64,000 bases of DNA. It comes from Rubinisphaera margarita. Its GTDB lineage: Bacteria > Planctomycetota > Planctomycetia > Planctomycetales > Planctomycetaceae. Positions 1 through 64,000 of the stretch are shown in pieces. The notes beneath the pieces are model-generated. The model was not told the origin of the DNA and made no database searches. It worked only from the letters and a program-made list of their open reading frames with translations. How positions within the stretch are numbered: position 1 is the stretch's first letter; each line of letters starts with the position of its first letter. The DNA is taken from positions 893,225-957,224 of the forward strand of contig NZ_JAKFGB010000012.1 in NCBI RefSeq assembly GCF_022267515.1, written 5' to 3'. The translations under genes were made by a program, and so were the position numbers.

Positions 1-606
1 CCACACGGCACCGTGCTCGACGATACGCTTAACAATTTTCCGCCCAAGCGGCTCCCGTCCGGTCCATTTATGATGACTCGGCGCGACCACGTCCGGCAGG
101 TTTCGGTGATGATTGGCGGAGACGAGGCGTTCAATCAGTGGGAGATTTTCCCCCTGGCCAGCTACAACGCGAAAGGCCGGCCTGAAGAACCGTACTGGTA
201 CACGTTACCCGACGGCCAAACAATAGTCGGGCTGATTCGGGATAATGGTCGATCGGGACGGCTGTTGCGCACGGTCTCAGAAGACAATGGCAGAACGTGG
301 TCGCCGATTGTCAAAACAAACTTTCCCGACGCGACCAGCAAGTTCTTCGTACTCCGCACATCACGCGATTACTATGTGCTCGTCTCGAACTCCAATCCGA
401 AACGGCGTGATCCATTGACGCTCGCCGTCAGTCGGGACGGGGTTGTTTTCACGGACCTGTTCTACCTGGTTGGAGAGCGGCACATTGACTATCCGCACGT
501 GATCGAACACGATGGCCAACTCCTGATCGCCTTCTCCGGAGCCAAGCAGACAATGGAAGTGCTTCAGGTTGATCTGGACGACCTCGATATGATGATCGCC
601 GATTAA
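1..606 (+). CDS. BNR/Asp-box glycoside hydrolase (sialidase-like), C-terminal part; 5' end outside window
   Basis: ORF open at the window edge. Asp-box motifs SEDNGRTW and SRDGVVF. Paralogous to the 7160-8431 protein. Confidence 0.55.
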   Translation, partial: PHGTVLDDTLNNFPPKRLPSGPFMMTRRDHVRQVSVMIGGDEAFNQWEIFPLASYNAKGRPEEPYWYTLPDGQTIVGLIRDNGRSGRLLRTVSEDNGRTWSPIVKTNFPDATSKFFVLRTSRDYYVLVSNSNPKRRDPLTLAVSRDGVVFTDLFYLVGERHIDYPHVIEHDGQLLIAFSGAKQTMEVLQVDLDDLDMMIAD

Positions 607-619
607 GAAAGGCCTCAAC

Positions 620-2686
620 GTGCTCACCCGAATTGTTACTCTTCTGTTGATTTCCTTGTTGTCCGTACCGGCCGTGCAGGCAGCCGGTCAGGCGGCTCAA
701 TCTGCCGATGTGATCGTCTATGGCTCGACGCCTGGTGGTTTCTGTGCAGCTATCGCCGCAGCCCGTGAGGGAGCTTCGGTCATCCTGCTCGAACCGACGG
801 ACCATGTCGGCGGCGTGAATACCGGCGGACTGAGCTTCAGCGATTCCAACCAGACCGTTCGCAGCACGGTCATGGGACTCTTTGACGAGTGGCATCGCCG
901 CATCGAAGCCGATTACAGGCAGCGCGGGGTCAAGCTGCCCTACGATGTCAGCGTGAAAGATGCTTCGAAATGGACCTACGAGCCTCATGTGGCGGCGAAG
1001 ATCACGAAGGAGATGCTCGACGAAGCCGGCGTGAAGGTTCTGACCGGGAGCGTTTTGAATTCCGTTGAGAAGGACGGGGCCACGATTACGGCCCTGAAAA
1101 CCAAACGGGGGCATTTCGGCGGAAAAACCTTTATCGATGCGACTTACGAAGGCGACCTGATGGCCGCGGCTGGAGTCAGCTGGACAATCGGACGTGAAGG
1201 CCGCGAGAAATACGGCGAATCGCTGGCCGGGCGTCAGTTCCCCAAAGGCCGCATGCAGATCGATGGGTTCGATGACGAGGGGAATCCACTCCCGTTGATT
1301 ACCGCCACGGAAGCCGGCCCGGTTGAGGCGGGTGATGATCGTGTGATGGTCTACAGCTTTCGGCTCTGTCTGACGAAGGATCCCGCGAATCGCGTCCCCT
1401 TCCCTGCTCCGGAGAATTATGACCCGGCTCGCTTCGAAGTCGTCCGCCGCTACTTCGCCTGGGAAGAACGACCGCATCTGTTGTGGGATCTTTATCCGCT
1501 CCCCGGCAACAAGTTCGATGCCAACAACGGCATCGGAAAGCAGTTTTCAATGGGGCTCGTGGGAGGCTGTAACGGCTGGAGCGAAGCGAGTGCGGAAGAA
1601 CGCCAGCAGATGTGGGGAGAACACAAACAGTACACACTGGAGATGTATCACTTCCTGACTACGGACCCGGCTGTTCCCGAGCATTTGCGAAACGCGATGG
1701 CGGAGCTCGGCCTCTGCAAAGATGAGTTTCCTGAGTACGACCACTGGTCTCCGCAGTTGTATGTCCGTGAAGGACGACGGATGCAGGGCATGTACGTGCT
1801 CACTGAGAACGACATCCTCCGGAATCCCGAGAAGGATGATCCGATTGTCGTCTCTTCGTTCCCGATCGATTCCCACGATGTCCAGCGCGTTGCTACGAAG
1901 GACGGCTACGTCGTCAATGAGGGTACGATCTTTCCGGTGCGGATGCCCCGCCGACGGAACGGGTATCCGTATCACATCCCGTATCGTTCGATTCTCCCCC
2001 GGCAGAACGAATGCGACAACCTGCTCGTGCCGGTCGCGTTGTCCTGCACGCACGTCGCGATTTCTTCTGTGCGTGTTGAACCAACCTGGATGATTCTCGG
2101 CCAGAGCGCGGGAATCGCCGCAGCCATGGCAGCCAAACTCGATTCAGCCGTGCAGTCGCTGGAGTATCCCAAACTGCGAAGCCGACTGGTTGCTCAGGGA
2201 CAGGTGCTTGAACTCCCCGAACTCCCAGAGCTTCCGCCCGAGCCTGAAGTGGTTGTTTCGATCGATCCGAAATCCCTTCCGGGCATCATTCTCGATGATG
2301 CGGACGCCACGCTGAAGGGGAGTTGGGCGCGGTCGACCAACTTCAAGCCGCACATCGGCAGCGGGTATGTGCACGACGACCAGCGTGCTGATGGACAGTC
2401 GGTTGCCTTGTTCAAGTTCACCGCTGAAGAAGCGGGCGAATACGAACTGAGAATGGCTTACTCCGCTCATCCGACCCGGGCGACTGCCGTGCCGGTTTCG
2501 GTGACGAGTGGTTCGAACACCACTGAGTTCAATGTTGATCAGACGCAGGCTCTGCCGGACGGTAAGCACTTTCGCCCCATCGGGACGGTGACTCTGGAGG
2601 CGGGGTCGGAAACGACGCTCACGCTTTCAAACACGCAGACCGATGGCTTCGTGATCCTGGACGCGTTTCAACTGATCAGGAAGTAA
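620..2686 (+). CDS. Secreted FAD-dependent oxidoreductase with a C-terminal beta-sandwich-like module
   Basis: Signal peptide. N-terminal dinucleotide-binding motif VIVYGSTPGGFCAAIAAAREG. The C-terminal ~130 aa are homologous to a segment of the PSD1 protein at 34605-37472. Confidence 0.8.
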   Translation: MLTRIVTLLLISLLSVPAVQAAGQAAQSADVIVYGSTPGGFCAAIAAAREGASVILLEPTDHVGGVNTGGLSFSDSNQTVRSTVMGLFDEWHRRIEADYRQRGVKLPYDVSVKDASKWTYEPHVAAKITKEMLDEAGVKVLTGSVLNSVEKDGATITALKTKRGHFGGKTFIDATYEGDLMAAAGVSWTIGREGREKYGESLAGRQFPKGRMQIDGFDDEGNPLPLITATEAGPVEAGDDRVMVYSFRLCLTKDPANRVPFPAPENYDPARFEVVRRYFAWEERPHLLWDLYPLPGNKFDANNGIGKQFSMGLVGGCNGWSEASAEERQQMWGEHKQYTLEMYHFLTTDPAVPEHLRNAMAELGLCKDEFPEYDHWSPQLYVREGRRMQGMYVLTENDILRNPEKDDPIVVSSFPIDSHDVQRVATKDGYVVNEGTIFPVRMPRRRNGYPYHIPYRSILPRQNECDNLLVPVALSCTHVAISSVRVEPTWMILGQSAGIAAAMAAKLDSAVQSLEYPKLRSRLVAQGQVLELPELPELPPEPEVVVSIDPKSLPGIILDDADATLKGSWARSTNFKPHIGSGYVHDDQRADGQSVALFKFTAEEAGEYELRMAYSAHPTRATAVPVSVTSGSNTTEFNVDQTQALPDGKHFRPIGTVTLEAGSETTLTLSNTQTDGFVILDAFQLIRK

Positions 2687-2814
2687 TCGCTTGTGTTGCC
2701 CGCCGGGTATGCGTTCAGATTATGCCGCATCGATCCACGACAACGCGAGTCAGTCAGGTATACTGATTCCTCGAGCATTTTGCCCTCCCTGAAGCTTCAC
2801 AGGCTCAATCTTTC

Positions 2815-3528
2815 ATGACAGACATCACCCGACCGATCGTTCAGATTTCACTCGACCTGACGAATATCAAGGAAGCGATCGAGACTGCTCATCTCGCCAT
2901 GCGAGCCGGGGTCGACTGGCTCGAAGCGGGTACGCCTCTCATTCTCGCGGAAGGCCTGCACGGAGTTCGCGCTCTACGGCAGGAGTTTCCCGATGTTCCC
3001 ATCGTCGCCGACCTGAAAACAATGGACGGTGGTTATCTCGAAGCCGAAATGATGGCCAAAGCCGGCGCAACGCATGTCGTCGTGATGGCCCGGGCTCACC
3101 CCGAAACGATCAAGTGTGTCGTTCAGGCGGGCCGAGATTTTGGAGCAAAGGTCATGGGCGACAACCTCGGCTGTCCCGACATGGTTGCCGGGGCGAAGGA
3201 ACTCGAAGATCTCGGCTGCGATTACGTGATTCATCACATCGGCTACGATGAGAGACGCGGCATCGCCGCAGCGGGACATCGCATGCCCAGTCCGCTCGAT
3301 CAACTGAAAAAGGTTGTTGAAGCGGTGTCTGTTCCCGTGCAGGCAGTCGGTGGGCTTTCCCTTGAACAGGCGATTGCCTGCCCGGAGTACGGAGCTCCGC
3401 TTGTGGTTCTGGGAGCTCCGCTGACCATCGATGCCGATGCCTTCAAGACGGCAGACGGGAATCTCGAAGAGTCACTCAAGTTGATCTGTGATGCGGTTCA
3501 TCAACAGGAAGTCAGGACGCGTTCATGA
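2815..3528 (+). CDS. 3-hexulose-6-phosphate synthase / 3-keto-L-gulonate-6-P decarboxylase family (OMP-decarboxylase-like TIM barrel)
   Basis: Motifs QISLDL...IVADLKTMDGG...HHIGYD are typical of the HPS/KGPDC (UlaD-like) family. Stop overlaps the next gene. Confidence 0.7.
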   Translation: MTDITRPIVQISLDLTNIKEAIETAHLAMRAGVDWLEAGTPLILAEGLHGVRALRQEFPDVPIVADLKTMDGGYLEAEMMAKAGATHVVVMARAHPETIKCVVQAGRDFGAKVMGDNLGCPDMVAGAKELEDLGCDYVIHHIGYDERRGIAAAGHRMPSPLDQLKKVVEAVSVPVQAVGGLSLEQAIACPEYGAPLVVLGAPLTIDADAFKTADGNLEESLKLICDAVHQQEVRTRS

Positions 3529-4550
3529 AATCAGCAGCCGTTGTGAATTATGCCCCCAAAAAGGGCTCCGTCGAGATCCGTGAGATCGATGTCCCCGAGA
3601 TCGGTGCAGAAGACGTTCTTCTTGAGGTCGCCAATGTCGGTGTCTGCGGCAGCGATCTGCACCAATGGACCGCCGATCATTCCTGGCCAGTCAACTATCC
3701 CGTCGTGCTTGGTCACGAATTCGGCGGGCATATCGTCAGGACGGGAGCGAATGTCGCCGGCTGGAAAGAGGGCGACCGGGTTGTCTCCGAAACAGCCGCC
3801 ATTATCAGTGCCGACAATCCGATGACCCGCCGCGGACTGTATAACTTGGATCCGACACGAAAGGGCTTCGGGTACGGCGTGAACGGCGCCATGACGAAGT
3901 ACGTCCGCGTTCCCTCTCGAATTCTTCATCACGTGCCCGACGATCTGCAGTTCGAGCAGGCCTGTCTCACCGAGCCGTGTTGTGTGGCCTACAACGCCGT
4001 GGTGAAGAACGCCAGCATCGAGCCTGGCGATCGTGTTGTTGTGCTCGGACCAGGAACAATCGGGATTCTCTGTGCCGCGATGGCCCGGTTGTGCGGTGCT
4101 CAGGTGGCTGTCGTTGGACTGCCACAGGATGCCCAACGTCTAGAGATCGCCCGACAGTACGGTTGCGATGTCATCATTGGCGATGCAACCGAATGGGCCC
4201 GCGAACGGGATGGTCTGGGCTGTGATGGGGTGATCGATGCCGCCGGAGCCAGTGCCACCTTGAAGATCGCCATCGACATCGTGCGGCCGGCCGGGTGGAT
4301 CAGCAAAGTCGGATGGGGTCCACAGCCGTTGAACTTCAATCTCGATCCCATGGTGCAGAAAAATGTCACCCTGCAGGGGAGCTTCAGTCACAACTGGCCG
4401 ATCTGGGAACGGGTTATCGCCCTGCTCGCCAGCGGCCAGCTCGATGTCCGTCCGATTATCGGCGGCGTCTGGCCGATTACCGAATGGCACGAAGCCTTCG
4501 AGAAAATGCATCACGGCGAAGTCGTCAAAGCCGTCCTCAAACCTGTCTGA
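3525..4550 (+). CDS. Zn-dependent alcohol dehydrogenase (MDR family, sorbitol/threonine dehydrogenase-like)
   Basis: Zinc and catalytic motifs VCGSDLH, GHEFGG; Rossmann motif GPGTIGIL. Confidence 0.8.
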   Translation: MKSAAVVNYAPKKGSVEIREIDVPEIGAEDVLLEVANVGVCGSDLHQWTADHSWPVNYPVVLGHEFGGHIVRTGANVAGWKEGDRVVSETAAIISADNPMTRRGLYNLDPTRKGFGYGVNGAMTKYVRVPSRILHHVPDDLQFEQACLTEPCCVAYNAVVKNASIEPGDRVVVLGPGTIGILCAAMARLCGAQVAVVGLPQDAQRLEIARQYGCDVIIGDATEWARERDGLGCDGVIDAAGASATLKIAIDIVRPAGWISKVGWGPQPLNFNLDPMVQKNVTLQGSFSHNWPIWERVIALLASGQLDVRPIIGGVWPITEWHEAFEKMHHGEVVKAVLKPV

Positions 4551-4561
4551 TTGCCTGCCTT

Positions 4562-5446
4562 ATGCCCAAGCTTGCCGCCTTCCCCAAAGCCTACATGCAG
4601 GCCCTCTGTAAAGAGGGCACGATGACCGTCTCGGAGTGGATTGACCTTGCCGCCGATCTTGATGTCGATGGCCTCGAATGGTACGCCGGCTTCCTCGAAA
4701 TGGAGGACGAGTCGAACTGGCCGAAGTTTCGCGAACAGGTTGAAGCGATCGGCAAGACCATTCCCATGATGTGCTGCTCGCCTGACTTCACTCATCCCGA
4801 CGCTTCATTTCGTGAGCGGGAGATCGAGAAGCAGAAGCGATGGATCGATATGACGCACGTCCTCGGCGGCAGCTACTGCCGCGTCCTCAGCGGACAACGA
4901 CGCCCGGAACTTTCGATCAACGAAGGCGTCGCACTAGCCGCGGCATCGATCGAGGCCTGCCTCCCCTACGCCGAAGAGAGAAACGTGACGTTGATTCTCG
5001 AGAATCATTACAAGGACGATTTCTGGGAGTACCCCGAGTTCGCCCAGAAGATGGACGTCTTCTGCCTGCTCGTCGATGCGATTCAGCATCCGAACTTCGG
5101 CGTGAACTACGATCCCAGCAACACCTACCTGGCGGGCGAAGATCCACTCGAACTGCTGAAGCGGGTCTCACATCGGGTTCTGACGATGCACGCCAGCGAT
5201 CGATACCTGATTGAAGGCACGATCGAAGATTTGCGTCGCGAAGAAGGAGGCTCAGCCGGCTACGCCAAACGCCTCCGCCACGGCGAAATCGGCCAGGGCC
5301 TCAATGACTACGATGCCATCTTCGACGAACTCCGCGGAAAGGGCTTCAACGGCTGGATCAGCATCGAAGACGGCGTGGACGGCATCGACCAGCTGAAACG
5401 GAGCGTTTCGTTTCTACGGAAGAAGATAGTCGAGCACTGGGGATAA
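4562..5446 (+). CDS. Sugar phosphate isomerase/epimerase (xylose isomerase-like TIM barrel; UlaE/SgbU-like)
   Basis: The ORF track extends upstream in a frame that overlaps the ADH gene; the first ATG after the ADH stop is at 4562 (MPKLAAF...). Xylose-isomerase-like TIM barrel residues. Confidence 0.7.
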   Translation: MPKLAAFPKAYMQALCKEGTMTVSEWIDLAADLDVDGLEWYAGFLEMEDESNWPKFREQVEAIGKTIPMMCCSPDFTHPDASFREREIEKQKRWIDMTHVLGGSYCRVLSGQRRPELSINEGVALAAASIEACLPYAEERNVTLILENHYKDDFWEYPEFAQKMDVFCLLVDAIQHPNFGVNYDPSNTYLAGEDPLELLKRVSHRVLTMHASDRYLIEGTIEDLRREEGGSAGYAKRLRHGEIGQGLNDYDAIFDELRGKGFNGWISIEDGVDGIDQLKRSVSFLRKKIVEHWG

Positions 5447-5516
5447 CCGCACCGCGGGCAACAGTCGGCACGCAGCCGAACCGTCCGAACGGGGCGGCTG
5501 GAATCGGTGTCCTTGT

Positions 5517-6191
5517 GTGGACGTATGGCCCATCAAACCTCCTGCTCAATTGGATGACAACGTGTATATCCCCTCCTCGTTTGAGGTCGACGATTCTGAA
5601 ACGCTGCATGAGTTCATTGAGCGGTACAGTTTTGCGACGTTGATCACGACGGTCGACAGTGTGCCCTTTGCCACTCACCTTCCGCTGCTTCTTGACCGGA
5701 CCGCAGGCCCGTTCGGCACACTCCATGGGCATTTTGCGAAGGCGAATCCGCACTGGAGAAGCCTCGAGCAGTCCGGCGAATCGCTGGCGATTTTTCACGG
5801 GCCGCACACCTATGTTTCGCCGCGATGGTATTCAGGGGCGAAGCCAGCTGTGCCGACCTGGAACTACGCCGTCGTCCATGCCTACGGCACGGTCACATTG
5901 CAAACCGAGCCGGCGTGGCTCGATGACTTTCTGAGGCGAATGGCGATCAAATACGAAGCCGACGCCGACCAGCCGTGGCAGAACGATCTCCCCCCGGATC
6001 TCGACGACCAGCTGAAGCAGGCGATCGTCGGATTTGAAATGACCGTTACTCGACTTGAAGGGAAGTTCAAACTCGGCCAGAATCGCTCGGATGAGGATCA
6101 GCTCGGTGTGATTGCCGGACTGGATCAGGCCGGTCTTACTGAGATGGCCACGTTCGCGAGAGAACATCTCGACGCCAATCCGGACGATTGA
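5517..6191 (+). CDS. PaiB-family FMN-binding putative transcriptional regulator
   Basis: GTG start. Length and motifs (TWNYAVVHAYG, FMN-binding split-barrel) fit the PaiB family. Confidence 0.65.
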   Translation: MDVWPIKPPAQLDDNVYIPSSFEVDDSETLHEFIERYSFATLITTVDSVPFATHLPLLLDRTAGPFGTLHGHFAKANPHWRSLEQSGESLAIFHGPHTYVSPRWYSGAKPAVPTWNYAVVHAYGTVTLQTEPAWLDDFLRRMAIKYEADADQPWQNDLPPDLDDQLKQAIVGFEMTVTRLEGKFKLGQNRSDEDQLGVIAGLDQAGLTEMATFAREHLDANPDD

Positions 6192-6255
6192 CGCCCTGTG
6201 CGGTCTGTCTTCTCGGCTGAAAACTTCGCGCTCATTTTTCCCGCGGGACACCACA

Positions 6256-7125
6256 ATGCAGGGGCTTGAATCACTTCGCCAGCCGGACTTGCTGATCGCG
6301 TTCGCGGTCATGCTGGTAGCGTCGCTGGTCTGTTTCGGCCTTGGCTACTTCATCGCCGGGCGACTGACGCGTCGCGGACGCCCCCTCTTCCTGAGTCTGG
6401 TGCTGATCATGGGGGCAATCTGGTTTCTTTGGATCCAGGACGCCCCGTGGTTAATCGAGGTACTGCAAACCAGAAACGTGATTCTATACGGGAACTGGCT
6501 CAGCCTGTTTGCCGGACTGGGAGCGGGGACCGCGTTTCGCTCGATTCCTGGTTCCCTTGCTCGGCGGAGTGTGAACGCGGGTGTCTTCTTTCTGCTCGGG
6601 ATCGTCAGCCTGCTCCATCCGCTATGGGGTGATGTTCCTGTCTCGCGAAATGTCCCTGTGACCAACGGGATCTGTTTCCAGACCAGCGACGTCACCTGTT
6701 CCCCGGCCTGTGCCGCAACGGTTTTGTTGCAGCACGAGATCCCGGCAACCGAAGCCGAGATGATTCAGCTGTGTCTGACGAGAAAAGGAACGGCATGGCA
6801 GGGGCTTTATCGGGGGTTGGCACTCAAAACGGAAGGGACTCCCTGGCGGGTCGAAGTCTTCCACGGCGATTACGAAGATCTCAAGTCACTCACCCCCGGC
6901 TGGATCATTCTCAGCGTCGGTCTGCCGCAGTTCGGTGAGATCCCCAGTGTCTACGAAGACGACTATGGCTGGCGTCGGGGCGATCTGCACAGCGTCATCC
7001 TCCGAGAATTCAAAGAGGATGGCTATGTCTTGATGGTCGACCCCGACGTCGGCGAAGAGGCTTGGGCGCAGGATGATCTCAAGCTGCTGTACCGTGGCTT
7101 CGGCATGCGACTGGTGCCACGATAA
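6256..7125 (+). CDS. Membrane protein (4 predicted TM helices) with a C-terminal peptidase C39-like cysteine peptidase domain
   Basis: Start taken at MQGLESL, downstream of the ORF-track start. The motif QTSDVTCSPACAATVLL resembles the C39 catalytic Cys motif (Q..ECG.ACLAM). A His-containing segment lies downstream. Confidence 0.5.
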   Translation: MQGLESLRQPDLLIAFAVMLVASLVCFGLGYFIAGRLTRRGRPLFLSLVLIMGAIWFLWIQDAPWLIEVLQTRNVILYGNWLSLFAGLGAGTAFRSIPGSLARRSVNAGVFFLLGIVSLLHPLWGDVPVSRNVPVTNGICFQTSDVTCSPACAATVLLQHEIPATEAEMIQLCLTRKGTAWQGLYRGLALKTEGTPWRVEVFHGDYEDLKSLTPGWIILSVGLPQFGEIPSVYEDDYGWRRGDLHSVILREFKEDGYVLMVDPDVGEEAWAQDDLKLLYRGFGMRLVPR

Positions 7126-7159
7126 CCACCTGCGTTCAACGGTTTGAGACGGTGACGAC

Positions 7160-8431
7160 TTAGGCGTCGAGAGTCCAGCGGGCCTGACGCAAAACGGCGT
7201 GATGCCCGTTGCCGATGCCTTCGTACCAGACCGTCAACAGTGTGCCGTCATCGAGTTCGACCGTGCTGGGGTATCCCAGATCGCCGCCTGGTCCGTCATC
7301 GGAAATCGTGATCGGTTCGCACCAGCTATGACCGCAATCGGTGCTGACGCGAGCGAGATTTCCGTACGGCTTTCGACGATAGCCGTAGCTCATGAGCAGT
7401 CGTCCGTCTCGGAGTCGCGTGAGAAACGAGGGGAAGCCCCAGACGCCGATCGCTTTGGGTTCCGACCAGGTTTGACCACCATCGCTGGACTCGCTTTGAA
7501 GCGTCGCACTGGCGTCGACTTTGTTGTGGTTGCGGATATGGACAATGATTCGACCATCAGTCGCTTCGACGGCATGCAATTCGTGATAGGCTCCGGGATC
7601 ATCGCCGCTGCGCGTCGGAATCTCCGCCAGCCAGGACCAGGAGAGGCCATCGTCCTCAGAGACGCAGACGCCGATTCTTTTCGATCCGTTCCACAGTTCT
7701 TTCCCTGCATAAAGCAATCGGCCGTCCGAGAGTTCGATGGGCCCGTGCGGGCTGTTGACGATGGTCGGATATCGCTCTGACCAGGTTAGCCCACCATCGG
7801 TCGACCGGATCATCCATTCTCCCAGTTCCTGCTGTCGCTGTTCATCCGAGAGGCGGTTGTGGGCGGCCATCCACTGCTTCAGGCGTTTTTTCGGCCAGGG
7901 TTTGACCTTTTTCTTCTCCTTCTCGTCGTCATCCTGTTCCAGTTCCTGCTCTTCAGCGTTTGTCTTGTTCTTCTTTTTGTTTTTCTTCTCGGAGATTCGT
8001 TCCAGCTCCGCGTTGAGCAGCGGTTCGTAAGCCAGTGAAGTGAACGTCGTCACAAGCAATGTTCCGCGCGACGTTTCGAGAATGCCCGCATCCCGGTCGT
8101 CGATGGCTCCGTCGAGAATTGTTCGGGGCCAGGTCCAGGTTTCGCCATTGTCGTTTGATCGCATCATCTGCACAGCCCCGAACGGACAGACGTGCCCGCC
8201 CCGGTCTCCCGACCAGACAACGATCAGCTCCCCATTGGTTCGGCGTGTAACAGTCGGCCAGCCACAATAGCCCTTCGGGCCAGTGGTAATCGTTTTGATG
8301 TCCCGGGGGCTGCATGGTTCGCCTGCCCGGCTGGGGAGCGGATTGATGAGCGAAACCGTGCCGGCGACCGATGTGCCGAGGAATGTGCGGCGAGTGACGC
8401 GACCAAAAGAAGTTTCAGAGCGATTCTGCAT
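7160..8431 (-). CDS. Tat-secreted BNR/Asp-box sialidase-like glycoside hydrolase with a Lys/Glu-rich insertion
   Basis: Twin-arginine signal (RRTFLGTSVAG). Five Asp-boxes (SNDNGETW, STDGGLTW, SEDDGLSW, SSDGGQTW, STDCGHSW). A ~60-aa charged low-complexity insert (EKKNKKKNK...EKEKKKVKP) is present. Confidence 0.7.
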   Translation of the reverse strand: MQNRSETSFGRVTRRTFLGTSVAGTVSLINPLPSRAGEPCSPRDIKTITTGPKGYCGWPTVTRRTNGELIVVWSGDRGGHVCPFGAVQMMRSNDNGETWTWPRTILDGAIDDRDAGILETSRGTLLVTTFTSLAYEPLLNAELERISEKKNKKKNKTNAEEQELEQDDDEKEKKKVKPWPKKRLKQWMAAHNRLSDEQRQQELGEWMIRSTDGGLTWSERYPTIVNSPHGPIELSDGRLLYAGKELWNGSKRIGVCVSEDDGLSWSWLAEIPTRSGDDPGAYHELHAVEATDGRIIVHIRNHNKVDASATLQSESSDGGQTWSEPKAIGVWGFPSFLTRLRDGRLLMSYGYRRKPYGNLARVSTDCGHSWCEPITISDDGPGGDLGYPSTVELDDGTLLTVWYEGIGNGHHAVLRQARWTLDA

Positions 8432-8478
8432 CGGCGTCTTCTCCTCGTATTCATGAAAGGGAATGAAGTGTATCGACT

Positions 8479-9111
8479 TTAAAACAGCGTCCGTCGCTTC
8501 TGGTTGAATTCCACAAGCACGTCCGGTCCGGCCGGATGGAGCAGGCCTGCCAGCGGTTCCCTGTCGATGACATCGGGACTCAACCAGCGGGTCTGGTCTT
8601 CAAAGCTGGTTAGAACGATCGGCATGCGGTGGTGCCCGACACTGGCGATCAGCGGGTTTGGTTCGGTGGTGAGGAACGTGTACGACTCCACCGTTTCTTC
8701 GTCGTTACGCCAGCGTTCCCACAGTCCGGCGAACGCGAATGGCTCTCCACTCGGCTGGGCGAACCAGTGCTCTTTCTCATCGAAGCGAAGAACGGGGATT
8801 AGACAACGGCGGGACTTGAAAGCGGCTCGATACGTCGGCTTTTCGTGCACCGTTTCGGAGCGGGCGTTGAAGCACTGCCGCTGGAACGATTTGCGGGACT
8901 TTGACTTCGCGGAAGGCTTCCACCATGGAGGAAGCAGGCCCCATTGCATCGGCACAAGTTCGCGTTCGCCATCGGCATCGAGACGAACGACCGGTCCCAT
9001 CGAGAGCGGGTAGAGATCCTGATCGAAGTCGTCGTGGCATTCATTGCGGACGACATCGAAGATCTCGGCGAGCATGGCCGGGCTGACATTGACGTTGTAT
9101 CGATGGCACAT
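8479..9111 (-). CDS. SOS response-associated peptidase (SRAP; YedK/HMCES family abasic-site DNA-protein crosslink enzyme)
   Basis: N-terminal MC (Cys2), and ARSETV / RRCLIP motifs. Starts 36 nt downstream of dnaE2 on the same strand. Confidence 0.85.
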   Translation of the reverse strand: MCHRYNVNVSPAMLAEIFDVVRNECHDDFDQDLYPLSMGPVVRLDADGERELVPMQWGLLPPWWKPSAKSKSRKSFQRQCFNARSETVHEKPTYRAAFKSRRCLIPVLRFDEKEHWFAQPSGEPFAFAGLWERWRNDEETVESYTFLTTEPNPLIASVGHHRMPIVLTSFEDQTRWLSPDVIDREPLAGLLHPAGPDVLVEFNQKRRTLF

Positions 9112-9147
9112 CCCACTATTGAACTCGATTGACGCGGTCTTCGCAAT

Positions 9148-12100
9148 TCAGCTGAAGTCTCGCGACTTGCCGATGCGGGAGAATTCTTCCGACAAATCCC
9201 ACATGCGATCGACGACCACGTGCACGACCGACGACTCCCGCTGGAGAATTCCACGGACCATCATCGCGGTCGCCGTGCGAGCCGTGACGCGGAAGCGTTC
9301 CCAGGTGTTGGGATGCACGACGAGATTGGTGATGCCGGTTTCGTCTTCCAGCGTCATGAAGGTAATCCCTTTGGCGGTTCCCGGTCGCTGTCGCAACAGG
9401 ATCAACCCGGCGACTTTCACTTTGCGATCAGCGGGGTACGTTTCCAGAGCGGCGGCCGGAAGAGCTTTCATCTGTTTCAAACGCGAACGAATGAATGAAA
9501 CCGGATGGCGTTTGAGCGTCAGTCCGGTGTGACGATAGTCGTGCACCACTTCCGCCAGCGGAGCCATTCCCGGCAATGCTTTCGGAAGAGCGTCATTCGA
9601 TTGCGATTCGAGCAGGGTTTGCGTGAAACGTTCCGGCAACGATTCCCACAGCGCTTCGCGGCGGCTCAACTTGAGCGATCCAAACGCGTCGGCTCGGGCC
9701 AGTCGGGAGAGCACGCTGTTAGAAACGCCGGCCCGGTTGGCGACATCATCGATACTGAGGTAAGGCCGATCTCCCCGAGCCGCGACAATCTTCTCGGCTT
9801 CGCTCTGTTTCAGACCACTCACCATGCGGAAACCGAGCCGGACCGATCGATGTCTGGCGCTGGGTTTCTGCTCCAGTGTGCAGTCCCAGTCGCTGGAGTT
9901 GACATCAACTCGCCGAATTTCAACGCCATGCTCGCGAGCATCCCGGACAAGCGTGGCCGGCTGATAGAACCCGAGCGGCTGGCTGTTGAGCATCGCTGCC
10001 AGAAAGACATCGGGATAGTGACACTTCAGCCAGGAAGAAACATAAACCAGCAGCGCGAAGCTGGCCGCATGCGATTCTGGGAAACCGTATTCGCCAAAGC
10101 CGCGAATCTGGTTGAAGAGCCGCTCGGCAAACTCTTCGCTGTAACCGCGAGCCTGCATTCCCTGACTCAGCTTCTGATGAAAAGCATCCATCACTCCCGA
10201 CTTTCGCCAGGCCCCCATGGCCCGTCGCAATTGGTCGGCTTCGCCCGGCGTGAAGCCGGCCGCCACCACGGCGAGTTTCATCGCCTGTTCCTGAAAGATC
10301 GGTACGCCGAGTGTGCGATGCAGCACCTGCCGCACTTCTTCACTGGGATACTCGACCGCTTCCAGTCCATCCCGTCGTCGTAAATAGGGATGGACCATGT
10401 CTCCCTGAATCGGCCCGGGGCGGACCAGCGAAACTTCGATGACGAGATCGTAGAACTCTTTCGGCTTGAGCCGGGGAAGCATGCTCATCTGAGCCCGGCT
10501 TTCAATCTGAAAGACGCCGATCGTGTCGGCTCTTTGCATCATTTCATAAGTCGCCGGATCTTCCGCCGGCACTGTCGCCAGAGTCAACGGACGTTGATAA
10601 TGCCGTTCCAGAAGATCGAAGCACTTTCGCACGGCGGTGAGCATGCCGAGTGCCAGACAGTCGACTTTGAGGATGCCGAGAGCGTCGAGATCATCCTTGT
10701 CCCATTCCACGACCGTCCGTCCAGGCATCGAAGCATTCTCGATTGGCACGATCTCGCAGAGGGGACTGTTGGTCATCACCATGCCGCCCGTGTGCTGCGA
10801 CAGATGCCGGGGGAAGCCGAGGATGTCGATGACAAGCCGGTGTATCAGCTGGCCGAGACCGGAGTCCGGAGACAGCCCCGCTTCCTCCATTCGCCGGCCG
10901 ACCTTATTCACTTCGTTGTACCGTTCGAAGTTCTTCGCGAGCCGATCGATGCTGTCGAGTGAGAGTCCGAGCGCTTTGCCGACATCCCGCATCGCCGATT
11001 TGAGACGGTAGGTAATGAGCGTGGCTGTCATCCCGGCTCGTTCGCGGCCGTATTTCTCGTAGATGTACTGCAGCACTTCTTCGCGGCGTTCGTGCTCGAA
11101 GTCGATGTCGATATCGGGAGCTTCATCGCGTTCTTTGGATATGAAGCGTTCGAACAGCACATCGATGCGAGCCGGGTCGACCGAAGTGACGCCGAGGCAA
11201 TAACAGACGGCGGAGTTGGCGGCTGACCCGCGCCCCTGACAGAGAATGTCTCGGCTGCGGGCGAAGCGGACGAGATCGTACACCGTCAGGAAGTAGGCTT
11301 CGTAATGGAGCTCGGAGATCAATTCGAGTTCATGCTCGACGAGTTGTCGGACGTTGTCCGGGATGCCGTCCGGGTAACGTTCCGCAGCTCCCTGCCAGGT
11401 GAGTTCGTTCAGATACTGCGAGACCGTGAGGCCGGGCGGGCAGAGTTCTTCGGGATATTCGTAACGGAGTTCATCGAGCGAGAACTGGCAGCAATCGGCA
11501 ATGGCAGCCGTGCGACGAATCAACTCGGGATGACTTCCGAAGTGAGACTGCATCTGCTGTGGCGATTTGAGGTATCGTTCCGCGTTGGGAAACATCCGCA
11601 GTCCGAGGTCGGCGACGGCACAACGATGGCGGGTGGCGGTCAGCACATCCTGCAGGACGCGACGGCCGGGCACGTGATAGTAAACATCGTTGGAAGCGGC
11701 GGGGAGAACGCCGGCGGCTTTCGCGGTCTGCAGCTGCTCGGCCAGCAGATAGTCATCCCGATCGGTCAGATGGCGATGGGCCAGTCCGTAACAGCGATCC
11801 CCATAGAGTTCCCGGTAACGGATCAGATCGTCGACACTGCAGTTGACGGTCGACTCCGTCGGCCGGGCCAGCAGCGGGACACAGGCAATCAGATCGGCGG
11901 AGAACTCGGTCAGGTCCCGGAATCGAAGTTCACAACTCCCCTTCTCTGCCCGGGTGCGGCCGCGGGTGATGAGCCGACATAACTGACTGTAACCATTCCG
12001 GTTCATGCAGAGCAGAACAACAGGCGGAGCATCGACCGGAGTAATCTCGGCTCCAATCAGCAGCTTGAGGCTGGCCTGTTTCGCGGCCACATGAGCCCGA

Positions 12101-12336
12101 ACAACCCCGGCGAGCGTGTTGCGATCGGTGATTGCCATCGCCCGGTAGCCAAGTTCGGCCGCTCGTTCGACCAGCTCATCCGGATGCGAGGCTCCCTCCA
12201 GAAACGAGAAGTTCGACTTGCACTGCAGTTCGGCAAACGGCAGCGCGCGGTCTTCCCGCGATCCGGCCCGCTGAGCATGAATCTCGGGGTGAACCTGTCG
12301 AGCTTTCTCAAAGGCGAGTTCGGGCATTCGGGGCAA
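9148..12336 (-). CDS. dnaE2: Error-prone DNA polymerase III alpha subunit DnaE2
   Basis: 1062 aa with PHP domain and polymerase core motifs. Operon context imuA-imuB-dnaE2. Confidence 0.9.
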   Translation of the reverse strand: MPRMPELAFEKARQVHPEIHAQRAGSREDRALPFAELQCKSNFSFLEGASHPDELVERAAELGYRAMAITDRNTLAGVVRAHVAAKQASLKLLIGAEITPVDAPPVVLLCMNRNGYSQLCRLITRGRTRAEKGSCELRFRDLTEFSADLIACVPLLARPTESTVNCSVDDLIRYRELYGDRCYGLAHRHLTDRDDYLLAEQLQTAKAAGVLPAASNDVYYHVPGRRVLQDVLTATRHRCAVADLGLRMFPNAERYLKSPQQMQSHFGSHPELIRRTAAIADCCQFSLDELRYEYPEELCPPGLTVSQYLNELTWQGAAERYPDGIPDNVRQLVEHELELISELHYEAYFLTVYDLVRFARSRDILCQGRGSAANSAVCYCLGVTSVDPARIDVLFERFISKERDEAPDIDIDFEHERREEVLQYIYEKYGRERAGMTATLITYRLKSAMRDVGKALGLSLDSIDRLAKNFERYNEVNKVGRRMEEAGLSPDSGLGQLIHRLVIDILGFPRHLSQHTGGMVMTNSPLCEIVPIENASMPGRTVVEWDKDDLDALGILKVDCLALGMLTAVRKCFDLLERHYQRPLTLATVPAEDPATYEMMQRADTIGVFQIESRAQMSMLPRLKPKEFYDLVIEVSLVRPGPIQGDMVHPYLRRRDGLEAVEYPSEEVRQVLHRTLGVPIFQEQAMKLAVVAAGFTPGEADQLRRAMGAWRKSGVMDAFHQKLSQGMQARGYSEEFAERLFNQIRGFGEYGFPESHAASFALLVYVSSWLKCHYPDVFLAAMLNSQPLGFYQPATLVRDAREHGVEIRRVDVNSSDWDCTLEQKPSARHRSVRLGFRMVSGLKQSEAEKIVAARGDRPYLSIDDVANRAGVSNSVLSRLARADAFGSLKLSRREALWESLPERFTQTLLESQSNDALPKALPGMAPLAEVVHDYRHTGLTLKRHPVSFIRSRLKQMKALPAAALETYPADRKVKVAGLILLRQRPGTAKGITFMTLEDETGITNLVVHPNTWERFRVTARTATAMMVRGILQRESSVVHVVVDRMWDLSEEFSRIGKSRDFS

Positions 12337-12496
12337 TCAGTGGTGCAGGTCAGGTATTTATAAGGATGGCCCAGAGATTCATCTCTGAGTGACGAAGTCA
12401 CAAGCGGTTTGTCTTCGATCTGTTTTCAGTCAGTCCAGGTACGTGATTGCCGGCCTTTGTTGCGGGCGCGGGACTTACAGCAACGAGAGTTTTGCC

Positions 12497-12628
12497 GGGT
12501 AGCCCCGGTTGCTCCGCTACCGGGGCCGACGCAGTCGGCAAGAGGTTCCAACGATCAATTCAAATTGAAGGCGTGTTGATGGACCTCTTGTGGCTTCGCC
12601 ACCCCGGTTGAATCAACCGGGGCTACCC
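12497..12628. repeat. Nested inverted-repeat (long imperfect hairpin) element in the imuB-dnaE2 spacer
   Basis: Outer IR GGGTAGCCCCGGTTG (12497-12511) pairs with CAACCGGGGCTACCC (12614-12628). Inner IR CAAGAGGTTCCA / TGGACCTCTTG. Central palindrome TCAATTCAAATTGA. Two local hairpins share CCCCGGTTG. Confidence 0.6.
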
Positions 12629-12738
12629 CTTTGGCATGATTCATAATGTGAATTCACGAAGAGCGGTGAAGACAAGCCTCCTGTTGCTGCGCAACACAGA
12701 GATGAATCTCTGTGCCATCCCTTCGTGTCCTGCGGGGA

Positions 12739-14256
12739 TTAATCAAAGCAGCCGTGTAAGTACCAGTCGCGTTGTTCCCTTCTTCGAAAGAGCCAGAATC
12801 GCTGGTGGGTCGTGGTTTCGACGCGGTAGTAATCGCGGCGGATGGCATCGTCCCGCCACCAGCCGGTTTCAAGTCGTTCGGGGCCCCAGGTGATCTCGGC
12901 GATGTGTTCCTGTTGATCCCACCAGAACCGCAACGGCGGACCGTTCGGGATCACGGAATTCACCCGGATGGCGATCGGCTCGGAGAACAGTGACAGCGGC
13001 CGTAGCGGGCGGGAGAAGAGGGATTCGTTCTTTCGCACCGCCATCGGAGGTTCCAGAGCCGGGGTGAAACTCACGCTCCGTTCGGGCTGGACGTCTTCGA
13101 CCAGTTCCGCTTTCAAGACCGCCTGATCGCCGAGACGCGTGGTGAGTCGGTTGATGAGTGTTTCGTACTCGCGGGTTTCGATCGTCGAATCGTCTTCGAA
13201 CAACGTGCGGCGACGAAAGCGGAGCGATGCAGTTTCCGCGGCTCGCAGCACAACGCGGTCAATCTCGACACGCAGCTGCATGGTCTCCAGCTTGAGAGCG
13301 ATCAGGTTCCACAGCTCCTGCTCGGCCAGTGTGGGGCGGATTGTGCCGAGAGTCAACTCGAGTACAGGTTCCTTCCCGTTAAACAGCTGAACCTGCAGTC
13401 GTAACAGGCCGTGCTGCTGCTTCTCCAGTTGAGCCAGCAAATCCTGAAGCACCCGTTTCAGCACAATCTCGATGAGATACTTCTCGGTGATCGGATACTC
13501 GAGAACTTCATCGGTCCAGACCGGTTCGGGCAACACTTCCGGAACGAGGACTTCGGTTCGGTGACCCTGGAACTGTTCGAGTCGCGCAGGAAGTTCCTCG
13601 CCAAACCGGGGCTTCAACGATTCTCGCGGCAGCCGGAGAATCTGGTCGATCTCTTTCAGATCAAACTCCCGCAGTCGAGCGGACAGAGCGTCCGAAAGGC
13701 GCAGCGCTTCCACCGGCAGTCGTGGTGAGGACTTCTGGGAATCGACGATCTGAAAACTGTTCGAGCGATGGACGCCGTAATGAGCCACGCCCCACGCCAT
13801 GCCAACCGTATCAGCAATGGCGATGCGGCCTGCGAGTCCACGATCGTTGAGGAACGTGATTAGCTGGCGACAGAACTCTCGCTCGCTGCCATACAGATGA
13901 ATGCAGCCGGTCAGATCGAACAGCAGGCTGTCGAGCGGAGGTGTTTCTTCAATGCCGACAATGGGGCTGAAGCACTGGCAGGCGATCGCCAGTCGGCGGA
14001 GCGCGTGGTAATCGCGAGCCGGACTGGCTTCGAGAATCTGCACCGGCTGCGACCAGCGAAGTTTGGCATCGGTGAGCGGCATGCCCGTGCGGATGCCTTC
14101 CCGGGCAAGATCGGCGGAAGTCTGAACGACCACCTCGCCAACGCGGGCCAGCTTCTCGAAGAACAGCAGCGGAGTTCGTTTATGCTCGGGCTTGTCCTGG
14201 CGGTAACATTGAATGGACCAGCGGGGGAGCCACAGGCAGGCGATGCGTCTTGTCAT
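12739..14256 (-). CDS. imuB: ImuB, Y-family polymerase-like component of the mutasome
   Basis: N-terminus MTRRIACLWLPRW matches the ImuB pattern. ~505 aa. Overlaps imuA by 77 nt. Confidence 0.85.
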   Translation of the reverse strand: MTRRIACLWLPRWSIQCYRQDKPEHKRTPLLFFEKLARVGEVVVQTSADLAREGIRTGMPLTDAKLRWSQPVQILEASPARDYHALRRLAIACQCFSPIVGIEETPPLDSLLFDLTGCIHLYGSEREFCRQLITFLNDRGLAGRIAIADTVGMAWGVAHYGVHRSNSFQIVDSQKSSPRLPVEALRLSDALSARLREFDLKEIDQILRLPRESLKPRFGEELPARLEQFQGHRTEVLVPEVLPEPVWTDEVLEYPITEKYLIEIVLKRVLQDLLAQLEKQQHGLLRLQVQLFNGKEPVLELTLGTIRPTLAEQELWNLIALKLETMQLRVEIDRVVLRAAETASLRFRRRTLFEDDSTIETREYETLINRLTTRLGDQAVLKAELVEDVQPERSVSFTPALEPPMAVRKNESLFSRPLRPLSLFSEPIAIRVNSVIPNGPPLRFWWDQQEHIAEITWGPERLETGWWRDDAIRRDYYRVETTTHQRFWLFRRREQRDWYLHGCFD

Positions 14257-14944
14257 CGGTCAGGCGTCCTGTCAGTTCGTCAAAGTGCACTCGTATTTCC
14301 CGGTTTCCTTCCAGGCTCTGCACGCGTCCCTGTGCTCGTCCTCCTTCAAGTTGAATTCGTAACGGTCGTCTCTCCATCAGTCCCGATGTCGGCAACGGCT
14401 CGATCCGCAATCGGAGGTCGGCCCAGCGTGATCCGGCTGCATGAGCCGTGTTCTGCACCAGGAAGCCGAGTGTCTTCCCGGTTTCGGCGGCCAGTAGAAA
14501 CCGGCGATAAACCGTGTTCGCCTGATAGCGGGAGACATCGAGCCCCAAACAGAAGACCGCCCCGATTCCCGGACAACGCAACGCCTGCTCGGCGGCCCAA
14601 AGAGCTTCCTGCGTCGATCGCGGCCGGATAATCAGGAGCCGATCGAGCGTCCAGCCAAGGCGGAGAATGGCCGGCGGATGGAACCGGTTTCCGGGATCGA
14701 TCACCACAATCGGGCAGCCGCTCCGCAGAGTTTCAGAACTCGCCGCAAAGGCCAGTGATCCGGCCAGAGAACCCGGTTCAGCCAGCCATTCGACCAGCCC
14801 GCAAACGGGGAAACGTCCCCCCGGCAGCAGCCGGGAAAGGGCTCCCTCTTCTTCCGATCGCCCGCCGAAATCTCGCCCGGCTGTTTTGTGCAGCTGCGCT
14901 CGCAACTGTTCGAGAACCAAGGATCGGGACGTGGAGGCAGACAT
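14180..14944 (-). CDS. imuA: ImuA (RecA/SulA-like fold) mutasome component
   Basis: First gene of the cassette. Start taken at the ATG at 14944; the ORF-track start at 14968 is a TTG. Confidence 0.65.
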   Translation of the reverse strand: MSASTSRSLVLEQLRAQLHKTAGRDFGGRSEEEGALSRLLPGGRFPVCGLVEWLAEPGSLAGSLAFAASSETLRSGCPIVVIDPGNRFHPPAILRLGWTLDRLLIIRPRSTQEALWAAEQALRCPGIGAVFCLGLDVSRYQANTVYRRFLLAAETGKTLGFLVQNTAHAAGSRWADLRLRIEPLPTSGLMERRPLRIQLEGGRAQGRVQSLEGNREIRVHFDELTGRLTDDKTHRLPVAPPLVHSMLPPGQARA

Positions 14945-14960
14945 CGTGAAATATACCAAT

Positions 14961-14993
14961 ATGGACAAACGGATATAATTTGAGTTTGTCCAT
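14961..14993. promoter_or_regulatory. Perfect 10-bp inverted repeat ATGGACAAAC-N13-GTTTGTCCAT overlapping the imuA start/promoter (candidate SOS-type operator)
   Basis: Read directly from the sequence. The spacer contains a TATAAT-like segment. Confidence 0.4.
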
Positions 14994-15414
14994 CAATCCA
15001 TCGGTTGTCAACGGCACTTTCTGGAGGAAATGTGACCCGGATCACAGCCTTCCGGCACGTTTCGCGAGATACTGAAACAGTTCCGTCATCCCGAAAATGC
15101 CCTGAAAAACAGTGAGATCTCATGCGAATTGGCATTCTGCTTCCCCTGTTCATGTTGCTGCCGATCAGCAGTGTTTTCTCTTCTGAAAAGAGTGAGAAGC
15201 CGCTGCCGCCGGGCAAGCTGGGCCGAGTGGTTGAACTCGGGCGGGAGATCGTCAACCGCACCAGCGAGCATCCTCTCTCCCGGGAGTATGTCGGCAACTC
15301 GCTCAGATCGGCCTGTAAACCGGTGAGGTCCGCCGGAGTTCCGGTTGAAAAAGCACTTGCCGGAGACGGGAAAAATGGGCGTGTATAACGGAAAGGCCGA
15401 GTGATGATCTTCGT

Positions 15415-15795
15415 CTATTGAACGACGTCCCTGTTCTTTCGATTCACCACTGCGAAAGCGAGAAGGGAAACAAACGCGATGACCAACCACACGAAGTGGA
15501 AATCGCCGTCGAGACCACGCGGAAAGGCGATGTTGAGGACGGCTTCGACCAAACAGGCAATCATGCCAATGGCGAGCAACCAGATATGACGAGCCGTCGG
15601 ATGGTTCCGCCAGAGTTGTGGGATCATTCGGATTCCAAGAACCAGCCCCAGAGCGGATGGAATCAGAATTCGAGCCCACGGATGAAACTGCGTGAACGAC
15701 GCGATGACCGAACCAAGAAGCAGCGCGACAACCAGAACGGGCCATCCTTTGACGACCTCGTCCAAGGAATCGGGATCAAGCTGGAATGATTTCAC
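15415..15795 (-). CDS. Small integral membrane protein (4 TM), hypothetical
   Basis: Hydrophobic-helix periodicity; no recognisable family. Confidence 0.4.
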   Translation of the reverse strand: MKSFQLDPDSLDEVVKGWPVLVVALLLGSVIASFTQFHPWARILIPSALGLVLGIRMIPQLWRNHPTARHIWLLAIGMIACLVEAVLNIAFPRGLDGDFHFVWLVIAFVSLLAFAVVNRKNRDVVQ

Positions 15796-15978
15796 CTGAC
15801 GGACTCCTCTGCTCCACTGTGACTGTTCGGATAATCGGCCACAACGCCGGGAATCTTACACGGGCCCCGATCGGCTGAGCCCGGGACGTTGGTTCCTCCC
15901 TGCGAACGGGACCCGTCGTGGAGCTACGTGCTGAAGCGATCGACCGGGACGAGCCGATGCATCACGATTCCTTCATAA

Positions 15979-16857
15979 TCAGCGGACCACAAGTACTGAG
16001 CAGGGGGCGTGCCCGGCGACTCGATAGGCGACACTACCGAGCAGGAACTGTTTGATCGCCCCGTGTCCCTGATGGCCGACGACGATCAGTTCCGGTTTCC
16101 AGCGATCGGCGACCTGCAGGATCTCTTCGGAGATGTTTCCACTCTGGTGGAGTTGTGTCTCAATCGAATCGGAAACGTCGGAGAGCACTTCCTTCGTTCC
16201 ATCGAGAAACTGCTGGCAAAGCTCCACTTCCCGTTTCCACTCGGCGCTGGAGTGCTGCAAAGCATCGACATTGAACGCTTCCACCAGATGGATGACACGC
16301 ACGATGAGCAGTTCAATCCTGCAACGCCAGGGAATCTCTTTCAAAAACTGAATCGCTCGATCCGAGGGTTCGGAGCCATCGCAGGCCAGCATCACCCGCA
16401 GTGTTTCCGGACTGCGGGTTGTGTATTCAGCGGGGCGATGGAGCAACACGGGACAGGAAGAATGACGAACAACGGTCGAGGAAACACTTCCCAGAAGAAA
16501 CTTCTTGAATCCCGAGAAGCCGCGGGCTCCCAGCGCGATCAGATCCGCGTTGTCCTTACTGGCTCGAGCGACGATCTCGTGCGCCGGATTCCCCTCTAAC
16601 AGAACTTCCCAGGGCTGCCAGCCGGAACCTTTGAACCGCCCGACCGCCTGCTCCAGGTCGACACGAGCCTGATACCGAGCCGATTCCGTCAGCTTCTGCT
16701 GCAGATCCATGTTTTCGTAGCCATAAGCGGCCACGGAGGGGACGGGAACAACCGAGACAAGTTCGGTCGTCATCTCCTCGCCACGGAGTGTTTCCAACAG
16801 AAAGTCTTCGTTCGCCCGGGAATGCTCGGAACCGTCGATGCCAATCAGAAGTTTCAT
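15979..16857 (-). CDS. Universal stress protein (tandem UspA domains)
   Basis: Two USP-like halves (MKLLIGIDGSEHS...; ...LVVGHQGHGAIKQFLLGSVA). Confidence 0.8.
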   Translation of the reverse strand: MKLLIGIDGSEHSRANEDFLLETLRGEEMTTELVSVVPVPSVAAYGYENMDLQQKLTESARYQARVDLEQAVGRFKGSGWQPWEVLLEGNPAHEIVARASKDNADLIALGARGFSGFKKFLLGSVSSTVVRHSSCPVLLHRPAEYTTRSPETLRVMLACDGSEPSDRAIQFLKEIPWRCRIELLIVRVIHLVEAFNVDALQHSSAEWKREVELCQQFLDGTKEVLSDVSDSIETQLHQSGNISEEILQVADRWKPELIVVGHQGHGAIKQFLLGSVAYRVAGHAPCSVLVVR

Positions 16858-16994
16858 ACGTGTCCTGCTTTCATGGTGCCGGCGACTTGGAAGTTGATGG
16901 AATCAGTGTACCTGAAGGACCAACGGTTCCGTTCGCATAAAATGCAATCAGGCGAAAACTCGCTCATGCACGGAGACAGGTAGATCGATCCGCT

Positions 16995-17471
16995 CTAATC
17001 TTCGACAATGAGCGTGTCTCGAACGTACCGGTGGCATTCGATGCACTTCATCGTCACGTCGATCCATTTTAAAGCAGACCGGTCCAGAGAGCGATCATCG
17101 GAGGCCTTAATCAGGTCGTGGGTCACGCGTTGAAATTCGCTACTGAATTGACGGTACATCGCATCGTTGGAATAGTTCCATTTCTCGACTGTGCTCATTT
17201 TATAAAGCCGACTGGCTCCATTCCCGATGAGACGGAAGTCTTCGGTTGTCAGTCCCTCCAGAATATCTGTAGAGGCCTTGAGTTTCTCCCGCATGAAGTG
17301 CTGGAGAAGTTGATCCCCGGGAGCATCTGCAACGGGTCGTTTCGTCTCAGCCTTATTCGACTTGGGTTTAGACTCGTCAGATTCTCCCCGCAAACTGGGA
17401 CTGATAAACGCAGAAAAGAACAGGGCCGCGGCCGTGCACCCGACCAGTGTCACGAATCGTGTCTGTTTCAT
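16995..17471 (-). CDS. Secreted class II c-type cytochrome (cytochrome c'-like)
   Basis: Signal peptide. Single CIECH (CXXCH) motif 14 residues from the C-terminus of a ~130-aa helical mature protein. Confidence 0.5.
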   Translation of the reverse strand: MKQTRFVTLVGCTAAALFFSAFISPSLRGESDESKPKSNKAETKRPVADAPGDQLLQHFMREKLKASTDILEGLTTEDFRLIGNGASRLYKMSTVEKWNYSNDAMYRQFSSEFQRVTHDLIKASDDRSLDRSALKWIDVTMKCIECHRYVRDTLIVED

Positions 17472-17529
17472 CGAGGGGTTCGCTTTCTTGAAAAGGACGC
17501 AATGTGTTCAGGAAGAGTAGAACGATGAC

Positions 17530-17952
17530 TTATCGATCAACCACGGTCTCGTCGTTGCGTTCAATCTGATCGAGCCGTTCCACGAGGAGGTCGAACTCCC
17601 GCCCGACATCCACCCAGTTCATGAAAGGCGTTTCCTGGGCTCTGAGTCGCTCGACATCAACCGCGAGACGGTCAAGGAACTCCGCGTGCTGCCGTAGAAT
17701 TTGATCAAATTCGGAGGTGGCGATCGGCTCGCCGAGTTCTCTCAGGGACTCCAGTCGCTGTTCGGTGTAGACGAAGTGTTCTACCAGCCTCTGCCTCAAC
17801 TCGTCGATGCGTCGACCGAACTCCTCAAACATCGGTCCTCGGCCGAGCTCGTGAACTTCATTCCAGAACGTCGAAAGATCCTTAATCGCCGACTCGATTC
17901 TGGTTGTATCGAAGACGTCATTCGGTACGGATTGAAGGGACTTTGGTTTCAT
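17530..17952 (-). CDS. Hypothetical all-helical protein
   Basis: Coding-like composition. Lies between the response regulator and the cytochrome c' gene on the same strand. Confidence 0.4.
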   Translation of the reverse strand: MKPKSLQSVPNDVFDTTRIESAIKDLSTFWNEVHELGRGPMFEEFGRRIDELRQRLVEHFVYTEQRLESLRELGEPIATSEFDQILRQHAEFLDRLAVDVERLRAQETPFMNWVDVGREFDLLVERLDQIERNDETVVDR

Positions 17953-18183
17953 CGGTATCTCCTTTCAGGTGGTACGGCCGTGCCTCACTAGCAGGATGAG
18001 ATAGCGAGAACTGTGCGGGCAGGCTCGCGAGGGCACAGAGGATGGAAACCCGTTTCCTGACTGGAGCGATCGTAAATATAAATCTCCGAGGAGTCTGTCT
18101 GGAAACTTGCTGATGGCGTGTCGAGAAATTCGCCACACGTGGAAGGGAAGCCTGGTCCGGCTTGTCAGCAGGTGTCGGCAGGT

Positions 18184-18840
18184 TCAGCCGCGTTCGAGCA
18201 CCCACTGGGAAGCGCGGCGGGCCAGGTCGGCCATCGAATGGCAATCGAGCTTCTGCTTAATACGGGCTCGATAGGTCTCAATTGTGCTTGAGCTGAGAGT
18301 CAGCGCCTCGGCGATTTCTACAGTCGTCCGTCCCAGGCCGATCTGTTCATAGACCTGAAGCTCGCGATCGGACAGAGCGTCCTCCGGCTGGTTCTGAAGA
18401 CCGGACTGTCCCATGACCAGCCGGTGAAGCAGGGTCGACGACATCTCAGAAGAAAGATAGATCTTGTTGTCAAGTACACTCCGGATCGCGGTCACGATAC
18501 TGTCCGTAGCGGCCTGCTTGTTGATGTACCCCATAGCCCCCGCCCGAAGAGCGCGGTCGGCATAAAGATCCTCGTCGTACATCGACCACACCAGAAAGCG
18601 GACGAACTCGTTCTCTGCGCGGGCCTGGCGAATCAGGTCGAGACCGTTCCCCGATTTGAGAGAGATGTCCACCACCGCCACCTGCGGTCCCGTACGACGG
18701 ATCAACTCGAGTCCATCGGCGACATCTTCAGCTTCACCGCAAACAGTCAGATCGTCTTCCAGCGAGATCCTCGTCGCCAACCCGTCCCGCACGGCAGGAT
18801 GGTCATCAATGATCGCGATCTTTTGGGGATGTCCCGACAT
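18184..18840 (-). CDS. Response regulator, NarL/FixJ family (REC + LuxR HTH)
   Basis: REC motifs IAIIDDHP...VAVVDISL and a C-terminal LuxR-type HTH. Confidence 0.9.
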   Translation of the reverse strand: MSGHPQKIAIIDDHPAVRDGLATRISLEDDLTVCGEAEDVADGLELIRRTGPQVAVVDISLKSGNGLDLIRQARAENEFVRFLVWSMYDEDLYADRALRAGAMGYINKQAATDSIVTAIRSVLDNKIYLSSEMSSTLLHRLVMGQSGLQNQPEDALSDRELQVYEQIGLGRTTVEIAEALTLSSSTIETYRARIKQKLDCHSMADLARRASQWVLERG

Positions 18841-18858
18841 TAAGTGCCCGCCCGTCTT

Positions 18859-20751
18859 CTAAAGATTTCCTGAAGCGATCCGACATGTGACTGATGTTCC
18901 CTGCTCCGGAGCCGACTCCACTGTCAGAATCCCACCGATGCGATTGGCACGATAGTTCATGATTCGCAACCCAAGCCCACCGTCCCTTGGGTTCTGGATC
19001 CCAACTCCATTGTCGATGACCGCCAGTTCGATCGCATCGTCCGATTGCTCGAGTCGAATGATGATTCGGGACGCCGCGGAATGTTTAATGGCATTGGTCG
19101 TGGCCTCTTCGACGATCCGGTACAGCTGATTCGCAACGATGTTGTCCGGAATCGGAACTGTCTCCGGACATTGAAATTCGCAGTCAATCCCGTGAAACTC
19201 CCGGATCCGGCGAGCGGTCGCCCCCAGCGCCGCCATGAGCCCCTGGGTATCGATATCAACCGGGTTTAGGCCGCGGCTCAGAAGCCGGATTTTGGTCAAG
19301 GCTTCGCTCACGCCTCGTGATATCTTCTCGGCAATTCTGATATGGCGATTTTCATCTTTGCGCAGAGCAAGCGTCAACGTTTCGGCCAGCATCGCCATTC
19401 CGGTCAGTTCCTGTCCGACGACATCGTGCAGGTCTTGTCCAATCCGTCGTTGTTCCTCGGCTGCAATTTCGAGAACTTCTCGCTCAAGACGTTGCCGCTC
19501 GGTCGTATCCTGGCCAGTGCAAAGCAGGGCAACGATCTGGCCCGTCCGAGATGTCATGGGGACGGCTTCCCACTCAACCAGCCGTCGCTCTCCGGAACGG
19601 GTAAGAAGCACAGGACTGAATGACTGAACCGTTTGGCCGTTGATGGCTGCGTAAAACCGCCGCCGGAAAGGCTCGCGATCCGCCTCCGGCAGGAAAATAT
19701 CGGCCCACTCTTCTCCTCGCGTCTCTTCCAGCGGCCATCCGGAGAGCTCTTCCAGAAATGAGTTGTACTGCACGATCGTCCCGTCCGGAGACAGAATGAG
19801 GATCACGCCCCGGCTCGTTGCGATGATGTTCTCATTCAACTGATGCTCGCGACGCAGGGCCTCTTCATTCTGCTTTCGCTCCGTCAGGTTTCGAACGATG
19901 CCTGTAAAGAGTTTCTTGCCGGGGACCTGGCCGATGGCAATCTCAGCCGGGAATGTTCTTCCGGTCTTATGACGCGCCGTTACTTCACGACCGATTCCGA
20001 TCACCCGGGCTTCCCCCGTTTCCAGGTAACGTCTGAGATATGAGTCGTGTTGCTCCCGGTCGGGCGAGGGCATAAGGATGCTTACGTTCTGGCCAAGTAA
20101 CTCCTGCAGGGAGTAGCCGAAAATGTCCTCCGTCGCGGCGTTGGCGTCCTGAATGATGCCTCGTTGATCAATTGTAATGATGGCGTCGGCCGACGAACTG
20201 AGAATCGATCGCAGCGTGTTCTCCACGGTCTGCTTTTCGGTCTCAACTTTCTCGTAGTTCGAAACATCTTTGAGCAGTTGGACAAAGTACTTCAGTGATC
20301 CATCCGTCGCTCGAATCGGGATCAGAGTGATCTCGTTCCAGAACAGACTACCATCTTTTCGATAGTTCCGCACAACAACGCGACAGTCAATTCCTCTTGC
20401 GACTGCGGCTCGCAGCGTCGTCAGAGATCCCTGATTGCCGTCGTCCGTTTGCAGAAATCGTGGATCACGGTCCAGCAGCTCTTCGACCGAATATCCTGTT
20501 AGTTCAGCAGCCGCCTGATTGGCAAAGATGACCGGACATTCCTCCCCACGCGGCGTCGTCACAAGTAGAGCAAATTCGATTGCATCCAGAGTCCTCAGGA
20601 GATCTTCGGGAGTCGAGATCGTTTCGTCGATCAGTCTGCAAAGCAGCTGAAGAAGAGTCTCAGCATTCGCCGCGGGGTCGGTCATCGCGATCCAGTCGAA
20701 ATTAGCAGGGCGCAGAATAAGTCCGCTCAGATTATAGGCGTCAGGCATCAT
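18859..20751 (-). CDS. Multi-PAS sensor histidine kinase (HisKA_3 + HATPase_c)
   Basis: Several PAS repeats, an H-box (LHDVVGQEL) and an ATPase G-boxes region near the C-terminus. Confidence 0.9.
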   Translation of the reverse strand: MMPDAYNLSGLILRPANFDWIAMTDPAANAETLLQLLCRLIDETISTPEDLLRTLDAIEFALLVTTPRGEECPVIFANQAAAELTGYSVEELLDRDPRFLQTDDGNQGSLTTLRAAVARGIDCRVVVRNYRKDGSLFWNEITLIPIRATDGSLKYFVQLLKDVSNYEKVETEKQTVENTLRSILSSSADAIITIDQRGIIQDANAATEDIFGYSLQELLGQNVSILMPSPDREQHDSYLRRYLETGEARVIGIGREVTARHKTGRTFPAEIAIGQVPGKKLFTGIVRNLTERKQNEEALRREHQLNENIIATSRGVILILSPDGTIVQYNSFLEELSGWPLEETRGEEWADIFLPEADREPFRRRFYAAINGQTVQSFSPVLLTRSGERRLVEWEAVPMTSRTGQIVALLCTGQDTTERQRLEREVLEIAAEEQRRIGQDLHDVVGQELTGMAMLAETLTLALRKDENRHIRIAEKISRGVSEALTKIRLLSRGLNPVDIDTQGLMAALGATARRIREFHGIDCEFQCPETVPIPDNIVANQLYRIVEEATTNAIKHSAASRIIIRLEQSDDAIELAVIDNGVGIQNPRDGGLGLRIMNYRANRIGGILTVESAPEQGTSVTCRIASGNL

Positions 20752-20869
20752 ACTGCCTTACCAAAACCGGCTGTAGTAAAACTCGCTACAGGAAGGATCT
20801 GGGATCCTGGATGTTGTCAGGCGATCGAGTTATGGAGACTGATGGCGTTGATTTGTGCAGTGCCCCCAA

Positions 20870-21192
20870 AGCTTCCAGGTCGTGCCGGGGCGATCTTCGC
20901 CGGTGTCCGTTTTCATCGAACTTAAGGAGCGTGATCCTGTCCAACGCTGCTCTCACAAGAGACTCTGGGGGAAGCCGGAGGGTTTCTGAAACCACCGTTC
21001 CGATCACTGAACGAGGATATGGAAGAGCTGTATCACCGGCTCGAACGCTGCAGGCGAAGCTCCTTCCGATATTCCCTGGGATGTCGAACAGGATGCCATC
21101 GCCGCAGAGCTTAAGAACGGGGTGCTGCATGTCATTCTTCCGAAATGCGAAGAGGCGAAGGCCTACAAGTTCTCCATAAGAGAGTCGGTGTA
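20870..21192 (+). pseudogene. Frameshifted Hsp20/alpha-crystallin family remnant
   Basis: Two adjacent frames carry sHSP motifs: ...YHRLERCRRSSFRYSL (resembling the ER.YG.F.R.F.LP motif) and DIPWDVEQDAIAAELKNGVLHVILPK...KFSI*. Confidence 0.4.
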
Positions 21193-21349
21193 ACATCGGA
21201 AACAAAGGGCCCGGCTCCGTGCGGGGAATCCGTTCCGAGTCTGTCCTGCGGGTTCAGATCCTCGAGTTCGGTCTGGCCGGGCCCTTTGCTTTTCTTCCTG
21301 GTCGTTTACCTGAGTCGTTCAGCGGGACATATCAGAAGAGGCCACTCTC

Positions 21350-22102
21350 ATGTCTACTGAAATCAGTTTGTCCGACATCCGCCGCCTGGCCGCCGTCTGC
21401 GAACTCCCGGCGATCACTGTGTATCTGCCCGGTCCCGGGCGTTTGGGGAACCGCTCGCAGACACGTTCGCGGTTCCGGGAACTGCTCGACCAGTCAGAGC
21501 GTACCGTAAGAATGTGGTGGACCGATGCCGTCCGTGCGAAGCAGTTGCTTGCCCCCGCGCGGGAATTGCTGAACGGGACGACTCTCGACGACCTCGGAAG
21601 CTCGACGCTGGCTTGCTTTTTGACCTCGCGTGGAATGAGCCAGGTCCGAATACCGACTCTCGGGCATGAACTGATCTATATTGGTCCGCATCTTCATTTG
21701 ACCCCGCTGATGCCGTTCATCGAAATGCCCAATGACGCCGATCTTGAGTCCAGGATGGACCGAATGCACAACTTCCTCCCATGCACAGAGATGGATCGTA
21801 TCTTCAGCGCGATTCATAACGATCGCGTCGAGCTTCTCGGCTTTGTGCCTGATCGCGAGATGTGGGGGACGTACGGGGAGAACCATGATGCCTCGAAGGT
21901 TCACCCGAGCCGGCAGGATGATGATGAATGCCTGATCAATCTCCTTTTCATACTCGCGATTCTGCGTGGAACGCCCTGGGGCATTCTTTCTGACCAGAAC
22001 GCTTTAAACCCTCTTCCGGTCAGGGTGTGGCTGACTCCCGACGCGAACAAACGCATCCTCCATCCGCACGCGCGGGAAACGTCTACTACGGCGAGCTTCT
22101 AG
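21350..22102 (+). CDS. Hypothetical protein
   Basis: 250-aa ORF with coding-like composition; no family recognised. Confidence 0.4.
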   Translation: MSTEISLSDIRRLAAVCELPAITVYLPGPGRLGNRSQTRSRFRELLDQSERTVRMWWTDAVRAKQLLAPARELLNGTTLDDLGSSTLACFLTSRGMSQVRIPTLGHELIYIGPHLHLTPLMPFIEMPNDADLESRMDRMHNFLPCTEMDRIFSAIHNDRVELLGFVPDREMWGTYGENHDASKVHPSRQDDDECLINLLFILAILRGTPWGILSDQNALNPLPVRVWLTPDANKRILHPHARETSTTASF

Positions 22103-22201
22103 CGGTGCGGGATCCCTGATGAGCCGGCGCTTCTCTCGTCGAAGCAATCTGCTATCGTTGCTCGCGTACGGAACAGACTCCAGCAGAGCATTCTTTCAAC
22201 A

Positions 22202-23590
22202 ATGAACCACGAGAGATCGCCCGTCGGACGTGTGAGATTGGTGGGGCGAATCTGCGCCGCCGCCGTGTTCGGCTGGGGGGCGGCCGGGGGATTTGGCCCG
22301 CTGGGGCTTCCCGTGGAACAGCAGATCGGTTTTACGATCACGCTAATGGCGGCTCTGATGTGGATGACCGAAGCCGTCCCGCTCTTCGTGACGAGTCTGC
22401 TGGTCCTCTTTCTGAGCCTCGCGTGGCTGCAGCCCGCTCTCGATGCAGTCGGAAGATCCGTTCCGCCGTCTGTCTTTACCGGACCATTCTTCTCGGATGT
22501 CATCCTGTTGTTCCTTGGCGGGTTTGTGCTCGCTGCTGGGCTCAAGCGGCAATCGCTCGATCTCTATGCCGCCGCGATCCTGATGAGAATGAGCGGTTCC
22601 TCGCTAAGGAAACTGCTGCTGGTCTCGATGGCCACGACCGCGTTTCTCTCGATGTGGTTGAGCAATACTGCGGCCACCGCGATGATGCTGACGTTGATGC
22701 TGCCGCTGGTCCATCAGTTGCCGACGGGCGCCTCGGCCCGCACCGCATTGCTTCTGGGCATTCCGTTTTCGGCCAACATCGGCGGACTCGGGACACCCAT
22801 TGGCAGCCCTCCGAATGCGATCGCACTGCAGTATCTTCGCGATATCAACGCCGCCCCCAGTTTCGGGGTCTGGGTGCTCATCGGTTTCCCGGGCGTCATC
22901 GGAATGATCGGATTCAGCTGGGGCGTGCTGACAACGATGTTCCAGGTCAAAGGACAGGTCGAACCAACGAATCACAACCCGATCGAGATAAAATGGAATC
23001 GACCGACACTTCTCGTACTCGCCGTGACCGCATCCACAATTCTCTTATGGCTCACAACCGACTGGCATGGGTATCGGTCCGGTGTTGTTGCTCTGATTCC
23101 TGTCCTGCTGTTCTTTGGATCAGGCCTGCTTGGCGTCGCTGAATTGAGGAATCTGTCGTGGGACGTCCTGCTCCTGATGGGAGGCGGTCTGTGTCTCGGT
23201 GAAGTGCTGGCGACAAGCGGCTTCGCGGGAACTCTCGTCAGCTGGTTGCCAACAGAGGAGTTGTCCGTTTATGGAACCATGGTGTTTTTCGGCTGCACCG
23301 CCTGTCTGCTCTCGTCGGTCATGAGCAATACCGCCACGGCGAATCTAATCCTTCCGGTCGCCGCGTCCCTCTCGCTGGAGCCGATGCGTCCGATCCTGAT
23401 CGGAATCGCGTTCGCCTGCACTCTGGCGATGCCGCTCCCCGTTTCGACGCCGCCGAATGCTTTGGTCTTCAGCAGCGGAGAACTCCGATTGAGCGATCTG
23501 CAGAAAGCCGGTTCCCTCATTACAATCGCAGGCTGTACTCTGGCCTTTACCACGGGCTGGTGGTGGTGGAAACTCTGGGGGTTGTTTTAA
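22202..23590 (+). CDS. SLC13/DASS (ArsB/NhaD superfamily) anion permease
   Basis: ~12 TM helices. Repeated SNTA(A/T) motifs are typical of the DASS family. Confidence 0.75.
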   Translation: MNHERSPVGRVRLVGRICAAAVFGWGAAGGFGPLGLPVEQQIGFTITLMAALMWMTEAVPLFVTSLLVLFLSLAWLQPALDAVGRSVPPSVFTGPFFSDVILLFLGGFVLAAGLKRQSLDLYAAAILMRMSGSSLRKLLLVSMATTAFLSMWLSNTAATAMMLTLMLPLVHQLPTGASARTALLLGIPFSANIGGLGTPIGSPPNAIALQYLRDINAAPSFGVWVLIGFPGVIGMIGFSWGVLTTMFQVKGQVEPTNHNPIEIKWNRPTLLVLAVTASTILLWLTTDWHGYRSGVVALIPVLLFFGSGLLGVAELRNLSWDVLLLMGGGLCLGEVLATSGFAGTLVSWLPTEELSVYGTMVFFGCTACLLSSVMSNTATANLILPVAASLSLEPMRPILIGIAFACTLAMPLPVSTPPNALVFSSGELRLSDLQKAGSLITIAGCTLAFTTGWWWWKLWGLF

Positions 23591-23675
23591 GTGCTTGCAC
23601 AAATATTGTCTTCGCCCCTACCCCGGCCAAGCCCGTTTCAAGACAGTGAACCGGACCGACACCCGAAACTTCCGC

Positions 23676-25571
23676 ATGATACGATTGACTCGCCGTAAGT
23701 TTTCCCCTGGACTTCTGCTTGTCCTGTCTGTGGCCACGCTGGTCCGCATGGTGATGCTCTGGCAATGGTTTGACTCCCCGTACTGGGAGTATTACCGGGC
23801 CGATCACGCGTTCTATAAAGACTGGGGACTCGCCATCGCAGGCGGGGCCTTCTCTCTCGGACGTGTCTTTGAACAGGGTCCGCTGTATGCATACTGGCTG
23901 GGAGCCATCTACGCGATATTTGGCGACCTGGACTGGCCAGTGCTGTTTGTCCAGCTGGCAGCCGGGGTCCACACGAGTTGTCTCGTGTACTGGATCGGCC
24001 GGCGACTCCGAAGCGAAGCCACGGGGATCGGGGCGGGATTGATCACGGGTCTGTATGGTCCGCTGATTTACTTTGAGTTGCTCGTTATGAAGTCCTGGAT
24101 CTCTCCGTGGCTGACAGTCTCGATCTGTCTGATCGTGTTGCGACAGCTTGATCAAGTCCGAGAACCTGCAAAGGGATGGAAACCGCTAATCTCCCCTGCC
24201 GTCGTCGGCTGTCTGATCGGCCTGCTCTGCTTGGTCCGGGAGAATCACGTGCTGCTGCTCCTCCCGGCAGGGATCGCGGGTGCGGTTGCCTGTTCGGCGT
24301 GTTCACGGTGGCAACGAATGATCCCGGCGACTGTGATGCTCGCGGCCTGCCTTGTCACCACGCTCCCCGCGACAGTGCATAATCTGGCCGTGAGCGGTCG
24401 ACTGGTCTGGATCACCTCCGGTGGTGGCGAGGTGTTCTATATGGGTTGGGGCCCTCACGCGACCGGATACTATCAGAACCCGCCTTTCGTGCGGCCGGAT
24501 CCCTTTCTGGAGCATGAAGATTTCCGGCTGGAAGCGTCGCGACGGTTCGGTGAATCGGTCGATCACCTGCAGTCCTCTGACTACTGGATGCGAACCGCGA
24601 TTAAAGAAGCCCTCACGAATCCGGGGCGCAGCGTGTCTCTGGTCAGTCGCAAGGTGCTGATCCTGTTCAACGACTTCGAAGTCCCCGACAGCGATTTCTT
24701 CACGGCGGCTCGCACCGTTGTCCCCCCTTTTCAGTTCCTGCCGACGCTCGGCTGGATTGCAGGACTCGCTTTTGTCGGACTGTTTCTCCTTCCCTGGCGA
24801 GACACCAGGTGGCTCATCATTCTGGGGATTCTCGCCGTCCATGTCTTGTCGGTCGTGCTCACGTATAACTTTGCCCGCTTCCGACTCGGAATGATTCCCA
24901 TTCTTTGCCTTCTCTCGGGTTCAGCTCTGACATGGATCTTGACCGGAAGAAAGGAGGAGTTCGAGGAGACCGCCGGCGTTCCCGTGAGGGCGTTCGGAGG
25001 ATTTGTGGCGGCTGCGATATCGCTAATCAGTTTTTTGCCTCCGCCCGGCTTTTCCGAAGCAGGCTTCATCCCGATCGAAGAGCAGTTTGTCGGCGAACTC
25101 AATCGTCGAGCCGAGTTGCAGCAGCAGGCACGACTCCTCGAAGCACGCTCGTTCGATGGAACCGACTCTGAAGAGGCTCTCGCCATCGGTCAGGCCTGGC
25201 TGGCTGCCAGCCAGCGGTTCCGCGCAGCCGAGTGGCTCGAGCGTGCTCTGGAACTCGATGCGGGGAATGTGATGGCCTGGCAGTATCTTGGCGTGATTCG
25301 CGGGAAGACCGGACGGTTCGAGGTCGCGGCGGATGCATTTCAGCAGGCTCTGAACCTGACTCCAGACGATCCTGATCTCTGGGCGAATCTAGGGAATGCC
25401 CGATTTCATCAGGCGCTCGCGGGAACTCTGGACCATACGCGGCGGACAGAATTGCTTGAAGCTGCCCGATCGGCCTATGTGACGGGGTTGGAACTCGACG
25501 CTCATCACCAGACGTGTCGTCAGGGGCTGGCTTTGTGCGCTGGCGCCCTCAGCGAGAATGGCATCCCGTGA
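23676..25571 (+). CDS. GT39/PMT-like (ArnT-like) membrane glycosyltransferase with C-terminal TPR repeats
   Basis: Multi-TM N-terminal domain with an Asp-containing first loop, and C-terminal TPR repeats. Start taken at 23676 after the upstream gene's stop. Confidence 0.65.
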   Translation: MIRLTRRKFSPGLLLVLSVATLVRMVMLWQWFDSPYWEYYRADHAFYKDWGLAIAGGAFSLGRVFEQGPLYAYWLGAIYAIFGDLDWPVLFVQLAAGVHTSCLVYWIGRRLRSEATGIGAGLITGLYGPLIYFELLVMKSWISPWLTVSICLIVLRQLDQVREPAKGWKPLISPAVVGCLIGLLCLVRENHVLLLLPAGIAGAVACSACSRWQRMIPATVMLAACLVTTLPATVHNLAVSGRLVWITSGGGEVFYMGWGPHATGYYQNPPFVRPDPFLEHEDFRLEASRRFGESVDHLQSSDYWMRTAIKEALTNPGRSVSLVSRKVLILFNDFEVPDSDFFTAARTVVPPFQFLPTLGWIAGLAFVGLFLLPWRDTRWLIILGILAVHVLSVVLTYNFARFRLGMIPILCLLSGSALTWILTGRKEEFEETAGVPVRAFGGFVAAAISLISFLPPPGFSEAGFIPIEEQFVGELNRRAELQQQARLLEARSFDGTDSEEALAIGQAWLAASQRFRAAEWLERALELDAGNVMAWQYLGVIRGKTGRFEVAADAFQQALNLTPDDPDLWANLGNARFHQALAGTLDHTRRTELLEAARSAYVTGLELDAHHQTCRQGLALCAGALSENGIP

Positions 25572-25579
25572 CACCAAAA

Positions 25580-25615
25580 AGAAAGAGCCGACGATTGCCG
25601 CCGGCTCTTTCTTAG
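25580..25615. terminator. Bidirectional rho-independent terminator between convergent genes
   Basis: Stem AAAGAGCCG...CGGCTCTTT with T/A runs on both sides. Confidence 0.6.
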
Positions 25616-25637
25616 ACTTCGTATTCCGTAACCGAGT

Positions 25638-26606
25638 TTAGAACTCACCGACGACAAGACCGTCATCGCGGACGCCCAGACGCTGGAAAGTTCCCATCGG
25701 CGTTGTACCGACGGCGTTGACATTGTCGATGTTTTCGCTGATGAAGCGAACCGAGCCATCGGCCATTACGAACTGCGCTCCGCCATCGTGAAGGCTGCCG
25801 AAGCCGTCGTTGCTGTTATTGATGTTCGGGCTGCTGCCGTTGAACTTGAAGTTCGCGTTCACCGATTTGGCAACCAGATCATCCGTCTTATGCTCATGAA
25901 TGCCGGGCCACCAGGCTCCCTGCTTCACCTGGCTACCGGTGCCGTAGGAATAATACTGCTCCCAGCTGACTTCGCCGACCATCAACGTATTCGAGGTTCC
26001 GTCGGTGATGTCTCGCATCCGACAGTCCGAATTCGCCCAGAACATGCCGTTCATGCGAGCGAAGGTCGTGTCTTGCCCGTCGTTGCCGTCATTGCCGCGA
26101 ACGCCCACGTAGCTGGCCGTTCCCAGGCTGTTGGCTCCGGTCCGCGGCTTGATGTCACTGGGACAGGAGAAAGCCGGCAAAGTGGAGTTGTAACGATTCG
26201 TCGCGGTCGGCGTATCCAGCAGTCCGATCTGTCCGGGAGTTCCGGAGCATGCCCCGTTCATCTGGAAGTCTTCCAGGTCGTAGATGGCGGCCTGCTCCAG
26301 TTGGGGCAGCAGATAGAAGCCCCAGCTCGGGCTGTGCCGAATGAAGCGGTGATCACTGTCTGTAACACCCGGACACTTGGGAATGACCCAGCCCGGAGGA
26401 AACACGGTGTGGGTATCGTGGTAGTTGTGCATGGCCAGCCCAATCTGCTTCAGGTTGTTCTTACAGCTCGAACGGCGGGCAGCTTCTCGGGCCTGCTGCA
26501 CGGCGGGCAGCAGCAACGCCACAAGGATCGCAATGATCGCGATGACGACGAGCAATTCAATCAGCGTGAACGCTCGGCGAAAGTGGGACGGGTTCCTATG
26601 CGACAT
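25638..26606 (-). CDS. DUF1559 (H-X9-DG) protein with a prepilin-type N-terminal methylation motif
   Basis: N-terminus [52 protein letters not shown] Shine-Dalgarno-like sequence before the ATG at 26606. Confidence 0.85.
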
Positions 26607-26648
26607 TAAAGTCTCTCCGGGAAAGAAAACGATGAAATCGTCAGCGCA

Positions 26649-26666
26649 TACGTTCCCCTGAACGTA
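26649..26666. promoter_or_regulatory. Inverted repeat TACGTTC-N4-GAACGTA ~45 nt upstream of the DUF1559 start
   Basis: Read from the sequence. Lies within an AT-rich intergenic patch. Confidence 0.3.
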
Positions 26667-26850
26667 CTGCAATGACGAATAAACACCTCAGGAAGGAAAT
26701 CAGGGCGGGGGTGGTTGCAAATTTTATGAAATTCGCCGGCGATTTAAATAGAGCGTGTGGAAATATTTATACGTCTCGGCGAAATTCCAGCCGCATAGGC
26801 CCGTGATCCGTCGCGTAAGAAGAGGCAAGAGCGGACGCCGTGGCATCGCT

Positions 26851-28320
26851 TCAGCCCAGTCGCCCCCTCGATTGAAGCTCGGCAGCCACCTCAGGAATAC
26901 TGGCCGGACGTGCAGTTTGTGGTTTCAGGAGGCATCGGCCAATCAGGTCCTGAAGAGGTGAAGGGATCGCTGAAAGCTCGGGCGAAGCATCGGAAACGAC
27001 CTCCCGCAAAGTCTCAGGGATCGACCCACCCTGGCTGGGAGGCCCGCCGGTCAGAAGGTAGTAGAGTAGACTCCCGAAACCGTAAACGTCGGTTTTCGGG
27101 CTGATCGGACCAAAAGCCGAAGAGACCTGCTCTGGCGCCAGAAAGCCGGGTGTCCCTCCCAGCCGCAGGTCCGACACGTCGCTAATTGCCCTTGCGAATC
27201 CAAAATCGACAAGGACCGGCGAACCATCCTTCCGCATCAGCACGTTGCCGGGTGTGATATCGCCGTGAATGAGACCGGCTTCGTGGACTTCGCGGAGAGC
27301 TTCGGCGATTCTCAGGCCGCATCGCCCCACCTCCCCGAGTGACGGCTGCGAACTGGCTTTCCACTGAAAAAGATTCTCACCATCGATCCAATCGGTAACG
27401 ATCAGTGTGCCTCCATGGGGCGTAACTCCGAAACCGTGTACCCGGACGAATCCGGGATGCCGCAGCGAATGAACGCGGGTGACTTCGTTCTTCAGGCTTT
27501 CGACGCACTGCTGATTACGCCAGAACTTCTTCCGCAGGAACTTGACCGCGACAGGAGTGCCCTGCGTCAGCCAGGTTGCCATATACACCTTCCCAAAATT
27601 TCCCTGGCCCGTCAGCTGATGAAGCTTCAGATCGGTATAATCGACGGCCACGAGCTCAGATGGCCACGACTCACCGGGGCTACTGGCATTCGGCGGAACT
27701 GCCGGCTGTTGTCCCGGTACTCCGACAATAGCGTCGGCATCCTTTCCTGCGAGACTCTTCCGGAACCGCGTCAGCAATCGACGAATCGTTCGTTCCGAAT
27801 AACCGAACGTCCGAGCCAGTTCGGATTGCTTCTCTCCCTGGAAGAGCCCTTCGATAATGCGTTGTTCCTGGGAAGAAAATTCGCTCAGGGCCGACGCCAT
27901 CAGGTCGGTCGCCATTATCAACGCCGGCGGCTCGGGCTCTTTCGAGGCCACATCCTCCACGAACCTTCCCGGTTCAAAAGCGGACTCGTTACGCATATCT
28001 CTGCGGCCCGCCGAATGCCGACTGGCCTGTCGAGCAAGTTTCCGCATCGTGACCGTCGCCAGGAACGGCCATAAATCGTCATCCGGCGGAACTGCAATCA
28101 TTCCGCGATCAAATCCCAGGAACGCACTTCGCCAAGCCGAAAGGACGACATCTTCCGCGTCGAGACGACGTCCCAATCTCTTGCCCAGACGTGCCTGAAC
28201 CAGGGCGGTCAGCCGAATGTGATACCGGCGGACGAGTACCCCAGCCGCGGCCTCATTTCCGGACTTCCATGCGTCGAGCAGATCACGATTTGAAAGGGAT
28301 TCGAGGGCGAAATCGGGCAT
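26851..28320 (-). CDS. ECF sigma factor fused to a Ser/Thr protein kinase
   Basis: Sigma-70 region 2 (DAEDVVLSAWRSAF) and region 4 (ELARTFGYSERTIRRLL) are followed by kinase motifs GQGNFGKVY, VAVKFL, IHGDITPGNVL, DFGFA. Confidence 0.8.
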   Translation of the reverse strand: MPDFALESLSNRDLLDAWKSGNEAAAGVLVRRYHIRLTALVQARLGKRLGRRLDAEDVVLSAWRSAFLGFDRGMIAVPPDDDLWPFLATVTMRKLARQASRHSAGRRDMRNESAFEPGRFVEDVASKEPEPPALIMATDLMASALSEFSSQEQRIIEGLFQGEKQSELARTFGYSERTIRRLLTRFRKSLAGKDADAIVGVPGQQPAVPPNASSPGESWPSELVAVDYTDLKLHQLTGQGNFGKVYMATWLTQGTPVAVKFLRKKFWRNQQCVESLKNEVTRVHSLRHPGFVRVHGFGVTPHGGTLIVTDWIDGENLFQWKASSQPSLGEVGRCGLRIAEALREVHEAGLIHGDITPGNVLMRKDGSPVLVDFGFARAISDVSDLRLGGTPGFLAPEQVSSAFGPISPKTDVYGFGSLLYYLLTGGPPSQGGSIPETLREVVSDASPELSAIPSPLQDLIGRCLLKPQTARPASIPEVAAELQSRGRLG

Positions 28321-28423
28321 TCGTCGTATTTCGAGAATATCTCAGGTTTCGGTGTCCGGTCAGTAAACCAGTCCTGCATTCACCTGACAACCCGATTTCA
28401 TTTCCAGTTCAGGAGAACTCAGG

Positions 28424-28696
28424 ATGGTGATGGTTGTTACGAAACCGTGTTCTGGCTGCAAGTACACTGACTGCGTCGTCGCCTGCCCGGTCGACGCGTT
28501 TCATGAGGGGGAAACCATGCTCTATATCGGCGAGGAATGCGTCGAATGTGATGCCTGCATCCCGGAATGTCCCGTTGAAGCCATTTACCTCGACCAGAAT
28601 GTCCCGGCCGAATGGGAACACTACATCGAGTTGAATCGAACCATGTCTCAGCACCTTCCGCAGATCACGGAAAAGAAAGAGCCGCTCTGCGAGTGA
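28424..28696 (+). CDS. 7Fe ferredoxin (FdxA type)
   Basis: CSGCKYTDCVVACPV...CVECDACIPECPVEAI. Confidence 0.85.
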   Translation: MVMVVTKPCSGCKYTDCVVACPVDAFHEGETMLYIGEECVECDACIPECPVEAIYLDQNVPAEWEHYIELNRTMSQHLPQITEKKEPLCE

Positions 28697-28705
28697 AACG
28701 AAATC

Positions 28706-28743
28706 AGCCCGAAGAGCCTGGCTCCTCGGGCTGTCTTTCTTTC
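28706..28743. terminator. Bidirectional intrinsic terminator
   Basis: Stem AGCCCGAAGAG / CTCCTCGGGCT followed by a T-rich tract. Confidence 0.55.
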
Positions 28744-28757
28744 ACGAACATTCGCTG

Positions 28758-29711
28758 TTAGAACTCGCCGATCACCTGGTTGTCCTGGATGTCGATCAGT
28801 TGTTCGAAGGTGCTGTCAGTAGCCGAGGTCGTGGCGTTCAGATCGATGTTCTCGCTGATAAAGCGGACGGCCCCATCGGCCAGAAGGAACTGAGCACCGC
28901 CCTGGTGCTGGCTGCTGAAGCCACGATCGCTGCTCGTGGTCGTGGTGTTGATCCCATAGCGTCCGCATGCGGAAATGTAGACCAGACCATTGGCGCTGCT
29001 GGCTTCGGAATCGTCCATCGTGCCGAACACGACGGCTGCCTTCAGATCGGTCTGCTCCAGTCTCCAGGCCCGTTCGCCAATCGCGATCGTATTACTCGTG
29101 CCATCGAGCATGTCTCGGAAACTCTTGGCGGAAAGCTGTCCCGGAACAAACAATCCGTTCGGGTTGTCCCGTTCCAGATCGTAACTGTTATTGGATGCGA
29201 CGTAATTCGAAGTCGCGACCGGCTGGAAGCCGCCGCCGGCTCCACTGGAATCAGGAACTTCCCGCTCGCTGTTGACAGCCGGAGCGATATCGGAAGGACA
29301 ACGATACGCGGCGAAACCGTTCTGCATCGTCTGAAGACTGGTCGCATCGGCGACGGCGTCCTGAAGTTTGACATCTCCGACCTTCAACTGGTCGTAGACG
29401 GCCGGCTGTTCGAGCTGAGGCAGAATCATCGCCCCCCAGCCCCAGAGGCCGCACTGGTTCGGACAGCTGTTCGGTGCGGTCAGTCCTGATCGCCCAAACA
29501 GGATTGGGAAGACTCCGTGTGTGTCATGATAGTTGTGGAGCGCCAGTCCGATCTGCTTGAGATTGTTTTTGCAGCTCGATCGACGGGCGGCCTCGCGGGC
29601 CTGTTGGACCGCGGGAAGCAGCAAGGCAACCAGAATAGCGATGATCGCGATGACCACAAGAAGTTCAATCAGGGTGAAAGCGTTGCGTCTCTTCATCAGA
29701 TCCTCATTCAA
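28758..29711 (-). CDS. DUF1559 (H-X9-DG) prepilin-like protein, paralog of 25638-26606
   Basis: N-terminal ~45 aa are nearly identical to the paralog; the 5' ends are ~80% identical at nucleotide level. Confidence 0.85.
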
Positions 29712-30020
29712 GGGGGAGTCAATTTTTTACCCGGCGGGGTCCGGTGGCAAGGGGAGCCACCTTAGCCCGCCGGCTGAGTCGAGTCAACCACCCCTTATGT
29801 GTCTGCGAGCCAACTCATTGAACGGTGAGTAATCGTGTCGTTCGATAACGCGGACGATGCATCGGATCTACATCAGTCGATGAAATCTTTCGCCGAACCG
29901 GCGTCAGAGAGCCGTGTCTTCCTCTCTGATCCGTTGATATCGCTATCCAGCGGCATTCAGGCTGCCCGCGAAGGTTGAGTGCTGAATGTTCCGGACATGG
30001 TTTCTGAAAGGCGATATCAA

Positions 30021-30097
30021 TTTCGGTTAGCTCAATTGGTCAGAGCATCAGGCTGTTAACCTGACTGTCGTGGGTTCGATTCCCATACCGATCGCCA
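30021..30097 (+). tRNA. tRNA-Asn (GUU) with two mismatches at the acceptor-stem terminus; CCA encoded
   Basis: D-arm GCTC-AATTGGTCA-GAGC. Anticodon loop CTGTTAA. T-arm GTGGG-TTCGATT-CCCAT. Acceptor TTTCGGT / ACCGATC pairs at only 5 of 7 positions. Confidence 0.65.
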
Positions 30098-30508
30098 ACT
30101 GCTGGCTGAAAGCCGGCAACCGACCTTGAAAGTCGGCGACGCTGAAAGCGTCTCCTGTCAGCCGAAAGAGGACAGACGTTCGATCGATCTGCCTCGGGCG
30201 ACTTTGCCTCGGACTCGCCGAAGCTCCGCGAAAGCGGCGCGGAGGCCACAGGTTCGGGCGCAATGTCCCTGGGGCAGCGTGAGAAGTTGCCTTGTAGTGT
30301 GTGGATGCGGAAGGGAGAACGGGCTGAGAGGCTTCAGACTGGAGAGGCGAAACGTCGCTGGTTCGGCCAGCGGCGAAACAACTTCCCGGGCCTGCAGCGA
30401 TCAGTTCGCGACCTCTTCCTTAAGCACACTCCGCGATTCGCTTGCGTGATTGTGCGAGCGCTCTGTCCTTGGACGGCGTACTCAAGGCTGAGCAACTGCA
30501 CGCATGCG

Positions 30509-31141
30509 TTACGCGACTGGTTCGCGGTCCATATCCGAGTAGGGAAAGTGCCCCGCTGCTTTGAGCCGGTCAAGGAGTTCCTCGCCGCCGTGTTCGCGGG
30601 TGAACTCGAGTTCCGAGCGGAAGATCTCCATCAGCATGAGCAGACCGAATGTGTCTCCGTCATCGGATTCGTAGGCGCTGTAGGCGTCGAAGATCAGACT
30701 CCGTCCGCCGACGTCTTCCATGTCCTCCGGAAACTCACACGTTTCGCCCGGATTCAACTCGGCCTGAGCACTGTATCGCGCCATCAGATTGAGAAACTGA
30801 TTGCAGGACTGGAGAGTCTGACCGAATGGCGACTCCTCGTCCTTGAGTGGATCGTGCGGCAAGGCATGACGAGTGAACATCACCATCTCGTAGGCATCAA
30901 ACTCGTCGTTCCGCGAGCACTCGCCAAGATCCTCCGAGAGTTCTTTCGTCGCAAAGCCGGTCCCCGGTAATCCGTTCGGATAGAGGTACACATCGAGCGC
31001 ACCACCAACGGCATACGGGATCATCGCGTGCAGAACGGAGTCGTGTTCCTCACCAAGCGACTCCGCCATCATCCGCGACTTTTCGTCATACCACTGATCG
31101 CCTTCATCTTCGTCATTCGGCGACTCGACCTGTTCGTTCAT
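30509..31141 (-). CDS. Hypothetical acidic protein, possibly SUFU-like
   Basis: Coding-like 210-aa ORF (start taken at MNEQVESP). The segment HAMIPYAVGG...GFATKELSEDLG loosely resembles bacterial SUFU-like domains. Confidence 0.35.
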   Translation of the reverse strand: MNEQVESPNDEDEGDQWYDEKSRMMAESLGEEHDSVLHAMIPYAVGGALDVYLYPNGLPGTGFATKELSEDLGECSRNDEFDAYEMVMFTRHALPHDPLKDEESPFGQTLQSCNQFLNLMARYSAQAELNPGETCEFPEDMEDVGGRSLIFDAYSAYESDDGDTFGLLMLMEIFRSELEFTREHGGEELLDRLKAAGHFPYSDMDREPVA

Positions 31142-31447
31142 TCCGGGCTTTCCAACTCGGCAAAAGGGTGGGAATTCAAACCACATTCTGACGGTAGTAG
31201 AGTTCAATAACAACCAGCAGCGTTCCGCGTGCAATCATGACTCAGCGGAAGACTCAAAGCACCTGGAACGTTACCGCCTACGACTCGTCATCATGATCGC
31301 TACTACGGCCATCTCCAGGGGCCGCTGCATTCGGTCCCATTCCCCCTCGACTGTATCTTCAGCTTCTTCCATCACATTCTCGAATAACAGCTGAACCATT
31401 CTTATCGAATACCGTCATTGTAGAAAGAAATGGAAGGGAGGTGTGAG

Positions 31448-32554
31448 ATGATCTTTTTGAAGCGTTACAAGATTCGTAGCTACGAAGTCGGTCTGTACTT
31501 CCGGGATGGAGAATTCCGAGGTCTGATCGAGCAGGGAACCCGCTGGTTGATCGATCCGCTGGGCAAGGTCCGTGTTGACGTCGTCTCGAAGCGGGATCCG
31601 TGGCTGGTTCACGACAAGCTCGACCTGATTGTCAACTCGGGTGTACTGAAGGACCGAGCCGTCGTGCTCGACCTGCAGGACCACGAACGGGCGCTGGTGT
31701 GGATTGAAAACCGATTCAGCCACATCCTGCCGGCCGGCCTCTACTCTTACTGGAATGGACAGAAGAAGGTCCGTGTTGAAGTCGTTGACGCCCGGCAGGT
31801 GCGGTTCGAGCATCCGGAACTGAAGGTGATCGCCAAGTCGCCACTGGCGCAGCGGACGCTCGACGTCTGCTCGGTCAATCGGGACCACGTTGGCGTGCTG
31901 TTCATCGATGGCCGGTATGTCGAAACACTGGCTCCGGGGCTGTACGCGTTCTGGAAGGGACAGTCGGATGCGAAGGTGGTTGAAGTCGACCTGCGGGAAA
32001 CCATGGTCGATGTCAGCGGCCAGGACATCATGACGGCTGACAAGGTCACGCTGCGGCTCAACGCCGTGGTGACTTACAAGGTCGCCGACGCCCGCAAGGC
32101 TGTCAGCCAGACCGACGACGTGCGGCAGGCTCTGTATCGTGAAACGCAGCTCGTGCTGCGAAGCGTGATTGGAGCCCGCGAACTCGATGCCTTCCTGACG
32201 GAAAAGGACGCCGTGGGAAGCGAAGTCGAGGACAACGTGCGGCGTCGAGCCGGCGAACTGGGGCTGGAAATCGCTTCGGTCGGAATCCGGGACGTGATCC
32301 TGCCGGGCGACATGAAGGACCTGATGAACAAGGTGACGGAGGCCCGTAAGGCCGCCGAAGCTAACCTGATCTCGCGTCGCGAAGAAACCGCCGCCATGCG
32401 GTCGCAGGCCAACACGGCCAAACTGCTGGCGGACAACCCGGTTCTGATGCGACTGCGGGAACTGGAAATCCTGGAAAAGCTCGCCGGCAACGGCAAGCTG
32501 AACATCGTCGTAGGCGAAAAGGGCCTGAGCGACCGGGTGGTCAACCTGCTCTGA
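31448..32554 (+). CDS. SPFH/band-7 domain protein with a three-fold internal repeat in the N-terminal half
   Basis: GGGAGG Shine-Dalgarno sequence before the ATG at 31448. C-terminal SPFH region plus a coiled-coil. N-terminal repeats carry the pattern ...PGLY..W.GQ...V.VVD. Confidence 0.7.
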   Translation: MIFLKRYKIRSYEVGLYFRDGEFRGLIEQGTRWLIDPLGKVRVDVVSKRDPWLVHDKLDLIVNSGVLKDRAVVLDLQDHERALVWIENRFSHILPAGLYSYWNGQKKVRVEVVDARQVRFEHPELKVIAKSPLAQRTLDVCSVNRDHVGVLFIDGRYVETLAPGLYAFWKGQSDAKVVEVDLRETMVDVSGQDIMTADKVTLRLNAVVTYKVADARKAVSQTDDVRQALYRETQLVLRSVIGARELDAFLTEKDAVGSEVEDNVRRRAGELGLEIASVGIRDVILPGDMKDLMNKVTEARKAAEANLISRREETAAMRSQANTAKLLADNPVLMRLRELEILEKLAGNGKLNIVVGEKGLSDRVVNLL

Positions 32555-33147
32555 TCGTCGATGACACAGGACGAATTACCCTCTGATTTCAGCGATGGAA
32601 TCAGGGGGTATATTCTTGCACTCATGTCAGACCTGTTCTCTTTGTGTTATTCGTTCTGTTCCCGGAAAGGAGTTCATCATGGCGAAGAAGAAGCTGAGTC
32701 GAGATCAAAAGCGAAGCTGGCCGAACGACGCGAGAAGTTTGCCGCAAGCGGTCAAGAACAAAGAACTCTCGATGAGATCAGGAAGCGATTGATCCGGTCT
32801 CAGGAACTCGCGTGAACGCCCCCAAAGACCGACAACATGACGACTGACGAGATCATTCAGAAGTTGGATGAGCCTGGTATTCGTTTCAATGAAAGCGTCT
32901 TCATTACTGCCGCGGAGCAACACCTGACTACGGACGATCTCGCCGAATCTCTGTGTGGTTCCAATAGGTGATGAACTACTCCACTCCCCTGCTCGGCCTG
33001 AGCAAACCTGAGGCCGCCGAAGCCGAGTACGATCGACCTGGGGGACAGGTTCGAAGATAAAGGAGTCAGCGCAAGGGAAGTAGACGCTTCACCGGCGCGG
33101 CCGAGGTTTGTCAGCGTTGGAGCCAGGACCTTAAACCTGCACTCGCT

Positions 33148-34560
33148 TCAGGCGAAGATCTCTTTCACGACTCGTCCGTGCACGTCGGTGAGGCGGAAGT
33201 CTCGCCCCGCGTGACGGAAAGTCAGTCGCTCGTGATCGAGCCCCAGCAGATGCAGGATGGTCGCATGCAGGTCATGCATGTGGACCTTATTGACGATCGC
33301 GTTCTGGCCAAACTCGTCGGTCTCGCCATAAGCGAACCCGCGTTTGACTCCGCCCCCGGCCAGCCAGACGGTGAAGCCATCGGGATTGTGATCGCGTCCA
33401 AGGTTCCCCTGCGTGAAGGGGGTGCGACCGAACTCTCCGCCCCACCAGACGAGGGTGTCTTCAAGCAGGCCACGTTGTTTGAGATCCTGCAGCAGTCCCG
33501 CGACCGGCTTGTCGGTCGCTTTGGCATGCATTTCGTGTTCGGGCATGTTTCCGTGCTGGTCCCAGCGGGGCGTCGATCGATTATCGGCGTAGCTGATCTG
33601 CACGAAGCGGACGCCGGCTTCGCTGAGTCGGCGAGCCCGCAGACATTGATAGCCGAAATCTTCCGTTTCCGGCTGATCGATGCCGTACATCGACAGGGTT
33701 TCCCGAGTCTCTCCCGAAATGTCGGTGACCTCGGGAGCGGCGGACTGCATTCGATAAGCCAGTTCGTAGGAATCGAGGACCGACTCATAGGCTGACTCCG
33801 CGGCGGTCCGCTGCAATTGAACCGCGCTCATCTCCCGCAATAAATCAAACTGACGCTGTTGCACGACCGAATCGTAACGCGGGTTCTGGACGTTCTCGAA
33901 CCGGGCCGTCGCCGCCGGAATACCGACCCGTCCCAATGCTGTTCCCTGATGAACCGGCGGCAGAAATGCATTGGAGTAGAGCCGTGGCCCCCCTTTTGCG
34001 GAGGTCGGACAAACGGTGACAAACGACGGCAGGCTCTGGTTCTCGGTCCCGAGTCCGTAACTGATCCATGCCCCCATCGAAGGTCGGATCAGGTTCGTGG
34101 CTCCCGTGTGCAGAAAGAGCGTGCTCGGGCCGTGGGCGACTCCCTCGGTGTGCATACTGCGGATGAAGCAGAGATCATCTACATGTTTCGCCATTTCCGG
34201 AAACAGGCTGGAAACCGGTTGTCCCGACTCGCCGTGCTTCTTGAATGTCCAATGCGATTTCATCACCTCTTCGCTCTGAACCTTCATTCTCCGGGCATTG
34301 CGGAAGTCATGCTTTGTGCCGTGGTACTTTTCCAGGGCCGGTTTGTAGTCGAAGGTATCGACCTGGCTGGGACCGCCCTGCATGAAGATGAAGATCACTC
34401 GCTTGGCTCGAGCCGGGAAATGCGTCTCCTGACCGGTCAGCGGATTCGCTGATTCAGAGGCACGCGATTGCGAGAAGAGCCCCGCCAGCGCGAGCGAGCC
34501 GAAACCGCAGGCTGCAGACTGAAGCAATTGTCGTCGACCGGTCATTTGAAGCGTGTTCAT
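33148..34560 (-). CDS. DUF1501 protein (sulfatase-like fold), Tat-secreted
   Basis: Start at MNTLQMTGRRQLL (twin-arginine motif). DUF1501 conserved motifs. Pairs with the upstream PSD1 gene. Confidence 0.85.
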   Translation of the reverse strand: MNTLQMTGRRQLLQSAACGFGSLALAGLFSQSRASESANPLTGQETHFPARAKRVIFIFMQGGPSQVDTFDYKPALEKYHGTKHDFRNARRMKVQSEEVMKSHWTFKKHGESGQPVSSLFPEMAKHVDDLCFIRSMHTEGVAHGPSTLFLHTGATNLIRPSMGAWISYGLGTENQSLPSFVTVCPTSAKGGPRLYSNAFLPPVHQGTALGRVGIPAATARFENVQNPRYDSVVQQRQFDLLREMSAVQLQRTAAESAYESVLDSYELAYRMQSAAPEVTDISGETRETLSMYGIDQPETEDFGYQCLRARRLSEAGVRFVQISYADNRSTPRWDQHGNMPEHEMHAKATDKPVAGLLQDLKQRGLLEDTLVWWGGEFGRTPFTQGNLGRDHNPDGFTVWLAGGGVKRGFAYGETDEFGQNAIVNKVHMHDLHATILHLLGLDHERLTFRHAGRDFRLTDVHGRVVKEIFA

Positions 34561-34604
34561 CGTGAACCACCAGATCTTGAATGTGTGTGGGGAGCTCGGA
34601 TTGG

Positions 34605-37472
34605 CTAATCGATGAAACGAAACTCGGGACTGCAGAAGAGGCTCTGAGTCAGCATGGTCCAGACCTCTGGTGAGTCGTTCGGTTTCGAAGTATTCAGGAA
34701 TCGGTCCGCCAACTCCTGCTCGTCGGCCGAGGGGGCGCGTCCGAGCGCGGATCGATACAGCCACTCAACTCGTTCCTGCCGGTCGCGGCCTGTATCAGTC
34801 AGCAGTTGTTGAGCAGTCTCCTCGGCGAGTTCGAGTATCAGACTGCTGTTCATCATGTAAAGTGCCTGCGTTGCAAGTGTGGTATTGGTTCGCTTCCCCT
34901 GAACCAGGTTCGGATCCGGGAAATCGAACACGGCCAGCATGGGATGCAGTCGATTGCGGAAGACCGGCAGATAGACGCTGCGATGTCGATCGCTGTAAGT
35001 GAAATCGAATTCTGAATTCGTCCCGTTGGGAACCGTGTTGCCGCCATGCGATTCTTCGAGACGACCGCTGATCTGCAGCAGAGCATCACGCAGAAACTCG
35101 GCATCGGCTCGCCGCCTGGGGAAATACGCGAGCAGGCGATTCTCAGGATCGATGGTTGACTTGAGTTGCGATTCGGTCTGTCCGGAGATTCGATAGGTTC
35201 GGGAAAGTACGATCTGACGGATCAGAGATTTCACGGACCAGTTATTCCGTATGAAATCGACCGCGAGGTAGTCGAGCAACTGCGGATGCGAGGGCAACTC
35301 GCCGGTGCTGCCGAAGTTGTCGACCGTTCGAACGATGCCGGCTCCGAACAGATGATGCCAGATGCGGTTGACCATAACCCGAGCCGTAAGCGGGTTCTCT
35401 GGACTGGCGATCCATTCGGCCAGTTCGAGGCGACCGCTTTGCGAAGAGCGGATCGTCGCATCGCCGGTCGTGGCCACCTGCAGAACACCCCGCGGGATGA
35501 CCGGGCCGAGATTCCGAATATTGCCGCGAATACATAGCTCCGTATCGCCAATCTCGTCCGGGACCTCTTCGCGAACCGCCATCACCTCCTCCGGTGCGGG
35601 CGGCGCGTCTTTCTTCAGTGTGCTGATCTGTTCGGTGAGTTCTTGTTTCTTCTGTTTAAGACGTCTGGCCTCAGCCACGGCTTCCAGGTCGACTGTCGCA
35701 TTCAACAGGCTTGACCGTTGCAGTTCGTCGCGTTCAGACAACAACTGCGATGAAAGCAGCTGGACCGCGTCGACGATCACGACGCCACTGGTGCCGGCCG
35801 TGCCGACGGTAATCCGAACAGGTTCCGCTTTAGAAGACTGCAGCTCAAACGAGCCCAGGGAAACAAACAGTCCATCGATCGGAGGTGCGGGCTTCTGATT
35901 GATGGTCAGGGTGGCCAACTCGCCCGTCTGGTCGCTAATTGTCACTGGAGCGGCGGAGGTCCGGTTTGATCCACTCGAGTAGGCGACGCGAATTTCGTAC
36001 TGTCCTGGTTCGGCCAGCTGAACTTCGAACACAGCTGAGTTTGCGCCTTTCGCCGTATTCTGATCGTGTACGTATTCCTGACCGACATACTTGGGATTGC
36101 TGGTCGAGCCCTTCCAGTCTCCGATGAGTTTCGGTTCGTCGTTCACGATTCCGGCGAGAAGTCGCGGAGAAATGCTGCGGGCGTCAGCCCGGGGATTCAG
36201 CTCTTTTAGGCGATTCGTGACATCCGCCAGTTGTGCTTCCAGACTGTTGAGTTCCCGACGGTACTCATCGTACCGGGCCTGTTGCTCAGGCGGCATCGGA
36301 ATTTCCTGCGTGATCCATTCCGCCACATTGCCGGGGCCGACTGACTTCGTGCTCCGGAAGATCCCCGCGAGAGCGTAGTAGTCCGCGGCTGGGATGGGAT
36401 CGAACTTGTGATCGTGACACCGGGCACAGCCGATCGTCATGCCAAGAAAGGCTTTGCCGAGGGTATCGATCTGCTCATCGACAACCTCCATTCGCAGGAG
36501 GGCTTTGTCCTGCAGCTCGTAATTGTGAGGGCCGAGCATGAGGAAGCCGCAGCCAGTAAGTTGTTCGGCGGCCTGCTCCACAGATTCATACGGGAGAAGA
36601 TCCCCAGCGAGCTGTTCTCGAATGAATTGATCATACGGTTTGTCGGCCTGGAACGAATCGATCACGTAATCCCGATACCGCCACGAGTTCCGATAGATGC
36701 GAGAGCGTCCGCCGCCGGTCGAATCTGCATAGCGGGCGACATCGAGCCAGTGACGGCCCCAGCGTTCGCCGAACTCGCGAGATGCCAGCAGTCGGTCGAC
36801 GATGCGGGCATAAGCTTTCGGAGAAGAATCTGCAGCAAAGGTTCTCACCTGCTCTGGTGAGGGCGGAAGTCCCGTCAGGTCATAATACACTCGCCGGAGC
36901 AGAACCTCCGCATCCGCTGGCCCATTCTGACTCAGCCCGGCTTCGTTCAATTTCGCGAGGATGAAACGGTCGACCGGCTCTTCGACGCCAGAGACTTCAG
37001 GAAGCTCCGGTGTGGTCAGCGGCTGAAATGCCCAGAACTCGCGACCGGCGTCCAGGTCAATCCCCGTGTGCCGCTGCGGAGCTTCTCCGTCGCGCGGATC
37101 AGGAGCGCCTCGCTTAATCCATGTTTCAAAGTCGTTCAGAATCTGCTCGGGCAGCTTTCCCTGCGGGGGCATCTCGAACGACTCGAATTTCATCGCACTC
37201 AGCAGCAGACTCTCGTCCACATCTCCGGGAATCACCGCGGGGCCGGAATCGCCGCCGGTTGCAAGGGCCTCGCGGGAGTGGACCAGCAGGCCGCCTTTAA
37301 TGGCTTTTGATTCCGGTGAATGACATTCGTAGCAGTGCTCGATCAGCACGGGCCGGATTTTCTCCTCGAAGAACGCAAGATCCTCGGGAGAGAGCGCGGG
37401 CGATTCCGCCCGCAGGACGGATGGAAAATTGCTCACGAAGAGGAGCACCAGAGTAACGGCGAGTACGCGCAT
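34605..37472 (-). CDS. PSD1 family protein (PSCyt1 heme-binding motif + DUF1549 + DUF1553) with an inserted beta-sandwich-like module
   Basis: Signal peptide and the N-terminal motif CYECHS. The central segment is homologous to the C-terminus of the FAD oxidoreductase at 620-2686. Confidence 0.85.
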   Translation of the reverse strand: MRVLAVTLVLLFVSNFPSVLRAESPALSPEDLAFFEEKIRPVLIEHCYECHSPESKAIKGGLLVHSREALATGGDSGPAVIPGDVDESLLLSAMKFESFEMPPQGKLPEQILNDFETWIKRGAPDPRDGEAPQRHTGIDLDAGREFWAFQPLTTPELPEVSGVEEPVDRFILAKLNEAGLSQNGPADAEVLLRRVYYDLTGLPPSPEQVRTFAADSSPKAYARIVDRLLASREFGERWGRHWLDVARYADSTGGGRSRIYRNSWRYRDYVIDSFQADKPYDQFIREQLAGDLLPYESVEQAAEQLTGCGFLMLGPHNYELQDKALLRMEVVDEQIDTLGKAFLGMTIGCARCHDHKFDPIPAADYYALAGIFRSTKSVGPGNVAEWITQEIPMPPEQQARYDEYRRELNSLEAQLADVTNRLKELNPRADARSISPRLLAGIVNDEPKLIGDWKGSTSNPKYVGQEYVHDQNTAKGANSAVFEVQLAEPGQYEIRVAYSSGSNRTSAAPVTISDQTGELATLTINQKPAPPIDGLFVSLGSFELQSSKAEPVRITVGTAGTSGVVIVDAVQLLSSQLLSERDELQRSSLLNATVDLEAVAEARRLKQKKQELTEQISTLKKDAPPAPEEVMAVREEVPDEIGDTELCIRGNIRNLGPVIPRGVLQVATTGDATIRSSQSGRLELAEWIASPENPLTARVMVNRIWHHLFGAGIVRTVDNFGSTGELPSHPQLLDYLAVDFIRNNWSVKSLIRQIVLSRTYRISGQTESQLKSTIDPENRLLAYFPRRRADAEFLRDALLQISGRLEESHGGNTVPNGTNSEFDFTYSDRHRSVYLPVFRNRLHPMLAVFDFPDPNLVQGKRTNTTLATQALYMMNSSLILELAEETAQQLLTDTGRDRQERVEWLYRSALGRAPSADEQELADRFLNTSKPNDSPEVWTMLTQSLFCSPEFRFID

Positions 37473-38100
37473 GAGACCTGTGTGGGGAAGGATGCTATGC
37501 GGGAAGTCCGGCGTGCGGCAGGCTCTATATTAAGAGATTGTCGACCGATAAGCACGTCTCGATCTATCTTGAGTCTCGTTTTGTCGAGGATTCCTGTCAA
37601 GCAGGATTTCCCGCCCGGCTCGATCGAAGAGCCGAAATGGCTGATTGACGAGCGTCCGCTTTTCTGAATGCTCAACGATCAGGGTGGAACCTCCTCGAAC
37701 GACGAGGTCCCGGAGTCCCCATCGGCGATTAACGCGATTCCTCCAGAAACCTGATGTCACCCTCACCGATGTTAACGTGTGTACCAGGGTCCCCAGCGAT
37801 CCTGAGACGTTTCGCATCGGAGTCTTCCCCATCCACCGGCGAGCTTGTGGGGAGATCTGCCCGATTCCGCAGAGGTCTCCCGATCCGATCTTCATAACAT
37901 TTCCAACTGGCATGCACACTGCGGGGACTCGCCGTCACGGGCCTTAGCTAACAAGGTTCGCACACGCCAGGAAGCCGGCGGAGGTTCCGTTGCCCTGGTG
38001 TTGAGCGGACGAACGGAAGGCTTTCCGTTCTCAGCGATCTTAGTGAGACCGCGATGCCGCTCGGACAAGATTCAGAATTGCTTGAAGAAAGGAGTTGGTA

Positions 38101-38460
38101 ATGAACGCACTCTCATTCCGATTACTTAGCAGCCTGCTGGCGATCCCGCTGGCTTTCGCGTTTGTGTCGCCGGTCGAAGCTCAGGAGACGTACACCGAAG
38201 AGTACTACGACTCGTACTACGACGACGCTGACAATTACGACTACGACTACAACGACTACACCTGGAACGACTGGTGGGAAGACGATTACGAGTACGGCTA
38301 CTACGGCGATGATGACTACGCCTATGACGACGACTACTACGAAGACTACCGCGACGATGAGTACGGTTGGAACGACGACTGGTGGGAAGATGATTACGCC
38401 TACGCCGACGGGTACTACGACAACTACTACGACGGCGACACCTGGTGGGACTGGGAATAG
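38101..38460 (+). CDS. Secreted, extremely acidic Asp/Tyr/Trp-rich low-complexity protein
   Basis: AAGGAG Shine-Dalgarno sequence 7 nt before the ATG. Cleavable signal peptide (…PVEA/QE). The mature ~93 aa are almost entirely D, Y, W, E, N, G and show a two-fold ~33-aa repeat. Confidence 0.5.
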   Translation: MNALSFRLLSSLLAIPLAFAFVSPVEAQETYTEEYYDSYYDDADNYDYDYNDYTWNDWWEDDYEYGYYGDDDYAYDDDYYEDYRDDEYGWNDDWWEDDYAYADGYYDNYYDGDTWWDWE

Positions 38461-38518
38461 TCTCTGCCCCGTGTGCCAGAACGCTCCAATGACATCAAAA
38501 GCAAAAGGAATATCAACG

Positions 38519-39649
38519 ATGCTTCTACGTAATCCAAACCTTGTGGCCGCATTCGGCCTCTCCGCCCTGCTCGCCATGCCGGTTCATGCTCAGCAGGCTC
38601 CGCGCGAGCAGAATCGTGATCGCCAGAACGAGTCGAGCCAGCAGGAATCTCGGCCCGGCGATCAGCAGAACAGCGAGCGTCAGTCCGATCGCTTCGAGAA
38701 CCAGAACCGGGAGGACCGCGACAGCGAATCCCGAACCGACGAGAACCAGAATCAGCGACAGCTGCGCAATCAGCATCGTCAAAGCGAGAACGACAATCGC
38801 CGGCAAGGCTACACCGGTCAGCGACGATCGAACTTCCGTGGCGGTGAGATTGAAGGCTGGGTCACTGTCGGCACCGACTACGACAACGACGGCGTCTACG
38901 ACTCGCTCGAAACGATCTTCCTGATCGATTTGGAGAATGCACGTCGTCAGAGTCAGGCTCGCGCTCAGGAACATCAGCGCAGCCGTAATCAGAACGGTCA
39001 GCATCAGAGTTCGAAACGCCTTCAGGTGAAAGGGACGATTCAAAGTCTCTCCCAGAAGGAGATGATGAACTCAGAGAAGCCGAAAGTTGTCGCGAAGCTG
39101 AAAACCCAGGAAGGTCGAACCGCGACCGTCTGCCTCGGTTCGCAGGACAAAGTGAACCAGCTGAATCTGCAGCAGGGTGATCAGGTCCAGGCCCACGGCG
39201 TTCGCGCCACCTTCAACGGTAAATCGATGCTGATGGCGGAACGCGTTTCGGCCGGCGAGCAGACAATCACGAACCAGCTGCCGCGAAAGCAGGGGCTCAA
39301 CCGCTTTCAGGGCGAAGTCGTGAGCACACGACAGGCGAACTTCCGGAATCGCGAAGGCGAATTCGTGATCGCCACCGTTCGCACTGAGAAGCATGGCACC
39401 AAGGAAGTGAACCTCGGACATGCCAGCGAATTTGAGAATGTCGACATCAGCGAAGGAAAGCAGATCAAATTCCTCGCCGGTGAAGCACGGATGAACGGTC
39501 GCTCGGCTCTGATTGCTCAGGCAATTCGCATCGACGGTCAGACCATCGACGTCCGCGAGTCGACCAACCAGCAGATCACTAAGTCTGATCGCGGTTCCGA
39601 CTCGAAGAACCGTCAGTCCGAGGATCGGCAGACGACAAGTCGCCGATAA
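38519..39649 (+). CDS. Secreted protein with a Q/N/R/E/S/D-rich low-complexity N-terminal region and two tandem ~90-aa OB-fold-like repeats
   Basis: AAAGGA Shine-Dalgarno sequence before the ATG at 38519. Signal peptide MLLRNPNLVAAFGLSALLAMPVHA. The two repeats share a pattern of the form V...G..V...L...G.... Confidence 0.5.
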   Translation: MLLRNPNLVAAFGLSALLAMPVHAQQAPREQNRDRQNESSQQESRPGDQQNSERQSDRFENQNREDRDSESRTDENQNQRQLRNQHRQSENDNRRQGYTGQRRSNFRGGEIEGWVTVGTDYDNDGVYDSLETIFLIDLENARRQSQARAQEHQRSRNQNGQHQSSKRLQVKGTIQSLSQKEMMNSEKPKVVAKLKTQEGRTATVCLGSQDKVNQLNLQQGDQVQAHGVRATFNGKSMLMAERVSAGEQTITNQLPRKQGLNRFQGEVVSTRQANFRNREGEFVIATVRTEKHGTKEVNLGHASEFENVDISEGKQIKFLAGEARMNGRSALIAQAIRIDGQTIDVRESTNQQITKSDRGSDSKNRQSEDRQTTSRR

Positions 39650-39678
39650 GTGATTGACCTGACGCATTAATACGATGT

Positions 39679-39713
39679 GGCGTCCGTCCTGTCCGGGGGC
39701 GGACGCCTTTTTG
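39679..39713 (+). terminator. Intrinsic terminator after the secreted-protein gene pair
   Basis: Stem GGCGTCCG / CGGACGCC followed by TTTTT. Confidence 0.65.
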
Positions 39714-39784
39714 ATGCGCAGGTCTGAGAGTTCTTTCTCACTGGGAATGTCCTGCAACCGCCGTCGTCACGATGAAACCTGGTA

Positions 39785-39826
39785 CTAATACGAAACGCCC
39801 TCGAATCGCAGAGACTCGAGGGCGTT
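39785..39826 (-). terminator. Intrinsic terminator after rsr
   Basis: Stem CGCCCTCGA / TCGAGGGCG, with a T-rich tail on the minus strand. Confidence 0.5.
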
Positions 39827-39834
39827 CGGGTTCA

Positions 39835-41472
39835 TTACAGTTCGACGGCTTCGACTTCCTTCACGAAGCGGCTTTCGTCACCGGACAGGAATCCACTCAC
39901 GACGTTGAACACGGCGTCACTGAAGCCGCCGATGTTCAGGATGTCGCTGCGTTCTGGAGCCTGTGAGGTTCCGTACGGCTGGATGTCGATGCAGACCAGC
40001 TTTGGTCCCGTGATGTCGCCACCCTGGAGTCGCAGCTGATTCTTCACGAAGTCCTGCCATTCGGTCATCACTCCGGTTGACCCGTAAGCTCCGTATCCGA
40101 AGGCCTGTCCGTTGCGGATCCAGCTTTCGTTATCGCTGATCAGCACGCATCCTGCGAAACGTCGATTACGATAACGGCTGTTGGCTTCTCGCAGCGGGAT
40201 CGAACAATCGGTCCCTCCTCCGCCCATTTGGCCGAGCCGCTTCGACAGACTCAGGATCGAATCGGACGGATCGAGCCGTGCGTCGTACGCGATGGTATCG
40301 AACGGCACGAGCACACTGTCCGGGTTTCGACGCAGGATCGCCGCAGCGAACAGAGCCGCCACATCGACACATCGCACGGCCGAAGTTCCCCCTCCACCGC
40401 GGTATCCGGTGACCGGACAGTTCATCGATCCCGAGGTATCGAGTCCGATTACGACCGGTCCCGGCAGTTCCGGGATGTTTCCGCAGGCAATCTCGGCTGC
40501 TCGGTGCAGCGCATCCCGGATCTTATGCGGCAACTCCGTCGACGCGTTCAGGTAGGCGGCCAGGTACTGGTACGGGAACTGTCGCGAACGTCGGATCTCC
40601 GTCGCATCGGCCACGCGGCCGGCCACGTAATCGACCATCTCACGATCTTCCAGAACCTGATGACGCAGGAGCGTATTCAGGTTCATTCGCAATGCCTGCG
40701 GCCCCATCTGTCGGGCGATGGCCTTCCAGACCTTCGGCCCCCGAGCGGCATCGGCCAGGAGATCCCAACGCACGTTCAGATCAGCCGCGACTGCAGCCTG
40801 ATCCTTCTCGCCGGTGATGCGTCGATACTTGATCAACTGCTTCAGGTCCTGCGGGAGATCGGCTTCGGTCGCCGGAGCCCACTTCTCGACGTCCTTATCG
40901 GTCAACCATCCGAACAGAGCCCGCCGCGCGTTGTCTCGCGGAGTTGGCCGAGCCAGCCGCAACACGTCGCGCAGACTTGGATCGTTCCCGATCGAAGCCG
41001 ACAGCAACTTGCTCACGGAAGCCTCGTTCAGCCAGCGCTGGAAAGCCCGCTGCAAACTCGACGACAGGCTGTTCCGACCAAACTGACCGGAACGGACCAT
41101 CTGGAACAGCGTCCGCAGGACGCGGCCGTTATCGATCACCCGATCAAAGACCTGGTGCATCAATGCGGTATCCCGAGTCGACAGCGAAGCCACCAGGGCA
41201 GCCGGCATGTCCTTCATGAAAGCCCGTTCCCGCGAATACACGGCGAGCTTTGCCAGGAAGACATTGTCATCGACCTCGTCGATCAGAGACCGCAAGGTAT
41301 CGAGCTGCGTCTGGGCGTTGGCGTAGAAGACTCCGTTAAAGCACCCGGTTGCAGCGAGCTGAGCGAGAGCCTGCTTGGCCGAGAACTTGTAAGCGGCGCC
41401 GCCCGCTTCGTTGATCGAGTTCGTACGCGGCAACAGATTCTTGAAGTTGGAGAAGAGGGACTTGTTGGCCAT
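39835..41472 (-). CDS. rsr: Ro60 ortholog Rsr (TROVE domain + vWA/MIDAS)
   Basis: N-terminal TROVE-region sequence typical of bacterial Rsr. C-terminal vWA with the motif IGLDTSGSM. Confidence 0.85.
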
Positions 41473-41604
41473 AACCGGCCTCCTTTCGACCTGAGTGGAC
41501 GAAGTGCGCAGACTCCCGTGTCATCAGATCACGGAATCAAACGTCAGCCTGCGCGAGCAGTCGACTCAGCAGCATCGGCTCGGTTCTTCGAGCCTTGTGA
41601 AAAT

Positions 41605-41708
41605 TCACTCGACGAAGGCATGAAGCAGAGTTACCGACCAGAGTCGATCCCGGCCGGGCAGGAGTTGAACCTGCGGAGTCCATGTATTCCGCTTCCGCAG
41701 TCGAGTGA
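41605..41708 (-). ncRNA. Y-RNA-like / tRNA-like structured element immediately upstream of rsr
   Basis: A 9-bp terminal helix (TCACTCGAC / GTCGAGTGA) encloses a canonical T-arm (GCAGG-TTCAACT-CCTGC) and further hairpins. No anticodon arm or acceptor stem. Confidence 0.35.
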
Positions 41709-41739
41709 GGTCCCCGACGAGGGGTTTGCCAGAGCATTT

Positions 41740-41936
41740 GTTCTTTGCGCGTCTACTGTTTCCGCCACGGCGTCCGAAGACGCCGGCAGGATTCGCACCT
41801 GCACGATCTTGCGATCACAAAGTCCTGATGGAGTCCAACATTCAGTCGGGGAATGTCAAAGCATGATCGACGAAGTGGTGGTTCAGAGTCGTTACGGTGC
41901 TCTACCTTTGAGCTACGGTGCGTCGTAAGAAAAAAT
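41740..41936 (-). ncRNA. Structured RNA region carrying isolated tRNA-like modules
   Basis: On the minus strand: a D-arm-like TAGCTCAAAGGTAGAGCA; a cUUCGg tetraloop hairpin (GGCGTC-TTCG-GACGCC); and a degenerate T-arm GCAGG-TGCGAAT-CCTGC. Confidence 0.3.
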
Positions 41937-42010
41937 GGCACCGACGGGAATCGAACCCGCAACCTCCGGATCCCAAATCATGTACTCCGAGCCGGCAGTC
42001 GATCATGTCT
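41936..42010 (-). ncRNA. Degenerate tRNA-like element (T-arm plus 3' acceptor strand only, followed by a T-tract)
   Basis: GCGGG-TTCGATT-CCCGT-CGGTGCC-A-TTTTTT. No matching 5' acceptor strand upstream; CGGTGC can pair with a downstream GCACCG. Confidence 0.3.
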
Positions 42011-42211
42011 GCTATGTCTTCAAAAGTGGCTCGACGAAGAGGTGCCGAGAAGATGCGTTCTTCACGCAATCCTTAACAGGGATGTAATCCCGGCTGGCAG
42101 TCGAACCACTGGAGCAGTTCACTCTCGTAACCGTTCCGTCCGCGAAAGGAGCAGCGTTTCAGGCGAAACAAAGCTCATTCGCGGACATCCGGTAAAGCGA
42201 TCCGCTTTAAT

Positions 42212-42282
42212 ACCCCGCCAAGGAATCGAACCTCGTCCGACTGATTCGAAGTCAGTCATGCATCCATCACACCCGCAGGGCT
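42212..42282 (-). tRNA. tRNA-Arg (UCG), 71 nt, no encoded CCA
   Basis: Acceptor GCCCTGC / GCGGGGT (two G-U pairs). D-arm GTGT-GATGGAT-GCAT. Anticodon arm ACTGA-CTTCGAA-TCAGT. T-arm CGAGG-TTCGATT-CCTTG. Confidence 0.6.
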
Positions 42283-42291
42283 TGCAGAGTT

Positions 42292-42624
42292 TCAGTTTTT
42301 CGTTGTTCTCCAATACTCGTCGGCGTTCTCCAGAGCCGCCCGCATCAGACGGGATCCTTCGATGTTGGCCGAGTGAATTGTCCAGGTTAGTTGCGATAAC
42401 TCGCCGTAGTAGGCTCGTTCTTCAATCCATTTCGCGACGTCGTAACCGGTTTGCGTTGTTCCCAGATCGTGATCCAGTGACACCCAGGCGACGTTGTTCG
42501 ACTTGAGCCGACTGATCGCCGCATCTGCAGTCCTCACCCAGATCATGCCCGGTTCCGCACCGAACAGTTCCTGGATCTTCCGATTGTTCGGATCCCGCTC
42601 GTCATCGAGCCAGAGATTGATCAT
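42292..42624 (-). CDS. Small receiver (REC)-fold-like protein embedded in the tRNA array; possibly a cyclic-phosphate-processing receiver-like domain as seen in RNA-repair neighbourhoods
   Basis: AAAGGA Shine-Dalgarno sequence 5 nt before the ATG. Alternating beta/alpha pattern with acidic residues at predicted strand ends: MINLWLDDER (strand 1) and VAWVSLDHDLG (strand 3). Confidence 0.5.
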   Translation of the reverse strand: MINLWLDDERDPNNRKIQELFGAEPGMIWVRTADAAISRLKSNNVAWVSLDHDLGTTQTGYDVAKWIEERAYYGELSQLTWTIHSANIEGSRLMRAALENADEYWRTTKN

Positions 42625-42651
42625 GCAGTCCTTTCTTCAGGTCGCGAGAAA

Positions 42652-42721
42652 CACGAGCGTGAGGAGTCGAACCCCATGCGTTCGCTTTGGAGGCGAACTG
42701 CTCTCCCAGGAGCACACTCGT
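42652..42721 (-). tRNA. tRNA-Trp (CCA), 70 nt, slightly irregular (short D-loop, missing nt 9)
   Basis: Acceptor ACGAGTG / CGCTCGT. D-arm GCTC-CTGGGA-GAGC. Anticodon loop CTCCAAA is identical to bacterial tRNA-Trp. T-arm TGGGG-TTCGACT-CCTCA. Confidence 0.55.
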
Positions 42722-42725
42722 CCAA

Positions 42726-42799
42726 TGGCTTTGGTGGGATTCGAACCCACAGCATCGCTGTGTCTGAGACAACGTGGTCTACCGATTGCCTACAAAGCC
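42726..42799 (-). tRNA. tRNA-like element with a CAG anticodon loop (Leu-like) but an unpaired D-stem and no long variable arm; probable pseudo-tRNA
   Basis: Perfect acceptor GGCTTTG / CAAAGCC and T-arm GTGGG-TTCGAAT-CCCAC. Anticodon arm GTTGT-CTCAGAC-ACAGC. No D-stem pairing can be found. Confidence 0.4.
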
Positions 42800-42831
42800 G
42801 TTTCGTGCCCACTGTTGTTGAGGGACATCAG

Positions 42832-42906
42832 TTGCGGCGGCAGGAATCGAACCTGCGTCAGAACGGTTCAGAGCCGCCCGCCCGTACCAGCACGAGCACC
42901 ACCGCA
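42832..42906 (-). tRNA. tRNA-Gln (CUG), 75 nt
   Basis: Acceptor TGCGGTG / CGCCGCA. D-arm GCTC-(10 nt)-GGGC. Anticodon arm GGCGG-CTCTGAA-CCGTT. T-arm GCAGG-TTCGATT-CCTGC. Confidence 0.55.
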
Positions 42907-42918
42907 TCATCTCTTCAA

Positions 42919-42989
42919 AGCGCCCAGCGGGAGTCGAACCCGCACTCCCGCCATGGCAAGGCAGCAGGCTACCGCTACATCATGGGCGC
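42919..42989 (-). tRNA. tRNA-Gly (GCC), 71 nt
   Basis: Acceptor GCGCCCA / TGGGCGC. D-arm ATGT-AGCGGTA-GCCT (one mismatch). Anticodon arm CTGCC-TTGCCAT-GGCGG. T-arm GCGGG-TTCGACT-CCCGC. Confidence 0.55.
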
Positions 42990-43013
42990 GATTCAGAGGC
43001 TTCGCCTCCTGAA

Positions 43014-43086
43014 TGGGATCGGACGGATTCGAACCGTCACCGTTCCGGTTAAGAGCCGGACATGCCGCCGCTAACACCTCAATCCC
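43014..43086 (-). tRNA. tRNA-Lys (CUU), 73 nt
   Basis: Acceptor GGGATTG / CGATCCC. D-arm GTGT-TAGCGGCG-GCAT. Anticodon arm TCCGG-CTCTTAA-CCGGA. T-arm GACGG-TTCGAAT-CCGTC. Confidence 0.65.
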
Positions 43087-43110
43087 AGGTTGACCTTCTT
43101 CGTAATAAAG

Positions 43111-43183
43111 TCGGGATGGCCGGACTCGAACCGACGATCGCGTGCTCCCAGGGCACGTGGGGTAGCCGCTCCCCGACATCCCG
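43111..43183 (-). tRNA. tRNA-Pro (UGG), 73 nt (C at position 33)
   Basis: Acceptor CGGGATG / CATCCCG. D-arm GGGG-AGCGGCTA-CCCC. Anticodon arm CGTGC-CCTGGGA-GCACG. T-arm GTCGG-TTCGAGT-CCGGC. Confidence 0.6.
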
Positions 43184-43397
43184 TTAACTGCTTTCACTTA
43201 ATGGAGCTGTAAACTCCGAGTAACTCTCGATCGAAAGCGGTTGAGTTCTTTGCTGAGTGCCTGCCGGCATTAGCCTGTCCGCGTTCGATCGGAGCCGGGC
43301 GGAATGCATGTCCGAAGAAGGCGAAGAAACGTCGATACGAATTGCGGATGAAGGTTGTCACGGTCGTCGATTCCGAAATGGGCTGACTGTTTACTGA

Positions 43398-43470
43398 TGA
43401 CCCGTGTGGGATTCGAACCCAACCTGACCAGCTTGAAAGGCTGGTGACCTCACCAGAAGTCGAACGGGCC
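43398..43470 (-). tRNA. tRNA-Glu (UUC), 73 nt
   Basis: Acceptor GGCCCGT / ACGGGTC. D-arm GACT-TCTGGTGA-GGTC. Anticodon arm CCAGC-CTTTCAA-GCTGG. T-arm TTGGG-TTCGAAT-CCCAC. Confidence 0.65.
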
Positions 43471-43500
43471 GTAGTGTCCTGAAACGCCGAAGTCCGGGCG

Positions 43501-43531
43501 TAAAAAAAGCCCGGTGCGTGTGACACCGGGC
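43501..43531 (-). terminator. Minus-strand intrinsic terminator hairpin 27 nt upstream of the tRNA array
   Basis: Stem GCCCGGTG-(7 nt)-CACCGGGC followed by TTTTTTT on the minus strand. Confidence 0.55.
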
Positions 43532-43985
43532 TGACAGGAAGTCTCCAGTCAGAGCATCGGTCACAAACGCAAATCCTCACTCGGGCCGCCGGGCTCGCGG
43601 CGAAGGCGTTCCATCTGCATGGTGGGGTTCTCAAGAATCATCGAACTGAGTTCTGCCTGTCAAAAAGTGTTAGCCGTTGTCATGGTGACTGGTCTTCACC
43701 AGCTTCTGCACTACAGACGCCAGTCAGCGGGAAAAGGTTCGTCAGGAAGTGTGAGATTTTCGGAAAAGTTGGGATGCGCGAAACCAGCCACGGTCGATCA
43801 CCGACGTCATCGGTCTCAAGGGAATCCCTTCCCCGGCGAGCCGCTTCCTGTCGGTGACGCGACTGAGACGTGCATGTCTGAGTCATTCTGTGTGGCTCCA
43901 CACCGCGCAGCTTCCCCAGCTGAAACTCCTCTCGGATAGCGAAGCCGATTTGACGAGGTGGCTTAGCCACTGTACCATCTCCGCT

Positions 43986-44756
43986 ATGGACACGAGCATT
44001 CAGCGGAACCCGGTTTATCAGCAGCTGAACGATCGATTGCGCTCGGCCCTGGCCGCCGAGTATCAGTCCGGGGATCGCTTTCTGACCGAACGTGAAATCA
44101 GCGAGAAGTTCCAGGTCAGCCGGGCGACCGCCAACAAGGCGCTCGCCAGTCTCGTTTCAGAAGGCCTGCTCGAGTTTCGTCGCGGCATCGGCACCTTCGT
44201 CCGCCGCGATCTCATCGACTACGATCTCCGTTCGCTGGTCAGCTTCACAGAGAAAGCCAGGGCGGCTGGCAAGAAGCCGAAGACAACCGTGCTGACGTTC
44301 CGGCGACTTGAAGCCGGGACGATCGACTGCGAGATTCGCGAGGCTCTCGAGCTCGACTCCGATGAGCGCGTCTGGGAGCTCGAACGATTGCGGCTGGCCG
44401 ACGGTGTGCCCGTCATTCTGGAGCATCGTTACGTGGTTACCAGTTTCTGCCCGAAACTGACTCGAACACAGGCGGCCGGCTCTCTCTATCAGGCATTGAC
44501 TGGCCCCCACGGAATTGAGATTGCGGGAGCCGATGAAGTGATTCGAGCCGTGCTCCTCCCCCGAAAAGAGGCGGCGTTGCTTGAAGTCACTGCGCGTGCA
44601 CCGGCTTTCGAAGTGACGGCCGTTGGTTACACGAAGGACGCCCGTCCGCTCTGGTGGGAGCGGACCTTGTATCGGGGCGATCAGTATGAGTTTCACAGCC
44701 GGCTCGGTCCGGTTCGTTCCGCGACTCCCGCTCGCGGACAACTCCGTTCGCATTGA
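43986..44756 (+). CDS. GntR/HutC family transcriptional regulator (wHTH + UTRA domain)
   Basis: Start at MDTSIQ. HTH segment EREISEKFQVSRATANKALASL. Confidence 0.8.
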   Translation: MDTSIQRNPVYQQLNDRLRSALAAEYQSGDRFLTEREISEKFQVSRATANKALASLVSEGLLEFRRGIGTFVRRDLIDYDLRSLVSFTEKARAAGKKPKTTVLTFRRLEAGTIDCEIREALELDSDERVWELERLRLADGVPVILEHRYVVTSFCPKLTRTQAAGSLYQALTGPHGIEIAGADEVIRAVLLPRKEAALLEVTARAPAFEVTAVGYTKDARPLWWERTLYRGDQYEFHSRLGPVRSATPARGQLRSH

Positions 44757-44765
44757 AAGGACATC

Positions 44766-45923
44766 ATGACGCGTAAGTTACGGGCTGCTGTTGCCGGGAC
44801 CGGGTTCATTGGGCCGGTTCATATCGAAGCTCTCCGCCGGGCGGGAGTGGAAGTGACCGGGATTCTCGGATCGAGTCCGGAGAAGTCGAACCGTGCGGGC
44901 GAGCAACTCGGTCTGCCTCGCGGCTACGCATCGCTTGAAGAGATTCTGCAGGATGACAGCGTTGACTCCGTCCATCTGGCGACGCCGAATCGACTGCATT
45001 ACGAACAGACGGTCGCCGTGCTCAAGGCGGGCAAGCATGTCCTCTGCGAGAAGCCCCTGGCAATGAACTCGCAGCAGTCGGCCGAGCTGGTTGAACTGGC
45101 CGCAAAGTCGGACTGCGTCGCCGGCGTCGCCTACAACATTCGCTTCTATCCGCTCTGCCATGAAGCGGCTGCGCGAGTTGCGGACGGATCTGTCGGCGAT
45201 GTTCTCCATGTGACCGGGTCTTACGTGCAGGACTGGCTCCTCTACGAAACCGATTTCAACTGGCGCGTCGTCGCTGAAGATGGCGGCGAACTTCGAGCGG
45301 TTGCCGATATCGGAACGCACTGGCTCGATCTGTTGCAGTTCATCACCGGACGAAAAGTCACAGAAGTGTTCGCGGATCTGCGCACGGTTCATCCGATTCG
45401 AAAGCAGCCCGTGGGGGGATCGCAGACGTTCTCCGGCGGCAAGGCTCCGGCGGAAACGAAGCCGGTGGAGATCACGACCGAGGACTGCGGCAGCATCCTG
45501 CTGCGTTTCGACAACGGAGCCAACGGCTGCCTGTGGGTTTCGCAGACGACCGCCGGACGAAAGAACTGCCTGCAGTTCGAGCTGGCCGGTTCAAAGGCAA
45601 GTCTCGCCTGGAACAGTGAAACGCCGAATGAGATCACGATCGGGCATCGGAACGAGCCGAATGAACGGTTGATACGCGATCCGGCTTTGCTGCACACTTC
45701 CGCTGGTGGCGTGAGCAACTATCCCGGCGGTCACAACGAAGGATTTCCTGATACGTTCAAGCAGTTATGCAGAGCATTCTACGGTTACATCGCGACCGGC
45801 GACTATACCGCCCCGGCTCCGTTTCCGACCTTCGCCGACGGGCACCGCGAGATTCTGTTATGTGAAGCGATTCTAACGAGTCACCGTGAGCAACGCTGGA
45901 TTTCAACAGGAGTGGATCACTAA
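44766..45923 (+). CDS. Gfo/Idh/MocA family NAD(P)-dependent oxidoreductase
   Basis: N-terminal Rossmann motif [13 protein letters not shown] and the motif LCEKPLA. Confidence 0.85.
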
Positions 45924-46855
45924 TGCAACTCGGATTTGTCACTGCTATTCTTCCCGACCTGTCGTTCGAAGACGTCCTCTCGACGGCGAGCCGTATCGGG
46001 TACGACTGTGTCGAAGTGATGTGCTGGCCTCAGGGCGGGGCCACGCGTCGGTATGCCGGGGTGACACATATTGATGTCACTTCGTTTGAAGAGAAGGACG
46101 CGAAACAGATTCGGGAACTGCTGGACCGGTATGGTGTGTCCATCAGCGGCCTCGGCTATTACCCAAACCCGCTCGCCCCCGATGCCGAAGAAGCCAGGAC
46201 GGCGGTTGAGCATTTGCGGAAGTTGATTGAAGCGGCTGCCATTCTCGGGATTCCTCAGGTCAACTCGTTCGTCGGCCGGGACTGGACAAAGTCGGTCGAC
46301 GACAACTGGCCGCGGTTTCTGGAGACCTGGGGTCCGCTCGTCGAACATGCGGAGTCGCATCAGGTGCGCATCGGCATTGAGAATTGCCCGATGCTCTTCT
46401 CGAATGACGAATGGCCCGGCGGAAAGAATCTGGCGATCAGTCCGGCGATCTGGCGACGGATGTTTGCCGATCTTCCGAGCCCCTCGTTCGGATTGAACTT
46501 CGACCCCTCGCATCTGGTCTGGATGCAGATGGATTACCTCGCCCCACTCCGAGACTTTGCCGATCGCATCTTCCATGTTCATGCCAAAGATGTGCGAGTC
46601 GATCAGCATCTGTTGAACGACGTCGGCATTCTGGCGACGCCGCTGCAGTACCACACGCCGAAACTGCCGGGACTTGGTGAGGTCAACTGGGGGAAGTTCT
46701 TTTCTGTGCTGGGCGATACCGGGTATCGCGGCCCGGTTTGCGTGGAAGTTGAGGATCGCTCGTTTGAACATTCTCTGGCGGCTCGGAAAGCGTCGCTGGT
46801 TCAGTCGCATACGTTTCTTCGAAACTTTGTCACCGCTCAGGGAACGCAGGAATGA
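45923..46855 (+). CDS. Sugar phosphate isomerase/epimerase (xylose isomerase-like TIM barrel)
   Basis: TIM-barrel metal-binding pattern (IGIENCP...HVHAKD). Stop/start overlap with the upstream gene. Confidence 0.75.
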
Positions 46856-47847
46856 GCCAGCTCCTCGCGGGTGTCGATCTCGGAGGGACGACGGCCAAGC
46901 TGGCTGTCGCGGATTTGGAAGGCGAGATCGTCAGCGAATGCGCGATTGCAACGGAGGCTCATCATGGGCCTGAGAACGTCCTGGCGAGGATCGGAGATCA
47001 GCTCGAAGAACTGGCGTCGAAGAGTTCTGCGTCCATCAGCACCATTGGGTTCGGGGCTCCCGGACTGGTTGATATTGAAACGGGCCGCACCAGATTCCTT
47101 CCCAATCTGACGGGCAACTGGCGAGATGTCGACGTTGCTGGAACCTTGGGAAAGCGTTTCTCCTGCCCCGTTCGTGTTCTCAACGACGCACGGGCGGCGA
47201 CACTGGCTGAGCTTCGATTTGGACATGGAGCGAGTACACCCGGGTTGAAAATGGCGTTCTTTTCAATTGGAACAGGGATTGGCGGTGGCGTCGCGGTCAA
47301 TGGAGAGCTGCTGCTCGGTCCACTCGGATCGGCTGGCGAACTGGGCCATCAGACGATTCTCCCGGACGGCCCGTTGTGTGGATGCGGAAACCACGGCTGC
47401 CTGGAAACGCTGGCCAGCGGGACGGCGATCGCAGCCGAGGGGATCCGCCTGATGCAGATGGGGCTGGCTCCGCATCTGTATGAAGCGGTCGATGGCGATG
47501 CGAATCGCGTCACCCCGCGCGAGATGAATCTGGCAGCCGTTCACGATTCGGCCCTCCGTGACGCTCTGGAACGAGCTGTCACTTGGATCGGAATCGCAGC
47601 CGCGAACGTCGTCACGATGCTTCATCCCGATCTGATCGTGTTCGGGGGTGGTGTGGCCGCTCTCGGAGATCTTCTGCTCGATACCGTTCGCGATCAGATC
47701 ACGACGCGGGTCGGTATGTTTCCGACTGACAATGTCCGCGTTGAACTTTCGCAACTCGGCGACCGAGCCGGGGTGCTGGGGGCGATCGCACTCGCGGCCG
47801 ATGCTTATCAAACTCCTTCGTCTTCATCATCAGGAATGCACTCATGA
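46852..47847 (+). CDS. ROK family sugar kinase
   Basis: N-terminal motif [13 protein letters not shown]. Zinc motif [10 protein letters not shown]. Confidence 0.85.
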
Positions 47848-48626
47848 AATACTCGTACAACGAACTGGCCAAGATAATCGATCACTCGTTGCTCCACCCG
47901 ACGATGACCGATCAGGAACTCGAAGATGGTTGCAGGCTGGCAGCGAAGTACAACGTCGCTTCGGTCTGCATTAAGCCTTATGCCGTGAAGCGAGCCGTCG
48001 AACTGCTGAAGGAAACCGACGTGCTTGTCGGAGCCGTGATCGGTTTTCCCCATGGGAACTCCACCACGGAGTCGAAACGGTATGAAACCGAACTCGCGTG
48101 CAAAGACGGCGCAGTCGAGATCGACATGGTCATCAATACCGGGAAGGCACTCAGCGGAGAGTGGGACTACGTTGAACAGGACGTGCGGGCCGTATGCGAC
48201 GAAGCGCACGGTCATGGAGCGAAGGTCAAAGTGATCTTCGAGAACGACTATCTCACCGCGGGCGGAGCGGGACTGAGCAGCGACGACTTCAAACGGAAGC
48301 TTTGCCAGATCTGCGAGTCAGCTGGAGCGGACTGGGTGAAGACGTCGACCGGTTATGGCTTCGTCAAGCAGAGCGATGGCAAGTACAGCTATCAGGGGGC
48401 AACCGAGCATGACCTGAAACTGATGCGGGAAGCCTGCTCGTCGAACGTCGAAGTCAAAGCGGCTGGCGGCGTTCGCGACCTGGATGGACTGATCCGTGTT
48501 CGCGAACTTGGAGCGAGCCGATGCGGTGCCAGCGCGACGGCCGCGATTCTGGATGAATACCATCGGCGCGAAGCGGGTGAGTCTGCACCCTCCTCGTCCG
48601 GAATGTTAGGACAAGGCGGGTACTGA
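47844..48626 (+). CDS. Deoxyribose-phosphate aldolase family (DeoC-like class I aldolase)
   Basis: Motifs SVCIKPY, VIGFPHG and the Schiff-base region KTSTGY. Confidence 0.75.
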   Translation: MKYSYNELAKIIDHSLLHPTMTDQELEDGCRLAAKYNVASVCIKPYAVKRAVELLKETDVLVGAVIGFPHGNSTTESKRYETELACKDGAVEIDMVINTGKALSGEWDYVEQDVRAVCDEAHGHGAKVKVIFENDYLTAGGAGLSSDDFKRKLCQICESAGADWVKTSTGYGFVKQSDGKYSYQGATEHDLKLMREACSSNVEVKAAGGVRDLDGLIRVRELGASRCGASATAAILDEYHRREAGESAPSSSGMLGQGGY

Positions 48627-48662
48627 TTGAGATCGCCAGCGAGACATCGGGACGCTGTTTAA

Positions 48663-48696
48663 GGCGGGGGTCATTCACGGCCCCCGCCATTTTCAT
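48663..48696 (+). terminator. Intrinsic terminator after the sugar operon
   Basis: Stem GGCGGGGG-(10 nt)-CCCCCGCC followed by ATTTTCAT. Confidence 0.6.
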
Positions 48697-48846
48697 GGGC
48701 CGACAGCGGGAAGCGTTATCTCAAAATGGCTGAGCAAATTTCCAGAGCCAATCGACGTTCAAAAGAATCTGCGATTTTTAAGGAAAAGACTTATTGACAG
48801 GTCGCAACATTACGATATATTGAAGTGGCAACAATGAGACCTATTC

Positions 48847-49164
48847 ATGACTCAGGACGATCCCAAATTCACCGATCTGGAAGCGCTTGGAGAAGCCGCG
48901 GAATGCCTTCGCGTGCTTGCCCACCCTCATCGTCTGCGCATGATTCAGATGCTTCTCTCCGGTCAGTTCACCGTGAGTGAGCTGGCGGAAAGTTGCGAGT
49001 TACCCACCGCGATGGCTTCTGAACACCTTCGGCTCATGCAGCGGTGCGGTTTTCTCACCAGTGAGAAGGAAGGACGGAAGGTCTTCTATAAAGTTGCAGA
49101 GCCTCACCTGGAGAAAATCATGCGATGCATCGAAGAGCGGTTCGATCCGCCAGATCCCCAGTAG
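48847..49164 (+). CDS. ArsR/SmtB family metalloregulator
   Basis: HTH_5 motifs LAHPHRLRMIQML...VSELAE. Confidence 0.8.
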   Translation: MTQDDPKFTDLEALGEAAECLRVLAHPHRLRMIQMLLSGQFTVSELAESCELPTAMASEHLRLMQRCGFLTSEKEGRKVFYKVAEPHLEKIMRCIEERFDPPDPQ

Positions 49165-49191
49165 CGGCTTTTTTTTGGGTTAAACTATCGT

Positions 49192-49818
49192 ATGTTTCCG
49201 ACGTCTCGAACAAAGGAGTCGATGATGAGTGCCAGGACAGTTTCACCCAGGGAATTGCATCAGAAGGTTCAGTCAGGAGAAGAGATTCAGCTGATCGATG
49301 TACGGACTCCGGTCGAGTTTCAGGAAATGCATGCTCAGATTGCTCGGAACGTGCCGCTCGATCAACTCGATGCTTCCGCGTTCGTGAACAGCGAGAAAAC
49401 TGGTCCCGTTTACGTGATTTGTCGTTCAGGCGGCCGGGGCAACCAGGCGGCAGAGAAGCTGACGACAGCGGGACTGACCGAAGTTTACAACGTCGAAGGC
49501 GGAACCCTCGCCTGGGACCAGTCCGGACTTCCGGTTAATCGCGGGAAGAAAATGATTTCACTGGAACGGCAGGTTCGGATTGCAGCGGGCCTTCTTGTGG
49601 TCATTGGCTCCGTGCTCGGTGCGTTCGTTCATCCGTACTGGATTGGGCTGGCTGGATTCGTGGGAGCGGGGCTTGTCTTTGCCGGCGTCACCGACACGTG
49701 TGGCATGGGCCTGATGCTGGCGAAGATGCCGTGGAACAAAGTGAAGAGTTCGTCGGATGGCGTCACCGCAGCCGGACAGTCGAGTTCTTCCGGGACGCGT
49801 CCCACCTGCTGCAGTTGA
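49192..49818 (+). CDS. Rhodanese-domain protein with a C-terminal DUF2892-like membrane segment (YgaP-like)
   Basis: Rhodanese active-site loop CRSGGRG, then two hydrophobic helices. Confidence 0.75.
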   Translation: MFPTSRTKESMMSARTVSPRELHQKVQSGEEIQLIDVRTPVEFQEMHAQIARNVPLDQLDASAFVNSEKTGPVYVICRSGGRGNQAAEKLTTAGLTEVYNVEGGTLAWDQSGLPVNRGKKMISLERQVRIAAGLLVVIGSVLGAFVHPYWIGLAGFVGAGLVFAGVTDTCGMGLMLAKMPWNKVKSSSDGVTAAGQSSSSGTRPTCCS

Positions 49819-49968
49819 GCCGACCTCTCCCCTGCCCTTCAAACGACCGCAATGCCAGGGTCGCGGCTCGGATTCGGACTGTTGCCAAATCTGCGTCGGA
49901 ATGACATGCTCAGGGACGGGCCAGAACGCTTCTGGCTCTCATTCTTACCAGCGACATGGAGAGGACAC

Positions 49969-50683
49969 CGTGAGATCAGTTCTTACACAGTTACTGCTTT
50001 CGCTCTCATTCATTGCCACGATCTCTGGCGCAGCAACGGGCCAGGAGAAGAGCGTTAAGCCGGGGATCAACGATTCCTTTCAGAACCCTGATGTCGCAGA
50101 CTTCGTCGAGCGATTCGAGGTCGAGAGCCGCGAAGTTTATCTGCATCGGGACAAGATCGTCGCAGCATGCGGCATCAAGCCGGGCCAGTCTGTCGCCGAC
50201 ATTGGCGCCGGCACCGGGCTGTTCACGCGACTGTTCGCCGAGCAGGTTGGTCCGGAAGGACGCGTCATCGCGGTCGATATCGCGAAGAACTTTCTCGATC
50301 ATATTCAACTGACCACACGGGAGGCGGGCTACAGGAACGTCGAAACCGTTCATTGCACGGCCGATTCCACTGAGTTGCCGCCCAATTCTGTCGATGTGGC
50401 CTTCATCTGCGATACGTACCATCACTTCGAGTATCCCCAGAAGACGATGGCGTCACTTCGTCGGGCGCTGAAGCCGGATGGCAAGGTGATCGTTATCGAT
50501 TTTCGGCGGATCGAAGGGGTAAGTTCCGAATGGACTCTCAATCACGTTCGTGCCGGCCAGGAAGTCTTCGAGTCTGAGATCGTCGCCGCTGGCTTCGAGA
50601 AGGTTCATGAAGGAGCGGAGTTTCTGGAAGAGAACTATTTCCTGATCTTTCGAAAGCAGGCGAACGACGGGGCGTCTGAATAA
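49969..50683 (+). CDS. Secreted class I SAM-dependent methyltransferase
   Basis: GTG start followed by a signal peptide. SAM motif VADIGAGTG. Confidence 0.7.
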
Positions 50684-50828
50684 TCAGGCCCCCCTCCTTT
50701 TCGCCTGACTGCTGTTGCTTGATTCCGATCCCGTCGACCATGAGGTAGACTGAGAGCGCCTGAAACTGTGGCCTCACCGCAGTTGACCGTTCCCAGCTCA
50801 CTGGCTCTCGTGATCGGAATTCTCTCGT

Positions 50829-52307
50829 ATGCCTGTTGTCCGACCGCTGCTGACTCTTCTCGTCCTGCTCGTCTTCACGACCCCGGGAGCAACTGCAGAG
50901 CGACAACCGAACATTCTCTGGATCGTCGGCGAGAACTTTTCCAACGATCTTGGCTGCTACGGGCAGGCGAATGTGGCAACGCCGAACCTCGATGGGCTGG
51001 CCGCCCGGGGAGTTCGCTTTACCAACGCTTTTGCCACCTCGCCGGTCTGTGCTCCCAGCCGCTCCTGTTTCATGCTCGGCATGTATCAGACGACCACCGA
51101 CACGCACAACATGCGGTCTCATCGGGAGGACGACTTCAAACTGCCACCGGGGATTCGTCCGCTGACGCATCGGCTCAAAGAGGCCGGCTACTACACCGCC
51201 AATATCACTCATCTGGGAGAAACCGAAGTCGGGACGGGCAAGCTCGACCTCAACTTTACCAACGAAGGCGAGATCTACGACGGCTCTCAATGGAACGATC
51301 TCAAAGAGCAACAGCCCTTCTTCGCCCAGATCAATCTGCCGGAAGCCGAGTACGATATCTATGACCGCAAGTCGGCAGAGAAGAAGCGCGTTCCCTGGGT
51401 CGGCGAGGAATGGCATCCGCAGGTCGCCACGGAAGAGAACGTCACTCCCCCGCCCTTCTATCCCGATCATCCGATCGTTCGGCAGGAGTGGGCCCGCTAT
51501 CTGAATTCCATCAGTGGAGCGGACGTCCGCGTCGGCCAGATTCTCGATCGGTTACGGCAGGACGGAATGGATGAGGACACGGTTGTGATCTTCTTCTCAG
51601 ACAACGGCCGCCTGACCGCGAGAGGAATTCATTGGCCGTTCGATCAGGGACTTCGTGTTCCTGTCATTGTCCGCGATGCGAAGAACTTCAACCTGCTCGG
51701 ATCCGACGAGCAGCCCGGAACCGTCAGCGATCGGGTGATCAGTCTGCTTGATCTCACGGCGACGACGCTGTCGCTGGCCGGTGTTGCTCGGCCGCTCGGA
51801 ATGCAAAGCCGCGTTTTTCTCGGCTCGGAAGCTGATCCGCGGCGAACCTATGCGTTCGCCGCCCGCGACCGGATCGATGAGACCGTTATTCGAATGCGAT
51901 CTGTGCACGATGAGCGATATCATTACATTCGCAACTTTACCCCCGGGGCCAGCCTGGGGACGTTGAATCGCTACAAAGAGAAGTGCTTCCTGGTTCAGCC
52001 GCTGATGCGGGAACTCTTGCGGAAGGGGGAACTCTCCGGCCCGGCTTTTGCGGCGATGCAACCCTTCCCTGATGAGATGCTCTTCGATAATCTCACCGAT
52101 CCTCACGAGATCCACAATCTGGCCAACTCAAATGATCCGGCCCATCAGGCGGTTCTGCAGCGGATGAGAGCCGCGCTGAACACCTGGATGATCGAGACTG
52201 GAGACCGGGGACATATTGCCGAGCCATCCGAAGTGGTGGCTCCTTTCGAAAAAGAAATGCACGACTGGTTCGGAACGCCCGACTGGGCCACGAAGAACGT
52301 TCGTTGA
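50829..52307 (+). CDS. Sulfatase (formylglycine-dependent arylsulfatase family)
   Basis: Signal peptide. Active-site motif CAPSRSCFMLG. Confidence 0.85.
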   Translation: MPVVRPLLTLLVLLVFTTPGATAERQPNILWIVGENFSNDLGCYGQANVATPNLDGLAARGVRFTNAFATSPVCAPSRSCFMLGMYQTTTDTHNMRSHREDDFKLPPGIRPLTHRLKEAGYYTANITHLGETEVGTGKLDLNFTNEGEIYDGSQWNDLKEQQPFFAQINLPEAEYDIYDRKSAEKKRVPWVGEEWHPQVATEENVTPPPFYPDHPIVRQEWARYLNSISGADVRVGQILDRLRQDGMDEDTVVIFFSDNGRLTARGIHWPFDQGLRVPVIVRDAKNFNLLGSDEQPGTVSDRVISLLDLTATTLSLAGVARPLGMQSRVFLGSEADPRRTYAFAARDRIDETVIRMRSVHDERYHYIRNFTPGASLGTLNRYKEKCFLVQPLMRELLRKGELSGPAFAAMQPFPDEMLFDNLTDPHEIHNLANSNDPAHQAVLQRMRAALNTWMIETGDRGHIAEPSEVVAPFEKEMHDWFGTPDWATKNVR

Positions 52308-52376
52308 TCACACACCTCCTGCCGGCGCGAAGCCCGATCCCTACCGCCGCCGGCTGACAATTGAGAAACACCCGCG

Positions 52377-54164
52377 ATGAGCATGGAAGCCTGGATGACC
52401 CTGGGGGTGGTCTTCGCCCTCTTTGTGGCTCTCGTTAAGAACATCGGGCCGCCCGATCTGCTTTTCATGGGAGCGACTTCCCTGTTCGCTCTCCTCGGCG
52501 TCATCACCCCCAAAGAGGCCTTCGCCGGGTTCTCGAATGCCGGGATGCTGACCGTCGCCGTGCTTTTCGTTGTTGTCGCGGCTCTTCGTGAAACGGGAGT
52601 CCTCGATTTCATCGGGCATCACGTGCTGGGGCGGGCCCGCTCCGAGAAATCTGTTCTGGTGCGCCTGTCGAGCGTGATCATTCCGCTGTCCGCGTTTCTG
52701 AACAACACTCCGATTGTGGCAATGTTCGTTCCCGTGGTGATCGAATGGGCTCGTCGGAACAAGGTCTCCCCCTCCCGATTGTTGATCCCTCTGTCCTATC
52801 TCGCGATCCTCGGGGGGACCTGTACTCTGATCGGAACCTCCACGAACCTCGTGGTCAATGGGCTGATGATCGACAACGGAATCGAGGGGATGAGCCTGTT
52901 CGAGATCGGAAAGGTCGGCCTGCCCTATGCGATCATCGGCGTGACGTATCTGCTGCTGTTCGGCAGGAAGCTGCTTCCGGAACGCAAGGAACTGCTGGAG
53001 CAGCTGGGGGAGTCCCGCAAGGAGTACATGACGGAAATGCTCGTCCAACCGACGTGTCGCCTTGTCGGCCAGAGTGTTGAGCTCGCGGGCCTTCGCCAGC
53101 TCCCGGGGCTGTTTCTGATTGAAATCGAACGGAACGGCTCGGTGATCGCGCCCGTGGGGCCGGACGATGTCATCCTCGCCAGCGATCGCCTTGTCTTCAC
53201 AGGGATCGTTAGCAGCATCATCGAGCTCGAGAAGATTCCCGGCCTCGTCCCGGCGGCGGACGTTGAGGCTGCTGCCCCGAGCGAGCCGGAAAAACACCGG
53301 CGGATGTGCGAAGCCGTGATCTCCGAAAGTTCGCCGCTGGTTGGGAAAACGATTCGGGAGGCGGATTTCCGTGCGACCTACGGAGCGGCAGTTGTGGCCG
53401 TCCATCGTGGTGGACGGCGTGTCGAGAAGAAGATCGGCGATATTGAACTGCGTCCGGGAGACACGCTGCTCATGCAGGTACGTCCTCACTTCTCACGGGC
53501 CTACCGTCACGACCCGGCTTTCTATCTGGTGTCGGATGTTGAGGACTGGCGACCGGTGCGTCGTGAACGGGCCTGGATTGCCGTTTTGCTCTTTGCGGTT
53601 CTGATCACCCTGATGACGACCGGCATTGTCGACACGGTGGTCGCAGCAACCGCAATCGCATTTCTGATGGTCGCGTGTGGCTGTATCTCATCGGGCGATG
53701 CCCGCCGGAGTATTGAATGGCAGGTGCTCGTCACGATTGCCGCGGCTTTTGGAGTCGGAGCCGCCCTGGAGAATTCCGGAGCGGCAACGGCAGTTGCTGA
53801 GTTGCTGGTTGAATCGACGCACGCTTGGGGACCGGTCGCGGCTCTGGCCGTGATCTACCTGATTGGTTCACTGATGACCGAAGTCATTACCAACAACGCC
53901 GCAGCCGTGCTGATCTTCCCCTTCTGTCTGGAGACCGCCCGGCTGTACGACGTCGATCCGCGACCATTCCTGATGGCGCTGGTGCTGTCGGCTTCGGCCA
54001 GTTTCATGACGCCGATCGGCTATCAGACGAACATGATGGTCTACGGGCCGGGCGGCTATCGATTCGGCGATTTCGTGCGAATCGGCACGCCGCTCAACCT
54101 GCTGCTCTGGATCACCGCGATCTTCCTGATCCCCTTATTCTGGCCGTTCGTTCCGCCAGTCTGA
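52377..54164 (+). CDS. DASS/SLC13-type anion permease with two central TrkA-C domains
   Basis: Permease halves flank a tandem TrkA_C region (…ELAGLRQLPGLFLIEIERNG…). Confidence 0.8.
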   Translation: MSMEAWMTLGVVFALFVALVKNIGPPDLLFMGATSLFALLGVITPKEAFAGFSNAGMLTVAVLFVVVAALRETGVLDFIGHHVLGRARSEKSVLVRLSSVIIPLSAFLNNTPIVAMFVPVVIEWARRNKVSPSRLLIPLSYLAILGGTCTLIGTSTNLVVNGLMIDNGIEGMSLFEIGKVGLPYAIIGVTYLLLFGRKLLPERKELLEQLGESRKEYMTEMLVQPTCRLVGQSVELAGLRQLPGLFLIEIERNGSVIAPVGPDDVILASDRLVFTGIVSSIIELEKIPGLVPAADVEAAAPSEPEKHRRMCEAVISESSPLVGKTIREADFRATYGAAVVAVHRGGRRVEKKIGDIELRPGDTLLMQVRPHFSRAYRHDPAFYLVSDVEDWRPVRRERAWIAVLLFAVLITLMTTGIVDTVVAATAIAFLMVACGCISSGDARRSIEWQVLVTIAAAFGVGAALENSGAATAVAELLVESTHAWGPVAALAVIYLIGSLMTEVITNNAAAVLIFPFCLETARLYDVDPRPFLMALVLSASASFMTPIGYQTNMMVYGPGGYRFGDFVRIGTPLNLLLWITAIFLIPLFWPFVPPV

Positions 54165-54172
54165 ATGACTGC

Positions 54173-57076
54173 CTACTCGTAGCGGAACATCACCGTGGCC
54201 GTGGTGTCGGCGTCGGCGATCGCTCGGACCCAGTAGGCACTGAATCCTTCCTCGAACTCGTGCTGAAGCTCGTCGCCCGCTTTGAGTTCGAAGGAGCGAT
54301 ACGGAATCCAGAGCCCGGTTCCATCGACATCGACTTCCAGACGGATCTGGCAGGCGGCGGCAGACTGAATCTGAACCGACTTTCGATCGTATCCGGTCAT
54401 CAGGTAAGGATCAGACGGCTGGTCTGCTTTCACGGACGTTCGGTTCCAGGGGCCGCCGACGCCGCGAGGCTTGCCGAGTTTCCAGAGGTCGTCAATCACA
54501 CCGGCCCACACCGCCGCTTGGCCATCGGCACTGCGAAAGATGTGTTCTGATTCCGTCGACCGATCGAGACCGGTGAAGAACAGCAGTCCGTTGTGCGAAC
54601 AGAAATCGTGAATCGTGAGGTTATGAGTCGCGACCGGTCGCACTTTCGCGAGCCCCTGAGCATTCCGTGCGGGAAGTTCGTAGAACGTTCCGTGCACGTT
54701 CAGGAGATCCCGTTCGGTCGCGGCTTCCCGGCAGACGCGGGGAGGGCCGAAGTCGAGTGGGTTGGCCCGCTGAATCTCCGGAGAGTTCTTGAAGAGAGCA
54801 ATCTCATAGATCCGCAGGTGACCAGTCTCCGCGGCAACAATTCGCAACTCTTGAGCGGTGACAGGCTCGTCGAAGACGATCTCGTGTTCGATCTGATGAT
54901 TCCGACGAACGGTTCCCTGCTCCAGAGTTCGCCAGTCGCCCCCGTCTCGAATCTGAACATCGAAGTTCCGGGCGACATACTGCGGATCCTGCAACCAGCC
55001 GGAAACGACCCACAGACTCCGGAAGGTCTGCGGCTGGCCAAGGTCAATTTCGATCGCCCCTTTCTCACCACTCGTGGAGATCCAGCGGGCTTCATCGTTG
55101 CCGATCCTGCCATCAACGGCGAAGTGTGGCGCGTACTCGCCGTGGATCGAACTTGTCTTCACAGTAGCGTCGAGGGCGAGGCTCTGATCAAGAACGTCAG
55201 CCAGCGTGAGCCCTTGGGTTTGACGGGCGGCGGGTCGCTTCCACTGGGGATAGCGGTCGTTTTTAGGCAGCCGATACCTCTTGCCGTCCTCGATCAACAG
55301 AACGGAGGCGTCGTCGACGGTCACCGTCTGCTCGGGTTGCCGAACGGCTTCAATCAGCCGGGCAGCTGCTGCCGGATCATCGACCCGCTGCAACTGGAGC
55401 TGGGAATCGATTTCGTAGTAACCAATGGAACCGCTTTTGTCAGCCGGAACCGCGAGACCGAGTTTGTTGTAGGAAAGACTCTGCATCAGTCCGGTCGTTT
55501 CCGGCTTGTCGTCGAGTGTCGCCAGTCCGGCGAACATCGGATCGTTCGTTGGACGTCGCTCATCCCGATTGCGGTACTGGAAATGGGCCGTGAGTTGAGT
55601 GGCAGGCTGGTCCGCCCTCAGGCGAACCCACGTTGCTGACTCCTCCGGGGAAAAAACATGCGACACCGCTTCCCCTGCGGGGATCTCGACGGTTTGCAGC
55701 GTTTTCCAGTCGTTCGAGCCCTCACGGTCAACCTCGATCGTAATCTGAACCGGCTTGTTCGATTCGTGTGTCAGATGCAGCTGGCGGTAGTCGTATCCGG
55801 CGAACAGATAAGGATCACTGACGGTCCCGGCGTCCACGTCTTCGCGAAGCCAGACGGAGCCACGGCCGATCGCCGGCCCGAAGTCATCCAATTGTTCAGG
55901 AGCGACGAACCAGAGATTGGAATTCGACTGCAGGGGAGCTCCGTGCGGAGACTTGAACGGGCGGGTGTTGAGGAACTCTGCTTTGGCAGAATCGTCGCAA
56001 CCAAAGACGATCCGATCGTTCCAGCGGCAGAAGTCGCCAATCACTTTCAGATAATTCGAGCGGGGAGCGATGCCGGCTGAATTCTTGACGGAGAAGTCGG
56101 CTGGGAATTGCCAGAAGGTGCCATGCATGGTCGCCAGCAGATCGGCTTCGCCAATCTCACGAATGCGCGGCCATTCCGTATTCCAGCCGTGAGCTCCGTC
56201 GTAACTGTGGCTTCCTTTGGGAAGCCGGTAGAAGTGCCATGTGCCGTCTTCAAGCAAGGCGAGCAGGAGTGATTTCTGATCCCAGCCCATCGACCAGATC
56301 GGATCAGTCTTCGGATTCTCACTTCCATGAATCCCGCCGGGACCGGTCACTTCCGTGAACTGATTTCGGCGGACGAGCTGCCAGTCCCCCTGTCCGAACC
56401 ACTGAGCCAAGGCTCCGGACGGAACCGTGGGATCGACTTTCACGCGCGGATCGCGATCGCCATTGTTCGCATAGACGACGCGTCCCTGCCCAGAGTACAG
56501 CCCTTTCCCGTGATAGCCGGGAAGCCGGCTTGGGATGCCCTTCTCGGGTGCTCCTGAGTTGCCATCGCGAATCAGACAGCGGACATCGAGTGTTTCGACG
56601 TCGACTTCGTACAGCCCTTCCTCCATTGTGGCGTAATAGACCTTACCGGCGGGATCGGTGAGATGGCGGGCATTGCCGGTGAGCCGGCCGAACATCTTCC
56701 CGGGAGGAATGACGCGAATCGACTTCTCGGCATCAATCAGATACGGGCCGATGAGCAGCTGGTTTGACTCCGGGTGAATCATCCGATTGGCCGGCGTCCC
56801 GCCGACGCTGCCTTCGAAAATGATCTGCTCCAGATCCGGAGTGATCTGATAGAGCTTGTCGGACGAGCCGCCCGGCATGTGCGGAGCATAAGTGATTGCC
56901 CACAGGTCCCCCTGCCAGAGCACGACCGCCCCGGTGCCGCATTCCCCTTCGTTGTTCCACATCCGCAGATGAGGATACACGCCGGAAACGGAAACCGGTT
57001 CGGCGGCGGGAAGCGAGTTCGAATGAGCGAAGAGGGTCAGAAGTCCAAGAATCAGTACGGTCGCATTGAGGCGCAT
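54173..57076 (-). CDS. Large secreted multidomain protein with an F5/8 type C (discoidin/CBM32-like) domain and two homologous C-terminal repeats
   Basis: Signal peptide. Discoidin-like segment (…GNDEARWISTSGEKGAIEIDLGQPQTF…). Two repeats with the motif SDPYL..GYD. Confidence 0.55.
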   Translation of the reverse strand: MRLNATVLILGLLTLFAHSNSLPAAEPVSVSGVYPHLRMWNNEGECGTGAVVLWQGDLWAITYAPHMPGGSSDKLYQITPDLEQIIFEGSVGGTPANRMIHPESNQLLIGPYLIDAEKSIRVIPPGKMFGRLTGNARHLTDPAGKVYYATMEEGLYEVDVETLDVRCLIRDGNSGAPEKGIPSRLPGYHGKGLYSGQGRVVYANNGDRDPRVKVDPTVPSGALAQWFGQGDWQLVRRNQFTEVTGPGGIHGSENPKTDPIWSMGWDQKSLLLALLEDGTWHFYRLPKGSHSYDGAHGWNTEWPRIREIGEADLLATMHGTFWQFPADFSVKNSAGIAPRSNYLKVIGDFCRWNDRIVFGCDDSAKAEFLNTRPFKSPHGAPLQSNSNLWFVAPEQLDDFGPAIGRGSVWLREDVDAGTVSDPYLFAGYDYRQLHLTHESNKPVQITIEVDREGSNDWKTLQTVEIPAGEAVSHVFSPEESATWVRLRADQPATQLTAHFQYRNRDERRPTNDPMFAGLATLDDKPETTGLMQSLSYNKLGLAVPADKSGSIGYYEIDSQLQLQRVDDPAAAARLIEAVRQPEQTVTVDDASVLLIEDGKRYRLPKNDRYPQWKRPAARQTQGLTLADVLDQSLALDATVKTSSIHGEYAPHFAVDGRIGNDEARWISTSGEKGAIEIDLGQPQTFRSLWVVSGWLQDPQYVARNFDVQIRDGGDWRTLEQGTVRRNHQIEHEIVFDEPVTAQELRIVAAETGHLRIYEIALFKNSPEIQRANPLDFGPPRVCREAATERDLLNVHGTFYELPARNAQGLAKVRPVATHNLTIHDFCSHNGLLFFTGLDRSTESEHIFRSADGQAAVWAGVIDDLWKLGKPRGVGGPWNRTSVKADQPSDPYLMTGYDRKSVQIQSAAACQIRLEVDVDGTGLWIPYRSFELKAGDELQHEFEEGFSAYWVRAIADADTTATVMFRYE

Positions 57077-58551
57077 CAGGCGAGAATCTCCGGGATCAGT
57101 TTACCTTCGACGTTGGTCAGTCGGCGTTGAATCCCGTTATGTTCGAAACTCAGAGCCTCGTAGTCCAGTCCGAGAAGGTGGAGAATGGTAGCGTTGAAGT
57201 GATACAGCGGATGGACGTTCTCGATCGCCTTCTGACCGAATTCATCGGTGGTGCCGTGACTCACCCCAGGCTTCACGCCCGCTCCCGTCATCCAGCAGGT
57301 GAATCCGTCCGGGTTGTGATCGCGTCCTTTGGCTCCCTTCTGAAAGAACGGCATCCGTCCGAACTCGGTACACCAGACAACGAGCGTATCTTCCAGCAGG
57401 CCGCGCTGCTTCAGGTCGCGGATCAGAGCGGCAGCCGGTTGATCGAGAACTTCGGCATGAACGTCGTACTGTTCTTTCAGGGCATTATGGCCGTCCCAGT
57501 TCAGCTTGCCGCCACTGGCGTAAGCCCCATTGAAGAGCTGGACAAAGCGAACACCCCGTTCAATGAGCCGGCGGGCCAGAATGCAGTTTCGGGCAAACCC
57601 GGCTTTATTCTTGTTCTCGACGTCGTCGGCACCGTAGAGCTTGAGAATATGTTCCGGCTCAGTGCTCAGATCGCTGATTTCAGGCACGCTTAACTGCATG
57701 CGGGCGGCCAACTCGTAGCTTGCGATTCGTGCTGCAAGCTTGCCGTCGCTGGGATGCTGCTCGAGATGGCGTTCGTTCATCCGCTGAAGCAACGACCGGG
57801 CCGCCTTGTCGGCTTTGGACGACACTCCGGGAGCGGCCAGATGCCGCACTGGATCGCTGGCCGTCATTGTTGTGCCCTGGAACGCCGCGGGCAAGAAGCC
57901 AGCTCCCCAGTTGTTCGAACCGTTCTGGGGAACGCCGCGTGGATCGGGGATCGCGATGTAGGCCGGCAGTTCCTGACTTTCGCTTCCGAGCGCATACGTC
58001 ACCCAGGAGCCGAGGCTGGGAAAGCCGTCGAGCACGAAACCGGTGGAGAGAAAGTTCTCGGCCGGACCGTGTGTGTTCGAGGTGCTCGTGAGAGAGTGCA
58101 CGAACGCGAAGTCGTCCGTCAGTTCGGCCAGGTGAGGAATCATGTCGCTGACCCACTTCCCGGTTTCGCCCCGCTGGCGGAACTCGTACTGCGGACGGGC
58201 CAGATTCCCCGCCGGTCCCTGGAAGGTGACAGCCGGTCCTCCGGGAAGCGGTTTGTTATCCCATTTGATCAGCTCTGGCTTGTAGTCCCAGGTTTCGAGC
58301 TGACTGACGGCTCCCGCGCAAAAGATGACAACCACATTCTTCGCCCGAGCCGGGAAATGCGGCTGTCGCGGCGCATAGGGCCGGGCAGGATCAATATGCG
58401 GCGTCTTTACTGTGGAGCCGAGGAGTTGATCGGATCCGAGCAGCTGTGTCAGTGCGATTGATCCGAGTGCCGTCGCGCTATTGGAGAGAAAGCTCCGACG
58501 ATCGAGCAGGCTACGGCCAGCTGTCGAAAGATGTTCTGCGTCAGATGTCAT
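57076..58551 (-). CDS. DUF1501 protein, Tat-secreted
   Basis: RRSFLS Tat motif. Paralog of 33148-34560. Confidence 0.85.
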
Positions 58552-61289
58552 GGCATCACCAGGAATTCATTGCAATTGAAAAGGACGCGGCACAAAACCG
58601 GCAGGCCGTATTCACGAACGACTTCTTCGGCATCGTCGAGCTCAACAGCCTTCGGTGAGCGGGCAAACGCCAGTTCGTAACAGCGGACGATCTGATCCCG
58701 AACGTCTTCGCTAACTTCCTTCCGCACGCGGTCAGACATCGCATTGGCTCGGTCGAGCGTAAACTTGCTGTTGAACAGATTCAGCGCCTGAATGGGGGTC
58801 GTGCTTTCCCGTCGCCGGGCCGCACTTTGCCCGCCATCCGGACAGTCAAAGGCTCCGAAGACGGCTTCTCGTTCGCGGCGAACCTTGTGCGCATAGATCA
58901 TCCGCCGCAGTCCGTCCTTCGGGAACGTTTCCACCGGTTCAAACCCGGTCAGTCCGCCCCGCTTGTCGAAGAGATTGTATCCGCGGCCGTACATTTTGAG
59001 ATTCAACTCGCCACTCACGGCCAGCATCGAATCGCGAATCGCTTCGCCTTCCAGCCGCCGTGAAGGGAATCGCCAGAGGAGACGGACATCGGCGTCCTGA
59101 TCGACGGCTGCGGGATTGTCGACCGCCGAAGACTGCCGGTACGTCTGGCTGAGGACAATCATCCGATGCATCTGCTTGATGCTCCAGCCGTTCTCGACAA
59201 ACGTCGTCGCGAGCCAGTCGAGCAGTTCTGGATGCGTCGGCATCGCCCCATTGCGGCCAAAATCGCTCGATGTTTCGACCAGCCCAATGCCAAAGTGCCC
59301 CTGCCAGATCCGATTGACCATCACGCGGGCCGTCAGAGGATTCTCGGGTCGCGCGATCCAGTCTGCGAGCGCCATCCGCCGTTTCTGTTCGGCTGTATCG
59401 ACGGGAAGTTCAAGGGAGTCGAAGGAACTGAGAACTGCAGCCGGGACAACCTCGCCGGGCTGCTCGGGATCGCCGCGATTCAGCAGGTAAATTGTGTCGG
59501 GCTCGCGGAACTTGCCCGCGAAGACCATCTGTCCGCCCTCCGAAGTTGCAATCCTCTTTCTCAGTTGCTTTTTCTCGTCAAGCAAAGCCTTCGCGGCGAT
59601 CTGTTCTTCGACTGGCAGGCCGTCCGTAGAGAACGCCGGTTTCTTCGCTGATCCATCGAACTTCTGCCGATCACTGGCATCTGCGACGGGCAGCCAGGTC
59701 CCGTCACCGGGATCAATTTCGATGCGGTAGTCGATCGCCAGCCGATCGTCGTACTTTCCGAGTCGATCCCGTCCCCAGACAATGCGATCGATAATCACAT
59801 CGGTCGGAAACTCGAGAATGACCCAGCCGCCTCCCTTCTCGTTCGACATCCAGCTGCTCGAGTTTCCGTACTTCCCGTCGGTGAGATAGGTCAGGTCATG
59901 GCGATTGGCGACCTGAATTTCCCCGGATGCGGTCACTTTCGTTTCGGCGGAAGCAAGAGCGACGTTGGTTCCCTCAGGATCGAAGACTTCCAACTCGTCG
60001 ATACACGGTTCGAGACGGTTGGTTGCCAACACGGTGAAACGGAGTCGTCGAGCGGAAGTGCGGCGGATGCGTTCGACGTTTGTCCGGGCATTAACCATCT
60101 GGCGCGGAGTTCCGTTGCCGACAAACGGAGTCAACGTCGCCAGTTCCGCCTCCACCTGTTTCAATCGGGATTTCAGCTTCGCCAGTTCACGGCGTTCCTG
60201 TTCTGCTTCCGGAGTATTGAGCGGGCGATCGGCGTACTCCACTCCAGCGACAAAAGCCTGCATGGCATAGTAGTCACGGGCGCTGATCGGATCGAACTTA
60301 TGATCGTGGCAGCGGGCACAGCCGACGCTCAGGCCGAGGAATGTCTGCCCGATGTTGTTGACGATCTCGTCCAGTGAGTCCTGTCGAGCCAGCCGCTTCG
60401 ACGGTTCATCCTTGCCGATCTGTCCGGGCAACAGAACCGATGCCGTGACCAGAAAGCCGGTGGCGGCATCTTCCCCCAGAGCATCGCCGACAATCTGTTC
60501 GCGGATGAAGCGATCGTAAGGGACGTCCCTGTTGAAGGCTTCAATGACATAGTCACGATAGGGCCAGGCATTGGGACGTTCGGTGTTGACCTCAAAGCCG
60601 TGCGTGTCGGCGTAGCGAACGACATCCAGCCAGTGCTGTGCCCAGCGCTCTCCGTAACGAGGAGACGCCAGCAGACGTTCGACAACCGCTTCGTAGTCGG
60701 GTTGCTTCCTGAACTCGGCAACTTCTTCGGGGGTCGGCGGCAAGCCCGTCAGGTCGAACGTCACGCGGCGAAGCCAGTCGACCGGACTGGCCGGGGCGGC
60801 TCGCTTCAGCCCTGCCTCTTCCAGTCGACGATCGATAAAGTCGTCGATCGTCTGCTCGACCTCGTCGTCTGCCTGGACGGGCTTGAAGCTCCAATGGTCC
60901 ATGCGATCAGCCAGCTCGACCGTATCCACGCCGTCCGGCCAGACAGCTCCCTCGTCGATCCATCTCGTCAGTATCGCGATCTCTTCTTCCGGCAGTCGTT
61001 CGCCCGGCGGCATCAGCTCGTCTTCGTCGTCGGTTTGAACGAAGTGAATCAGCGGGCTCTCATCCGGCTTGCCGGCGACGATGTCAGGCCCGTGATTGTC
61101 GCCCCCTTTGAAGGCCGCCGATTTCACATCGAGCCTTAGCCCGGACTCGGCTTCTTCTCCACTGTGGCAGTCGTAACAGTGCGCCTCGAAGATTGGTCGC
61201 ACATCGCGAACAAAATCGATCGGGGCGGCGCGAAGATTCCCCGACGTAGCGAGGATCGACAGAAACAGCAGTCCAATGTAATTGCGCAT
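58548..61289 (-). CDS. PSD1 family protein (PSCyt1 + DUF1549 + DUF1553) with a discoidin-like insert
   Basis: Signal peptide. CYDCHS motif. Paralog of 34605-37472, but with a different inserted domain. Confidence 0.85.
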
Positions 61290-61499
61290 GCGGTTTCAGG
61301 GGGGAGTTGGGGCGTGGGGAGGCTGGAACACAACGCTATTGATTGATGCGTTTACTGTAGTCGTTCGTCCGGAGCGAAACCAGTGCAGTCCGATCGAACG
61401 TCAAAACTCAGGCCTGTTTCTTGGCAGATCGATCGGCTGTCTGGTAGATTGTCAGCGTTCTGTCACTCCCTTCACTGTCCCGTTCCAAGGACTCTTGCT

Positions 61500-62825
61500 G
61501 TGCTCAGGCCACTTCTCTTCTGCGCTCTACTGTGTACGCTGACTGCTCCCGTTCTGGCTCAAACCCGTGAAGAGATCGTCAGGGGTGATAAGGCCAAGGT
61601 CGAAGCGGAAGGCTTCTGGATTTACAACGACCTTCCCGCGGCATTCGCGGAAGCGAAACGGACCGGCAAGCCGATCGTCGTCGTGCTGCGCTGTCTGCCG
61701 TGTCACGAATGTGTAAAGCTGGACGATGAACTCGTCGATACCGATCCGGTCATCCGTCCGCTGCTGGAGCAGTTTGTCTGTGCCCGGCAGGTGTCGACCA
61801 ATGGCCTCGATCTGAATCTGTTTCAGTACGATACCGATCAGTCGTTCGCAGTTTTCTTCCTGAATGCTGACAAAACGATCTACGGACGTTTCGGCACTCG
61901 TTCCCATCGCACCGACTGGGTCGGCGATGTTTCGCTCGAAGGGCTTTCCGAGGCTTTGCAGGGGGCGCTCGATCTGCATGCTCGTTATGGGGACGTCAAA
62001 CAATCCCTGGCGGGGAAAACCGGGCAGCCGATGGAGGTCTCGTCCCCCGAGAAGTATCCGTCACTGAAAGACAAGTACACCGATCGGCTGAACTATTCGG
62101 GCGACGTCGTGAAGAGCTGCATCCACTGTCACCAGATCGGAGATGCTCAGCGTGAGCTCTACTGGGGAGCCGGTAAGCCGATCCCGGACAAAGTCCTCTG
62201 GCCCTATCCTCACCCCAAAGTTGTCGGACTGGTGATGAATCCCGATAAGAAATCGACCGTTCGTGACGTCGATCCCGACTCCGCCGCCGCCCGGGCCGGC
62301 ATTCAGGAGGGAGATGTGATTGAATCGTTCAACGGACAGCCGATCCTTTCGATCGCGGATATCCAGTGGGTGCTGCATAACATCGCCCCTCAGGGAGGAT
62401 CCGTGCCGGTCACCGTGAAGCGTAACGGCTCTGAAAAGTCGCTGACATTGTCGGTCACGAAAGACTGGCGACGCGCAGGTGATCTTTCGTGGCGTGTCAC
62501 GACCTGGGGGCTGCGTCGCATTGCCGCTGGAGGGATGGTGCTGGAAACAATTCCAGACGACGAACGACAGGGATCCCGAGTCAACTCCGGTGACATGGCC
62601 CTCCGGGTCCGTCGCGTCGGACAGCACGGCCCTCATGCCGCGGCCAAGCGAGCCGGCTTTCGTGAGGGAGATCTCATTGTAGCTTACGACGGCCGCAGAA
62701 ACCTGAGTACCGAACAGGATCTGCTGACTTATGTCGCCACATCGAAGAAAGCTGGCGACCGGGTTCGCGTGAATGTCATTCGCAACGGAAAACCACTCGA
62801 GTTGACCTTGCCGATCCAGAAGTAA
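61500..62825 (+). CDS. Secreted thioredoxin-fold protein with two PDZ domains
   Basis: GTG start with a signal peptide. Thioredoxin-like segment GKPIVVVLRCLPCHEC. Two PDZ-like segments (GIQEGDVIESFNGQPI and GFREGDLIVAYDGRR). Confidence 0.6.
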   Translation: MLRPLLFCALLCTLTAPVLAQTREEIVRGDKAKVEAEGFWIYNDLPAAFAEAKRTGKPIVVVLRCLPCHECVKLDDELVDTDPVIRPLLEQFVCARQVSTNGLDLNLFQYDTDQSFAVFFLNADKTIYGRFGTRSHRTDWVGDVSLEGLSEALQGALDLHARYGDVKQSLAGKTGQPMEVSSPEKYPSLKDKYTDRLNYSGDVVKSCIHCHQIGDAQRELYWGAGKPIPDKVLWPYPHPKVVGLVMNPDKKSTVRDVDPDSAAARAGIQEGDVIESFNGQPILSIADIQWVLHNIAPQGGSVPVTVKRNGSEKSLTLSVTKDWRRAGDLSWRVTTWGLRRIAAGGMVLETIPDDERQGSRVNSGDMALRVRRVGQHGPHAAAKRAGFREGDLIVAYDGRRNLSTEQDLLTYVATSKKAGDRVRVNVIRNGKPLELTLPIQK

Positions 62826-62955
62826 AACATGATTTCACCTGGCGACTTTCCCTCGCTGAGTTGATTTCTGTGCGGCACTCACTTACTCATATCAACACCG
62901 GCTGATGTGCTGTCTGCCGGCTGTCGGAGTCACAGTGTCACCGCGGGGAGGTCGC

Positions 62956-64000
62956 CATGCTGCGTTTGCTTTCGTTGTTCGTCTGCGGAGTCCTCTGTTA
63001 CCACGCGACTGAAACGCCCGGCGCCGAAGCCGGGGCAAGGGTGCTTAAGGCGGGGGCGGCTGCGGTCGATATCACGCCGAAGCAGTACCCGATTCGCATG
63101 CCGGGTGGTTTCAACGCCAAGTACGCTGAGAAGGCTCACGATCCGTTTTTTGCCCGGGCGCTGGTGTTCTCGGACGATACGACCACCGTGGCGATGGTCG
63201 TTCTCGACAGCCTCGGGGCGTCTCCGGAAGTACTCGACGAAGCCAAAGCGATCGCGGCTGAGAAGACCGGCGTTCCTCGACAAAACATGTTGATCTGCTC
63301 AACGCATACGCACACAGGCCCCCCTTCAAACGTGAAAGACGGCCCTGCTCCAGAAGTCGCGTTTCGCAAACAACTCGTCGAGGGCGTCGCTCAGTCGATC
63401 ATTAACGCCCATGAGGCTCTGCAGCCCTGCTCGGTTGGAGCCGCCGCCCATCCTCTTCCCGAGGAAGTGTTCAACCGACGCTGGTTTCTCAAGCCCGGCA
63501 AGATGCCTCCCAATCCGTTCGGCAAGATGGATATCGTCAAGATGAACCCCGGTCGCAGCCCGGATGTACTCGATCGTCCGGCCGGCCCGACTGATCCGGA
63601 TATCAGCATCATCGCGGTCCGCGACGCGAAACGAAAACCGCTGGCGCTGTTCGCGAATTATTCGCTCCACTATGTCGGCGGAAGTCCGAGCGGTCAGCTG
63701 TCGTCCGACTACTTCGGCGAATACTCCCGGCTCATGCCCTCGCGGCTCAACGCGAGTGACGACTTTATCGCCATGATGTCAAATGGCACATCGGGAGATA
63801 TCAACAACATCCCATTCACGGTCACCCGTCCGCCGCGCGAGCCGTTCGAGCAGATCCGTATCGTGGCCCGGAAAGCCGCCGATACGTCCTGGTTCGCGTA
63901 CCAGAAGATCGAGACCTTCCGGACCGACGCTCCACTCGCAATGCTGCAACGGGATGTGAGTCTGAAGTATCGTCGCCCGAACGAGGAAGATGTCTCTCGA
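62956..64000 (+). CDS. Neutral/alkaline ceramidase-like hydrolase, N-terminal part (3' end outside window)
   Basis: ORF open to the window end. Signal peptide. Motifs LICSTHTHTGP and a GDIN-containing region. Confidence 0.45.

Follow-up and report, generated by a model that had tools for sequence, protein, structure and literature searches.

Stress-induced mutagenesis is driven by cassettes of error-prone polymerases, which nearly always stand under tight damage-responsive repression. Non-LexA or non-canonical DNA-damage regulators include PafBC in mycobacteria, DdrO/RDRM in Deinococcus and DriD in Caulobacter. In the CIRCE/HrcA operator (TTAGCACTC-N9-GAGTGCTAA) and the BirA operator of bio (40 bp), near-perfect inverted repeats of 9–12 bp that stand 9–16 bp apart lie over the promoter or the transcript start and bind a dimeric repressor. 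LexA boxes at imuA-imuB-dnaE2 promoters, both those of Verrucomicrobia (PMC4951493) and those of the planctomycete type described below, are palindromic and lie over the core promoter of the operon, where their expected role is repression until DNA damage occurs. The LexA motif of Verrucomicrobia is TGTTC-N4-GAACA (PMC4951493). The E. coli motif is stated not to be the one used by LexA in planctomycetes (PMC3108266), the SOS response was considered undocumented in the PVC superphylum, Planctomycetes included, by the 2016 paper on Verrucomicrobia (PMC4951493), and we found no published planctomycete LexA motif in the literature. [quoted passage not shown]

The analyses presented here concern a stretch of 64,000 nt from Rubinisphaera margarita (hereafter the window, or the 64 kb window) that contains an imuA operon with a palindrome of similar position and expected role but of different build, and they yield two leads. 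One is a conserved TAC-N4-GTA box at related loci, very probably the LexA box of planctomycetes; the other is that the R. margarita window is without this box and carries a quite different palindrome over the imuA promoter.

LexA-type boxes at related loci

The comparison set comprised 80 metagenome loci and several genome loci around related imuA genes; the nearest relatives of R. margarita ImuA are only about 40 % identical to it. Some 30 of the 45 closest loci share, at 20–300 nt ahead of imuA, a strongly conserved box of the form [G/T]RTAC-N4-GTA[C/T]A, its palindromic core being TGTAC-N4-GTACA (box-bearing imuA loci: L003, L004, L006, L011–L014, L016–L026, L028, L031, L033, L035–L039, L044, L049, L057, L069, L202, with the box at 9871, and L207, with the box at 9961). 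Examples are TGTACgggtGTATA at the locus that encodes the ImuA of Maioricimonas sp. JB045 (a name taken from the protein match) and GGTACgcatGTACA at the imuA locus of a Pirellulales MAG. In 17 distinct sequences the box sits within a promoter of the form TTGAC[A/G]-16/17-TA[C/T]A[C/G]T, over its spacer and -10 element.

Related palindromes of 5-N4-5 build also stand before lexA itself. In Fuerstiella marisgermanici (L209), where lexA is followed by an ImuA-sized ORF, imuB and dnaE2, TAATACatttGTATTA stands 52 nt before lexA; TAATACaattGAATTA precedes lexA in a Planctomycetaceae MAG, and other lexA-imuA loci carry TATTCatttGAATT and AGCACgtttGTGCT (the palindromes of the lexA promoters lie at 2934–2949 in L209 and at about 2940–2955 in L210). 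Taken over the lexA and imuA genes of planctomycete-related loci, the LexA-type boxes read TGTAC-N4-GTACA, TAATAC-N4-GTATTA, TATTC-N4-GAATT and AGCAC-N4-GTGCT, all of them with a 5-N4-5 geometry. Because [G/T]RTAC-N4-GTA[C/T]A precedes both lexA and imuA and resembles TGTTC-N4-GAACA of Verrucomicrobia (PMC4951493), we suggest that this sequence is very probably the LexA box of planctomycetes.

The related loci showed two further features. Eleven of 32 related imuA promoters have a GCTAGC hexamer 16–46 nt 3′ of the box, where chance would give about 0.4 (for example at about 454 in L003, 270 in L011, 2842 in L012, 254 in L013, 2974 in L025 and 9995 in L207); it often lies within GCTAGCATG at the imuA start, and many of the promoters that bear it also have CCGATA(TCC) a few nucleotides 5′ of TTGAC. 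Neither element is present in the R. margarita promoter. At 3590–3745 of the F. marisgermanici locus, in the interval that separates lexA from the following ORF of the cassette, one long inverted repeat is nested in another: the outer arms (CTTAACTGGACAGCGCCA and TGGCGCTGTCCAGTTAAG) are about 100 nt apart, and a second long hairpin (GGGGTAACCCGATGCGTAAGCGAGGGAT...ATCCCTCGCTTACACTTCGGGTTACC) lies between them. An attenuator or a terminator might explain this structure, as might a small mobile element within the SOS operon.

The imuA operon of R. margarita and its predicted promoter

The gene downstream of the palindrome had been called imuA in the first-pass annotation, and both family matches and NCBI protein matches bear this out: it heads an operon in the order imuA-imuB-dnaE2-SRAP, all on the minus strand. 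The imuA gene (14180–14944) encodes 254 aa from an ATG start; its product matches NCBIfam ImuA_translesion (E 1.3e-23, under the curated cut-off) and is 100 % identical over 254 aa to the NCBI entry ‘ImuA family protein [Rubinisphaera margarita]’. Since the NCBI protein agrees with the ATG at 14944, and since M1 is nearly invariant across the homologue alignment, we take this ATG to be the start of imuA, with 16 nt between it and the end of the palindrome; an alternative TTG start, which had been placed at 14968 inside a palindrome arm, does occur at that position. The imuB gene (12739–14256; 505 aa, with a Y-family/IMS domain, Pfam IMS E 2.2e-10) overlaps the 3′ end of imuA by 77 nt. The third gene, dnaE2/imuC (9148–12336), matches NCBIfam PRK05672, ‘error-prone DNA polymerase’, with 1425 bits (cut-off 939) and also has Pfam domain matches, its ORF being taken from a TTG with the family match starting at residue 32. 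The gene for the SOS-response-associated peptidase (SRAP; 8479–9111, Pfam PF02586, E 2.3e-41) follows 36 nt after dnaE2 in the same direction. No other recognizable SOS gene (lexA, recA, uvr or further ones) was found in the 64 kb window.

Within the operon, the gap between imuB and dnaE2 (12337–12738, minus strand) is unusually long, at about 400 nt, and non-coding. It contains perfect hairpins at 12502–12526 (GCCCCGGTTGC/GCTACCGGGGC), 12602–12622 (CCCCGGTTGA/TCAACCGGGG) and 12695–12714 (CACAGAGAT/ATCTCTGTG), and has no Rfam match; a structured RNA, regulatory sequence internal to the operon or debris from repeats could each account for it. On the other side of the palindrome, an ORF of 88 aa (15122–15388, plus strand) diverges from imuA; its N terminus resembles a signal peptide, it matches no family and, judging from its translation, it may be the truncated remnant of a larger secreted protein.

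Upstream of the operon lies a cluster of stress/hypoxia type (15979–20751, minus strand), which encodes a tandem-domain Usp, a CxxCH-containing protein, a NarL-type response regulator and a triple-PAS histidine kinase, together with a protein that was judged hemerythrin-like by eye and has no family match. The nearest regulators to the palindrome are those of this stress-type cluster; we found no candidate regulator gene near the palindrome itself, and no regulator of the HTH-S24, PafBC, DdrO or DriD type was identified in the 64 kb window. A DosR-like link (GGGAC-N4-GTCCC) to the Usp/PAS kinase/NarL cluster was considered and rejected: the intergenic regions of the cluster hold no such boxes and no related palindromes, and the DosR core GGAC-N4-GTCC is absent from 15979–20751, its sole match in the window being at 44636. 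Farther away, an array of eight short tRNA-like genes (Arg, Trp, Leu, Gln, Gly, Lys, Pro and Glu; 42211–43470, minus strand) adjoins a homologue of Ro60/TROVE (Rsr; 39835–41472, minus strand). Six of the eight reach the Rfam threshold for tRNA (42–53 bits) and the other two are uncalled by Rfam; the ‘tRNA-Leu’ has just 74 nt. In bacteria, the usual neighbours of Ro60 genes are Y RNAs that carry tRNA-like modules.

On the imuA strand, the region before the gene reads TTGACA-accgatggattgatgga-CAAACT-caaatta-TATCCGTTTGTCCAT-attggTATATTtcacg-ATG. By analogy with the TTGAC[A/G]-16/17-TA[C/T]A[C/G]T promoters of the 17 distinct related imuA sequences, TTGACA (15006–15011, minus strand) would be the -35 hexamer and CAAACT (14983–14988, minus strand), 17 nt 3′ of it, the -10 hexamer; from the positions of these hexamers, transcription would start at about 14976, inside the palindrome spacer, and the palindrome would cover about -17 to +16. 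A strict sigma-70 scan called no promoter at imuA. Since the GCTAGC element of the related promoters is missing here, detailed homology to them is doubtful and the TTGACA analogy may be a coincidence. An alternative -10-like hexamer, TATATT (14950–14955, minus strand), in itself a good -10 sequence, stands 5 nt before the ATG; with this as the -10 element the imuA mRNA would be leaderless, and the palindrome would lie over the spacer and the -35 region. In both models, themselves predictions, the palindrome would overlap core elements, and under either of them RNA polymerase would be blocked by a protein that occupied the two arms. The TATAAT-like segment bracketed by the arms, on which the first-pass annotation had relied, is on the wrong strand for imuA: TATAAT (14974–14979) is present on the plus strand only, opposite to imuA. 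It could serve ORF 15122–15388, in which case a single operator could govern both directions.

The palindrome and its distribution

On the plus strand of the R. margarita window, positions 14961–14993 read ATGGACAAAC GGATATAATTTGA GTTTGTCCAT, and the perfect 10 bp palindrome with an N13 spacer reported there at first pass agrees with the sequence: the two 10 bp arms are complementary at 10 of 10 positions, so that all 20 arm positions pair, the spacer has 13 nt and the whole spans 33 bp. The arm nearer to the imuA ATG (14961–14970, ATGGACAAAC on the plus strand) would correspond to about +7 to +16 of the predicted transcript; the spacer GGATATAATTTGA (14971–14983), which reads TCAAATTATATCC on the imuA strand, has A or T at 10 of its 13 positions; and the arm farther from the ATG (14984–14993, GTTTGTCCAT on the plus strand) overlaps the predicted -10 hexamer. 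The half-site centres are 23 bp apart, and N21 separates the TGGAC/GTCCA cores. A direct repeat, GATGGA-tt-GATGGA (14989–15002 on the minus, or imuA, strand; TCCATC on the plus strand at 14989–14994 and 14997–15002), makes up, together with the ATG-proximal arm, three copies of ATGGA, two direct and one inverted.

Perfect inverted repeats as large as this one are not rare in themselves. The window contains four with arms of at least 10 bp and a spacer of at most 20 nt, against 1.76 ± 1.35 expected from first-order Markov simulations of the window, and two of these four sit just 3′ of gene ends. The unusual aspect of the palindrome is its position over the predicted imuA core promoter, and this position exceeds chance, since the probability of such a repeat in a core-promoter zone of about 60 nt is about 0.002 (1.76 × 60/64000, a post hoc estimate). 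The specific sequence ATGGACAAAC-N13-GTTTGTCCAT has a single match in the 64 kb window with up to three mismatches allowed and no match in 100 shuffles, and a relaxed search of the window (up to six mismatches, spacers of 8–18 nt) brought up no credible relative.

Outside the window, the palindrome was absent from about 85 related imuA loci, and a scan for perfect palindromes upstream of 70 related imuA genes revealed nothing alike. One sequence, GGACAAACTTTGTC in the related locus L006, was dismissed because it lies about 290 nt downstream of the canonical box of that locus, within an ORF. The 16-base core GGACAAAC-N13-GTTTGTCC, which is too permissive a pattern, gave terminator-like hairpins and an alphaproteobacterial MAG repeat among the matches listed in genome contigs, and the two planctomycete matches among those listed have no recognizable SOS gene adjoining them; R. 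margarita was not represented among the matches listed. The 18-base core had one match in viral contigs, inside an unrelated AT-rich stretch, and the palindrome showed no plasmid similarity. As to the repeat in the alphaproteobacterial MAGs (MFD00392, MFD03975 and others; loci L081, L086, L091, L107, L121, L134, L140 and L150), it has the form GGCACTTAGC-GGACAAAC-cgaccgcctc(t/c)ga-GTTTGTCC-GCT... and recurs many times in each genome; by its appearance a family of REP-like repeats, it shares the 8 bp arm core by chance and is unrelated to the palindrome.

These frequencies bear on whether the palindrome has arisen by chance in an AT-rich promoter region and has no specific function, the operon being controlled elsewhere or not via the palindrome, which we regard as rather unlikely, if well worth weighing. 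The finding of four such inverted repeats where 1.76 are expected per 64 kb, the uniqueness of the palindrome in the window and its conservation in no related locus are all consistent with chance, as is the distance of the nearest ImuA proteins (about 40 % identity), which would leave the promoter free to drift; the probability of about 0.002 for the core-promoter zone and the pairing at 20 of 20 arm positions argue against it, and so does the absence of the relatives’ operator from this promoter, given which some regulatory site is to be expected.

That absence is apparent from a search with the LexA-type box of the relatives. The window has no copy of the core with up to one mismatch, and the best score of the box PWM anywhere in it is 9.4 bits, against 14.7–24.2 bits for true sites. 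Within the imuA promoter the best match is TATCCGTTTGTCCA (14962–14975, minus strand), with 5.0 bits against the same 14.7–24.2; it ranks 8 of about 128,000 window positions, is composed of the spacer end and one arm, and has C in place of the A residues of position 4 (A in 30 of 32 sites) and position 12 (A in 32 of 32 sites). The match might go back to an ancestral box, or it might be coincidental. The clade’s LexA operator was thus rejected by sequence, given the 5.0 bits in the imuA promoter and the absence of a core within one mismatch from the window, and a LexA operator of the published build was rejected by geometry also, as a 33 bp site with centres 23 bp apart compares with about 11–18 bp for published motifs (PMC8565304). 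The earlier statement that the palindrome matches no known LexA box type therefore extends to the planctomycete-type [G/T]RTAC-N4-GTA[C/T]A; judged by its sequence, the palindrome is different from every LexA motif compared, in half-site sequence as in geometry.

A LexA operator of a new type would call for a LexA, or a paralogue, with changed specificity for ATGGACAAAC-N13-GTTTGTCCAT, and the motif should then also stand before recA, lexA and other SOS genes. We consider this unlikely, although cassettes of the imuA-imuB-dnaE2 type are well-known targets of LexA, whose motif differs widely from clade to clade (PMC4951493, PMC8565304). The sole hint of kinship is that TGGAC/GTCCA is one base per half from the relatives’ TGTAC/GTACA, to which the rank of the weak relic TATCCGTTTGTCCA by the box PWM may be added. 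Against this, all LexA-type boxes in the planctomycete-related loci compared are of the 5-N4-5 kind and the longest published motif quoted is GGTT-N10-AACC, in a paper according to which LexA targets motifs with a rigid spacer (PMC8565304), whereas the palindrome has a core spacing of N21 and arm centres 23 bp apart. Two LexA protein searches returned many planctomycete LexAs; none was named Rubinisphaera among the best 120 relatives of the Fuerstiella LexA, which reach down to 46 % identity.

The palindrome could also act in RNA, as a hairpin in the imuA 5′ UTR (10 bp stem and 13 nt loop, with a transcript start upstream of 14993) that affects mRNA stability or translation. The predicted minimum-free-energy structure does include the 10 bp stem, which ends 16 nt before the AUG; yet the fold energy has z = -1.2, with 29 of 200 shuffles as stable, the start codon is not sequestered, no Rfam match in the region exceeds the gathering thresholds, and under the TTGACA-17-CAAACT model the transcript would start in the loop, so that one arm only would be transcribed. 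A regulatory hairpin is accordingly quite improbable in our estimation, and a structured RNA element was rejected on the same z value and the same Rfam result. An intrinsic terminator was likewise rejected, the loop having 13 nt and the stem G-C at 4 of 10 pairs, with no T run on either strand; the terminator scan was silent at the palindrome and gave its only terminator-like matches at 15152–15174, outside it.

Last, the palindrome might be the scar or recognition site of a recombination event or a mobile element, for instance the border of an inserted mutagenesis cassette. ORF 15122–15388 beside the promoter, perhaps a truncated remnant as judged from its translation, is in keeping with this; the lack of a counterpart at the far end of the operon or elsewhere in the window, the lack of a G+C shift across the operon, and the results for plasmids (no similarity) and viral contigs (one match, in an unrelated AT-rich stretch) all tell against it, and we hold it to be very improbable indeed. 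A repeat or mobile element (REP, MITE or IS end) was rejected given the single copy in 64 kb and the lack of a plasmid match, and a horizontally acquired island given that the imuA operon is without G+C anomaly.

A candidate operator in place of the LexA-type box

Considering these alternatives together, we give about an even chance (roughly 0.5) to the palindrome being the operator for a dimeric repressor of the imuA operon which functionally replaces the LexA box of the relatives and which binds a protein that is probably not canonical LexA. Since the relatives’ imuA promoters have a LexA-type box and that of R. margarita has none, the palindrome would be the replacement; since the half-sites are 10 bp long with centres 23 bp apart, the binder is probably not canonical LexA; and since a mutagenic operon is expected to be regulated, a regulatory site of some kind should exist at imuA, where the usual operator is missing. 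The perfect 10+10 bp, the sole copy in the window and the overlap with the predicted core promoter support the operator reading, and it is weakened by the lack of a second copy in 64 kb, of a regulator nearby and of conservation, by the weak hexamers, and by the occurrence of about 1.8 such repeats per window by chance. The first-pass proposal of an SOS operator at the position of a damage-responsive repressor site holds up as regards position, the palindrome overlapping every plausible core-promoter element; for the SOS part, nothing beyond that position ties the palindrome to LexA or to DNA damage.

In the mechanism that we propose, the two-fold symmetric palindrome would bind a sequence-specific dimeric (or dimer-of-dimers) repressor over the imuA core promoter, and the bound repressor would keep the mutagenic imuA-imuB-dnaE2-SRAP operon off until a signal, most likely DNA damage, removes it. 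The palindrome would in this way be a functional substitute for the LexA-type box that is missing here. What is observed is the sequence itself, its single occurrence in the window, the genes around it, and the box that relatives conserve and this window lacks; the hexamers of the promoter, the binding of a protein, the repression and its release by damage are inferred.

Compared with the described systems, such an operator would share with the LexA boxes of imuA operons its palindromic nature, its place over the core promoter of the same operon and its expected role, and would differ from them in build: LexA boxes have arms of 4–5 bp around N4, whereas the palindrome has 10 bp arms, a 13 nt spacer, another half-site sequence and one copy in the window. 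HTH-S24, PafBC, DdrO/RDRM and DriD are precedents for damage control of this kind, including that of translesion polymerases, but none of their motifs resembles the palindrome in sequence or geometry. In its architecture of long arms and a long spacer the palindrome resembles the CIRCE/HrcA operator and the BirA operator of bio; these have other sequences, regulons and signals, and are conserved in many genes and species, in contrast to a palindrome with a single copy in one species.

Finally, should the palindrome be unique and inert, it would be a mere curiosity. If it is an operator, it would mean a regulatory rewiring of a mutagenesis operon and would be a pointer to a new regulator. We tentatively suggest, as a possibility that is on balance doubtful, that the imuA operon of R. 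margarita has been uncoupled from the LexA box of Planctomycetota and placed under a different repressor with widely spaced 10 bp half-sites (ATGGACAAAC-N13-GTTTGTCCAT). If this uncoupling is true, the phylum, for which we found no SOS characterization in the literature, would have a new regulator that responds to DNA damage or stress.

What the first reader, a model, noticed from the sequence alone, without database searches (positions are those of the whole stretch)
38101..38460. Secreted hyper-acidic Asp/Tyr/Trp-rich repeat protein
After a strong SD and a classical signal peptide, the ~93-aa mature chain is composed almost only of D, Y, W, E, N and G. An example stretch is ...YYDSYYDDADNYDYDYNDYTWNDWWEDDYEYGYYGDDDYAYDDDYYEDYRDDEYGWNDDWWEDDYAYADGYYDNYYDGDTWWDWE. 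It shows a two-fold ~33-aa repeat. I do not recognise this composition from any described family. Candidate roles are cation or mineral binding, adhesion to or chelation of metal oxides, or a precursor for a Tyr/Trp-crosslinked or modified peptide.
Basis: seen in the sequence. Interest (0 to 1): 0.7.

Follow-up and report, generated by a model that had tools for sequence, protein, structure and literature searches.

The report
Secreted Asp/Tyr/Trp protein paired with OB-fold partner
The odd Asp/Tyr/Trp-rich reading frame is a real, conserved, secreted small protein of a marine planctomycete, and it belongs to an undescribed family that is always encoded next to, or fused to, a basic secreted protein with a calcium-type loop and two OB-fold domains; its function is untested.

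Summary
Window 38101-38460 (+) encodes a 119-aa protein with a strong Shine-Dalgarno site and a Sec-type signal peptide. The mature chain is 31% Asp, 27% Tyr, 10% Trp and 10% Glu (net charge -36), with a significant two-fold repeat of period 36 aa, not 33.

The gene is real. Orthologues in a related MAG and a metagenome keep the frame (20/360 nt differences, 14 at third positions; dN/dS 0.13). Other frames look unconstrained or are full of stops, and flanking spacers are far more diverged. The source is Rubinisphaera margarita.

No Pfam, NCBIfam or PDB relative exists. The big protein libraries returned nothing because they lack even the 95%-identical orthologues.

Synteny and a profile search found about 30 similar secreted acidic, aromatic-rich small proteins in Planctomycetia. 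In every context read, the gene sits directly upstream of a homologue of window 38519-39649, and in some lineages the two are fused. That partner is basic, with an Arg/Gln-rich disordered N-region, an invariant DYDNDG loop and two OB-folds (weak MamS_MamX hits), sometimes plus a PDZ domain.

Best reading: a disordered polyanionic ligand and Ca2+ binder of that partner. The pairing is shown; the mechanism is inferred. A RiPP-precursor role is unlikely.

The parts
37955..38100 (+). Conserved, possibly structured 5' leader upstream of the gene. Its last helix would pair with the SD region. Tentative.
   Evidence: It is much better conserved against ih15 and L002 than the rest of the 630-nt spacer. 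RNAalifold finds 4 hairpins and 4 compensatory pairs, but from only 3 sequences. No Rfam match at E<=1.
38088..38094 (+). Shine-Dalgarno sequence AAAGGAG, 6 nt before the ATG
   Evidence: Read directly. The block GAAGAAAGGAGTTGGTAATG is identical in the ih15 orthologous locus, although the spacer around it has diverged.
38101..38181 (+). Signal peptide (residues 1-27, predicted cleavage VEA|QE)
   Evidence: By inspection of the translation. All family members aligned have an N-terminal hydrophobic segment before the acidic region. No SignalP-type tool was available.
38182..38457 (+). Mature acidic, aromatic-rich chain (about 92 aa; 31% D, 27% Y, 10% W, 10% E; net -36). Stop codon at 38458-38460.
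   Evidence: Composition. Purifying selection in this frame only: dN/dS 0.13. Codon bias: TAC 24/25 and GAC 22/28, against 58% and 45% in nine other window genes. The charge-hydropathy position is deep in the disordered region.
38267..38331 (+). Repeat copy 1 (NDWWEDDYEYGYYGDDDYAYDD)
   Evidence: the repeat finder family D1, reference copy. The protein self-alignment beats 300/300 shuffles.
38375..38439 (+). Repeat copy 2 (DDWWEDDYAYADGYYDNYYDGD), 108 nt after copy 1
   Evidence: 71% identical to copy 1 at DNA level.
38519..39649 (+). Partner gene, 58 nt downstream on the same strand. It encodes a 376-aa secreted basic protein (pI 9.7). Order of parts: signal peptide, Arg/Gln-rich disordered region (17 R, 0 K in 87 aa), DYDNDG loop, linker, OB-fold 1, OB-fold 2, basic tail.
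38876..38893 (+). Invariant DYDNDG (DxDxDG-type, Ca2+-binding-like) loop of the partner, residues 120-125
   Evidence: Invariant columns D120 Y121 D122 N123 D124 G125 in alignment A3. Present in all 10 partner homologues examined.
39017..39271 (+). Partner OB-fold domain 1 (residues 167-251)
39296..39550 (+). Partner OB-fold domain 2 (residues 260-344)
   Evidence: It is an internal duplicate of domain 1; blastp shows cross-matches between the domains.
39679..39707 (+). Terminator-like hairpin (12-bp stem, 9 GC pairs, then T-run) closing the putative two-gene operon
   Evidence: No terminator-like site was found between the two genes.

Best explanation
Shown.
- Window 38101-38460 is a genuine gene of Rubinisphaera margarita under purifying selection. 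Its codon usage and SD suggest strong expression.
- It encodes a Sec-exported polyanion of about 92 aa, in which pairs of Tyr/Trp are spaced by Asp/Glu.
- It is the divergent Rubinisphaera representative of an undescribed Planctomycetia family of secreted acidic, aromatic-rich small proteins.
- The family forms a fixed two-gene module with a basic secreted protein. That partner has an Arg/Gln-rich disordered region, an invariant DYDNDG loop and two OB-folds with weak MamS/MamX similarity, sometimes plus a C-terminal PDZ domain. In several lineages the two are fused into one polypeptide.

Inferred.
- The small protein is intrinsically disordered.
- In the periplasm or cell envelope it acts as the physical ligand of its partner. 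Carboxylates would pair with the partner's Arg/Lys. Tyr/Trp would make stacking or cation-pi contacts with the OB-fold faces and the Arg-rich tail.
- This resembles the way acidic, aromatic SSB-type tails occupy OB-fold grooves.
- About 37 carboxylates would give high-capacity, low-affinity binding of Ca2+ or other divalent cations. That binding, together with the partner's DxDxDG loop, would tune the complex.
- The likely physiological role is buffering or scaffolding of divalent cations in the envelope of these marine and saline planctomycetes.
For: The gene is real.
- The frame is kept in three genomes: 20/360 nt differences, 14 at third codon positions.
- dN/dS is 0.13, against 0.06-0.10 for the neighbouring genes. 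The other five frames give dN/dS >1 or many stops.
- The SD is conserved inside a diverged spacer.
- NNC codon bias is strong: TAC 96% vs 58%, GAC 79% vs 45%.

The module is conserved, and the evidence is reciprocal.
- Four distant partner homologues (28-36% identity), found without reference to the small gene, all have an acidic aromatic ORF directly upstream or fused.
- Three small-protein homologues, found without reference to the partner, all have a partner homologue directly downstream.
- Fusions occur in P0006, P0028 and Rhodopirellula maiorica WP_008703757.

Charge complementarity. Small proteins carry net -21 to -40. Partners have pI 8.9-10.1, apart from 7.9 in L004.

The partner.
- It has two confident OB-folds.
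- The DYDNDG loop is invariant in 10/10 homologues.
- An EF-hand protein is adjacent in L007.

Disorder.
- The charge-hydropathy position is deep in the disordered region.
- The acidic region of a natural fusion is predicted unstructured, pLDDT 35-45.
- What is conserved across the family is composition more than residue order.

Precedents.
- The acidic tail of T7 gp2.5 competes with ssDNA for its own OB-fold (Marintcheva 2008, cited in PMC10359462).
- The periplasmic OB-fold protein SipA (YgiW family) binds peptides (PMC6370654).
- MamS and MamX are predicted to be YgiW-like OB-folds (PMC3905215).
Against: - No direct evidence exists for expression, export, Ca2+ binding or binding to the partner.
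- AF2 on a natural fusion did not dock the acidic region onto the OB-folds; it left it at low confidence. The MSA was shallow, so this is weak evidence.
- Net charges of small protein and partner do not correlate across pairs.
- The window protein matches the family profile only marginally beyond composition. 21 of 1000 shuffles score as well, and pairwise z-scores are 0.7-2.5. Homology to the WYDPSDWF-type members therefore rests mainly on synteny.
- There is no (Asp-X)n beta-type alternation of the kind proposed for mineral-binding proteins.
- The MamS_MamX hits are only 'weak' or 'faint' precomputed hits. My local Pfam copy did not reproduce them.
Confidence: 0.45

Rival explanations
1. It is a mineral or metal-oxide control module. 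The polyanion nucleates or caps Fe, Mn or Ca minerals on the envelope or stalk. The MamS/MamX-like OB-fold (+/- PDZ) partner plays the role that MamS, MamX and MamE/P play in magnetosome crystal maturation.
For: - Precomputed PF26390 MamS_MamX hits occur on most partner homologues.
- Some partners carry HtrA/MamE-type PDZ domains.
- Extreme Asp content is typical of biomineralisation proteins (own knowledge).
- MamS deletion affects crystal size (PMC3905215).
Against: - The Pfam hits are weak or faint, and were not reproduced with the local Pfam copy.
- The partner has no CXXCH magnetochrome motif (a single Cys) and no membrane anchor.
- No magnetosome genes appear in any neighbourhood read.
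- There is no lag-2 Asp alternation.
- Rubinisphaera is not known to biomineralise (own knowledge).
Confidence: 0.15
2. It is a trans-acting solubiliser or inhibitor. The polyanion is a dedicated chaperone or 'pro-region in trans' that shields the very basic, Arg-rich, aggregation-prone partner until it reaches its target. The real function lies in the partner (for example binding an envelope polyanion or a peptide).
For: - Strict adjacency and fusions.
- Opposite charges.
- In fusions the acidic region replaces the partner's own N-terminal disordered region.
- Long C-terminal EEYNE-type tails on the small protein occur in 2 of 3 loci whose partner has a PDZ domain, and in 0 of 4 without one. 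This hints at a direct tail-PDZ contact.
Against: - This overlaps largely with the best explanation (binding) and differs only in purpose.
- The strong codon optimisation and strong SD of the small gene suggest that it is made in excess, as a product in its own right.
- The PDZ/tail sample is tiny.
Confidence: 0.15
3. It is an adhesive or cross-linked matrix component. Tyr would be oxidised to DOPA or dityrosine, or would act through aromatic stacking, to build holdfast, stalk or surface material.
For: - 27% Tyr and 10% Trp.
- Locus L004 carries an extra secreted Gly/Tyr/Asn-rich protein, reminiscent of structural proteins, between the acidic ORF and the partner.
- Planctomycetes attach by holdfasts (own knowledge).
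Against: - No tyrosinase, peroxidase or laccase is conserved nearby.
- A net charge of -36 is unlike known Lys/Gly-rich DOPA adhesives.
- Aromatic residues are kept dispersed: no run longer than 2, P about 0.01 against shuffles. That argues for solubility rather than assembly.
Confidence: 0.08
4. It is a precursor of a modified peptide, either a Tyr/Trp-crosslinked RiPP or a poly-sulfotyrosine protein.
For: - Tyr/Trp richness.
- Nearly every Tyr is flanked by Asp/Glu, which resembles tyrosine-sulfation sites (own knowledge).
Against: - It has a Sec signal peptide rather than a RiPP leader.
- No radical-SAM enzyme, P450, sulfotransferase, protease or exporter is conserved in any of the loci read.
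- The only conserved neighbour is the OB-fold protein.
Confidence: 0.04
5. It is a spurious ORF: a by-product of a GAC/TAC-rich simple DNA repeat, or of a gene on another frame or strand.
For: - The sequence is low in complexity.
- Long ORFs also exist in the +2 frame and on the minus strand.
- The protein is absent from the large protein collections.
Against: - 14 of 20 substitutions fall at third positions of this frame. dN/dS is 0.13 here and >1, or stop-ridden, elsewhere.
- The SD, the ATG and the signal peptide are conserved.
- Equivalent secreted proteins sit in the same position in distant genomes.
- A gene was called at this position in the JGI and Logan contigs.
Confidence: 0.02

Closest known systems
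Magnetosome proteins MamS/MamX (Pfam PF26390 MamS_MamX), with MamE/MamP PDZ domains and the acidic proteins MamJ/Mms6
   Same: - The partner gene gets precomputed MamS_MamX hits.
- Like MamS and MamX, it is predicted to be a YgiW-like OB-fold facing an extracytoplasmic space.
- Some partner homologues add an HtrA/MamE-type PDZ domain.
- An acidic protein belongs to the same system.
   Different: - The hits are only weak or faint.
- There are no magnetochrome CXXCH motifs, no membrane anchor and no magnetosome gene cluster.
- The small protein has no sequence relation to MamJ or Mms6.
- The host is not magnetotactic.
High-capacity acidic Ca2+-binding and biomineralisation proteins (calsequestrin, Asp-rich shell-matrix proteins, statherin). 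This comparison rests on own knowledge.
   Same: - Extreme Asp/Glu content.
- Secreted or luminal location.
- Likely disorder.
- A Ca2+-type loop in the associated protein.
   Different: - No homology.
- None of those proteins combines about 37% Tyr+Trp with about 40% Asp+Glu.
- There is no (Asp-X)n alternation.
- No mineral is known in the host.
Acidic, aromatic C-terminal tails of SSB-type proteins (E. coli SSB ...DDDIPF; T7 gp2.5) that bind OB-folds
   Different: - Those systems are cytoplasmic, short (about 10-25 aa), act in cis and handle DNA.
- Here a 92-aa separate secreted protein meets a secreted OB-fold protein, with 11-18% sequence identity to SSBs.
- Binding is untested.
Periplasmic bacterial OB-fold (BOF) proteins YgiW/YdeI/SipA
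   Same: They are secreted OB-fold proteins that bind charged ligands. SipA binds peptides directly (PMC6370654).
   Different: - BOF proteins are single-domain, and their known ligands are cationic.
- No Pfam or NCBIfam BOF hit for the partner.
- No dedicated acidic partner gene is known for BOF proteins.
Aromatic 'sticker-spacer' low-complexity domains that interact with Arg-rich regions (FUS-type Tyr-Arg grammar). This comparison rests on own knowledge.
   Same: - Evenly dispersed Tyr/Trp, with no aromatic run longer than 2 (P about 0.01).
- The partner's disordered region uses Arg almost exclusively: 17 R, 0 K.
   Different: - Those domains are eukaryotic, cytoplasmic or nuclear, and have uncharged Gly/Ser/Gln spacers.
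- Here the spacers are Asp/Glu and the setting is the bacterial envelope.
- Phase behaviour is untested.

Membership tests
Planctomycetia secreted acidic aromatic small-protein family (undescribed; defined here from P0007, P0009-P0038) | N-terminal signal peptide, length about 100-145 aa, at least about 20% Asp+Glu and at least about 19% Tyr+Trp+Phe | tested here: met
   119 aa; 32% D+E and 31% YWF over the whole protein. The family range is shown.
Planctomycetia secreted acidic aromatic small-protein family (undescribed; defined here from P0007, P0009-P0038) | Encoded directly upstream of, on the same strand as, or fused to, a homologue of the DYDNDG + tandem-OB-fold protein | tested here: met
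   58-nt gap to window 38519-39649. The partner is homologous at blastp E 7e-24 to 4e-54 to the downstream genes of L004-L009 and L011.
Planctomycetia secreted acidic aromatic small-protein family (undescribed; defined here from P0007, P0009-P0038) | Conserved motifs: EEEWYDPSDWFD near the N-terminus and WYGDNYYTxDWYDDEPDFDxWYD near the C-terminus | tested here: inconclusive
   Only degenerate counterparts are present: TEEYYDSYYDD, and DDYAYADGYYDNYYDGDTWWD. A family HMM built without the window protein scores it above 979/1000 composition-matched shuffles. Pairwise z-scores are 0.7-2.5.
Pfam PF26390 MamS_MamX (for the partner gene 38519-39649) | Significant match to the Pfam model | tested here: inconclusive
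   The precomputed hit is listed but flagged weak or faint. The local Pfam-A copy returned no family even at E<=10; it may lack this model.
Pfam PF26390 MamS_MamX (for the partner gene 38519-39649) | OB-fold-like beta-barrel in an extracytoplasmic protein | tested here: met
Magnetosome system (MamX-type) | Magnetochrome CXXCH haem motifs and a surrounding magnetosome gene cluster | tested here: not met
   The partner has a single Cys and no CXXCH. Neighbours are PSCyt/DUF1553, DUF1501, TROVE and sugar-metabolism genes.
EF-hand / DxDxDG calcium-binding loops (for the partner) | A D-x-D-x-D-G loop with acidic residues at positions 9 and 12 | tested here: met
   DYDNDGVYDSLE. DYDNDG is invariant in 10/10 homologues.
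EF-hand / DxDxDG calcium-binding loops (for the partner) | Canonical helix-loop-helix with Ile/Leu/Val at loop position 8 (PROSITE PS00018, recalled from memory) | tested here: not met
   Position 8 is Tyr or Phe. AF2 flanks the loop with short strands, not helices. No EF-hand Pfam hit. It is therefore DxDxDG-class rather than a true EF-hand. Metal binding itself is not testable here.
RiPP precursor with Tyr/Trp crosslinks | Adjacent conserved modifying enzyme (radical SAM, P450 or BURP-like), with a protease or exporter | tested here: not met
   None in the window or in L002-L013.
Acidic (Asp-X)n mineral-binding matrix proteins | Alternating Asp-X periodicity (lag 2), giving a carboxylate face | tested here: not met
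   Acid-acid pairs at lag 2 are depleted (z = -2.0), as are aromatic-aromatic pairs (z = -1.3). The pattern is YY/DD blocks with a period of about 4-5.
Bacterial OB-fold (BOF) family YgiW/YdeI | Sequence match to the BOF models | tested here: not met
   No Pfam or NCBIfam hit of that kind for the partner at E<=10 and E<=1 respectively. Only the fold class is shared.

The most novel reading that the evidence does not exclude
The pair is a previously unknown kind of bacterial envelope system. A secreted protein polyanion with nucleic-acid-like chemistry (carboxylates in place of phosphates, Tyr/Trp in place of bases) loads tandem SSB-like OB-folds and an Arg-rich tail of a dedicated partner. Together they form a Ca2+-switchable polyelectrolyte complex or condensate in the periplasm or on the cell surface, serving as a cation reservoir, a protective matrix or a mineral scaffold. 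This would be a protein-only analogue of SSB-ssDNA or polyphosphate-protein assemblies outside the cytoplasm.
Probability: 0.15. Interest if true: 0.8.

Novelty: new variant of a known kind. Interest (0 to 1): 0.58.

Why it matters
Planctomycetes carry very many 'hypothetical' secreted proteins, and their envelope biology is poorly understood. This result adds several things.

- It turns an odd-looking ORF into a defined, conserved two-gene module with natural fusions. The module spans at least Planctomycetaceae (Rubinisphaera) and Pirellulaceae (Roseiconus, Rhodopirellula). No Pfam or NCBIfam model covers the small protein.
- The small protein seems to be missing from the large protein collections, and perhaps from the NCBI annotation of the source genome. 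Such genes are therefore systematically under-counted.
- The composition (about 40% Asp+Glu with about 37% Tyr+Trp, aromatic residues kept dispersed) is unusual for any secreted protein. It offers a compact test case for how disordered polyanions work outside the bacterial cytoplasm.
- The pairing with a DxDxDG loop and two OB-folds gives directly testable hypotheses: binding, Ca2+ dependence and phase behaviour.
- If the weak MamS/MamX link is real, the module would also show what this magnetosome domain does in non-magnetotactic bacteria.

Tried and rejected
1. Single-sequence homology searches with the window protein found nothing: the word-indexed 5.8-billion library and exhaustive phmmer on 1.84 billion representatives. 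This is a library gap, not true absence. phmmer finds the ih15 and L002 orthologues at E about 1e-64 locally, and exact look-ups show that these sequences are not in the collection.
2. Exact look-ups of the window protein (ATG and TTG starts) and of its neighbour by contig found nothing on record.
3. Pfam, NCBIfam and PDB sequence searches of the small protein and of family members gave no hits. A profile of the partner against the PDB gave only noise.
4. A metagenome scan with the partner alignment returned only two loci that I already had.
5. AF2 on a natural fusion (P0006), run to see whether the acidic region docks on the OB-folds, left that region at low confidence. This is uninformative.
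6. A Foldseek search of AFDB50 was unavailable.
7. I tested for beta-type Asp-X or Tyr-X alternation and found none.
8. Acid-aromatic adjacency at lag 1 does not differ from shuffles.
9. An Rfam scan of the leader and the operon gave no match.
10. Literature searches for a described equivalent found nothing relevant to the small protein.
11. I rejected the TTG at 38095 as the start, because the SD abuts it.
12. I rejected the alternative frames and the opposite strand.
13. Net charge of the small protein does not track that of its partner across loci.
Full report

Yes. Window 38101-38460 (+) is an open frame of 119 codons ending in TAG.

- AAAGGAG lies at 38088-38094, 6 nt before the ATG. An in-frame TTG at 38095 touches the SD, so it is not a credible start.
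- The N-terminus MNALSFRLLSSLLAIPLAFAFVSPVEA|QE looks like a classical Sec signal peptide by inspection. It has a positive n-region, a hydrophobic core, a V-x-A site and no lipobox. No signal-peptide predictor was available.
- Residues 29-119 contain D 28, Y 25, E 9, W 9, N 5, G 5, T 4, A 4, S 1 and R 1. That is 37 acidic residues against 1 basic.
- The 'two-fold repeat' is real, but its period is 36 aa rather than about 33. WWEDDY occurs at residues 58 and 94. The DNA copies 38267-38331 and 38375-38439 are 71% identical and 108 nt apart. The self-alignment exceeds all 300 composition-preserving shuffles, z = 3.2.
- Nothing else in the 64 kb window has this composition.

**2. Is it a gene?**

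The downstream protein (38519-39649) is 100% identical to a hypothetical protein of Rubinisphaera margarita. That identifies the source organism.

A genome scan with that neighbour found a syntenic locus in Planctomycetaceae MAG ih15 (CP051247.1, L001). A look-up of the 91%-identical homologue found a JGI contig and a Logan contig (L002, L003). All of them carry a 119-codon orthologue in the same place.

- Window against ih15 shows 20 differences in 360 nt, 14 of them at third codon positions, and 6 amino-acid changes.
- Nei-Gojobori dN/dS is 0.13. That is comparable to the partner (0.09-0.10), the TROVE gene (0.08) and the PSCyt gene (0.06-0.07).
- Four of the five alternative frames give dN/dS above 1; the fifth (-1) gives about 0.27 but holds 20 stop codons.
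- The intergenic DNA on both sides is much more diverged, yet the block GAAGAAAGGAGTTGGTAATG is identical.
- Codon choice is strongly skewed to NNC: Tyr TAC 24/25 and Asp GAC 22/28, against 58% and 45% in nine other genes of the window. Together with the strong SD, this suggests high expression. That is an inference.
- A terminator-like hairpin follows the downstream gene at 39679-39707, and none separates the two genes. A two-gene operon is therefore likely.

**3. Why did the big searches find nothing?**

The single-sequence searches of the 5.8-billion and 1.84-billion protein libraries returned no hit. This is not evidence of uniqueness.

- phmmer run locally detects the ih15 and L002 orthologues at E about 1e-64.
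- Exact look-ups show that the window, ih15 and L002 proteins are simply not in the collection.
- The neighbour from the same NCBI genome is in the collection. The ORF may therefore be unannotated in the deposited genomes. I could not check this.

**4. The family and the conserved module**

I approached the family from both genes.

From the partner side:
- The search found four distant partner homologues at 28-36% identity (P0003-P0006).
- Their contigs (L004-L007) each carry a secreted acidic, aromatic-rich ORF directly upstream on the same strand: L004 2-271, L005 3-254 and L006 1920-2354.
- In L007 the acidic aromatic region is fused to the N-terminus of the partner, and a secreted EF-hand protein lies just upstream.

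From the small-protein side:
- A profile of these small proteins retrieved 31 proteins of 64-276 aa. All are 'hypothetical' and none has a Pfam domain except one marginal hit, P0035 (PF13347).
- One is Roseiconus nitratireducens FYK55_07470. A cluster mate of another is the 335-aa fused form in Rhodopirellula maiorica (WP_008703757, 'signal peptide protein').
- Three of these, chosen for long contigs, each have a partner homologue immediately downstream: L008, L009/10 and L011-13. blastp E-values to the window partner are 4e-48 to 8e-53.

The association is therefore reciprocal, and it held in every case read. The rest of each neighbourhood differs.

The typical family architecture is:
- signal peptide,
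- [DE]YEWDPxxGYHEEEWYDPSDWFD,
- an Asp/Tyr-rich low-complexity stretch,
- WYGDNYYTxDWYDDEPDFDxWYD.

A second subtype (TPYYEDDAWYDVSEWFDGNDYNPTDE...) is the one usually fused.

**5. How does the window protein fit?**

It shares the signal peptide, the size, the composition, the net charge and the genomic position. Its residue order is only marginally more similar to the family than composition alone predicts.

- A family HMM built without it scores it above 979 of 1000 shuffles.
- Pairwise Smith-Waterman z-scores are 0.7-2.5. The other members reach z of 3-8.5 against each other, apart from L004a against L007N at 1.1.

I read this as a fast-evolving, composition-constrained orthologue whose motifs have degenerated. 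TEEYYDSYYDD would correspond to EEEWYDPSDWFD, and DDYAYADGYYDNYYDGDTWWD to DNYYTDDWYDDEPDFDNWYD. The homology claim rests mainly on synteny with a clearly homologous partner.

**6. The partner protein**

- It is basic, pI 9.7 and net +8. Homologues range from pI 8.9 to 10.1, with one at 7.9. The small proteins carry net -21 to -40.
- After its signal peptide comes an 87-aa polyampholyte with 17 Arg, 0 Lys and 16 Gln. In most homologues Arg clearly outnumbers Lys in this region.
- Next comes GWVxV-DYDNDGxYDxxE. DYDNDG is invariant in all 10 homologues. This is a DxDxDG-type Ca2+-binding-like loop, not a canonical EF-hand: position 8 is Tyr or Phe, and AF2 flanks the loop with strands.
- AF2 then gives two confident beta-barrels, residues 167-251 and 260-344, with pLDDT about 90.
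- Precomputed Pfam hits call the region MamS_MamX (PF26390), but only at 'weak' or 'faint' level. My local Pfam copy did not reproduce them.
- MamS and MamX have themselves been modelled as YgiW-like OB-folds (PMC3905215).
- Several homologues add a C-terminal HtrA/MamE-type PDZ domain.

**7. Mechanism**

Shown: a real, conserved, secreted polyanion; a fixed gene pair; fusions; complementary charge; an OB-fold partner with an invariant DxDxDG loop.

Inferred, in four steps:
- The small protein is disordered. Its charge-hydropathy position supports this. The acidic region of the fusion P0006 is unstructured at pLDDT 35-45. Composition is conserved more than sequence.
- Its aromatic residues are kept dispersed. 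No run exceeds 2, P about 0.01 against shuffles. The pattern is YY/DD blocks with a period of about 4-5, not beta-type alternation.
- It binds its partner through electrostatic contacts and aromatic or cation-pi contacts. Gene fusion and invariant adjacency are the classical genomic signatures of physical or functional coupling. Acidic aromatic tails binding OB-folds are established for SSB-type proteins (Marintcheva 2008, via PMC10359462). Periplasmic OB-fold proteins binding peptides are established for SipA (PMC6370654).
- Ca2+ or other divalent cations are bound by the roughly 37 carboxylates and by the partner's loop, and they tune the complex.

My confidence is graded:

| Claim | Confidence |
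|---|---|
| Real secreted-protein gene in a conserved module | >0.9 |
| Direct interaction with the partner | about 0.6 |
| Cation buffering or scaffolding as the purpose | about 0.35-0.4 |

A hint of direct contact is that long C-terminal EEYNE-type tails occur in 2 of the 3 small proteins whose partner has a PDZ domain, and in none of the 4 without one. The sample is too small to count as evidence.

**8. Rivals**

- A mineral or metal-oxide role by analogy with magnetosome proteins is possible. It rests on weak domain hits, and there are no magnetochrome motifs or magnetosome genes.
- A chaperone or inhibitor 'in trans' for the basic partner is a variant of the binding model.
- An adhesive or cross-linked matrix role has no enzymatic support nearby.
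- RiPP or sulfotyrosine precursors are unlikely, because no modifying enzyme is conserved and the protein has a Sec signal peptide.
- A spurious ORF is excluded by the substitution pattern.

**9. Novelty**

No described family covers the small protein, and literature searches found no equivalent. The general kind, a secreted acidic disordered cation-binding or scaffold protein working with a folded partner, is known. This composition and the obligatory pairing with a DxDxDG loop plus tandem OB-folds are not. I therefore rate it a new variant of a known kind. There is a modest chance (about 0.15) that it is a new sort of extracytoplasmic polyelectrolyte system.

**10. Caveats**

- All functional statements are inferential.
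- The MSAs for AF2 were shallow (6 and 15 sequences).
- Many family members come from short metagenomic contigs, and some are fragments.
- The taxonomic range is known only from three named genera plus MAGs.
- The window, ih15 and L002 loci are close relatives and count as one lineage.

Noticed in passing
window 37955-38100 (+): A leader of about 145 nt upstream of the acidic-protein gene is far better conserved than the rest of the spacer. RNAalifold on 3 sequences gives 4 hairpins with 4 compensatory pairs. The last helix would pair UGCCGCUC (about 38055-38062) with the SD region, so this may be a translational control element. No Rfam match.
   Followed up: partly
window 42211-43470 (-), next to the TROVE gene at 39835-41472 (-): There is an array of 8 tRNA genes: Arg-tcg, Trp, Leu-cag, Gln-ctg, Gly-gcc, Lys-ctt, Pro-tgg and Glu-ttc. 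Their Rfam scores are rather low (42-53 bits). The array lies just upstream of, and on the same strand as, a bacterial Ro60/TROVE-vWA homologue. The same array in the same order is conserved beside the TROVE gene in MAG ih15 (L001 13923-16926). Bacterial Ro60 loci are known to carry tRNA-like Y RNAs (own knowledge), so the link may be meaningful.
   Followed up: partly
window 37480-37590: A block nearly identical to ih15 lies immediately upstream of the divergent PSCyt1/DUF1549/DUF1553 gene (start 37472, minus strand), inside an otherwise diverged spacer. It is probably that gene's promoter or 5' UTR. In ih15 the listed ORF, which ORF listing opens at the first ATG/GTG/TTG after a stop, extends through this block from a GTG start.
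   Followed up: no
L004 434-739 (Logan contig SRR33375166_629896): One related locus has an additional secreted Gly/Tyr/Asn-rich, nearly uncharged protein (GYGYNANPYQYDGGGYGYGYD...NWTAWW). It sits between the acidic aromatic ORF and the OB-fold partner, giving a three-gene variant of the module.
   Followed up: no
L006, L007, L011-L013 (flanks of the module): Several distant loci share further neighbours around the module: YetF_N/DUF421, an AI-2E-family transporter, a CAP-domain protein, MgtC, PAP2 and a CLIPPER/CARDB-like protein. L007 also has a secreted multi-EF-hand protein directly upstream. None of these is near the module in the window, so this may be lineage synteny rather than function.
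   Followed up: no
L002 5287-6247, compared with window 39650-39834: The metagenomic relative has an insertion of about 1.1 kb between the partner gene and the TROVE gene. It carries a Macro-domain protein and two small ORFs, and is absent from the window and from ih15.
   Followed up: no
window 38101-38460, L001 9583-9942 and L002 3583-3942: The acidic protein and its 95%-identical orthologues are absent from the 15-billion-protein collection, although their neighbours are present and a gene was called on the JGI contig. Extreme low-complexity secreted proteins may be systematically dropped from, or never annotated in, public protein sets.
   Followed up: partly

Follow-up and report, generated by a model that had tools for sequence, protein, structure and literature searches.

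The ~620 nt upstream of rsr in the window (the whole 64-kb stretch of DNA that was analysed) very probably encode a tandem family of Y RNAs, putative partners of the ring-shaped Rsr (Ro60) protein, in which four members (Y1 to Y4) are clear and a fifth (Y5) has decayed. Five units lie head-to-tail on the minus strand between 42110 and 41490, and each is closed by a terminal helix formed from its own 5' and 3' ends (Table 1). The interval from the tRNA array to rsr holds four well-supported tandem Y RNA genes and a fifth, degenerate copy. The original prediction had described isolated, degenerate tRNA-like modules on the minus strand within 41605-42010 and had proposed that they may be YrlA-type Y RNAs. 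Every module that it listed is present where it was placed, but the modules are not isolated: they are parts of the tandem units. The predicted extent spans Y2 to Y4 but misses Y1 and Y5, and the word degenerate is apt for Y5 but not for Y1 to Y4. The YrlA-type reading itself is supported by a match to the Rfam YrlA model, by covariation, by the neighbouring rsr gene and by a variant of the binding-type helix.

Table 1. Features of the rsr locus, with covariance-model scores and folding energies where obtained
Feature	Coordinates	Strand	Description	R1 bits (E)	R2 bits (E)	MFE, kcal/mol (z)
eight-tRNA array	42211..43470	-	Glu, Pro, Lys, Gly, Gln, Leu, Trp, Arg (ARAGORN, Rfam)			
cRec-domain ORF	42292-42624		inside tRNA array; Pfam cREC_REC 3e-25			
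orphan 100-nt hairpin	42111..42210	-	between tRNA-Arg and Y1; inner stem GUCCGCGAAUGAGC/GCUCCUUUCGCGGAC	5.5		-49.3 (-7.0)
Y1	42025..42110	-	short Y RNA-like hairpin, about 82-86 nt; terminal helix AGUGGUUCGAC/GUCGAGCCACU	41.2 (3e-08)	52.0 (3e-12)	-35.9 (-4.25)
Y2	41862..42007	-	YrlA-type Y RNA, about 145 nt; terminal helix CAUGAUCGAC/GUCGAUCAUG and stem module	137.7 (3.5e-31)	52.5	
Y3	41710..41853	-	second tRNA-like paralogue, about 142 nt; terminal helix UCCCCGAC/GUCGGGGA	55.2 (1.5e-11)	24.6	
Y4	41605..41708	-	104-nt paralogue; 9-bp terminal helix UCACUCGAC/GUCGAGUGA	50.1 (2.4e-10)	45.0	-48.6 (-4.54)
Y5	41490..41570	-	degenerate Y-like hairpin	14.5 (filters off)	no match	-35.6 (-3.29)
rsr	39835..41472	-	Ro60 orthologue, 545 aa; last gene of unit			

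Tandem units between a tRNA array and rsr

The rsr product matches the Pfam families vWA_Ro60 (4.5e-11) and TROVE (1.5e-7), and its best match among solved structures is D. radiodurans Rsr (PDB 2NVO, E 1.6e-19, residues 20-532); it is the presumed protein partner of the Y RNAs. The gene downstream of rsr is convergent (of the ORFs there, the better-conserved one runs in this direction). No RtcB-type RNA ligase or other partner was detected beside rsr, where the downstream ORFs are without a Pfam match. The locus is surrounded by ordinary planctomycete chromosomal genes, and that of the closest relative (L001) lies on a complete 6.1-Mb chromosome.

The tRNA array stands directly upstream of the Y units on the same strand and is probably the 5' part of one transcription unit with the Y RNAs and rsr. 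A terminator-like hairpin (43532-43508) is found just before the first tRNA of the array, and no terminator-like site was found on the minus strand from 43508 to rsr. Because a scan not designed for planctomycetes found no sigma-70-like promoter on the minus strand, this transcription unit can only be inferred. The units are separated from one another by 1-34 nt and the last of them ends 18 nt ahead of the rsr start codon, a spacing which suggests that they are probably co-transcribed with rsr and then processed. Between the array and Y1 lies the very stable orphan hairpin. It contains CGAAUG and was considered as a sixth unit, but was rejected on its R1 score (Table 1) and because no homologue of it was found in 62 loci, including that of a 96%-identical relative.

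The units were scored with two covariance models. R1 was built from 26 units of other planctomycete genomes and contains no sequence from the window, and R2 is a stem-only model from 31 short units of other genomes. The R1 E-values of Y1 to Y4 place the modules far beyond chance, and a search of both strands of the window with R1 gave no full-length match beyond these four. Y2 is the YrlA-type unit. Its permuted tRNA-like domain consists of a V hairpin, a T arm (GCGGGUUCGAUUCCCGU, 41944-41960), a closed acceptor-like stem-loop (41916-41943, stem CGGUGC..GCACCG) and a D arm (41899-41913, sequence GCUCAAAGGUAGAGC), and it carries an A15:U48-type tertiary pair. The D-arm-like sequence originally noticed (TAGCTCAAAGGTAGAGCA, 41898-41915) belongs to this domain. 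So does a T arm described as followed by an acceptor strand without its partner: the T arm and the following CGGUGC are there, but the partner exists, since CGGUGC (41938-41943) pairs with GCACCG (41916-41921) on its 3' side, giving the closed stem-loop of a permuted tRNA. The proposed comparison with the Rfam YrlA model returned 47.6 bits (E 5.8e-9) for Y2, with model positions 1-114 aligned end to end at 41867-41990(-). In this Rfam alignment the 5' motif falls on UCGGAGU, which lies 12 nt within the actual terminal helix; we rejected this placement because all units and ~190 homologues have CGACUGCC at the helix end. The tRNA-like arms are absent from the single-sequence MFE fold of Y2, and the comparative structure was used instead.

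Y3 has a T arm with the loop UGCGAAU (GCAGGUGCGAAUCCUGC, 41786-41802, the T-arm variant originally reported), a UUCG acceptor-like hairpin (CGGCGUCUUCGGACGCCG, 41768-41785, recognised from the start as a tetraloop hairpin) and a 3-bp D-like stem, GCG/CGC. The same arms appear in its MFE fold. Its stem motifs are the variants CGACUGAA and CCUCGUCG, and the equivalent of tRNA position 55 is G in Y3 and U in Y2. The D-like class recurs in four other loci (L031, L033, L040 and L061) with changes from GCG/CGC to GUG/CAC. Y4 corresponds to the T arm within a 9-bp terminal helix that had been predicted at 41605-41708. It combines the stem module with the T arm GCAGGUUCAACUCCUGC and one more stem-loop at the acceptor position, is without a D arm, and scores just 19.4 bits with Rfam YrlA. 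This 104-nt class is kept in 19 loci, with compensatory changes in 17 of 27 pairs. Y1 consists of the stem module and a small apical domain, without tRNA-like arms. A sorting of units by arm content with regular expressions mislabels Y1, whose flank happens to read GGUUCGA, so the counts from that sorting are approximate. Y5 retains CGACUGC, CACUUCGUC and a terminal helix with one C.C mismatch. Its assignment as a Y RNA is made with lower confidence, and we describe it as degenerate rather than counting it as a fifth clear Y RNA because of its poor R1 score and the lack of an R2 match.

The shared stem and its covariation

The most conserved part of each unit is a stem that has no counterpart in tRNA and that is present even where there is no tRNA-like arm. 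Every unit has 5' CGACUGCC..GGAGUACAU opposite 3' CUCUG..CUUCGUCG, except that Y5 lacks the GGAGUACAU/CUCUG part. This long stem of the 5' and 3' ends contains a conserved asymmetric internal loop and can be written as 5' CGAC-UGCC-GG-n-YGGAG-UACAU and 3' CUCUGR-YC-AcnACUUC-GUCG. No Ro-binding-type helix had been recognised in the original prediction; the variant CGACUGCC / CUUCGUCG is in fact present in every unit. The planctomycete stem is the homologue of the Rsr-binding module of YrlA (CGAAUGC...CUUGUCG), from which its motif differs by one base, CGAC for CGAA. Across 186 planctomycete units the ACUGCC core, with the variant C in it, ranks among the best-conserved positions, and outgroup loci from the same search have the canonical CGAAUGCC...CUUGUCG form of the module.

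Compensatory changes in homologous loci had been set beforehand as the test of the proposed helices, and they were found. In the YrlA class (26 homologues), 96.0% of cells are paired and both sides change in 21 pairs, where slid controls give 35-47% and 6-10, counts that ignore phylogeny; none of 500 shuffles reached the observed values. The T-arm, acceptor-like and D-arm helices all covary across these homologues. At the equivalent of the tRNA 15:48 (Levitt) pair, 15 sequences of alignment A3 have A:U, the other 11 have G:C, and none departs from these two (26/26). In the short class, 89.4% of cells are paired compared with 24-46% in slid controls, again ignoring phylogeny, and the core pair CGAC/GUCG alternates with CAAC/GUUG in a ratio of 17:17. 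Within the window, the helix flanks of the five units differ between paralogues yet stay complementary. Against L001, Y1 is 97.6% identical, with a compensatory change from U-A to C-G in its terminal helix, Y3 is 91.7% identical, and Y1, Y2, Y3 and Y5 together span 92-98%; the third codon positions of rsr are 81.5% identical.

Alternative readings and proposed role

The units, or at least the last one, could instead be a cis-acting structured leader of the rsr mRNA. By binding a Y-RNA-like stem in the 5' UTR of its own mRNA, Rsr would repress translation or change the stability of the message, a form of autoregulation by mimicry of its RNA partner. We consider this unlikely. In its favour, the distance from the 3' motif of the last unit to the A of the rsr start codon is 21-44 nt (mostly 22-30) in 40 of 53 planctomycete loci, with just a U-rich spacer and a Shine-Dalgarno sequence between them. 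In the window the gap between Y5 and the ATG is 18 nt, which leaves no room for a promoter, and Y5 is about 96% identical to its counterpart in L001, well above the rsr third codon positions, despite its poor scores with the Y RNA models. On the other hand, the Shine-Dalgarno sequence lies outside the helix, and the structural class of the rsr-adjacent unit varies between loci (R1 scores from 27 to 139 bits), so this position is not bound to a dedicated leader element. In M. smegmatis, moreover, the Y RNAs that precede rsr are processed from a common precursor and bound in trans (PMC4201824). A leader role would in any case supplement, and not replace, a trans-acting role of Y1 to Y4.

Less probable still is that the tRNA-like units act without Rsr, as tRNA mimics that serve as decoys for, or sensors of, tRNA-targeting toxins such as anticodon nucleases, within an RNA-repair or counter-defence island that phages share. 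Upstream of rsr, planctomycete loci contain 1-7 units, which large tRNA arrays often precede; Planctomycetales bacterium 10988 (CP043547.1, L029; 3 units) and Stieleria tagensis (L043) are cultured examples. In favour of the decoy idea, many loci, and viral contigs too, have units that adjoin tRNA arrays or are interspersed with them. In three large metagenome contigs a tRNA array ends in such units without any rsr within 1.8-5.6 kb downstream, and the tRNA array in the window encloses the cRec-domain ORF, cRec being a predicted 2',3'-cyclic-phosphate phosphoesterase linked to RNA ligases (PMC7824862). Against decoys, the best-conserved part of the units is the stem homologous to the Rsr-binding module rather than any tRNA-like arm, and rsr follows immediately in nearly all genome loci and in 31 of the 36 metagenome loci with real units and enough flank (median distance 262 nt). 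The viral contig L064 (162 kb), with planctomycete-type units and tRNAs, has rsr too. The linkage between units and rsr is strong but not absolute, because five metagenome loci with real units have no rsr within 1.8-11.6 kb downstream. Only loci confirmed by R1 were counted here, as chance matches were frequent in the raw scan of metagenomes with a 17-base pattern; of its 27 rsr-less loci, 22 were without an R1 match at the model start.

Decay of tRNA genes or fragments after rearrangement of the array, or a generic repeat or terminator without a function of its own, is highly improbable: the array does adjoin, T- and D-arm sequences are present without a complete tRNA (ARAGORN, Rfam) and Y5 is degenerate, but the non-tRNA helices (terminal helix and P2) are conserved and covary over dozens of genomes, T arm, closed acceptor stem and D arm keep their permuted order along with the covarying 15:48 pair, the units are better conserved than synonymous sites, all 208 R1 matches in 62 rsr loci lie on the rsr strand and beside rsr, and a mean column identity of 56-63% between homologous units, with compensatory changes, argues against recent copies of a mobile repeat. 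The planctomycete units are a divergent, unannotated lineage of a known RNA family rather than tRNA debris.

In the preferred reading, a Y RNA family acting with Rsr, a single precursor transcript would span the units and rsr and likely include the tRNA array before them. It would be cut into RNAs of about 80-145 nt, for which D. radiodurans and M. smegmatis provide precedents. By homology with YrlA and Yrn1, each RNA would bind the outer surface of Rsr through the common stem. The apical module would gate the Rsr cavity and tether Rsr to an effector, with PNPase or another exoribonuclease, tRNA-recognising enzymes and RNA-repair enzymes as candidates. A single Rsr protein could thereby be put to several uses in the quality control or repair of RNA.

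A broader and more tentative proposal, which we regard as possible though doubtful, is that planctomycetes and certain of their large phages carry tRNA-Y RNA super-arrays. These would comprise up to 7 paralogues per locus in at least three classes (full tRNA mimic, T arm only and bare stem) on one lineage-specific Rsr-binding stem, transcribed as the tail of tRNA arrays of up to 30 or more genes. The paralogues might tether one Rsr ring to different effectors, or sense or decoy tRNA damage together with cRec in an RNA-repair or counter-defence island, and the copy abutting rsr might serve additionally, within the mRNA leader, as a site of autoregulation by Rsr.

To our knowledge, studies of bacterial Y RNAs cover only three species. 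No paper in the library searched joins Y RNA, Ro60 and Planctomycetes, and candidates may be present in the supplementary species tables of Chen et al. (2014). The present units extend current views to a new phylum and overturn none of them. Annotation at the Rfam gathering score misses planctomycete Y RNAs, as seen for the window and ten tested loci, while R1 and R2 recover ~200 rsr-strand units in ~50 planctomycete loci and define the lineage version of the presumed Rsr-binding stem. A natural CGAC variant with both strands conserved allows a direct test of the nucleotides read by Rsr, and one stem carrying three or four apical modules per locus offers a simple system in which to ask what the tRNA-like module is for. 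A role in tRNA or RNA repair has been proposed for Rsr and Y RNAs, and is supported by the close linkage of the units to large tRNA arrays and a cRec gene.

Comparison with known Y RNA systems

YrlA is known from Salmonella Typhimurium, M. smegmatis and more than 250 other bacteria and phages (Chen et al., 2014, PMC4201824), and its structure has been determined (6CU1; bioRxiv 10.1101/312249). YrlA is known as a substrate of the tRNA modification enzymes TruB (pseudouridine 55) and DusA (dihydrouridine), and Y RNAs in general are bound by Rsr/Ro60 in vivo and need it to accumulate. Y2 has the architecture of YrlA (RF02553). Its terminal stem is broken by an asymmetric internal loop with a CGA-type motif on the 5' strand, and is followed by a 7-bp helix and then by V, T arm, closed acceptor-like stem-loop and D arm. 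The nucleotides of the T and D loops are conserved, the 15:48 pair covaries, and the RNA is encoded on the same strand beside rsr; all units are within ~4 kb of that gene, the location expected of YrlA. The stem formed from the 5' and 3' ends is present and covaries. The permuted tRNA-like domain is complete in Y2, which is a full tRNA mimic; Y3 is a variant mimic, Y4 has a T arm and a stem-loop without the D arm, and Y1, a plain hairpin, has no such domain. The published motif GNCGAAN0-1G is not present literally: the window reads (N)NCGACUG, with C for the second A, and in the planctomycete CGACUGCC this fourth base is in a Watson-Crick C-G pair. The planctomycete 3' strand has an extra C (CUUCGUCG compared with CUUGUCG), and both strands are strongly conserved.

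At gathering thresholds Rfam finds tRNAs only in the window, and the YrlA match to Y2 appears in an E-value scan only, below the gathering score (47.6 compared with 69). None of the planctomycete units in 10 loci reaches this score, and the outgroup L058 does (73.7 bits). With respect to rsr, Y2 is upstream, like the Y RNAs of M. smegmatis and D. radiodurans, whereas the Salmonella and outgroup units lie downstream. YrlA is one of two Y RNAs, and Y2 is one of four or five paralogues. No complete tRNA was found in 41490-42110 by ARAGORN or the Rfam tRNA model; the order of the arms is permuted and the acceptor-like stem is closed.

Y1, like the widespread 66-87-nt planctomycete class, resembles YrlB (RF02565) in being a plain hairpin with just the Rsr-binding-type stem and in sharing its locus with a tRNA-like Y RNA. 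Its stem module is the planctomycete variant, and there is no membership by sequence (19 bits at 42023-42110 compared with a gathering score of 97).

In published precedents several Y RNAs, one of them tRNA-like, adjoin rsr and are cut from a common precursor, which in D. radiodurans includes a tRNA (PMC4201824). The D. radiodurans locus (Yrn1, Yrn2 and RNAs a, b and d) also has tandem small RNAs upstream of rsr, some with T arms only. The Deinococcus RNAs, however, retain a metazoan-like GGUCCGA-type helix and their tRNA-like parts are oriented differently, whereas all window units have the YrlA-type module and follow a multi-tRNA array. Phage Ro60 loci (mycobacteriophages, and Thermus phage phiLo with Yrl1 and Yrl2) have at least two CGAA-type Y-like RNAs directly upstream of the Ro60 gene (PMC12135203). 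The window locus shares this arrangement but is chromosomal, and viral contig L064 combines planctomycete-type units with tRNAs and rsr.

The metazoan GGUCCGA / UUGACU bulged helix is absent from all units, and the window gave no Rfam Y_RNA match even at E up to 10. Metazoan Y RNAs are without a tRNA-like domain. What the units share with them is a modular logic, with a terminal stem for binding Ro60 and a distal module that varies and is for effectors.

Five tandem RNA units between a tRNA array and rsr

The 545-aa ORF was assigned as rsr, the gene for the bacterial Ro60 orthologue Rsr, because it matches the Pfam vWA_Ro60 and TROVE domains and among solved structures its nearest relative is Rsr of D. 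radiodurans (2NVO, E 1.6e-19, residues 20-532). A non-coding stretch of 738 nt lies between it and an array of eight tRNA genes, and within this array a 110-aa ORF is made up of a cyclic-phosphate processing receiver domain (cRec). In the closest relative found, the Planctomycetaceae MAG chromosome CP051247.1 (L001), Rsr is 96% identical and the cRec ORF is kept at 94% identity; no homologue of the cRec ORF was detected in the other 61 rsr loci at E<=1e-5. A PSCyt1/PSCyt2/PSD1 protein (Pfam) is encoded nearby; together with the related loci it assigns the genome to the Planctomycetota. No RtcB or other ligase was found adjoining rsr, and the overlapping ORFs downstream of rsr gave no Pfam match. 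Facing rsr is a convergent plus-strand ORF with 90% identity to its L001 counterpart, compared with 65-76% for the overlapping minus-strand ORFs. This ORF is probably the gene downstream of rsr, which would make rsr the last gene of its unit. A hairpin followed by T5 after the plus-strand ORF could terminate both. Two tRNAs of the array are atypical: tRNA-Gln(CUG), on which the Rfam tRNA-Sec model (32.1 bits, under threshold) beats the tRNA model, and tRNA-Trp, which scores only 31 bits.

The window contains ten copies of the octamer TCGACTGC, four of them on the minus strand within 41557-42104, and these four are each followed 60-130 nt later by CTTCGTCGA (CTTCGTCCA in one). A fifth motif pair, CCCCGACUGAA...CCCCUCGUCGGGG, is located between the second and third. 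The outer flanks are complementary within each pair and differ between pairs (AGUGGU/GCCACU, CAUGA/UCAUG, UCAC/GUGA and CUGAG/CUCAG). Because each motif pair has its own complementary flanks, we interpreted the region as five head-to-tail units, Y1 to Y5. Each forms a closed stem structure when folded, and Y1, Y4 and Y5 have minimum free energies that fall 3.3-4.5 sd under those of shuffled controls. Y5 keeps CGACUGC and CACUUCGUC and has lost helix P2 and one pair of the terminal helix P1. The original prediction had described isolated tRNA modules in this region. All of the sequence modules it listed are present at or near the places it gave, but their description as isolated fragments was refuted, as they belong to the five closed-stem units: Y4 corresponds to the T arm in a 9-bp helix, Y2 contains the D arm as well as the T arm that has an acceptor-like strand, and Y3 contains the UGCGAAU T arm and UUCG hairpin.

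Features of the rsr locus and of comparison loci (labels beginning with L). R1 and R2 are covariance models from ~140-nt planctomycete units and from short hairpin units, respectively.
Feature	Position	Strand	Evidence or score
tRNA array, eight genes	43470-42211	minus	ARAGORN
Atypical tRNA-Gln	42831-42906	minus	Rfam scores
Atypical tRNA-Trp	42652-42721	minus	Rfam scores
cRec ORF, between tRNA-Trp and tRNA-Arg	42292-42624	minus	Pfam cREC_REC, PF20274, 3e-25
100-nt hairpin, tRNA-Arg/Y1 gap	42111-42210	minus	-49.3 kcal/mol, z -7.0
Y1	42110-42025	minus	R1 41.2 bits, E 3e-08; R2 52.0 bits
Y2	42007-41862	minus	R1 137.7 bits, E 3.5e-31; R2 52.5 bits
Rfam YrlA match on Y2	41867-41990	minus	47.6 bits, E 5.8e-9
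Hairpin 5' of T arm	41965-41979	minus	A3 columns 29-39
Y3	41853-41710	minus	R1 55.2 bits, E 1.5e-11; R2 24.6 bits
Y4	41708-41605	minus	R1 50.1 bits, E 2.4e-10; R2 45.0 bits
Y5	41570-41490	minus	R1 14.5 bits with filters off, E 0.00095 (900-nt region); R2 no hit
rsr, 545-aa ORF	39835-41472	minus	Pfam vWA_Ro60 + TROVE
Hairpin + T5	39679-39707
Convergent ORF	38162-39649	plus	90% identical in L001
tRNA array, L056	1719-4355		31 tRNAs
tRNA array, L054	1830-4363
tRNA array, L007	555-3589
tRNA array, L010	216-3434
tRNA array, L065	8566-13057
tRNA model match, L050	4387-4538		Rfam, 41.6 bits
Units, L082	5644-5946		114-127 bits (range with L102, L144)
Units, L102	327-628		as L082
Units, L144	2870-3014		as L082
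Units and tRNA genes, L064	3934-9102		viral-classified
Units and tRNA genes, L065	8566-13132		viral-classified

Model scores, covariation and paralogue classes

A permissive scan with the Rfam model of YrlA (RF02553), the tRNA-like bacterial Y RNA, gave a full-length match on Y2, though under the gathering score of 69, and weak matches of YrlA and of the second family, YrlB, on Y4 and Y1. Neither ARAGORN nor Rfam gave a tRNA or metazoan Y_RNA match in the unit region. In 62 rsr loci taken from GTDB species genomes, a scan for CGA[AC][TC]G...CTT(N)G[TC]CG pairs whose flanks are complementary over 4 bp or more gave matches almost only upstream of rsr and on its strand. Model R1 was built from alignment A3 (26 units of ~140 nt from other genomes, with the window and L001 left out), and R2 from alignment A6 (31 short hairpin units, other genomes only), which makes it in effect a model of the stem module alone. 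Beyond the units, R1 found only tRNA T arms and low-scoring tRNA overlaps in the 64 kb, and R2 found nothing under E 0.1 in the window. Neither model matches the 100-nt hairpin between tRNA-Arg and Y1, which holds a canonical-looking CGAAUG in a stem-bulge-stem; none of the fetched loci has a homologue of it, and L001 carries an unrelated structured insert of ~330 nt at this site.

The A3 units share one architecture. The terminal helix P1 ends in CGAC/GUCG and is followed by an asymmetric internal loop (5' UGCC / 3' ACnACUUC), helix P2 (GG-n-YGGAG / CUCUGR-YC) and UACAU, and then by an apical part with a short hairpin, a T arm, a closed stem-loop, a D arm and a 3-bp closing helix. Standard pairs fill 96.0% of the cells of the hand-drawn structure, compared with 35-47% after sliding the partners 1-3 columns, both-sided change is seen in 21 pairs compared with 6-10 in the slid controls, and the observed pairing values were reached by 0 of 500 shuffles. 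At the positions that correspond to the tRNA Levitt pair (15, in the D loop, and 48, preceding the T stem), 15 sequences have A:U and the other 11 have G:C, the same compensatory pattern that YrlA is reported to show (PMC4201824). The short A6 units are 89.4% paired compared with 24-46% in slid controls. In YrlA-type units, the small hairpin on the 5' side of the T arm consists of a stem of 2-3 bp topped by a loop of 7 nt, Y-U-N-N-N-R-N (CUCAUAA, UUCAUAC or UUUGGGA, for example), which is the anticodon-loop signature with a variable central triplet.

The classes of the window units recur across planctomycete genomes. The Y2 class is canonical YrlA-like (~140 nt, R1 120-149 bits). The Y4 class (~104 nt, 19 loci) has a T arm and one further stem-loop without a D arm, and 17 of its 27 predicted pairs show compensatory change. 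Members of the Y1 class are plain hairpins of 66-87 nt in which the core pair covaries (CGAC/GUCG versus CAAC/GUUG, 17:17), and the Y3 class has a UGCRAAU T loop, a short acceptor-like hairpin and a 3-bp D-like stem in which GCG/CGC alternates with GUG/CAC. Compensatory changes in homologous loci, by which the original prediction proposed to judge its helices, are thus present in A3, the 104-nt class and the short class. Identity to L001 is 97.6% for Y1, 94.4% for Y2, 91.7% for Y3, 85.7% for Y4 and ~96% for Y5, against a rough baseline of 81.5% at rsr third codon positions, and compensatory changes between the two genomes are visible in the Y1 P1 helix and the Y2 T stem.

The region holds four conserved structured RNA genes and one degenerate copy, YrlA-type homologues with a common stem and differing apical modules. 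The suggestion that these are YrlA-type Y RNAs is supported by the YrlA match, the R1 and R2 scores, the covariation and the linkage to rsr. Y1-Y4 are very probably Y RNA genes, and Y5 is a possible but somewhat doubtful one. Debris of tRNA genes was weighed as an explanation and not retained.

A variant of the putative Rsr-binding stem and its genomic context

Across 186-193 planctomycete units the stem consensus is 5' C(g)ACUGCCgguunGGAgUAcAu / 3' cucug..ca..aCUUCGUCG. The non-planctomycete outgroups in the locus set, Myxococcota and Acidobacteriota, have 1-2 units, mostly downstream of rsr, that read CGAAUGCCG...GGGACUACA / ...CUUGUCG. One of these (L058, 73.7 bits) passes the Rfam YrlA gathering score, which none of 10 planctomycete loci reached. 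From comparison with these CGAA-type units, we therefore assigned the planctomycete stem to the Rsr-binding module of YrlA. It differs from YrlA at two points: the second A of CGAA is replaced by a C that forms a pair with a G on the 3' side, and the 3' strand has an additional C. The published motif GNCGAAN0-1G (PMC4201824), also called the 'CGAA motif' (PMC12135203), has no literal match in this stem, and because of this the stem was overlooked in the original prediction and under-scored by Rfam. The reported absence of a Ro-binding-type helix was thus wrong, as every unit has a variant of the module.

In the 62 loci R1 gave 208 hits at E<=1e-3, all on the rsr strand, with 1-7 units upstream of rsr in planctomycetes (mode 5). 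The distance from the 3' motif of the last unit to the A of the start codon is 21-44 nt, mostly 22-30, in 40 of 53 loci, and usually comprises a U-rich spacer and then a Shine-Dalgarno sequence. Units in the window are spaced 1-34 nt apart, and 18 nt separate the end of Y5 from the rsr ATG, which leaves no possible place for a separate rsr promoter downstream of the array. A terminator-like site lies just upstream of the first tRNA on the minus strand, and none was found on that strand between 43508 and rsr. Given the tight spacing and the lack of such a site before rsr, the tRNAs, Y RNAs and rsr are likely co-transcribed, for which D. radiodurans and M. smegmatis provide precedents (PMC4201824).

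In many planctomycete rsr loci, and on one viral contig, the Y units come directly after a large tRNA array on the same strand. The window array has eight tRNAs, arrays elsewhere have up to 31-32 in the 5-kb flank, and the arrays mostly terminate in Arg(GCG)-Cys(GCA) with a short Y unit within a few nucleotides. In L050 the Rfam tRNA model bridges two adjacent units, joining the first one's T arm to the D arm of its successor. This inverts the tandem-tRNA artefact of which Chen et al. 2014 warned (PMC4201824), and could give rise to false tRNA calls in such arrays.

In a converse test that started from the RNA motif and not from rsr, 58 metagenome loci offered 1.5 kb or more of sequence downstream from the match. 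In 31 of these, rsr follows downstream on the match strand, at a median distance of 262 nt. Only 5 of the 27 without rsr have real R1 units, and three of these (L082, L102 and L144, on 61-250-kb contigs) have them at tRNA array ends; the 1.8-5.6 kb of downstream sequence available for them contains no Rsr homologue. In the other 22, R1 gives no hit where the 17-base pattern matched, and chance is the simplest explanation for these matches. Four IMG/VR contigs contain the motif. On two viral-classified contigs, L064 (UViG_3300047160_020099, 162 kb) and L065, planctomycete-type Y units are interleaved with tRNA genes, and on L064 a homologue of Rsr (44.5% identity) is encoded 1.2 kb further downstream. 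Planctomycetes and their large phages may pass the tRNA-Y-rsr module between them.

Proposed function and comparison with known Y RNAs

By homology with X. laevis Ro60/Y RNA, D. radiodurans Rsr/Yrn1/PNPase and Salmonella YrlA, Rsr would bind the common stem mainly through its 5' strand, and the Y RNA would gate the Rsr cavity. The apical module may tether Rsr to an effector, the tRNA-like module could be read by tRNA-recognising proteins, and several paralogues would then provide several specificities. Location after the tRNA array and the cRec gene fits the proposed role in RNA repair or quality control; cRec has been predicted to be a 2',3'-cyclic-phosphate phosphoesterase and is linked to RNA ligases (PMC7824862). 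The units might also serve as an autoregulatory leader of rsr or as Rsr-independent tRNA decoys, each of which would add to the Y RNA role and not replace it.

Several Y RNAs adjoining rsr, and co-transcription with a tRNA, are already known, and the result will not surprise specialists. In the literature searched (the species tables of Chen et al. 2014 lay outside the search), the planctomycete stem variant appears to be undescribed. The same appears to hold in that literature for the conserved set of 3-4 structural classes, at most seven copies in one locus, and for the fusion of Y RNA units to large tRNA arrays. The planctomycete units are useful for annotation and provide an experimental handle on Y RNA modularity. 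Judged by sequence, the window units are homologous to the YrlA/YrlB system and predicted to work like it. They share the location, architecture, tRNA-like domain and tertiary covariation of YrlA, fall below its Rfam gathering score and lack the literal CGAA motif, and we therefore file them as a divergent lineage of a known kind of Y RNA.
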